Part shown: one piece after another, positions 1 to 22,720 of the stretch
Layout of the letters: each line of letters begins with the position of its first letter
Numbering within the stretch: the stretch's first letter is position 1
DNA from: a virus
Direction: 5' to 3' (one strand)
Virus record (IMG/VR): IMGVR_UViG_3300035034_001226
Span: 1-22,720 of that record
Length of the DNA: 22,720 nucleotides
Made by a program: the position numbers and the translations under genes
The notes under the pieces: model-generated
The model's input: only the letters and a program-made list of their open reading frames with translations
The model's database searches: none
Told to the model about the DNA's origin: nothing

Positions 1-900
1 ATAAAATCCAATATCAACAACGTCACTCGTATTATTATTGCTGGCTAAAGCTATAAGAGGGTCTTCAACACTCAATGTTTCAGTGTTTACAGTTGTCGAT
101 GTGCCGTTTACAGTCAGGTCACCAGTTATGATGACATTATTATTGAATGTTTTATTGCCACCAAATGTTTGAGTGGTGTTAGTAACAATACCAGCTAATG
201 AAGTGGTTGCAGCATTAATAGTACCATCCGTACCATCCGATGATAGAATATCCACTGTGGTGGCATTATGAGTTGTGGTAATATTAGTTGTAACATTAAC
301 GTTGGCACCATCAGTAATATTTAACATTGTTAAAACTTGAGCTTTAGTTAACTCAGCAACAATACTTCCAGCACCGGAAACGTTACCTAATATTCTTTGA
401 TCGGCAACAACATTTTGTATTTTAGCGTAAGTGATTGCATCGGGAGATATTGTAGTTGTGAATGAACCCACACCTGTACCAGTTACATCACCGGTAAGAG
501 TGATGGTCTGTATCGTTTCAATAGATGCATACCAATCATTTGTCCCATTTTTATATAATGTTATTATATCATTTTGTTTAAGAGTGCTTACAGTGCCATC
601 TATAATTACAGCACCGGTTTCACCAACTATAGAAAGTGTACCTGCACCACCCTGTATATTGGTTAATATTGTACCTACAGGGAATGCAAAAGTTGCATCC
701 AGTGGAATTGTTAATGTTGTGGTTGTGCCTTGAGAATGTTCAATTAGATTATAATTTTCATCACCATCGGCAAATGTATATGACGTTGATAGTGGGCGAC
801 GAACACCACCATTCAGACGAACGATTTTACCGGCTATTGTAACCGGGTCACCGTTTTCATTTGTTATATTGTCATTTCTATGATCTACATTAACGCCCAT
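1..900 (-). CDS. Tail/fibre-like structural protein, partial (3' end beyond window)
   Basis: Not in the ORF track. ATG at 900 with GAGG upstream; frame open to base 1 (MGVNVDHRNDNITNENGDPV...FPVGT...TGDVTGTG...QTFGGNKTF...GDLTVNGTSTTVNTETLSVEDPLIAL...DIGFY). These Thr/Gly-rich motifs are typical of phage fibre and virion proteins. Confidence 0.8.
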   Translation of the reverse strand, partial: MGVNVDHRNDNITNENGDPVTIAGKIVRLNGGVRRPLSTSYTFADGDENYNLIEHSQGTTTTLTIPLDATFAFPVGTILTNIQGGAGTLSIVGETGAVIIDGTVSTLKQNDIITLYKNGTNDWYASIETIQTITLTGDVTGTGVGSFTTTISPDAITYAKIQNVVADQRILGNVSGAGSIVAELTKAQVLTMLNITDGANVNVTTNITTTHNATTVDILSSDGTDGTINAATTSLAGIVTNTTQTFGGNKTFNNNVIITGDLTVNGTSTTVNTETLSVEDPLIALASNNNTSDVVDIGFY

Positions 901-921
901 TGTTTAACCTCATATATATGG

Positions 922-929
922 TATTTATT
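922..929 (-). promoter_or_regulatory. Near-consensus T4-type late promoter (AATAAATA)
   Basis: 7/8 match to TATAAATA in the short intergenic gap about 21 nt upstream of the ATG at 900. Confidence 0.45.
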
Positions 930-939
930 CATATGGCGA

Positions 940-2142
940 TTAGAACGCCACTTCAGTATACTCGACCGTTGCAGACCATTTAGTACTATTGGCGGTGGCT
1001 GGTAATACTGTGATGATTAGTGCTTCATTAGTGTCATCAGCGGCCACATCTGCATCAAATGCGGAATTATCTTCAGCAAGAATATCCTTAACTTCAGTAT
1101 CTACCATTACCGTACTATTCGCACCATCACGTTTAATAAGCCCACGAAATTGGTACGCACAACAATCACCAGTAGTATTATCACGACCTACAACCATAAC
1201 ATTATATGTCACTGCTGAACTGGCAGCTATTGTTAATCGTGTAGTTGCCACACCACCAATAAAAATTTCAGTGGATGATATAGCTGTAGTTGTTCCACTA
1301 TACATTGTCCCAGATGTAGATAATTCCGCAATTGCCTGTGCAATTCTTAACGGTGAAAATCGCCTTTCAGTGGCTTCCGTTCCAGTTTCTGCTTCCACTT
1401 GAGATGCAAATGCTACTTCGTTTTGATATGCTGTAGCAATTTCAGCATCGGTTTGATCCGCCGTTGATCCATCTTCCACATTAATTATTGTTCGTACTTG
1501 TGCTGCTGATAGTTCTTCTGAGTTACCAGTACCACCCGTGGCACGACCAAGAATGGTTGATGTTGCCACATTACTTACAAAATCTACAACATGTGAAAGG
1601 TCACTAATTTGACTTTCTGTTATTGTTAAAGCCGCTTGATGTTGAGTTACCGAAGTTTGACTTATTCTACCATCTGCAAAAGTTCCAGATAATATGTCAG
1701 CTGCTACTAATGTTACTGCCCCAGTTTTACCAGCCACCGATAAAACTTGGTCAGTATAGTCGGCCTTAATCCAATTAGATGCAAATGTAGTAGTGGATGC
1801 ATTATCAAGAATGGATATAATTCTATCATTTACATTGAATACTACACCATCAACTGTCCCACCCGTAGATATAATATATGAATCACCTGCTTGTGCAGTG
1901 CCGCCACCCGGAAACGTGCCAGCTGAAGCATCCCATGATCCTCGTAACACAACCGCTTGATCAAGGCTATTAATCCTTGATTCCATTGTATCAAGGTCCA
2001 CCGCTTGGGTTACCGTAATAAAGTCAACTTTAGCTTTATCGGCATCAACATAGGCATTATTTGTCGCAAACCCACCTAATAGTGGTACACCACCCGTATT
2101 ATCGGATATGTCGTTATTAATGTGTGTAAATCGTAAAGCCAT
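940..2142 (-). CDS. Virion fibre/structural protein
   Basis: Track ORF 940..2157. ATG at 2142 (MALRF) is preferred because GGGGA lies just upstream. Contains fibre-type motifs (GSWDAS, VLSVAGKTGAVTL, ASQVEAETGT...SPLRI); C-terminal domain is paralogous to that of 2202..3173. Confidence 0.75.
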   Translation of the reverse strand: MALRFTHINNDISDNTGGVPLLGGFATNNAYVDADKAKVDFITVTQAVDLDTMESRINSLDQAVVLRGSWDASAGTFPGGGTAQAGDSYIISTGGTVDGVVFNVNDRIISILDNASTTTFASNWIKADYTDQVLSVAGKTGAVTLVAADILSGTFADGRISQTSVTQHQAALTITESQISDLSHVVDFVSNVATSTILGRATGGTGNSEELSAAQVRTIINVEDGSTADQTDAEIATAYQNEVAFASQVEAETGTEATERRFSPLRIAQAIAELSTSGTMYSGTTTAISSTEIFIGGVATTRLTIAASSAVTYNVMVVGRDNTTGDCCAYQFRGLIKRDGANSTVMVDTEVKDILAEDNSAFDADVAADDTNEALIITVLPATANSTKWSATVEYTEVAF

Positions 2143-2174
2143 AGTGGTAATCCCCAATTAGTATGTTATGATAA

Positions 2175-2186
2175 TATTTATAAATA
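2175..2186. promoter_or_regulatory. T4-type late promoter within palindrome TATTTATAAATA
   Basis: Perfect TATAAATA on - (2175-2182), intergenic and about 32 nt upstream of ATG 2142; also perfect on + (2179-2186). Confidence 0.7.
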
Positions 2187-2201
2187 CACCCAGTTTTTTT
2201 A

Positions 2202-3173
2202 CTAAAAAGCTATTTCTTCATAAACCACGTTGGCAACCCATTTGGTTAAATTTGTGGTTGGGGCTGTTACATTTATGGTCAATGCTTCATTTATATCATC
2301 AGCAGTCACAGTTACCAAAAATAATCCACCTTCATTAACTAAGATGGAATCAACTAATGGTGCGGGAAATGTAGTATTGTTTGTAGCATCTCTCTTAATT
2401 GCACCCTCAAATATGAAGTGACATGTATTATATGTTACCGTATCATATCCCGACACTTTAGCTTTGAATGTAACCAATGAATTTGTTTTAATGTCGAATC
2501 GTTCATTTGATTCACCTGCCGCAAATATCTCAGTTGGCCCGGTTGTGGTAGTATTGGCAACAAACCCCACTTCACCACGAAAAAATTCATTAGCTGGGTC
2601 AGAATTAATATTATTGGATATTTCACCCACTCTACTAGATTGGCCATTAGCCCCCAAAACAATTGAATGGTCATGATCAACATCAGCATTGTATCCAATT
2701 GCAACATTATTATCACCCGTAGATGATGCCCCAGTACCATAAACAGTAGATGAGCTAGGAGCTACTGGTGTTGGGGTTATTGTAGGGGTTATTGTAGGGG
2801 TTACCGTTGGCGTTGCTGTCACGCTTGATGTTGGGGTTGGGGTTGGTGAAGTACCCGTAGATGGTGTGACAGACGGTGTGACAGACTGTGTAACAGATGG
2901 TATTGGTGTTGGGGTAACTGTTGGAGTTCCAGTTGGTGTGATAAAACTTTGTGCTGCCTCTAATGCCGATTCCACATTTGAATACACATCCGATGCAGGA
3001 ACATTAACTGTTCCTTCACCACTATCATTTAATTTTATTAAATATTTTGCCCTTGTAGTTTCCACAGTTATATCGAATTCAAAAACTAGAACAGTTCCCG
3101 CTTCTACACGGGAACCATCAATTACGACATAAATATCGTCACCGGGACTAAATTCATATGCTAAACTTGGCAT
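2202..3173 (-). CDS. Virion protein: N-terminal small domain, Thr/Pro linker, YadA-head-like repeats, C-terminal beta-rich domain
   Basis: 323-aa ORF with a TPT/TPS linker of about 60 aa, then NNVAIGYNA..DHSIVLGANG (Hep/Hag-like), then a C-terminal domain shared with 940..2142. Confidence 0.7.
   Translation of the reverse strand: MPSLAYEFSPGDDIYVVIDGSRVEAGTVLVFEFDITVETTRAKYLIKLNDSGEGTVNVPASDVYSNVESALEAAQSFITPTGTPTVTPTPIPSVTQSVTPSVTPSTGTSPTPTPTSSVTATPTVTPTITPTITPTPVAPSSSTVYGTGASSTGDNNVAIGYNADVDHDHSIVLGANGQSSRVGEISNNINSDPANEFFRGEVGFVANTTTTGPTEIFAAGESNERFDIKTNSLVTFKAKVSGYDTVTYNTCHFIFEGAIKRDATNNTTFPAPLVDSILVNEGGLFLVTVTADDINEALTINVTAPTTNLTKWVANVVYEEIAF
2762..2940 (-). repeat. Coding low-complexity Thr/Pro repeat with 12-bp tandem units
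   Basis: GGGGTTATTGTA x2 plus a partial copy (2773-2803); GGTGTGACAGAC x2 plus a degenerate copy (2863-2898). Encodes TPTI/TPSV tetrapeptides. Confidence 0.85.
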
Positions 3174-3181
3174 AACTTATA

Positions 3182-5479
3182 TTATTCTGAACCCTTATAA
3201 AGATACTTCACAACTTGCGCTGGAATCATATCCCACATAGGACTCATTAATGTATTAAAGAACATCTGAGCTTCAACAAATCCTTCCATGTCACCACGTT
3301 TTAGGTTAGTCTTAATTTGCTCTAATGCATCTACAACATTACCCTTGATACTTTTATCATCATATCCTTTATTGTCATATCGATCAATAGCAGAATTAAG
3401 TTCCTTAATTCTTTTATCAATAGCCGACATAACATCAGATGGTGTTTTTACTTTAGTATCATTGCGAATGTCTTTACCTGTTCGTTCATCACTCTGGGCT
3501 TTATCATCAATTGCATCAAATGGCATATCAGCAGTAAATACAGTAGCATCGTCTGCCTTAGCTTCACCTAGTGACTTTTTATCATCTAATGCTTTCTTTA
3601 TAGCTACTTGTGCTGCTCTACTAGTATCCCATACTTTCTTATCATGTGAATATGCCTTTAATTTCTGCTTAAGTCTACTATTCTTTTCAGGTTCTATCAT
3701 CTTAGAATATATTCCATCTTCATCTGGGCCTTCAATCTTATCAGATTCATCAAGGGCTTCTTTCTTACCCTGCTGACGTTCTTTAGAATTCATAGCCTTC
3801 TTATTCTTATTATTCTCTGCCTGTGAAAGTGATGGAGTGATTTTAGTATCTCTTGAACGACCTTTAGCAGCCTCATCTACGTCAACTTCTTCAGTTTTCT
3901 TCTTTTGACTACGCTTGTGTAATTCAGTAGATGCATCATTTACTTGATCTAAATACTTAGCTTCAGCTTTATCATCCATACCCTTCATAGCCTTAGCAGC
4001 TTCACTGGCATCTTTCTGAATATACTTTAGCTCATCATCTGTCTTTTTACTATAGTCATTACCTTCTTCAACCAATTGACCTTCTAGTTTATCAATCTGT
4101 TCCTGAATATCACGGCGCTTTTCAGTTGAACCTGTCATTACTTTCTTCTTAGTTAATGCCTTTATTTCTTCCTTAATACTCTCATCGGTCTTCCAATGTG
4201 ATCCTGCACTAGACTCAACTTCACCTGATGCACCATCCCATTCACCGATTCCAGCCTTCTTACCTTCATCATTAACAAGCCATGCTTGTGCAATATCCTT
4301 ATCACCTTCGATACTGATTTTTCCTTGACCACCAAACTTCTTCTTAAGTGCTGCTTTCCATCCAGCATATGTTTGAATATTACCTTCTTCTATAGTAGAT
4401 TCTGTAATTTTAGATACACTAGAAGCCTTAACCATATCAACCTTACCGTCAACTTTGTCAGATATACCAATCATGTTTGCTTTAGCGTCTGGCACAACTA
4501 CTACCATTTCTTTACCATCACATTTTACTTTATCACCTTTAGAAAATTTACCATCAGTGTCAAATATTTTCTTCTGATCATCCTTAGATTCACCTAATTC
4601 TGCTGCTTTCCGAGGGTCAATTGATCCGTCACCACCTTTCATATAATCATATACTTTAGATTGTTCTACTGGATTTAGACGATCAATATATCGCTGAATA
4701 TCATCAGACTGTTCTGGTGTAATATCATCACCATAGTACTTAAGTACACTAATAATTGATGATGCATCATGCCCATCATCAGATTCACCATCTTCCATAG
4801 GCATGCCATCTGACATATCAGATTGTTCTGGCTTATCATTTAAATCATCATCTTTAGCTGCTAGATAATCTGATACCATATCCAGATAGTCAGATGCTTT
4901 AGTTATTTTAGAACTAACCCATGCTGGAAAGTCTGCATCATCTATACCCATATCTACAAGACGATCAATATTTGCTTTCATTGTAGATAACTGTGATGTA
5001 GCCATATCACCATCAGGATGATTGTCACCTTTATCAAAATCTAAAGGTGAAGTTTCACCTTCTTTATCAGTAACCGAAAAGTCATCATATCCATTATCAC
5101 GAAGAGTAGAAGTAACTGGCATCATAGCCATCATACTTTCAAGACGTAAGTTAATTGTTTCATCACCCTTCTTAGCATGTAGAATGTACTCATGTTCATA
5201 CTTAGTATCATCATATAGATCATGTACTTCAGATTCGGATAATACTTCTTTTGATCTAGCATCAATGAATTTACGAGTCTTCTCATTAAAAAGAACTACT
5301 CGTGTATTTTCCATAATAAATGGGCCTTCTAGTCCACTTTGATTAACATTATGATTATCCTTCTCCATATCATAATAGTTTTCATAGAGATTATCTATAA
5401 CCTCATCTATTTTTACCATACCTGATAATTGAAGTACTCTACGTATTTCATTTTTATTAACCTTACTTTTGATATCCAT
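3182..5479 (-). CDS. Large charged multi-module protein, probable internal head protein
   Basis: Track ORF 3182..5491. ATG at 5479 has GAGGA 6 nt upstream. D/E/K-rich, with many (I/L/V)-x-E motifs between short helical modules. Confidence 0.6.
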   Translation of the reverse strand: MDIKSKVNKNEIRRVLQLSGMVKIDEVIDNLYENYYDMEKDNHNVNQSGLEGPFIMENTRVVLFNEKTRKFIDARSKEVLSESEVHDLYDDTKYEHEYILHAKKGDETINLRLESMMAMMPVTSTLRDNGYDDFSVTDKEGETSPLDFDKGDNHPDGDMATSQLSTMKANIDRLVDMGIDDADFPAWVSSKITKASDYLDMVSDYLAAKDDDLNDKPEQSDMSDGMPMEDGESDDGHDASSIISVLKYYGDDITPEQSDDIQRYIDRLNPVEQSKVYDYMKGGDGSIDPRKAAELGESKDDQKKIFDTDGKFSKGDKVKCDGKEMVVVVPDAKANMIGISDKVDGKVDMVKASSVSKITESTIEEGNIQTYAGWKAALKKKFGGQGKISIEGDKDIAQAWLVNDEGKKAGIGEWDGASGEVESSAGSHWKTDESIKEEIKALTKKKVMTGSTEKRRDIQEQIDKLEGQLVEEGNDYSKKTDDELKYIQKDASEAAKAMKGMDDKAEAKYLDQVNDASTELHKRSQKKKTEEVDVDEAAKGRSRDTKITPSLSQAENNKNKKAMNSKERQQGKKEALDESDKIEGPDEDGIYSKMIEPEKNSRLKQKLKAYSHDKKVWDTSRAAQVAIKKALDDKKSLGEAKADDATVFTADMPFDAIDDKAQSDERTGKDIRNDTKVKTPSDVMSAIDKRIKELNSAIDRYDNKGYDDKSIKGNVVDALEQIKTNLKRGDMEGFVEAQMFFNTLMSPMWDMIPAQVVKYLYKGSE

Positions 5480-5500
5480 GTTATTCCTCATGCCTTTTTA

Positions 5501-5836
5501 TTATTTATTAGATGTACGCCATGAACCTTCTAATCCACGAGCGTTATACAATTCTGCTACAGAATGTGATATTAAATTGTTATACTGTGCCCATCTTGAT
5601 TTCAAAATAGGGGTTGGTTTTGGTACTTTTAGTGATGCGAAACTATTATCAAGTAAATCTAATGCACTTTCCCAATCTTTGTCTAAGTCCTTTGCACCGT
5701 TATTGATTTCTCTTTTAAGTGCGGCTATAGTATCGTTTGGGAACGGTGCTTCAGGATCGGTTTCCTTAAAAACTTTACGTTTCTCATTTTCTTTCTTATT
5801 TTCAGTTATTCCCATTATTTCGAATAATGTTCTCAT
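5501..5836 (-). CDS. Hypothetical protein, possible head-internal protein
   Basis: 111-aa ORF packed in the operon. N-terminus MRTLFEIMGITE resembles the cleaved pro-peptides of T4-like head proteins. Confidence 0.6.
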   Translation of the reverse strand: MRTLFEIMGITENKKENEKRKVFKETDPEAPFPNDTIAALKREINNGAKDLDKDWESALDLLDNSFASLKVPKPTPILKSRWAQYNNLISHSVAELYNARGLEGSWRTSNK

Positions 5837-5838
5837 TA

Positions 5839-6366
5839 TTAACTTCCATCGTCTATATCATAGACTCTATTCTTCAAATTCTCGAAATCCCCCTCTATTA
5901 CAGTAAAGGTTCTTTTGATTTCTACTTCTCTAATCTTTTCTTCATATGTCATTTCAGAAACAACTACACTAGGTGTTGGTTCTTCTAGAAGTTCGGCAGG
6001 TGTTTCCGAATTTGGTGGTCTGGGTGCTCCCAAAGGACCAACATCATTCTCTTCCTTAAAATCAACAATACGCTGCTGATCTTCTTTTGATATATCTCTA
6101 TATTTATCAATAACCTGTTCTCTTAGCTTATTACAGTCACGTAGTTGCAATATTGCTATACGATATGCTTTAGCTACTTCACCATCAACCTTAGCCTTTT
6201 CGCTATCTAAGACCTCTACGGCGTCTTCAGGGCAGTTTGTATCTGGTGGCATAGGTACGTTAGATATAGGTGTTAGTACGTCCTTATATACGTACTCTGT
6301 GCTTCCTTCCGGGCTTTTACATGATGTCATTAATAGAATTACTGAGATTATAACAAATATTTTCAT
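5839..6366 (-). CDS. rz1: Outer-membrane lipoprotein spanin (o-spanin, Rz1-like)
   Basis: Signal peptide with lipobox (MKIFVIISVILLMTS-C), Pro-rich segment PISNVPMPPDTNCP followed by a helix; ATGA overlap with the upstream i-spanin-like gene. Confidence 0.7.
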   Translation of the reverse strand: MKIFVIISVILLMTSCKSPEGSTEYVYKDVLTPISNVPMPPDTNCPEDAVEVLDSEKAKVDGEVAKAYRIAILQLRDCNKLREQVIDKYRDISKEDQQRIVDFKEENDVGPLGAPRPPNSETPAELLEEPTPSVVVSEMTYEEKIREVEIKRTFTVIEGDFENLKNRVYDIDDGS

Positions 6367-6770
6367 TTACCTATCCCCTTTCTTAGGAAATCCATTGCCT
6401 GTTTACAATTTTCAGGTGTGGGTTGGCTTTCAATTTCTGATACTTTAAGCTTGGTAACCTCTCTAAACATAGTGATGTTATCACTTAATAGTGATATAAT
6501 TTCACTTCTACTATCAGAATCATCTTTTAGATCAGCAATGCGTTCATTAGTCACGTCAATTTTAGAATTACATGCTAATACTTTACCTCTTTCCTTTTCA
6601 ATTAGAATTTCAAGTCTGCCAATTTCATTAGATTTTGTCTTAACATCATTTTCTAGACCATATATCTCAATCTTAAGAGCACCAACATATAAGGCAGCAA
6701 CTAGCGCAATTGCACCACCCGCCCAGAATTTTAATGGCACTGCCTTTAATACTGCAAATAGTGGTATCAT
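6363..6770 (-). CDS. rz: Inner-membrane spanin (i-spanin, Rz-like)
   Basis: Single N-terminal TM segment (WAGGAIALVAALYVGAL), long coiled coil, Cys near the C-terminus (PENC); directly upstream of the lipoprotein gene. Confidence 0.7.
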   Translation of the reverse strand: MIPLFAVLKAVPLKFWAGGAIALVAALYVGALKIEIYGLENDVKTKSNEIGRLEILIEKERGKVLACNSKIDVTNERIADLKDDSDSRSEIISLLSDNITMFREVTKLKVSEIESQPTPENCKQAMDFLRKGIGK

Positions 6771-7009
6771 CGTAAATTCCTAAAGCTTGCTTTAATATTA
6801 TTAACTTCTCTTTTAAGAGAATCTATTGAAACCTTAGCAGTTTTTAACTGTTTTTGTAATAGCCTATTATCTCTATACAAAACATCCAAAACATTTTTAT
6901 GCTTCTTAAGTTGCTTTTCATAATCATCAAGAACTCCCTTTTGATGAAGTTCTTGATCTTTAAGTTGCTTTTTTAGCCATTCGAGTTCTTTTTTAACATC
7001 AGGTTCCAT
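6767..7009 (-). CDS. Small coiled-coil protein
   Basis: 80-aa heptad-rich ORF; ATGA overlap with the i-spanin gene. Confidence 0.7.
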   Translation of the reverse strand: MEPDVKKELEWLKKQLKDQELHQKGVLDDYEKQLKKHKNVLDVLYRDNRLLQKQLKTAKVSIDSLKREVNNIKASFRNLR

Positions 7010-7584
7010 GCCTTATTTATCCTTTTATAAGTGGTAAGTGCGTTTCTTGCTAACTCATTTGACTTTTTACCCTTTTTAATTCCTAACTTAGATAATACAG
7101 AATCTTGATCAAATTTATTAATTGTGCCCATTGATAATGAAAATGTGTCAAAATTTCGAATTCCAAATCTAATACCCGATAATTCATATCGCTTAAATAA
7201 ATCCCTAAGAAATGGAAGGTGTAGGGTGGTGATATTATTACCCATGCAATACAATGGTTTTTTAATATCCATATTATTCATTATGAATTCCATTACATCA
7301 ACCAATGCATCTTCTTCAATTTCACCATGTTCCTCTAAGTATTCCTTAGATAGACCATGAATTTTTTCAGCACCAGCATCCCATTTAGATACACCATTCC
7401 ATTTGATTTCAACATACATCTCATCAATGACTTCATATGTTTCAACATCTGCAACAATTAAAGCAATAGATACGGGTTGGTAACCTTCTGCAATACTAAA
7501 ATCATTTTCACTGTAGGTAGATTTTCCATTAATACCACTAGTGTGACAGTGTACTACTAGTACTTTATTTAATTCAATTCCCAT
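6973..7584 (-). CDS. DnaQ/DEDD-fold exonuclease homolog with non-canonical (His) active site
   Basis: DnaQ-like pattern: VLVVHCHTSG (ExoI, normally DxETTG), SIALIV, AEKIHGLSKEYLEEHG, GNN..LHLPFL (ExoII, normally GHN..FD..FL), FDT. Confidence 0.75.
   Translation of the reverse strand: MGIELNKVLVVHCHTSGINGKSTYSENDFSIAEGYQPVSIALIVADVETYEVIDEMYVEIKWNGVSKWDAGAEKIHGLSKEYLEEHGEIEEDALVDVMEFIMNNMDIKKPLYCMGNNITTLHLPFLRDLFKRYELSGIRFGIRNFDTFSLSMGTINKFDQDSVLSKLGIKKGKKSNELARNALTTYKRINKAWNLMLKKNSNG
7014..7021 (-). promoter_or_regulatory. Possible late promoter (GATAAATA) for the spanin/head operon
   Basis: 7/8 match located inside the end of the exonuclease gene, 4 nt before ATG 7009, at the switch from DNA-metabolism genes to late genes. 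Confidence 0.35.
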
Positions 7585-8146
7585 TCGTCATAATCTCCGA
7601 TAATTGATCTATTCTTTCTTCTAAGTCTGGCATATCTATTAGTATTACTCCACCATCAGTAAATTCATCAGAGAATCTACGTATAGCAGAATCAACCAAA
7701 ATAGAAAAATCTTGATTGGTTGATCTAACACCATCACCTTCAGGCGTATAAACCCTACCAGACAGATATATTACGCGGTCAAATAATAAATTTTGAGCAC
7801 GTATACACCTTTCCTTATAACCACATAGCCATTCCGAATATTCATTAAATGGTCCAAGAGCAACAAGAGCATATGCATATACATCCGCAAATGTTCGCTC
7901 TACCATATTTTTTTTATTATGATCCAGTGTTGATATGTTCATCATGTGTCCAATAAAAAACTTTTCTTGGAATTCTTTTTTAAGTTCTTTATTCGAATTA
8001 ATGTCATCTAATGTAAAATTTTCAGCCGCCAATACATTACGGGCGGTTTGTATATCAGCCGCTATAAAATCTGGATTTGTATTAGCTACTTCTTTTATAA
8101 GTGTGGATTTCCCCTGACCTTGGGAACCTGATATACCAACTATCAT
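7574..8146 (-). CDS. P-loop NTPase / nucleotide kinase-like protein (AAA_28/dNMP-kinase-like)
   Basis: N-terminal Walker A GSQGQGKST; ERTFADVYAY motif; DGVR lid-like motif. Confidence 0.75.
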   Translation of the reverse strand: MIVGISGSQGQGKSTLIKEVANTNPDFIAADIQTARNVLAAENFTLDDINSNKELKKEFQEKFFIGHMMNISTLDHNKKNMVERTFADVYAYALVALGPFNEYSEWLCGYKERCIRAQNLLFDRVIYLSGRVYTPEGDGVRSTNQDFSILVDSAIRRFSDEFTDGGVILIDMPDLEERIDQLSEIMTNGN

Positions 8147-8568
8147 TTAGATTCACCATTTACAATCTGGAAATCATTCTCATCAATTTCAAATTCATGA
8201 TCGTCTATTTTGAAATCATCATCTGGTGGGGTTAATGGAATATTATTCTCTACCATTATAGATTCTAAGTTTTTAAGACGGTTTACTTCATCTAACCACT
8301 TGGCTCTAGCCTTTTTAAACTTTCTGTTATATAAATCTCTTTTTGCAGAAGTTTTTGCACCTTCCCGTTGTTCATGGTATCGTAATGCTTCAGCACCATA
8401 TTGTGTTGACAAGTTCAGAGTTAAAGTGTATAAATGGCGAAATTGATTAGCTTCGAATGCGGGTACTTCACCTTCTTCTAATGCCTCTTCTATTATTTTA
8501 AGATCATTATAATCTTCTTCAGATTTTGCAATCTCATCATTATTATTATTATTTTCATCATCGGTCAT
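8143..8568 (-). CDS. Hypothetical protein
   Basis: 141-aa ORF with GAGGA SD; first gene after a sigma70-type promoter; ATGA overlap with the kinase gene. Confidence 0.75.
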   Translation of the reverse strand: MTDDENNNNNDEIAKSEEDYNDLKIIEEALEEGEVPAFEANQFRHLYTLTLNLSTQYGAEALRYHEQREGAKTSAKRDLYNRKFKKARAKWLDEVNRLKNLESIMVENNIPLTPPDDDFKIDDHEFEIDENDFQIVNGESK

Positions 8569-8594
8569 ATTTAAATTATCCTCTATTAATCGGA

Positions 8595-8623
8595 ATTATA
8601 ACAGATTTGGTAATTAAAATCAA
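8595..8623 (-). promoter_or_regulatory. Sigma70-type (early/middle) promoter
   Basis: TTGATT (8623-8618), 17-bp spacer, TATAAT (8600-8595) with TGn extended -10; intergenic, upstream of ATG 8568. Confidence 0.75.
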
Positions 8624-8624
8624 C

Positions 8625-9353
8625 TTAATTTGGCAATCCTGTTATAGCTAGATATTGAACATTGCCTATTGTGGTTATAACAGATTCCTGCGTTCCATCT
8701 TCAGAAAAGTTCTTAGTTGGATCAATATCAGTCCCAGCCAAAATATTTTTACGAATATTAGCTTCATCTGCATATCTCTTACCAACACTATACATCCATA
8801 CTTCAGTATAAGTTTCATCCGGTTCTTCAACTTTCCTTACTAAATATGCACCCTTTATAGCTCGTATGTTACCAGCATAATTTTTATCACTATCATCAGA
8901 CTCTTCATCACCATCAAATTCATCGTCACCCTCTTCAGATTCGCCACCAGCATCATCATCACCAGCATTCATAATATCAGATACATCATTAATATAATCA
9001 TCGTCATCAGCATCAAATTCATCATCGTCGAATTCATCATCCAAATCACGCATAAATGCCCATCCAGCGTCTGCATCAATATCGTCGATATCATCCTCAT
9101 CATTAAATTCATTTCTACGATACGAACGATCATTATAACCTAAGTGAAAATCATCCTCATCTTTATCTTTACCAAAGGTTTCATATCCATCTTTGTAGTC
9201 TGAATCGTGAGATTTTTGGGTTTTCATTCGGACTTTCATCGCTAGGTCATCACCACTGAAGAATGGGTTCTTATTAGAATTTTGATTAAATGTATCTTTA
9301 TTGCCAGCCACTCTAATTTTCTTCACCAGTTCTTGCAATCTTTTATTTGTCAT
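8625..9353 (-). CDS. Acidic late protein with globular C-terminal domain (probable virion/assembly protein)
   Basis: Track ORF 8625..9389; start moved to ATG 9353 (MTNKRLQEL) because a late promoter lies at 9377-9384. Long Asp-rich centre, then NIRAIKGAYLVRK...EVWMY domain. Confidence 0.7.
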   Translation of the reverse strand: MTNKRLQELVKKIRVAGNKDTFNQNSNKNPFFSGDDLAMKVRMKTQKSHDSDYKDGYETFGKDKDEDDFHLGYNDRSYRRNEFNDEDDIDDIDADAGWAFMRDLDDEFDDDEFDADDDDYINDVSDIMNAGDDDAGGESEEGDDEFDGDEESDDSDKNYAGNIRAIKGAYLVRKVEEPDETYTEVWMYSVGKRYADEANIRKNILAGTDIDPTKNFSEDGTQESVITTIGNVQYLAITGLPN

Positions 9354-9376
9354 AATGGGTTCTCTTAATTTAATAG

Positions 9377-9384
9377 TATTTATA
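9377..9384 (-). promoter_or_regulatory. T4-type late promoter TATAAATA
   Basis: Perfect consensus 23 nt upstream of ATG 9353. Confidence 0.7.
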
Positions 9385-9391
9385 TACAAAA

Positions 9392-9405
9392 GTATTTATA
9401 AATAC
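9392..9405. promoter_or_regulatory. Bidirectional late promoter palindrome GTATTTATAAATAC
   Basis: Perfect 14-bp palindrome containing TATAAATA on both strands, between divergent genes. Confidence 0.75.
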
Positions 9406-9431
9406 AATATACGACTTAGGATAATATACAA

Positions 9432-9752
9432 ATGACAGATAGATTTGCACCCGTTTTTATTGACATAGACACTGGTAAGAAAGTAATTTACGGCAATAGC
9501 TTAAATGAAGATTTTAATAGTTATCGTATTGAAATTGACGAGCCATCATCTCAATGGGGTATTGAACATGGTCTTGGCACTAAATCTATCATGGTTAAAG
9601 TATATTTCCATATTTCTGGTACTTCTCCAGTACAATATGAGGAAGTTATACCAGAAAGCATTATACTACAATCTGACAATCTAGTCGAGATAAACTTCGA
9701 TGAACCACAAGTTGGAGTTGTACATATGTTAATCTGGGGATTAGCACCCTAA
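9432..9752 (+). CDS. Small virion structural protein (W-x-I-x-H-x-L-G domain)
   Basis: AGGA SD and late promoter upstream. WGIEHGLGT...VIPESI...VEINFDEPQVG pattern recurs in phage tail proteins. Confidence 0.7.
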   Translation: MTDRFAPVFIDIDTGKKVIYGNSLNEDFNSYRIEIDEPSSQWGIEHGLGTKSIMVKVYFHISGTSPVQYEEVIPESIILQSDNLVEINFDEPQVGVVHMLIWGLAP

Positions 9753-9799
9753 CACATAATATTTTAATATTAAAACCAATTACATATATAATTTAATAA

Positions 9800-9807
9800 T
9801 ATAAATA
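9800..9807 (+). promoter_or_regulatory. T4-type late promoter TATAAATA
   Basis: Perfect consensus 20 nt upstream of ATG 9828, followed by an AGGA SD. Confidence 0.7.
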
Positions 9808-9827
9808 AAAGAAACATAGGATATATT

Positions 9828-10265
9828 ATGAGTAAAAAATTCCCATTAGTAGTAGAACAACACCCAGATGATTATGAGGGTTATAAATTTATAACCCTAA
9901 TACGATTCAATGATGCCAGTTCTTTGAATATTGTGGATAATGTATCCAAGAAATATATTCATGCATATGTTATTGATTTATGTGATCCTGAAGGTTATGA
10001 TGAAGATAAGTTGATACAGACTGCATATGAATGGTACAATACAAACAGTACTAGGTTCCCACTATCAATTGAACTATCTAGACGCAATATGACTAATGAA
10101 GTGCAGGGTATTCTACGTGCATACCCTATTGATTATGTTACTAGGGTTATAGGTCCACTTCCACAATTTGATATGGAAGGTCCAATAAAAGTTAGAAAGA
10201 GAAAGAGAAAGGATATTCCATCTGGTGTTGAAATAATTAACAATTCAACTACAATAAAGTTTTAA
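9828..10265 (+). CDS. Hypothetical late protein
   Basis: 145-aa ORF with SD and promoter; basic C-terminal patch KVRKRKRK; overlaps the convergent ORF by 17 nt. Confidence 0.75.
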   Translation: MSKKFPLVVEQHPDDYEGYKFITLIRFNDASSLNIVDNVSKKYIHAYVIDLCDPEGYDEDKLIQTAYEWYNTNSTRFPLSIELSRRNMTNEVQGILRAYPIDYVTRVIGPLPQFDMEGPIKVRKRKRKDIPSGVEIINNSTTIKF

Positions 10266-10608
10266 TATACTTATAATTCTCGATAGTTGTCCATTCACCT
10301 TTATCATTTTGAAATCTTCCGATTAATTCCTGACCACGATCTGTTAGTTCATTTGAATCATCTATAAGGTTTTGTGAACGTAATATATCACTACCAGTAT
10401 TAGTCAGGGTAGCTGTACGGGTACTATCATTAACTCTAATGAATCCATTCTGCTCCAATTTCTTACGTGCGGTTACCGCATTCCTAGCACCTGTAGCTAC
10501 ACTATAGGCCAATTCTGGTGAAGATGATACGTGCATTAATACAATTATAGCCTTATCGGTATTATCTAATTCTAAACGCTCGGTTAGTATTTCTTTAAGT
10601 GATTTCAT
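10249..10608 (-). CDS. Winged-helix-like protein with pro-peptide-like N-terminus
   Basis: Track ORF 10249..10623; likely start MKSLKEILTE at 10608. L..NGFI...ATLTNTG and NLI...ELTDRG are wHTH wing signatures. Confidence 0.55.
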   Translation of the reverse strand: MKSLKEILTERLELDNTDKAIIVLMHVSSSPELAYSVATGARNAVTARKKLEQNGFIRVNDSTRTATLTNTGSDILRSQNLIDDSNELTDRGQELIGRFQNDKGEWTTIENYKYIKTLL

Positions 10609-11173
10609 ATTTACCCATTTCAATTAAGTGAAGTTGAAGAACTATTAATATGGCGTATGGGATAGCATGAGCTTTTCTCATATCTTCTGGCATCCGCTTT
10701 GTGTATAACTCTACCCTATATTTATCTGGGTCTTCCATATATTTATACAATAATGGACGTTTGTTGGGACGAATTAATGCAAACACATCTGCAAGCTCCA
10801 ATATTGAACGTGGTTTAACTATAGAAATTATATCAAAATGATTACCCAAATGGAATAAATTCTTAACAACATTTTCATCATTTAGTAAATCCCAATCAGG
10901 TTCAATATCTTGCAATTCCCTCATTTGTTCCTTAGATTCGAATTTATCAAGAAGATGTACAGGTAAAAAATCAATCTTATAATATCCCATATCTTCAGTT
11001 TTCTTATATGGTATTGCTGATAATCCAGTAACATTATCCACTGGTATATCTTGAAAATAATATCCAACAATATGTTTCATCAACTTTCCATCGGTTACCA
11101 TAGATGCTGAAACTAGATTATTAAAAACCGTATCAATCTCTAAGTTTGGGGGTATGTCTATATCAATGTCCAT
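10595..11173 (-). CDS. dnaE: DNA polymerase III alpha (DnaE)-like protein, C-terminal catalytic fragment
   Basis: MDIDID (= PDxDxD), KHIVGYY (= HAGGVVI), GYYKIDFL (= GLVKFDFL), KPRSILELADVFALIRP (= LQPDCFEDMIALVALFRP), KAHAIPYA (= KSHSAAYA), all in DnaE order. Confidence 0.85.
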   Translation of the reverse strand: MDIDIDIPPNLEIDTVFNNLVSASMVTDGKLMKHIVGYYFQDIPVDNVTGLSAIPYKKTEDMGYYKIDFLPVHLLDKFESKEQMRELQDIEPDWDLLNDENVVKNLFHLGNHFDIISIVKPRSILELADVFALIRPNKRPLLYKYMEDPDKYRVELYTKRMPEDMRKAHAIPYAILIVLQLHLIEMGKYEIT

Positions 11174-11895
11174 TAAAAGTTATCCAAAACATACTCTATA
11201 TCCGAAATGTTACTTGCTTCTTTGATTTCCCTTTGGGCTTTAATATACTCGCTTTCTATTTCTACCCATGCTGCTATAGTATTGCGTTGCTTAGTCAATA
11301 CACTATTTGCAATATTATCTATGGGTTTATCTAATTCCGTTGCTAACACTTCAAGGAGTGGGAAGCTAGTTCCGTTATCAGCCAAATAATCAACCGCTTG
11401 ATTCAATCTCTCATTATATATGTACATTATTTCTTGTGGGGGTGATACTTCACTTATTCTGTTACGATACATATGAGTTAAAATTACTGTTCCTATTTCT
11501 AAAGCTTCAGAAAAATCTCGTGCATGGTCTAAGGTTGTCTCGGAGTCACTATCAATTACTTCTTTAAAACTAGTTTCATGACGAATTAACTCTCTAATTC
11601 TATTGTCAATATCCAGTGTGGATATTATCCCACCGTCACGTAAAATAAGCTTTCTGTCACGATTATATTCATTAATTGGCTTATTTTCATTAAGAAAATT
11701 TAATTTAACAACTGCATCTAATGGTGCATCTAATAGATCATCATTAACATTACGTAGATTCTCACGCCATATAACCCATTCCTGAACACATTGCTCAGTA
11801 AGCCTAGTATCAGACAACTGCGTCCAATCAGTACGAGATAGCATTGTATCACGCCTACTGTTTATATCTCTCCATCCAACCTTTTCATTATCCAT
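11173..11895 (-). CDS. Tail fibre assembly chaperone-like protein (two domains)
   Basis: RDTMLSRTDWTQLSD...WVIWRENLRNV matches the phage tail assembly chaperone motif (R..LL..TDWTQL.D...W..YR..LRD). The C-terminal half (QAVDYL...PLLEVLA....IDNIANSVL) resembles a second fibre-chaperone family. AGGTGA SD. Confidence 0.65.
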   Translation of the reverse strand: MDNEKVGWRDINSRRDTMLSRTDWTQLSDTRLTEQCVQEWVIWRENLRNVNDDLLDAPLDAVVKLNFLNENKPINEYNRDRKLILRDGGIISTLDIDNRIRELIRHETSFKEVIDSDSETTLDHARDFSEALEIGTVILTHMYRNRISEVSPPQEIMYIYNERLNQAVDYLADNGTSFPLLEVLATELDKPIDNIANSVLTKQRNTIAAWVEIESEYIKAQREIKEASNISDIEYVLDNF

Positions 11896-11906
11896 TTATA
11901 TCACCT

Positions 11907-12581
11907 TTATAAGTCTAGTGCCCTAATATATGATTTCATTTGTTTCAAATCTTCAGGGTTATCCTTGAAATATTTATCCCATTTCTTCGGATTTAATAAT
12001 TCACTTGCTAGTACTTGCTGTTCACGAGTCATACCTGTCCTCAAATATCCCATAAATTTCTTTGAAGTTAGTAATAGACATGGCATTAATTTTCTAGCTT
12101 GAATAATGCGTATTGTTGATGATGGTTCTATATGACGAAAAACTTCACCTGTCTCACAATCAAAAATTTTAGATAGCTCGAAAATAGTATCAACTGTAAC
12201 TTCACATTGCTCACGTAATGTCATTATGTCAAATATGTTAGTTATGTAATGATCATATACAATGTGTTGACACCAATCCTTTGGATGGATATCCATATCT
12301 ACCATTACTTCCATATACCTTTTTAGATTAGGTATAGCCATCTTTCTAGAGTATTCAGCAAAACGCATCATAGGTTTAAAATGCCTAGAGTTTAAGAAAT
12401 CATCCATACTATCATTCTGATGACGCTTTAACGATGTCCACTCTTGATAATTAAAAAAAGCACTTTTCCCATTATTTGTTTGTAGTAACTTTGCACGTTT
12501 CATTTGTTCACAATTATGCCGTTTCATGTAGGCAGGGCTTGTAAAATTTTTTAAACAATAGTTACACTGTAATAGGCTCAT
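11907..12581 (-). CDS. Zinc-finger protein (C2HC) of unknown function
   Basis: N-terminal CNYC...F......RHNC; ATGA overlap with the clamp-loader subunit gene. Confidence 0.7.
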   Translation of the reverse strand: MSLLQCNYCLKNFTSPAYMKRHNCEQMKRAKLLQTNNGKSAFFNYQEWTSLKRHQNDSMDDFLNSRHFKPMMRFAEYSRKMAIPNLKRYMEVMVDMDIHPKDWCQHIVYDHYITNIFDIMTLREQCEVTVDTIFELSKIFDCETGEVFRHIEPSSTIRIIQARKLMPCLLLTSKKFMGYLRTGMTREQQVLASELLNPKKWDKYFKDNPEDLKQMKSYIRALDL

Positions 12582-13036
12582 TTAAATTCTTTTTTTATTT
12601 TCGCAATAGTCTCTTTTTGTTCACCTAGATTATTAGACAAAGAAATAATATCATCACAATCTAATATACCAATATATTCACGTGCTGTCTGAGTGCTACA
12701 ATTATACGTGCGTCTAATTATATCACATGATGTGGCATATTTCTTACTTGCTGTTTTCTTTTTTATATAATTATATTTCTTAGGTTTACCATCACTGGAA
12801 ACACATGCAAGTTTATATAATAACCCTTTATGTTTATCCGATAATTCAAATACATTCATATTTAGAAATGCATTAAGTTGCAGTAGTTGTAATTCTGAGT
12901 TACAACCACCCATCCACAACATAACCACGTATGGATATAACGTCTTTTGTTCATCAGGTGATAATGACTCATAATATTCTATATTAAAACCATCAACGTT
13001 CTTCAGAACTTCAAAAATATCAACTTTATTATTCAT
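12578..13036 (-). CDS. Clamp loader A subunit (T4 gp62-like)
   Basis: YPYVVMLWM...LN...HKGLLY...KKYNYIKK...IIRRTYNCSTQTAREYIGIL parallels gp62; size and position downstream of the gp44-like gene agree. Confidence 0.65.
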   Translation of the reverse strand: MNNKVDIFEVLKNVDGFNIEYYESLSPDEQKTLYPYVVMLWMGGCNSELQLLQLNAFLNMNVFELSDKHKGLLYKLACVSSDGKPKKYNYIKKKTASKKYATSCDIIRRTYNCSTQTAREYIGILDCDDIISLSNNLGEQKETIAKIKKEFK

Positions 13037-13346
13037 TAATTGTTAAATAACATCCACAAAATTTACATTGTACCCTACCTTCCCATAATACTAACTGGTC
13101 TTTTGGATGAATACAGTCCTTAATCATTTCCTCACGTAATTCATGTACCTTGTCCATGATGGGTTGTTTCTTCATGGAGATTGCAAGCATTTCATCTTCT
13201 AAAGGTTGAAGTTCTGCAATTAACTTAACCATTTTATCCCGCTTTCTGCGCCATGATAGTTTATGGTTCTTATCAGCTACCCTTGAAACTTTATCAAAAA
13301 TCTCATTTTCACTAGCGTATTGTTTGGATTCTAATTCATCTGACAT
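13029..13346 (-). CDS. Coiled-coil protein with C-terminal Zn-ribbon (CxH...CxxC)
   Basis: 105 aa; CIHP...VQCKFCG; TAATG coupling to the gp44-like gene. Confidence 0.7.
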   Translation of the reverse strand: MSDELESKQYASENEIFDKVSRVADKNHKLSWRRKRDKMVKLIAELQPLEDEMLAISMKKQPIMDKVHELREEMIKDCIHPKDQLVLWEGRVQCKFCGCYLTINE

Positions 13347-14281
13347 TATTTTACTACTCCTGATAGTTTAATCATACATGCTGTGAAATTTATCTCAGGG
13401 TCAGCAACCATCCCGTGGAATCTTAAATGTTCAGCTATGATTAGAATGCCCTTTTTCCAATTCATTGCGTCATCAAACCCCTCAACTTCATCTAAATAAT
13501 CGTATAGAAATGTATATATTTCTTCCCAATCTGATCCCTCAATTCCTGATACAATATTTGCTCTGACTTCCATCCATCTACCTTTATTCAATTCCTCAAT
13601 AATTGATACCATTAATGCATCATTATCAGAGACTTCTTCAAGGCTTTTAAGATGACCATCACGTGAATTTATTTCTAGGTTCTGTAGAAGTTTACGCATG
13701 TCTGGATAAGCATCATCAACATATTCCATTAATACTTCAGCAGAACTAACTTCAACACCTTCTGCCTTAAGTATCTTATACGAATGAACTGCCATATCCT
13801 TTTTATTGAAATCTTTAAATTCAAGAATTGTACATCTTGACTTCAATTCAGGGATTATCTTATGTGGTTTATTACAAGTTAGGATAAATCTAACATTATC
13901 GGAATGCTTTTCCATCATTGCTCGTAATGCACCTTGAGCATTCTGTGTAAGAAAGTCAGCTTCATCTAGAAATATGATTCTTAAACCACCACCAAGGGCC
14001 ATATTAGATGCAAATGACTTAATTGTAGTTCTAATGGATTCAACAGAATTATCATCAGATGCGTTTTGTATTTTAAAATCACAATTTTCAACACCTAATT
14101 CATTCTTAAGAATATGGGCTAATGATGTTTTCCCTGTACCCCTATGACCCTGTAATAATAGGTGGGGTATAGATTTTTCTGAAATGAACTTCTCGATTAA
14201 TTCCTTTTGGGATTCATTCTGAAATACGTATTCTTTTATTGTGGAAGGTCGATGAGATTCAACCCATAATTTTTTTGGCAT
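13346..14281 (-). CDS. Clamp loader AAA+ subunit (T4 gp44 / RFC small subunit)
   Basis: WVESHRP (RFC box II), Walker A GHRGTGKT, NASD, Walker B LDEAD, AQGALR, FILTCN, SRC arginine finger, DMRK. Confidence 0.95.
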   Translation of the reverse strand: MPKKLWVESHRPSTIKEYVFQNESQKELIEKFISEKSIPHLLLQGHRGTGKTSLAHILKNELGVENCDFKIQNASDDNSVESIRTTIKSFASNMALGGGLRIIFLDEADFLTQNAQGALRAMMEKHSDNVRFILTCNKPHKIIPELKSRCTILEFKDFNKKDMAVHSYKILKAEGVEVSSAEVLMEYVDDAYPDMRKLLQNLEINSRDGHLKSLEEVSDNDALMVSIIEELNKGRWMEVRANIVSGIEGSDWEEIYTFLYDYLDEVEGFDDAMNWKKGILIIAEHLRFHGMVADPEINFTACMIKLSGVVK

Positions 14282-14307
14282 TTATTAGAGTCCTTTATTA
14301 TCTGGAC

Positions 14308-14336
14308 ATTATATACCATAGTGGGAATTAAATCAA
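14308..14336 (-). promoter_or_regulatory. Sigma70-type (early/middle) promoter
   Basis: TTGATT (14336-14331), 17-bp spacer, TATAAT (14313-14308), then AAGGA SD before the clamp-loader ATG. Confidence 0.75.
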
Positions 14337-15373
14337 GACTTTTTTGGAGTTCGCATATCGTCTAATATTGAACTTTTAGATTTGGATTGAGATGCCATTA
14401 ACGATTCTACACTATCACTAATTTTTCCCATAACGAGTAACATATCATCTTTATCTTTAGATGATTCCTGTTTATTTTCTTCCACCATGTTCTCAAAATA
14501 CTCTTTCATGGTCGATAACTCTTCATTAATATCAGTTTGTTGCTCTGGTTCTGATTGTACCATAGTTTCTCCGATAGAATCAACATCTTCTTCAATATCT
14601 ACTTTCTTATTTAAATATTTGTTCTTATAACCATTCTTCATAAAGGTATGGTTGGCACACATTAGCAATACAATTGCCATTGGGTCAAATACAAAAATGA
14701 ATGCTAGTATTAGATATCTAGCAGCTTCTTCAGTTCTATCATTACCTTCACCGAATAATACATCAGCAACATACTTAATTGGACCCAACTCTATTTCAAT
14801 TGCCTTAAGCTGCACCTGCAATTCAAGTTTTTCATTCTCTAATGTGTTTATGGTACTCTGTGAACTTTCAATAATTGAGTTAAGTTCTTCTCTCTGGGGT
14901 TTCTGACGCTCTCTCACGGCTCTTGCACCGTTCTCTTCATCTGATATCTTGGCATACTCTATAAGGGTGTTGACAGTGGTATCAAGCTGACTGATGAGTT
15001 GCCTAGCATCATCTATCTTGTATTGTTCAGTTGCGATTCTCTGCTCAAGGCGATTTATATTTAATTCATTATTTGCAACTGGGGTTTTTTGTTCAATATG
15101 TGCTTTAGATAATGTCCCAAAAATTCCAGAACTTGTTAAGAGTAATGCTACTAGAATTAATGGTAGACATATGTACTTTAATATAGTTTCATCATTCCAT
15201 GAACGATAAGCCCAAGCAATGGCTACAAGCTTACCTAATTCAATTACTATGCCCATAGCTAATCCGTAAACCACATTACCAGCAAAAAACGCCATGATAC
15301 CAGTTACTGCAAACCATGCAGCAACTGAAGCCATAGCTAAAGATGTAAGTAAAACTAGTATTCCGAATAACAT
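14333..15373 (-). CDS. Multi-pass membrane protein with long coiled coil
   Basis: Three N-terminal hydrophobic helices (with IELGKL), a coiled coil of about 110 aa, a fourth TM with FVFDPMAI, and an acidic tail. Confidence 0.8.
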   Translation of the reverse strand: MLFGILVLLTSLAMASVAAWFAVTGIMAFFAGNVVYGLAMGIVIELGKLVAIAWAYRSWNDETILKYICLPLILVALLLTSSGIFGTLSKAHIEQKTPVANNELNINRLEQRIATEQYKIDDARQLISQLDTTVNTLIEYAKISDEENGARAVRERQKPQREELNSIIESSQSTINTLENEKLELQVQLKAIEIELGPIKYVADVLFGEGNDRTEEAARYLILAFIFVFDPMAIVLLMCANHTFMKNGYKNKYLNKKVDIEEDVDSIGETMVQSEPEQQTDINEELSTMKEYFENMVEENKQESSKDKDDMLLVMGKISDSVESLMASQSKSKSSILDDMRTPKKS

Positions 15374-15378
15374 ATTGT

Positions 15379-15386
15379 TATTTATA
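15379..15386 (-). promoter_or_regulatory. T4-type late promoter TATAAATA (candidate leaderless start)
   Basis: Perfect consensus occupying the 13-nt gap, 5 nt before ATG 15373. Confidence 0.55.
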
Positions 15387-15713
15387 TTATGCTAGTTCTT
15401 TAGGTAGGTTTTTGGGATCATCCCAAGTTGCTAAAATTGCAGACTGCTGAGTGACCCAATATACTTTATTTCGCATTTGTATACTGGGTGTCCACTGTAA
15501 TGCTTCAATCAATACAACATCATCAGGTTCAAAATCCTCAACGTCAGGCCCAGTGTTTATAATCATACCCCATCTGTTATTCTTTGCCTGTTTAGAACTA
15601 TCAGCAACTAATAACACACCAGCCGCTGTCTTTTCATTAAATTTACCATTTGTAACATCTTCTATAAATTTAAAAACGATTTGATCTTTAATTGCTTGTA
15701 GTTCGACTGTCAT
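15387..15713 (-). CDS. groES: Co-chaperonin GroES/Cpn10-like (functional analogue of T4 gp31)
   Basis: LQAIKDQIVF (= LxPLxDRVxV), mobile loop EKTAAGVLL, GMIINTGPD, PDDVVL, ILA; 108 aa. Confidence 0.85.
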   Translation of the reverse strand: MTVELQAIKDQIVFKFIEDVTNGKFNEKTAAGVLLVADSSKQAKNNRWGMIINTGPDVEDFEPDDVVLIEALQWTPSIQMRNKVYWVTQQSAILATWDDPKNLPKELA

Positions 15714-15715
15714 AA

Positions 15716-16108
15716 TTATCCTTTATTTTTTACTATTCTTTTTTTGCCTTGTCTGGCCTCTTTGGTCACTTCGGGTGTTTCATCAGGTGTTTCTTCAACA
15801 CCTTCATCAACATTAGTTACAACCTTATCTTCCGACAATTCAGCAGAATTAACTTTTTCATTTTCAGCATCCTTTCGGTTTTGCTTACTTTTACGCATTT
15901 TTTCACGAGCATCTGCTACATTTTTATTTTGTTCAGCTTCAAGATCAGCAACACTTCTACGTGGATTTCTCCTACGCTTTATATCAATGTATTGTTCTCG
16001 ATTCTCAACACCATTTGTCTTTCTACGGCGTTCCATACTAGCCTTGACCTCCAAAAGATCAAAATCTACTATTTCACCGCGAATACTTCTTGTTGTTTTC
16101 TTTGACAT
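15716..16108 (-). CDS. Hypothetical late protein
   Basis: 130 aa; GAGGA SD; N-terminal RSIRGEIVDFDLL; basic then acidic low-complexity tail. Confidence 0.75.
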   Translation of the reverse strand: MSKKTTRSIRGEIVDFDLLEVKASMERRRKTNGVENREQYIDIKRRRNPRRSVADLEAEQNKNVADAREKMRKSKQNRKDAENEKVNSAELSEDKVVTNVDEGVEETPDETPEVTKEARQGKKRIVKNKG

Positions 16109-16135
16109 TTATAATCCTCATCTAGATATGATTAG

Positions 16136-16143
16136 TATTTATC
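16136..16143 (-). promoter_or_regulatory. Near-consensus late promoter GATAAATA
   Basis: Intergenic, 27 nt upstream of ATG 16108; would drive the hypothetical + groES pair. Confidence 0.55.
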
Positions 16144-16151
16144 ATTCCCCC

Positions 16152-16718
16152 TTAGCGGAAAAATTCACCTATATCTAGTTCATATTTAACACTATCAACT
16201 TGGTGTAAGCCTATTAAATATAATATATAACTTGCACATGCACTACCTCTGCCTGTACCCCAAACTATATTCTTATCTCGAAAGGTTTCAACAACGTAAA
16301 TCATCGTCCGTAACATATCTAATTGACCCCTTTCGGTCCACACTCTAAGTTCCATTTTCATTCTAAAAAATCTAACTTCTAAATCTTTCCCTTTAAGTGA
16401 ATATCGCTTTATTTCACTTAACATACACTTGTTAACATACTCTACAACATCAAGTTCCTTATATTTTTCAGGAATAACCCATTCAGTTCTTATATCTTTT
16501 ATGTCTTTTTTAAAACCAATACTATGTTTTGGGAAATTTTCATTGTATTTCTGAACTTCTTCAGATTCGTATAACTCTTTTGATAAATGCATATTATAAA
16601 TTTTCTTACACTTTAATATTTCATCGTATAAAAAATCTATATCAACAACAGAATCACCATCTTTAAATAATATTCTATCATTCAATTTCACATAATCATC
16701 TTCAGTTATATTGGCCAT
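16152..16718 (-). CDS. dnaE: DNA polymerase III alpha (DnaE)-like protein, N-terminal fragment
   Basis: R..MEL...IVWGTGRGSACASYILYLIGLHQVDSVKYEL...F matches DnaE RL..EL...[33 protein letters not shown]. ATG 16718 (MANITE) is preferred to the track start at 16736. Confidence 0.85.
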   Translation of the reverse strand: MANITEDDYVKLNDRILFKDGDSVVDIDFLYDEILKCKKIYNMHLSKELYESEEVQKYNENFPKHSIGFKKDIKDIRTEWVIPEKYKELDVVEYVNKCMLSEIKRYSLKGKDLEVRFFRMKMELRVWTERGQLDMLRTMIYVVETFRDKNIVWGTGRGSACASYILYLIGLHQVDSVKYELDIGEFFR

Positions 16719-16724
16719 TTTACC

Positions 16725-16753
16725 ATTATAACACAATTTACTTATTAATTAAA
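16725..16753 (-). promoter_or_regulatory. Extended -10 sigma70-type promoter
   Basis: TGTGTTATAAT (TATAAT at 16730-16725) with a weak -35 TTTAAT at 17-bp spacing; ATG follows 6 nt after the -10. Confidence 0.6.
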
Positions 16754-17227
16754 CTCACTATTATATCCATTTGTCGAATCAATGGTTCTACCTTTAACAA
16801 CCTTACCTGATGATATTGCACCAGATTCTGAACGTTGACCAGCAGTACCCATATCTTCAACTTGAACTCGACGCATATCAATTCTTGGAGCATTGGATAT
16901 ACTTGGGTCTGCTTCCACATACTTTGGTCCTTCTGCACCTTCTTGCAATGGTACATCAAGTGAAGACCCTGCTATTTTAACATCACCTTGATTATATTCA
17001 TCATTATGGGTATGTGGTTCATTGCTTCTACTAACATTTACTTGACGTTCAATGACCTTGGGTTCATCAACTTTAATGGTTTGTATCATTTCAACAATAG
17101 ATTTCCATTGTTCCACATCGGGAACCCAATCATCATCCATGAAATCAACAACACCACTAATATATGATTGAAACTCAGATAGAGTTTGCTCTTTAGCCTT
17201 CTTTGTTCTTTTCTTTTTAGCTGCCAT
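16745..17227 (-). CDS. Hypothetical protein
   Basis: 160 aa; AGGAG SD; short ordered N-terminal domain (TLSEFQSYISGV...WVPDVEQWKSI) then a likely disordered tail. Confidence 0.75.
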   Translation of the reverse strand: MAAKKKRTKKAKEQTLSEFQSYISGVVDFMDDDWVPDVEQWKSIVEMIQTIKVDEPKVIERQVNVSRSNEPHTHNDEYNQGDVKIAGSSLDVPLQEGAEGPKYVEADPSISNAPRIDMRRVQVEDMGTAGQRSESGAISSGKVVKGRTIDSTNGYNSEFN

Positions 17228-17239
17228 TATATTCTCCTA

Positions 17240-17734
17240 TTATATCAAATCACCAATCAAGATATTCTTCAAATACTTGTTATAATTATCAGTTGGTGAC
17301 ATACATATCCAAGCATCAGGTCCAGCATGATGACATAGCATTGTATGTTTATTTAGCACTGGAAATTTCACTTGAGCTTCTGCATGATAGTCAAAAACCT
17401 TAATTGGTCCGGGAGTAACTATTCCACGTTCATGTTTAAACAGTACTGCTGTATGCCTAGTCCTAGCTAAATCACTAACTTCAACAATATCTACTTGTGC
17501 AGTCTCTTCAGAATATACTAGTATGTTCCAGTTAGTTGGTGCTTCAATAGGATAATCATTCACTGTGAATTCTAAGGTTCTAGTGGTCTGCTCTTCAAAC
17601 ATTTCTAGTGGTTGAAGGGTAAAGTCTATCTCATTTTGTAGTTCTAATTGCAACACCCAAAAGAATTTAGTTTTTATTGGTGTTTCAATATTGTCAATAA
17701 GTATAGGTGATGAATTTTCGTTTGAAATTATCAT
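17240..17734 (-). CDS. Hypothetical protein coupled to uvsW
   Basis: 164 aa; TAATG overlap with the helicase gene; GGAG SD; beta-rich composition. Confidence 0.8.
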   Translation of the reverse strand: MIISNENSSPILIDNIETPIKTKFFWVLQLELQNEIDFTLQPLEMFEEQTTRTLEFTVNDYPIEAPTNWNILVYSEETAQVDIVEVSDLARTRHTAVLFKHERGIVTPGPIKVFDYHAEAQVKFPVLNKHTMLCHHAGPDAWICMSPTDNYNKYLKNILIGDLI

Positions 17735-19224
17735 TAAGATATATTCTCCATTATTTTTTTATATTCTGTCTTTTCATGTTTATAATCATATTTCTTTTCT
17801 CTATAATGCTTGGCACGAGCATTAGAGTGGCGCTTGCAAAACTTAAAGTCCGAATATACATCGTAAACATTAACAGAGGTCTTATCATGTGCTTTTCGTA
17901 AACCTCTACCTATTGATTGTATCACTTGAACAAAACTCTTACCAGCATCAACTAAAAATAAATTAAATACACGTTTAATATTAAGACCAGTTGACCCTAG
18001 TGAAAATGTCGTTATTGCTGTAATATCATCATGATCATTAAATGAATTGTAAATTTCTTTTCTTATTTTCTTACTATCGTTACCATAAAAGAATATAGCA
18101 TTAGGTATTAACTTTGCTAAGGCTCTACCAAAATCGACGTTTGGAACTAACACCAAAGTATTTTTCTTCGGAGTTGATATTAATTTTGCGAGAAATGCTA
18201 ATCGTATTTTATCTTTCTGTAAGCTTTTTTTCTCAGCTTGGTAGTCACTAAAGAAACTTGCCTTAAATTGTGGGTATGTTACAGGCTCATGATCCTCATC
18301 GTCTTCTTCTCTATCCTTACAAAACTGTTCATACTCCGACGTTACATCCTCAACAAGCTCATATCTATATAAATTAAGTTTAGCAAGCCAACCACTTTTA
18401 ATAAGTTCCCAAGCTTCAACTTTCTCAACTACTTCACCTAATGTTATTCGAACTGCCATACGGTCAATTTCTTCTTCAGGTATGGTGCCTGTCAATCCTA
18501 TACGAACTAAACAGTTAGAACCATAGTCATTCAATATGGTTTGTAGTACCTGACCAGTAACACCATGACATTCATCTACAATAACAACTTGGTAATTAGA
18601 AATAATTCCTTTATTATTTTGTAATGATTGCCACGTTGTAACCAAATGATTATGATTAATATCCTTATGACCACCACCATATTGTCCAACATCAACACCA
18701 TATTCTTCTAACTCAGCATGTGTTTGACTAACTAGGTCAGATGATGGCACAATGATAATACACTTAAATGATTTAAATTCCTCATATATGTGACATAATG
18801 TCGCAGTCATAAGCGTTTTTCCAGCACCAGTGCCACCCTCAAATATGCCAGAACCTTCCAATAATTTATTAATACCACGAACCTGATGTTCCCCAAGAAT
18901 AACATCAAAACCACGATCCTTTAGATAATGATCATTTATAGATGGTATTGTTAAATCAACATTAACCCTATCATCAACCACTTCAATTTTATATTTAAGT
19001 CTAGTAAGTTCCTTAACAATTGTTGGTGCCAATTTTAAATAAGTGTTACCTGTCATAGAAAAGAAACGTATTTTACCATCCCAATGGCCCAACTTATATT
19101 TTATTTGATGTCTAAATCCTTTCGCATATATTGCAAACATGTTGGATAAATGCTGTGCGTCATCTTCCACTAATCCATGAACTTGAATATTAACTTCGTC
19201 TATTATGTGTATAGTTGCTTTCAT
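17734..19224 (-). CDS. uvsW: UvsW-like SF2 DNA helicase
   Basis: WDGKIRFF N-terminal motif, Walker A TGAGKT, TTWQSL, DECH, GLTGT, STGLNI, QSIGRGLR. Confidence 0.93.
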   Translation of the reverse strand: MKATIHIIDEVNIQVHGLVEDDAQHLSNMFAIYAKGFRHQIKYKLGHWDGKIRFFSMTGNTYLKLAPTIVKELTRLKYKIEVVDDRVNVDLTIPSINDHYLKDRGFDVILGEHQVRGINKLLEGSGIFEGGTGAGKTLMTATLCHIYEEFKSFKCIIIVPSSDLVSQTHAELEEYGVDVGQYGGGHKDINHNHLVTTWQSLQNNKGIISNYQVVIVDECHGVTGQVLQTILNDYGSNCLVRIGLTGTIPEEEIDRMAVRITLGEVVEKVEAWELIKSGWLAKLNLYRYELVEDVTSEYEQFCKDREEDDEDHEPVTYPQFKASFFSDYQAEKKSLQKDKIRLAFLAKLISTPKKNTLVLVPNVDFGRALAKLIPNAIFFYGNDSKKIRKEIYNSFNDHDDITAITTFSLGSTGLNIKRVFNLFLVDAGKSFVQVIQSIGRGLRKAHDKTSVNVYDVYSDFKFCKRHSNARAKHYREKKYDYKHEKTEYKKIMENIS

Positions 19225-19736
19225 TATAATAACGTCTTAAAGAACTCAGATTCTAGAGCACGAGTGATGTTGTTAAGGGTATATCCCCTCTGATTAAATG
19301 AATCATCTAATCCACTGTATAATTCATATAATCCCTTCACATCCATATACAACAAAGTTGCATCGTAAATATGTTCCTTACCATCAATCAATTGATTGGC
19401 AGCACGATCACTTAGGTCCGAAGCTCTAGGGCTAGATTCTTGTAATTTTTGACGTTCCTTACCTCTCTCATATTTTAATTTTTCTTCTACCGCCGCTAGA
19501 ATATGCTTAAGATTGCCACTACAATTACGAACAATACCATATTCATATGGGTGGTTAACTAATACATCATTTAAATTATTTCCGTTTATGTTCAACAACT
19601 TTCTAGCCAAACCATAAATCTTTCGATATTCATCAATTATATCTTCTATATTAGACATATCATCATTTATATCATAAACGGTCTTTAATTTAATTTTGAT
19701 AAGTCCATCTCTAATTTTAGATATATCATCAGTCAT
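19224..19736 (-). CDS. uvsY: UvsY-like recombination mediator
   Basis: Helical 170-aa protein ending F.QRGYTLNNI (T4 UvsY RGFAIK.I-like); lies between uvsX and uvsW. Confidence 0.7.
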   Translation of the reverse strand: MTDDISKIRDGLIKIKLKTVYDINDDMSNIEDIIDEYRKIYGLARKLLNINGNNLNDVLVNHPYEYGIVRNCSGNLKHILAAVEEKLKYERGKERQKLQESSPRASDLSDRAANQLIDGKEHIYDATLLYMDVKGLYELYSGLDDSFNQRGYTLNNITRALESEFFKTLL

Positions 19737-20310
19737 ATTTTTTGCTCAATTTATATTTCTCTTTTTGCTCATCAGATAATTCATCCATATTAAATGGCTT
19801 TAAAAAATCTGGCATTCTATTACCATCTTTAGATGTTGGCTGTGGTTTATGTACTTCTTGGGGCTTTGGTAATTCACCACTAGGATCGGGTGTTTGTATA
19901 GCTTCTGGTTCTTTATGAATCTCAGGAATTAACTTGGTTATACTTTCATATGTTATGTTTGGGTCACTTAGCAATTCCTTAAATGCTGAATAGTCCATAA
20001 TGGTTTTCAACTGTAATAACTTACCGCATATTTCGGATAGTTCATATGGTGTTCGTTCTTCTTCTAACATTATTATTGGTATAACCATGCATACATATTC
20101 TTCATCCTGTTGACCACTTAGTACATACCTACCAATTATATAAATGAAATTACTTTCCTCACTTACTCTGGTAATATTATCCCATTTAGTCTTAGCCTCA
20201 GTTTTAAAAGTAATTTCAAACATCCGGTTAAATAAATCTGAATACCCATCTATGAGATGAGCATTCAGTTTATCAATAGCATTGAAATAGCGTTCAATTG
20301 AAAGCTTCAA
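19729..20310 (-). CDS. Hypothetical protein between uvsX and uvsY
   Basis: 193 aa; TTG start with GAGG upstream; fills the gap exactly. Confidence 0.7.
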   Translation of the reverse strand: MKLSIERYFNAIDKLNAHLIDGYSDLFNRMFEITFKTEAKTKWDNITRVSEESNFIYIIGRYVLSGQQDEEYVCMVIPIIMLEEERTPYELSEICGKLLQLKTIMDYSAFKELLSDPNITYESITKLIPEIHKEPEAIQTPDPSGELPKPQEVHKPQPTSKDGNRMPDFLKPFNMDELSDEQKEKYKLSKKYD

Positions 20311-20311
20311 T

Positions 20312-21433
20312 TTAACTTTCCTCTACTTCTTCTACCTTCTTCCTACCTCGCCTAGACTTAGGTTTATCTTCTTTCTTTTCTTCAGATGCTTCAACTTCAA
20401 CATATTCACTAAGATCAGCATTAACAGTAGTTTCCTTGGAGTCTACCTTTTTAATTTCATCTAAAAGCATATTCATGAAGTCTAAATCACTTTCGGCCTT
20501 ACCTTGTTGGAATTTTGGACCTTCGAATGAAACTGGTGTATACCAGCCCTTATTTTTGTCTATAATTCCAAACTCAGTAGCGATTTCAATCAAGCCTGAA
20601 AATTCATCCACACCATTATCAAATGGAATTTCAATTTTAACCGTTTGCTTTTCTCGGCCTATTCGATTTTTATATGCAGTCGCTTTCAATGTAAAACCTT
20701 GATGGACTTTTTTACCACTAATTTCCTTTTTAAATTGAAGCTTCTCAAACATAATAATTTGCGAAAATGCAAATTGTAATGATGGGGTAAATACCCAAGG
20801 ATTTTCTAAAGCCTTAATTGGGTCTTGTTCTTTATAAGGCTGCTTAGTACATATGATAGATATTGGTAACCCATTTACAGAGTGAACCCAAGTCTTTAAC
20901 ATACCTTTTAATTGTTTAGCTTGCTGTCCCTGATCGCCACCGATATCACCTTTGGTATCGAGTCGTTTCTGTTCAGTTTCTGTCAACAGCATATCAAGAG
21001 AGTCAACAATAATAACTCCACGAATTTCCTCACCACTAGCTTTATAATCTTTAAGAATATCATTCACTACTGAGGTAGTTTGGCTAATACCATCTACCCC
21101 AACATATTGATAGTTATCACTATCAACATCTACACCACAATTAGCCATGAAATCACTATCAAGTGATGTTTCCGAATCAATGACGAATGCAAATCCACCA
21201 TCTCGTATTACTGCTGCTGCTACACTTGCTGCTACTAAACTTTTACCTGAACTTGAATGTCCAGTTAATGCAGTCAATCTGCCTTGTGGAATTGCACCAT
21301 TAAAATCACTTGTCATTAATTTGTTTAATGCATAGTTACCACAATGTAGAAAATAACTGGGTGGTAATAATTCTGTATTTACACCTTCGTTTTTTTCTAA
21401 TTTCTTTTTATATTTTTCCATGAAGGATACCAT
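20312..21433 (-). CDS. uvsX: UvsX / RecA-like recombinase
   Basis: GNYALN, IPQGR, Walker A GHSSSGKS, IDSE, Walker B IIVDSL, GDQGQQAK, KNR, IPFDNGVD, GWY. Confidence 0.93.
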   Translation of the reverse strand: MVSFMEKYKKKLEKNEGVNTELLPPSYFLHCGNYALNKLMTSDFNGAIPQGRLTALTGHSSSGKSLVAASVAAAVIRDGGFAFVIDSETSLDSDFMANCGVDVDSDNYQYVGVDGISQTTSVVNDILKDYKASGEEIRGVIIVDSLDMLLTETEQKRLDTKGDIGGDQGQQAKQLKGMLKTWVHSVNGLPISIICTKQPYKEQDPIKALENPWVFTPSLQFAFSQIIMFEKLQFKKEISGKKVHQGFTLKATAYKNRIGREKQTVKIEIPFDNGVDEFSGLIEIATEFGIIDKNKGWYTPVSFEGPKFQQGKAESDLDFMNMLLDEIKKVDSKETTVNADLSEYVEVEASEEKKEDKPKSRRGRKKVEEVEES

Positions 21434-21466
21434 ATCATTCTCCGATATTATTTTATTTTTATTGAG

Positions 21467-21495
21467 AAAAAATTGGGGGCGATTGCCCCCAATTT
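21467..21495 (-). terminator. Rho-independent terminator/attenuator after ssb
   Basis: Perfect 11-bp inverted repeat AAATTGGGGGC-GATT-GCCCCCAATTT (21470-21495) ending in a T run on the minus strand, 3 nt after the ssb stop. Confidence 0.9.
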
Positions 21496-21498
21496 AGT

Positions 21499-22503
21499 TT
21501 AACCGCCTAGTTGCTTTAAGATGTCATCATCGTCATCATCGTCAGATGATCCTTCACCGATCAATTCATCTATTCCACTAGCATCAGCATCTTCTGGAAC
21601 ATCACCAACATTATCATCAGCATCAGCATCAATTACAGGGTCAGCCGATTCTGTTTTTGCAGGTTCTTCATCTTTCTTAGAGGAACGTCTGCGGTTGATT
21701 TGAGCTTCTAGATCAGACTGTGATGATTGTTGCTCTTCACCTTCATCTTCATCTTGGCTCCCACCAGAATATGCAGTGGATGAATCCAACCCACGTAGAT
21801 GTCGCTCTAGTATTTCAGAAGCTTCATCATATGTTGGTGTTGGTGGTATCAGTGTTGACAATGGTTGGTCAGTTTGAGCATCAGCATATTCACTAACATC
21901 ACTTGCACGTCGAGCAAAATCACTACTTACATCATACTTACCATACTCTTTGTCACCATCCTTCTGAATAACTTTTACAATTTCAAAGTTAATACCAGTT
22001 TTAAGATCAAAAAAGATTTCATCATCTTCAAGTTTCTTAACGCCATTCTTCAATACCATGTTAAGCTGGTGAGTGAACTTAAAGTTAACTTCTTTACCAA
22101 CTTTACTTTCATGACCTTCAATAGCTTCTAAACCATCTTCAATCACAATGCCACGTAAAATTGCGAATGCTTCACGCCAGTAATACTTACCAAGCTTTTT
22201 ATTGTCTGCATCATACATTTTTTTAGAATGTTCACAAAATGGACATGGTGTTGATTTGCCATTATTTTTAAGGCATGGGACACGAACCCACTTATCATCA
22301 ATTTGGACTTTATGTTCCAAATAATCGATATAACAGTCGAGTTCATTTCCCATATCGGGGTCTTCGGAAATTCTAAGTACGGTTTTACCGTCTTTTAGTA
22401 GTTTCCAATGTGGGTAGTAATACCCATCAGTGTTGTTGTCTTTACCCTGCAATTCTTGGGTTATTTTATCTTTCATTCCTTGTAAGGACTTTCGTTTAGC
22501 CAT
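21499..22503 (-). CDS. ssb: Single-stranded DNA-binding protein (T4 gp32-like)
   Basis: YYPHW, H...PCL.....CPFCE Zn ligands, G.NFEI.K......YGKYD.S.F, long acidic tail ending DDDDDDILKQLGG; AGGAG SD; precedes uvsX. Confidence 0.9.
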   Translation of the reverse strand: MAKRKSLQGMKDKITQELQGKDNNTDGYYYPHWKLLKDGKTVLRISEDPDMGNELDCYIDYLEHKVQIDDKWVRVPCLKNNGKSTPCPFCEHSKKMYDADNKKLGKYYWREAFAILRGIVIEDGLEAIEGHESKVGKEVNFKFTHQLNMVLKNGVKKLEDDEIFFDLKTGINFEIVKVIQKDGDKEYGKYDVSSDFARRASDVSEYADAQTDQPLSTLIPPTPTYDEASEILERHLRGLDSSTAYSGGSQDEDEGEEQQSSQSDLEAQINRRRSSKKDEEPAKTESADPVIDADADDNVGDVPEDADASGIDELIGEGSSDDDDDDDILKQLGG

Positions 22504-22513
22504 GATTAATTCT

Positions 22514-22601
22514 CCTAATCTTCTAAGACTTCTATGTTTCTAATATTATTTCTAATACTACTAAGTTTACTACTTCTTCTAATATTACTAAGACTTCTAA
22601 A
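22514..22601 (-). repeat. Short direct repeats (TTAG/TTAGAA) in the ssb leader
   Basis: About 7 TTAG units plus TAG variants in about 90 nt; 12-mer CTAAGACTTCTA (+ strand) at 22523 and 22588. Confidence 0.7.
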
Positions 22602-22670
22602 TTAAAGGTCTGTAATACAATATGGTGAATTGTACTCCTGTCCTTATAATTATCAACATCAACTTTTCAA

Positions 22671-22718
22671 TTATCGTAAAAATCTATCTCTACGTAATTC
22701 ACCAGCTAATGCCATTAA
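22671..22718 (-). CDS. C-terminal end of an upstream gene (partial)
   Basis: Frame reads ...LMALAGELRRDRFLR* with TAA at 22673-22671 and is open to the window edge. Confidence 0.5.
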   Translation of the reverse strand, partial: LMALAGELRRDRFLR

Positions 22719-22720
22719 AT

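Follow-up and report, generated by a model that had tools for sequence, protein, structure and literature searches.

A histidine triad replaces the catalytic carboxylates of a DnaQ-fold jumbo-phage protein and appears to have arisen at least twice

In this work we have analysed a 203-residue protein, P0001, encoded in the window, a stretch of 22,720 nucleotides of viral DNA that is the start of IMG/VR record IMGVR_UViG_3300035034_001226. Our results show that P0001 has the fold of the DEDDh exonucleases, and that the three carboxylates of their ExoI and ExoII motifs are all histidines in it. The DnaQ fold and the phage family to which the protein belongs are known; what is new is the H-x-H...H state, which is conserved in one clade of jumbo-phage proteins and has been reinvented in a second. 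Comparison of the sequences makes a selected, rebuilt site likely, rather than decay, since the triad state is both recurrent and maintained.

The original prediction had placed H12-C-H14 at the ExoI Asp and Glu and H122 at the ExoII Asp, and these coordinates proved exact (Table 1): the codon of H12 occupies positions 7551-7549, that of H14 7545-7543 and that of H122 7221-7219, and 22 homologs read D-C-E and Asp at the same sites. In the gene, the ExoI letters are gta CAC tgt CAC act agt ggt (V-H12-C13-H14-T-S-G) and H122 stands in the context cta CAC ctt (L-H122-L), within an ExoII motif that carries the substitutions H116N, F121L and D122H. That no ExoIII motif would be recognisable was also correct, as the general-base His has become Ser175 and the column of the metal-ligand Asp falls inside a 2-residue deletion. 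All five DEDDh residues of P0001 are replaced or deleted (D12H, E14H, D122H, His to Ser, Asp lost), so that the features by which DEDDh membership is recognised, namely the D-x-E of ExoI, the Asp of ExoII and the H-x4-D of ExoIII, are absent. T15-S16-G17, H76-G77-L, N117 and D146 are kept, as are PFL and FDT. The claim that the rest of the fold is intact therefore stands for HGL, PFL and FDT, but not for GNN, which is itself altered from the GHN of the family. Attention had been drawn as well to the codons. All three histidines of the triad are indeed encoded by CAC and the two others, H76 and H86, by CAT, but with a genome-wide CAT:CAC usage of 340:106 the chance of three CAC codons, if they are independent, is p ~0.013, which is a weak signal.

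Table 1. Positions in the window of the His-triad gene, its motif sites and the neighbouring genes.
Feature	Positions	Strand	Basis
His-triad DnaQ-fold ORF (P0001), 203 aa	6973..7584	(-)	AF2, Foldseek, phrog_192
ExoI position H12-C13-H14 (CAC TGT CAC); family D-C-E	7543..7551	(-)	sequence and alignment A1
ExoII position G115-N-N-I-T-T-L-H122-L-P-F-L; family G-H-N-x-x-x-F-D-x-P-F-L	7207..7242	(-)	sequence and alignment A1
ExoIII remnant S175-N-E-L-A-R-N181	7042..7062	(-)	alignments
A41 (family Gly), strand beta-2	7462..7464	(-)	column comparison with the old His-triad clade
P-loop kinase-like gene, 190 aa, upstream	7574..8146	(-)	AAA_28; phrog_2107 thymidylate kinase
Coiled-coil ORF, 80 aa, downstream, overlapping the 3' end of the His-triad gene by 37 nt	6767..7009	(-)	ORF list
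TM and coiled-coil protein, conserved downstream block	6363-6770		synteny
Lipoprotein-like protein, conserved downstream block	5839-6366		synteny

A search of 5.8 billion proteins with P0001 returned 22 homologs of 33-56% identity, which cover 72-99% of the query (at least 92% of it in 19 of the 22). The motifs D-C-E-T-S-G, G-H-N-x-x-x-F-D and H-N-x-L-x-D-A are present in every one of these homologs (22/22, alignment A1) and also in 12/12 IMG/VR loci; P0001 stands alone in A1 with H-C-H, G-N-N-I-T-T-L-H and S-N-E-L-(2-residue gap)-A-R. Against active-looking orthologues it is 52-56% identical, and it keeps 38/49 of the near-invariant columns of the family and differs at 11/49; close orthologues deviate at 0-2 of ~50 such columns, and one of them at 4. 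The catalytic columns are changed in P0001 in five cases out of five, against 6/44 of the other near-invariant columns (Fisher p = 2.4e-4), so that, judged from this alignment, the active site has taken a disproportionate share of the changes.

The DnaQ-like fold that had been proposed from the letters was borne out by structure prediction. The AF2 model of P0001 (23 sequences, mean pLDDT 93.1) has the canonical DnaQ topology, with beta-1 (E7-15), the ExoII helix (H118-132) and the ExoIII helix (H175-201), and Foldseek matched it with probability 1.0 to RNase T, Pol III epsilon, Orn, the N-terminal exonuclease of DinG and Cap18 (TM 0.76 for RNase T 3v9u and 0.69/0.78 for epsilon 2gui); by both approaches the protein has the RNase H-like DnaQ fold. 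The phrog_192 profile ('DNA polymerase exonuclease subunit') matches P0001 with an E of 2.5e-11. When the family profile was compared with the PDB, Cap18 (7t2s) was found with an E of 1e-10, and the exonuclease domain of PolC, RNase T, DnaQ and Orn more weakly. In the alignment with Cap18, ExoII and ExoIII are matched significantly and residue for residue, and the ExoI motif lies opposite VDVETSG of 7t2s, yet in a stretch that is below significance (-2.0 bits). PF00929 (RNase_T) is present in 20/22 homologs, and has no match in P0001 even at E <= 1, nor anywhere in the 105 kb record. By homology and by genomic position, P0001 is a member of the phage family of kinase-linked stand-alone DnaQ-like proteins (phrog_192; XacN1 ORF223-like). 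Two other assignments found no support. As a Pol III epsilon subunit (dnaQ), P0001 scores 17.5 bits with NCBIfam NF005927, far under the cut-off of 186 (even for the DEDDh orthologue P0003 the score is no more than 39 bits), and it ends ~20 residues after the ExoIII helix, without the C-terminal extension that binds alpha or the clamp. As a HIT nucleotide hydrolase, it should have H-x-H-x-H-x-x and has H-C-H-T-S, in a DnaQ fold and with no HIT Pfam match.

The triad is shared with a second, older clade. When 1.84 billion representatives were searched exhaustively with HMMER, 140 relatives came to light, and at the catalytic columns 118 of the 146 alignable rows read D-E-D. The H-H-H state was found in P0062, P0066, P0078, P0081, P0100 and P0107, and the other non-DEDD states in the family are H-E-[T/V/A/S]...K and S-E-A. 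Searching again from P0062 brought in a further nine (P0163-P0171), with identity down to 54%, so that the old His-triad clade comprises 15 diverse members. Their H-x-H and ExoII His are invariant in 14/14 sequences of alignment A4, and P0107 also has the triad (alignment A3). Characteristic of this clade are H-C-H-T-T-G at ExoI, G-Y-N-x-x-S-F-H at ExoII (with Tyr116 and Phe121), P-L-S-S-L in place of ExoIII and Ala or Ser at residue 41. With His at the ExoI D, the ExoI E and the ExoII D, and with the His and Asp of ExoIII gone, P0001 belongs by state to the same His-triad subgroup. The model of P0062 (pLDDT 93.2) has E. coli epsilon as its best match (TM 0.73/0.79), and its look-alikes in the Atlas are ordinary viral RNase_T clusters. 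We found no solved structure related by sequence to the old clade, which has no name and no Pfam family, and no His-triad form among the cultured phages of the collection searched. The old-clade genes occupy the same syntenic slot as the gene of P0001, flanked by homologs of the proteins encoded at 8625-9389, 5501-5836 and 3182-5491 of the window, and the kinase gene upstream is absent from their loci. Two of the members come from complete phage genomes, one of 340 kb that has terminal repeats and one of 350 kb, and in each of these the His-triad gene is the sole member of this DnaQ-like family.

A check that had been suggested was whether H/H/H co-occur as a clade. This is true of the 15 members of the old clade but not of P0001, which lies outside it and whose nearest relatives are all DEDDh. 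Trees were built with the three motif regions removed, from 146 rows and from a careful set of 57 rows, and both of them pair P0001 with the DEDDh protein P0002 as its sister (support 97 to 98/97). The pair is nested among 17 rows that are all DEDDh and form one clade (96/97); the old His clade lies elsewhere on the tree, where it is monophyletic (100/99). Forcing P0001 and the old clade together costs 27 log-likelihood units (AU p = 0.014), so common descent of the two is rejected by the AU test as well as by the sister placement with P0002. A separate origin is also told by the flanking genes, because the 111-aa neighbour in the window is 69% identical to its counterparts at L002-L004 and 41-46% identical to those of old-clade loci. 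DEDDh is the ancestral state, since all cellular relatives have it, and P0001 lies inside a DEDDh clade; therefore the switch from D/E/D to H/H/H took place at least two times. The sequence comparisons thus indicate that the triad arose at least twice, and that in one clade it has been maintained over deep divergence.

Gene conversion from an old-clade phage was considered and rejected, as the DNA identity in the ExoI region is 21-29/42, a level that DEDDh orthologues reach as well. In a sliding window along the protein, identity is higher to the DEDDh orthologues throughout, with a tie at residues 1-30. The codons at the triad sites are CAC in the window, CAT in 4/5 old-clade genes examined (L027 has CAC), and GAC, GAG and GAT in the sister P0002. 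P0001 carries the old-clade state at 5/15 discriminating columns (H12, H14, A41, H122 and K187), and the 14 closest DEDDh orthologues do so at 0-1 of the 15. From these columns, G41A appears to have changed convergently alongside the triad, as a fourth substitution common to P0001 and the old clade. The terminal branch of P0001 measures 0.44-0.50 vs ~0.28 for its sister, which is ~1.6-1.8x as long, and only one lineage, represented by four near-identical assemblies, carries this young version of the triad.

Is the sequence authentic? An artefact of sequencing or assembly at the three codons has a vanishingly small probability, because three other assemblies from different sources (ENA ERZ27315366, with a contig of 60.8 kb; Logan SRR7141805; JGI 3300023049) encode the identical protein in DNA that is >=99.9% identical to the window. 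Within the gene, the four assemblies differ by one synonymous base, at gene nt 180, and so they are not copies of a single one. Nor do the changes stand alone: the protein departs from the family at 11 conserved columns, and 2 codons have been deleted in frame. The ORF of P0001 runs uninterrupted over its full length and still overlaps the gene on either side.

The record of which the window is the start has 105 kb and is estimated to be 30% complete, from which we conclude that the source is a jumbo phage. The stop of the upstream kinase gene lies inside the start of the His-triad gene, with an overlap of 11 nt, and the kinase has kept its P-loop, ERTFAD and DGVRS motifs; the 80-aa coiled-coil ORF is the first gene of the conserved downstream block. 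The conserved order of the region is acidic 254-aa protein, 141-aa protein, P-loop kinase, DnaQ-like protein, coiled-coil ORF, TM plus coiled-coil protein, lipoprotein-like protein, 111-aa protein and large protein. Gene order is as in the window in L002, L003, L004, L005 and L013, and the adjacency of kinase and DnaQ-like gene is kept in L002-L005, L013 and L034. A similar arrangement exists in Xanthomonas phage XacN1, where ORF224 is annotated as a deoxynucleoside monophosphate kinase and ORF223 as 'DNA polymerase III epsilon subunit', and the ends of the two genes overlap. ORF223 belongs to the same family as P0001 (38% identity, E 3e-31) and forms the same overlapping kinase-then-exonuclease pair, which has counterparts in Xoo-sp13, Stenotrophomonas CM1/RAS14 and Ralstonia RsoM2USA. 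Unlike P0001, ORF223 has intact D-C-E, H-N...F-D and H-N-A-L-E-D motifs, its annotation as an exonuclease being by similarity. The gene of P0001 is the positional orthologue of the XacN1-like jumbo-phage stand-alone DEDDh exonuclease that lies directly behind a dNMP-kinase-like gene, within a block of genes for replication and nucleotide metabolism.

The remainder of the window is a replication block, coding for an SSB, UvsX- and UvsY-like proteins, a helicase and clamp-loader subunits, and it carries pieces of a split 'minimal' Pol III alpha, at 16152-16736 and 10595-11173, of the type described for group 2.2 jumbo phages (Iyer et al. 2021, PMC7824862). The ancestral DEDDh enzyme could have supplied dNMPs to the adjacent kinase, or could have proofread in trans for the split Pol III. 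No second DEDDh paralogue and no PHP domain were found in the 105 kb record, which holds ~30% of the genome. Complex prediction with the upstream kinase and the His-triad protein gave scores of 0.00-0.01 and no verdict. An anti-defence role had been among the functions suggested; PADLOC returned generic exonuclease/DEDDh matches only (E 1e-4 to 3e-3), and neither PADLOC nor the gene context showed anything specific to anti-defence at this locus, whose context is that of replication and nucleotide metabolism, not of counter-defence.

What is the role of the rebuilt site? With all five catalytic residues gone, the classical two-Mg2+ DEDDh mechanism is unavailable, and on its sequence P0001 is excluded from classical two-Mg2+ exonuclease chemistry with an ExoIII general base. 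We propose a mononuclear His3 site, because the triad positions are homologous to the metal ligands of the DEDDh enzymes; an H-x-H on a strand together with a distal His is a classic ligand pattern for a single transition metal. We give an even chance to the reading in which one transition metal sits in the old active site and serves either single-metal hydrolysis or tight binding of 3' ends or nucleotides. Here the three imidazoles would fill the former metal A/B site, two of them coming from strand beta-1 (i, i+2) and the third from the N-terminal part of the ExoII helix, and the candidate ion would be one of Zn2+, Mn2+, Fe2+ and Ni2+. The retained pocket for 3' ends and nucleotides (T15-S16-G17, H76-G77-L, N117, D146) would still engage its ligand, and the outcome would be a single-metal hydrolase with a changed metal dependence or a protein that binds 3' ends or nucleotides tightly and does not hydrolyse them. 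Counting against a metal site, P0001 lacks the Tyr116 and Phe121 of the old clade, having Asn and Leu instead, and its longer terminal branch is also compatible with relaxed constraint. On balance we lean slightly towards a metal-bearing site that may still engage nucleic-acid 3' ends. A bolder form of this proposal, which we put forward tentatively and hold to be distinctly less probable, is that the H-x-H...H proteins are a new catalytic class in the DnaQ/RNase H-like fold, with a single metal held by His3 and no ExoIII base, carrying out phosphoryl transfer or hydrolysis on 3' ends, dinucleotides or signalling nucleotides; such a class would have evolved at least 2 times in jumbo phages from an ordinary DEDDh exonuclease, and P0001 would be a young, still DEDDh-like intermediate.

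The chief alternative would explain the same sites without any metal. P0001 may be a pseudo-exonuclease whose fold is kept as a partner in replication or nucleotide metabolism, or as a binder of 3' ends, oligonucleotides or nucleotides; a carboxylate cluster without Mg2+ would repel itself, and His would be the best-tolerated neutral substitute able to form hydrogen bonds. We regard this as doubtful but well worth keeping in view, since there are several independent non-DEDD states in the same family and the same slot (the H-E-x...K clade, L034), states which suggest that loss of catalysis with the fold kept is tolerated. Moreover, His12 recurs in the H-E clade, which retains Glu14, and the pocket residues HGL, N117 and TSG are still in place in P0001. 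The complete genomes of the old clade also encode a true oligoribonuclease elsewhere (L029, NF003765, 171 bits), so that exonuclease activity may come from another gene. What a metal-free site fails to explain is that exactly three histidines are invariant across a clade as divergent as ~30% identity and then appear together again in a second lineage; the resemblance of H-x-H and a distal His to a known ligand pattern also speaks against it, and the analysis brought no partner to light.

Decay is a different matter. A gene recently inactivated and heading for loss, its three histidines a coincidence of neutral drift, is improbable in our judgement, even though the young version of the triad is a singleton with 22/22 nearest homologs DEDDh, its terminal branch is somewhat longer than that of its sister, and its CAC codons are not yet matched to the CAT preference of the genome, which suggests a young change. 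Such a gene would hardly be expected to retain an intact, full-length ORF with both neighbour overlaps and 38/49 near-invariant columns, with the changes concentrated on catalytic positions (p = 2.4e-4), and the one base of the gene at which the four assemblies differ leaves the protein unchanged. The change of E14 to His needs two base changes, and the triad, the loss of ExoIII and G41A all recur in a clade that conserves them. The original prediction had argued that His at each of the three metal-ligand positions is not to be expected from random decay, and the existence of a second clade with an invariant triad, with P0001 as a convergent second origin, greatly strengthens that argument.

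If a transition metal is bound, as in the reading that we favour, the two-Mg2+ centre of an RNase H-like protein would have been rebuilt as a different metal centre with the fold unchanged, and the triad would also define an unannotated family of jumbo-phage proteins. If the site is metal-free, it would be a clean natural case in which pseudo-enzymes have formed repeatedly at one and the same place in the genome, with a dNMP kinase and the pieces of a split minimal Pol III as neighbours in the window. Since P0001 is still 52-56% identical to active-looking orthologues, the switch should be dissectable with few substitutions.

Among known systems, the DEDDh exonucleases (E. coli Pol III epsilon, RNase T, oligoribonuclease and the CBASS protein Cap18, 7t2s) have the same fold and topology as P0001, which retains their T-S-G loop, HG[LI] motif, ExoII Asn and 'D-T' motif but has 0/5 of the D-E-D-H-D residues that define them. 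The old His clade of metagenomic jumbo phages shares with P0001 the three His positions, the loss of ExoIII, a small residue at position 41 (Ala/Ser) and the genomic slot; it differs in its separate origin, with 26-37% identity, in Tyr116/Phe121, in having no upstream kinase and in its mostly CAT codons. By analogy, the closest conceptual precedent is the active site switch of the MAEL (Maelstrom) domain, in which the new residues sit at positions other than the old catalytic ones. This domain has a DnaQ-H fold, and its 'active site switch' leads from DEDHD to EHHCHC/ECHC (Zhang et al. 2008, PMC2628886; review PMC7968707). As in P0001, the DEDDh residues were lost; the His/Cys set that MAEL gained has been proposed or shown to bind zinc, with a change of function. 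Unlike P0001, MAEL is eukaryotic and its new set includes Cys and Glu, whereas the histidines of P0001 replace carboxylates one for one; the comparison here covers the shared fold. A DnaQ fold with His for carboxylate, every carboxylate being replaced one for one, was not found described in the literature searched. Outside this fold, the HIT motif has three alternating His on one strand of the HIT fold, and P0001 has neither the third alternating His nor that fold. The zinc site of carbonic anhydrase II is formed by His94-x-His96...His119, and P0001 resembles it in having two His at i and i+2 on a beta-strand and a third His, although the two folds are unrelated.

The DEDDh residues have been lost repeatedly within this phage DnaQ-like family. 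A further clade (P0097, P0098, P0108, P0120, P0121, P0123, P0145, P0148 and P0152; support 99), represented by locus L034, carries His at the ExoI-D position in its nine proteins, while ExoI-E stays Glu in eight of them and is Asp in P0145; at ExoII, Asp has given way to T, V, A or S, and the ExoIII Asp position is taken by Lys. The gene of this clade lies in the same syntenic slot, 3' of a kinase-like gene. P0053, P0077 and P0087 form a third group with the motif residues S-E-A, and P0053 is flanked at its locus (L035) by DHFR-region genes on one side and a phosphoribosyltransferase on the other.

Both complete jumbo-phage genomes carrying a gene of the older His-triad clade, G001 and G002, also encode a bona fide oligoribonuclease (see table). 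No second RNase_T gene was seen in five DEDDh-bearing relatives, whose genomes are incomplete.

Features of the window, of related loci and of the genomes G001 and G002
Feature	Location	Strand	Remarks
Oligoribonuclease gene (L029)	G002:199167-199691		NF003765, 171 bits; DEDDh intact
Oligoribonuclease gene (L030)	G001:312694-313227		DEDDh intact
Small ORF	16152-16736	-	Pol III alpha palm match (PF07733, 36 bits, above cut-off)
Small ORF	10595-11173	-	phrog_11778 'DNA polymerase' match
Strongly acidic protein	8625-9389	-	long D/E runs; upstream of kinase
Strongly acidic protein	8143-8568	-	long D/E runs; upstream of kinase
N-terminal TM and coiled-coil protein	6363-6770	-
Lipoprotein-like protein	5839-6366	-	MKIFVIISVILLMTSC...; next after 6363-6770
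769-aa protein	3182-5491	-
82-87-aa ORF	L014 1296-1544
82-87-aa ORF	L018 1814-2077
82-87-aa ORF	L015 47-295

In the loci of the older His-triad clade, an ORF of 82-87 aa takes the place of the upstream kinase gene and overlaps the His-triad gene at its start. The longer of the two acidic proteins keeps its last ~100 aa (C-terminal) across all related loci, those of the older clade included. The 769-aa protein, which has no Pfam or PHROG match, keeps its N- and C-terminal parts across all related loci, and those of the older clade match it by the C-terminal ~100 aa only.

The TM-coiled-coil and lipoprotein-like pair, kept 3' of the DnaQ-like gene in the related loci L004, L013 and L016, looks like an i-spanin/o-spanin pair, although it is located within the replication block.

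The two Pol III alpha-related ORFs stand apart in the window, and the L034 homolog of the phrog_11778-matching one has a faint DNA_pol3_finger match. No PHP domain was found across the 105 kb record. Group 2.2 jumbo phages have a split 'minimal' Pol III alpha (PMC7824862), and these two ORFs are consistent with such an arrangement.

The sole within-gene difference between the His-triad gene of the window and that of three other assemblies lies at position 7405 (gene nt 180), where C versus T on the coding strand is a synonymous change in Ile60; the population with the His-triad allele is nearly clonal.

Follow-up and report, generated by a model that had tools for sequence, protein, structure and literature searches.

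Two genes that lie about 5 kb apart on the minus strand of an uncultured giant phage encode, as judged from their sequences, the two halves of a stripped-down DNA polymerase III alpha (DnaE, family C) core (Table 1). The DNA analyzed, a stretch of 22,720 nucleotides referred to here as the window, is part of a GC-poor (33%) T4-like giant phage, and the contig carrying it is a 105-kb fragment that is 30% complete. The two genes are likely to specify both chains of the enzyme known as "minimal split DNA polymerase III alpha" in T4-like (group 2.2) jumbo phages, and together these chains probably form an accessory template-directed polymerase. This split enzyme is an already published family, described from sequence by Iyer, Anantharaman, Krishnan, Burroughs and Aravind in 2021 (Viruses 13:63, PMC7824862) and also represented by PHROGs 11127 and 11778, so that the idea is in the literature and the remaining work is experimental rather than a matter of discovery. 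The initial annotation, made from the letters alone, had proposed a miniaturised DnaE-type core that is encoded by two genes without inteins and interrupted at the active site, with about 380 aa in total against about 1160 in DnaE; this was borne out by Pfam, PHROG, hhalign and fold comparisons and by the lengths of the two products (188 and 192 aa). Its statement that DnaE-like fragments are annotated in jumbo myoviruses was also correct, as RefSeq "DNA polymerase" genes of XacN1, Atu_ph07, RaK2, GAP32, 121Q and PA5oct belong to the same family.

Table 1. Coordinates of the two polymerase halves and of context genes in the window
Feature	Position	Strand	Remarks
N half, minimal Pol III alpha	16152..16718	-	188 aa; PF07733, phrog_11127, hhalign, fold search
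C half, minimal Pol III alpha	10595..11173	-	192 aa; phrog_11778, PF17657 in homologs, AF2 model
gp44/RFC-like clamp-loader large subunit (context)	13346..14281	-	PF00004, PF13177, PF21328 Gp44_lid; between the halves
gp62-like small clamp-loader subunit (context)	12578..13036	-	phrog_225 E 3.8e-5; phrog_11758 E 2e-22
240-aa gene (context)	11173..11895	-	stop overlaps the C-half start codon (TAATG)

Relationship of the two halves to DnaE

The N half matched Pfam family DNA_pol3_alpha (E 7.6e-9, 36 bits against a cut-off of 23.9 bits) and the "DNA polymerase" profile phrog_11127 (E 2e-40, 168 of 171 profile positions). Its residues 90-188 were aligned by hhalign with E. coli DnaE 287-393 (probability 95.6%, E 1.3e-8), and DnaE/PolC structures occupied the top seven places among 48,161 PDB chains in a search with its fold (Z up to 8.2). 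Residues from about 79 to 188 constitute the first part of the palm, corresponding approximately to E. coli DnaE 279-393, and the protein ends with ...GTGRGS...LDIGEFFR directly before the stop codon, where EFFR is the approximate counterpart of E. coli F391-N393. The triphosphate-binding motif GxGRGS is invariant in the N-half alignment (G154, G156, R157, G158 and S159), and R157-G158-S159 correspond to R362-G363-S364 (GS motif) of E. coli DnaE. Residues 1-78 form an additional, family-specific alpha/beta domain of unassigned fold, for which whole-model PDB searches and the ESM Atlas gave no match. A TTG at position 16736 is an alternative start for this gene.

The C half matched phrog_11778, also annotated as "DNA polymerase" (E 7e-59), and 19 of the 22 members of its family matched PF17657 (DNA_pol3_finger). 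A search of its profile against PDB sequences returned nothing at E ≤ 1, and hhalign against the single E. coli DnaE sequence gave E 0.002 with a probability of only 13.6%; the homology was therefore drawn from the Pfam matches of relatives and from the fold together with hhalign. The AF2 model (pLDDT 92) was superposed on E. coli DnaE 401-787 (2hnh) with a VIA Z of 10.2 and an rmsd of 3.4 over 185 residues, and the top 13 Foldseek matches of this model were all DnaE. The protein begins with MDIDIDI, in which M-D-I-D-I-D corresponds to E. coli P400-D405. Three catalytic aspartates are retained, as had been noticed initially; the numbering D4/D6/D68 given then has to be replaced by D2, D4 and D68, since PDFDVDF occupies positions 400-406 of the E. 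coli sequence and these residues are thus the equivalents of D401, D403 and D555 (D6 corresponds to D405, and K66 to K553). Similarly, the spacing from the first to the third catalytic aspartate is 66 residues against 154 (D401-D555) in E. coli, rather than 62 against about 152, and this shortening still indicates a deletion of the thumb.

The description of the pair as "palm-only" did not hold. The C half extends into the fingers as far as about E. coli residue 787, and besides K66 it keeps R135-P136-x-K138 (RPxK), corresponding to the E. coli FRPGP motif, and K167, H169 and Y173 (KxHxxxY), equivalent to K758, H760 and Y764. Both of these fingers motifs touch the incoming dNTP and the template in the solved ternary structures of DnaE/PolC. 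D2, D4, D6, K66, D68, R135, P136, K138, H169 and Y173 are invariant in the C-half alignment, and position 167 is K or R. The reduction is nevertheless severe: approximately 200 residues of E. coli 401-787 are without a counterpart (185 aligned over a span of 387), the thumb is missing, and only about 120 aa of the fingers remain, about two thirds of them being lost.

Conservation of the break point

The exact break falls between N393 and P400 of E. coli DnaE, immediately ahead of the catalytic strand. Each of the 22 aligned C halves begins with MDIDID and each of the 22 N halves finishes with EF[FL]x within 0-1 residue, and the same break residue was found across 62 of 62 related viral contigs, about 96 phage records and the aligned metagenomic proteins. 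In each of the 62 contigs the C half is a separate ORF, with an in-frame stop 0-28 codons before the M/V-DIDID start; MDIDID was one of the two patterns used in this survey, which is thus biased to the canonical start, and a protein search and tblastn were free of that bias. Fused relatives of 337-2000 aa were sought and none was found, which is weak evidence. The N half lies upstream on the same strand in 30 of the 30 loci that have it within 10 kb of the C half, and the two genes are separated by 15 kb in XacN1, 34 kb in GAP32 and 182 kb in Atu_ph07. A megablast of the region against phage records gave no match, indicating that it has no close cultured relative.

Both genes are, on the evidence of their substitution patterns, under purifying selection, with a median dN/dS of 0.065 over 13 pairs for the C half and about 0.12-0.15 for the N half, the latter value coming from only 2-3 near-saturated pairs. 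This low ratio (about 0.07), the invariant catalytic residues, the fixed break point and the constant length of each half (about 190 aa over hundreds of homologs) argue against the ORFs being decaying remnants of an intact DnaE gene, although the pieces are small and separated. Joining of the halves by protein trans-splicing has a precedent in the split-intein DnaE of cyanobacteria; however, neither the end of the N half nor the start of the C half carries extra sequence that could serve as IntN or IntC, no C, S or T nucleophile follows the junction, and an intein could not be accommodated, since a palm helix ends the N half and the strand that follows it opens the C half. Decay or trans-splicing is extremely improbable, and the lack of intein motifs at either junction agrees with what had been observed at first.

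Predicted assembly of the active site

In complex prediction, the N and C halves obtained a score of 0.91 in three runs, while the best of three controls reached 0.01; 58 of 80 solved complexes attained the mark set for this score, as did 2 of 110 mismatched pairs. At least 95% of contacts were common to the runs, with a partner pLDDT of at least 91, and the alignments supplied were unpaired by genome. In the predicted model, strand 152-154 of the N half is paired with residues 5-7 of the C half, and one beta-sheet and one active site are rebuilt from both chains. The predicted interface is enriched in conserved residues (odds ratios of 3.1 and 2.4, each with p about 0.006), and L12, R15, L17, D20 and G21 of the 78-residue N-half domain are conserved residues placed within it. 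Since the two chains together make up a single known fold, part of the score may stem from intact DnaE structures learned by the model. On the basis of this prediction, a non-covalent heterodimer of the two products is probable, as had been proposed.

According to the proposed mechanism, the N half would provide the first palm helices and strand as well as the GRGS loop gripping the triphosphate of the incoming nucleotide, and the C half would open with the strand bearing the metal-binding aspartates D2 and D4 and would also contribute the third aspartate D68, the preceding K66 and the shortened fingers with RPxK and KxHxxxY. The last N-half strand is predicted to pair with the first C-half strand to give a single Pol-beta-type palm sheet with no covalent link, and the N half is predicted to clasp the C half through its family-specific N-terminal domain. 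The product would most likely be a template-directed DNA polymerase that is small, lacks a thumb and proofreading, and has low processivity. It is also possible, although rather unlikely, that the 78-residue domain is a purpose-built docking module replacing the covalent link and perhaps a thumb or PHP contact, which would make the enzyme a family C polymerase obligately composed of two chains, with regulable assembly and a chemistry that might differ from that of characterised DnaE. If this were true, the active site would span the subunit interface, and the enzyme might serve, for example, in RNA-primer extension or repair synthesis beside PolB.

Genomic context and probable role

Genes for T4-like UvsX, UvsW, gp44 and gp62 are present in the window, and the halves sit in a replication/recombination module. 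Eight ORFs lie between them, as counted in the initial annotation; that these are unrelated to the polymerase did not stand, since both clamp-loader subunits are included. The gp44-like gene, conserved context rather than a component of the enzyme, is similarly placed in XacN1, GAP32 and the Alishewanella phage; it is located upstream of the C half in 35 of 62 related loci, and a gp62-like gene was found in 40 of 62. The 240-aa gene is immediately upstream of the C half in 23 of 62 loci, and its stop codon, overlapping the C-half start, suggests that the two are probably translationally coupled. A conserved neighbor of 224 aa (11907-12581) was considered as a sliding clamp and rejected: it matched no clamp and is a C2HC zinc-finger protein. 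No enrichment was seen for the T4 late promoter motif TATAAATA (8 matches against 5.3 expected), which marks neither half.

Retention of the fingers motifs is what points to DNA-templated synthesis by the split enzyme. With the thumb and roughly two thirds of the fingers gone, its substrate could be a different one, and the weaker grip on the duplex that would result is in line with another reading, in which the heterodimer is a nucleotidyltransferase of non-canonical chemistry, active in template-independent tailing, RNA or primer synthesis or production of a nucleotide signal. The Pol-beta nucleotidyltransferase superfamily contains enzymes of this kind, and the family retains an extra domain (N-half residues 1-78). 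However, the elements contacting dNTP and template (RPxK, K/R167, H169 and Y173) are invariant, and the genes lie among those for UvsX, UvsW and the clamp loader, so that this reading appears improbable; within the range of activities listed at first, template-independent tailing and nucleotide-signal synthesis would be the less likely ones given the fingers elements.

A full-length PolB is present in the complete relatives XacN1, GAP32 and Alishewanella Slicko01. It was not found in the 105-kb, 30%-complete contig holding the window, which is uninformative, and a second polymerase in the window's own phage would be expected from these relatives. Apart from PF07733, a Pfam search of both halves found nothing, including no clamp-binding, OB, HhH or exonuclease module, and none of these was found elsewhere in the complete relatives. 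The initial annotation had likewise recognized no PHP, HhH, OB or clamp-binding region; XacN1, GAP32 and Slicko01 have no PHP or HhH (HHH_6) domain, and PF17657 reached its cut-off only inside the C-half gene of XacN1, GAP32 having one weak match elsewhere, below the cut-off (E 0.016).

These features argue against the split enzyme as the true replicase, or as a polymerase that the replisome requires for one strand or for extending RNA primers before hand-off, in the manner of Bacillus subtilis DnaE, which extends RNA primers before hand-off to PolC. The absent thumb would also be unfavorable for processive synthesis. Strong purifying selection and the conservation of the enzyme across the family, adjoining clamp-loader genes, are compatible with such a role, and a possible cooperation with PolB on one strand has been suggested (PMC7824862), but the role is very improbable, in agreement with the original opinion. 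Because the complete relatives carry PolB and lack any PHP or HhH domain, the split Pol III is probably an accessory polymerase, as far as gene content can tell, and would act beside PolB in repair, recombination-dependent synthesis or primer extension. It would be a second, non-proofreading polymerase in T4-like giant phages of a large, widespread clade.

Comparison with known systems

Like bacterial DnaE and PolC (2HNH, 3E0D, 3F2B), the split enzyme has a Pol-beta-type palm with GRGS, DxD and the third aspartate and retains the fingers motifs RPxx and KSHxxxY, with structural Z-scores of 10.2 (C half) and 8.2 (N half). In contrast to the single 1160-aa chain of DnaE, its roughly 380 aa are distributed over two chains that lack the PHP, thumb, distal fingers, HhH/beta-binding, OB and tau-binding domains, and the N half has gained the 78-residue domain. 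As in the cyanobacterial split DnaE (Synechocystis/Nostoc), the polymerase comes from two distant genes; the cyanobacterial protein is broken in the fingers and restored by protein trans-splicing, whereas the window pair is broken in the palm and has no intein sequence. The enzyme would be the smallest polymerase core of family C and would be unique in having an active site shared by two polypeptides with no intein; were it active, it would define the minimum for Pol III-type catalysis.

No experimental work on the split enzyme was found in the literature, only the 2021 comparative paper and a remark on a truncated Pol III alpha in the CBB genome paper; the "split DNA polymerase" of the MIJ3 paper is a PolB with an intein and hence not a split Pol III. 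The system of Iyer et al. has been proposed as a model of the ancestral form of C-family polymerases, on whose origin the split Pol III bears, and was suggested to cooperate with PolB in the synthesis of one strand (PMC7824862). The window pair appears to be the same system: two proteins of about 190 aa from separate genes, an N-terminal NTP-binding and a C-terminal Mg/template-binding part, and no other Pol III domain. In the complete relatives the pair is accompanied by PolB. Identity to the Xoo-sp13, XacN1 and CM1/RAS14 proteins is 42-46% for the N half and 52-58% for the C half. Nothing essential differs, the window member being uncultured, with a GC content of 33% and halves only 5 kb apart. 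The present analysis adds several details to the published description, namely the exact break between N393 and P400, the catalytic aspartate at residue 2, the N-terminal domain at the predicted interface, and the occurrence of both halves in a non-jumbo Alishewanella phage of 141 kb.

Homology of the two halves

The N half, which ends in ...VWGTGRGSACASYILYLIGLHQVDSVKYELDIGEFFR-stop, matched the Pfam family DNA_pol3_alpha (E 7.6e-9, above the curated cut-off), and a profile of 22 N-half sequences matched residues 288-392 of E. coli DnaE in a search of the PDB (E 8e-4). Similarly, hhalign placed N-half residues 90-188 on E. coli DnaE 287-393 with a probability of 95.6%. When the structure model (pLDDT 84) was compared in an unbiased way with 48,161 PDB chains, seven DnaE/PolC chains ranked at the top (Z up to 8.2), all of which spanned N-half residues ~79-186. 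The C half, which starts with MDIDIDI, had no Pfam match itself, and 19 of 22 relatives matched DNA_pol3_finger (best E 1.2e-6). Its AlphaFold model (pLDDT 92) retrieved Pol III alpha chains from the PDB as all of the top 13 Foldseek matches, and VIA-align superposed it on E. coli DnaE 401-787 with a Z of 10.2 and an rmsd of 3.4 over 185 aligned residues; values for Taq DnaE and PolC were similar.

Residue mapping and missing parts

Residues were mapped by taking the E. coli K-12 dnaE gene as reference and indexing the motifs on its sequence (GRGS 361-364, PDFDVDF 400-406, KFDFLG 553-558, and, in the fingers, FRPGP 638-642 and NKSHSAAYA 757-765). R157-G158-S159 of the N half correspond to R362-G363-S364, and its last residue, R188, to about N393. 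In the C half, M1 corresponds to P400, D2 to D401, D4 to D403, D6 to D405, K66 to K553 and D68 to D555, so that residue 2 is the first catalytic aspartate and the initial assignment of D401/D403 to D4/D6 was shifted by two. About six loop residues (E. coli 394-399) have no counterpart. The spacing between the equivalents of D401 and D555 is 66 residues in the C half versus 154 in E. coli, and thus the thumb is missing. By the same measure, much of the fingers is absent, since R639 and H760 are separated by 34 residues versus 121. The C half stops near E. coli residue 787, and its fingers carry R135-P136 (R639-P640) together with K167, H169 and Y173 (K758, H760 and Y764); because the fingers elements that face incoming nucleotide and template are retained, the description of the enzyme as palm-only does not hold.

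Distribution and conservation of the split

By tblastn, 113 phage records contain the N half and 96 contain the C half; almost all are jumbo myoviruses (Xoo-sp13, XacN1, CM1/RAS14, RsoM2USA, Atu_ph07, PA5oct-like, RaK2-like, GAP32 and 121Q), and the record counts of the two halves per host genus agreed for the main genera. The distance between the halves is variable: XacN1 has 15 kb, GAP32 34 kb and Atu_ph07 182 kb. A metagenomic protein collection contained 669 relatives of the C half (105-336 aa) and 81 of the N half, and no relatives of 337-2000 aa were found in it. Alignments of 22 sequences per half show MDIDID at the start of every C half and, at the end of every N half, EF[FL]x followed by at most one further residue. 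The C half is a separate frame in all 62 related IMG/VR loci, with an in-frame stop 0-28 codons upstream of the M or V (GTG) codon directly before DIDID; because MDIDID was one of its two search patterns, this survey favors the canonical start, and the protein and tblastn searches are free of that bias. The N half was present within 10 kb of the C half in 30 of the 62 loci, always upstream and on the same strand. In addition, in a 141-kb Alishewanella phage (Slicko01) the two halves are separated by about 11 kb, and an 11-residue leader precedes FDVDID in its C half; the family is therefore not limited to genomes larger than 200 kb.

Invariant residues include G154 and G156-S159 in the N half, and D2, D4, D6, K66, D68, R135, P136, K138, H169 and Y173 in the C half. 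The median dN/dS of the C half was 0.065 (Nei-Gojobori, 13 pairs with dS < 2.5), and that of the N half was ~0.12-0.15 in two usable pairs with nearly saturated dS. This pattern is not that of decaying genes.

Predicted assembly

Prediction of the complex of the two halves scored 0.91 in three runs, and the best of three controls scored 0.01; in calibration, 58 of 80 solved complexes and two of 110 mismatched pairs reached this mark. The runs share at least 95% of contacts, with a partner pLDDT of at least 91. Because structures have been solved for the fold that the two chains make up together, the pass may be due in part to the model's memory of intact DnaE, and the score is a sign of likeness, not of binding. 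The contacts of the predicted complex are plausible: C-half residues 5-7 lie beside N-half strand 152-154, and the GRGS loop, disordered in the N-half monomer model, is placed over the DID strand. The predicted interface is enriched in conserved residues in both chains (odds ratios 3.1 and 2.4, p ~0.006), partly owing to active-site residues.

The initial description of the N half left out residues 1-78, which the structure model shows as a confident alpha/beta domain without a counterpart in the DnaE alignments and, in whole-model searches, without a match in the PDB or ESM Atlas. Its conserved residues L12, R15, L17, D20 and G21 are all within the predicted interface, where they face C-half residues F40, Q41 and P55, which are invariant, and A53 and I54, which are nearly so. 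Residues 1-78 are read here as a putative docking domain on the basis of this model.

Gene neighborhood

The window comprises the initial 22.7 kb of a viral contig from IMG/VR (105 kb, estimated completeness 30%), with a GC content of ~33% and nearly all genes on the minus strand. Eight ORFs separate the two half genes, and both are surrounded by a T4-like replication and recombination module. The intervening genes had been called unrelated; they include replication genes, among them those of both clamp-loader subunits.

Features of the two polymerase halves and their neighborhood
Feature	Position	Strand	Remarks
UvsX/RecA	20312-21433		T4-like module
UvsW-type helicase	17734-19224		T4-like module
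N half	16152-16718	-	188 aa; alternative start TTG at 16736, six codons upstream
GroES/gp31-like (Cpn10/GroES-like) protein	15387-15713	-	T4-like module; E 1.8e-4, just above Pfam cut-off
gp44-type clamp-loader large subunit	13346-14281		T4-like module
gp62-like small subunit	12578-13036		T4-like module
Zinc-finger protein	11907-12581	-	224 aa; phrog_11058
Gene upstream of C half	11173-11895	-	240 aa; N-terminus matches tail-fibre assembly chaperone PF16778 (E 3.7e-6)
C half	10595-11173	-	192 aa
ORF with weak winged-helix matches	10249-10623	-	124 aa
Downstream ORF	6973-7584	-	203 aa; no Pfam match at E <= 0.01

The Cpn10/GroES-like gene, whose product is probably an analogue of the T4 co-chaperonin gp31, sits between the N half and the clamp loader. 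The most constant neighbor of the C half is the zinc-finger gene: 53 of the 62 related viral contigs have it upstream, on the strand of the C half. Its product has an invariant N-terminal C2HC finger (C6, C9, H22, C24) and a further body of ~200 aa; apart from the finger it had no PDB or Pfam match, and the protein is not the sliding clamp. The 240-aa gene lies amid replication genes and immediately precedes the C half in 23 of 62 loci, and the overlap of its stop with the C-half start (TAATG) points to translational coupling of the two. The 124-aa ORF shares 29 nt with the 3' end of the C-half gene and comes directly after it in 30 of 62 related loci, and the 203-aa ORF is found downstream in 17 of 62.

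Other polymerase domains and polymerases

No PHP, HhH or OB domain was detected in either half. The XacN1 and GAP32 genomes, both complete, had no PHP match, and HHH_6 had none in XacN1, GAP32, Slicko01 or the 105-kb contig. The only fingers match over the family cut-off was within the C-half gene of XacN1, and matches below it were inside other C-half genes, except one in GAP32 (E 0.016). A family B polymerase (PolB) is present in XacN1, GAP32 and Slicko01; none was found in the window's own contig, which at 30% completeness says little. Because the domain searches were negative and relatives carry PolB, there is no support for the alternative that the missing domains are encoded elsewhere, and the split enzyme is probably not the main replicase, in agreement with the initial view.

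The PolB match of Slicko01 (OQ508956.1, 3529-5033) spans two adjacent open frames of 578 and 322 aa, a layout in which this polymerase may also be split or interrupted.

Comparison with known systems

The claim of a DnaE-like polymerase split into two genes and broken at the active site was confirmed by homology, residue mapping and the fixed break, and the initial interpretation was largely right once the aspartate numbering, the palm-only description, the omitted N-half domain and the supposedly unrelated neighbors are corrected. We consider the identity and assembly of the two-chain polymerase likely. It is best explained as a thumbless, non-proofreading, template-directed DNA polymerase of two chains that would act beside PolB.

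No experimental study of the split enzyme was found in the literature. In RefSeq, both genes are labelled 'DNA polymerase' in several phages, and both halves are present in PHROGs as 'DNA polymerase' families. A truncated Pol III alpha was noted earlier in the CBB genome paper, and exactly this enzyme was described by Iyer, Anantharaman, Krishnan, Burroughs and Aravind (2021, Viruses 13:63, PMC7824862) as split into separate proteins with genes far apart, accompanied by a family B polymerase; the authors suggested that it may cooperate in one-strand synthesis or repair, and offered it as a model for the ancestral enzyme (PMC7824862). To this known family, the present analysis adds the exact break point, the catalytic aspartate at residue 2, the domain at the predicted interface, the fixed order of the two genes (N before C, close to the clamp loader), and the occurrence in a non-jumbo phage.
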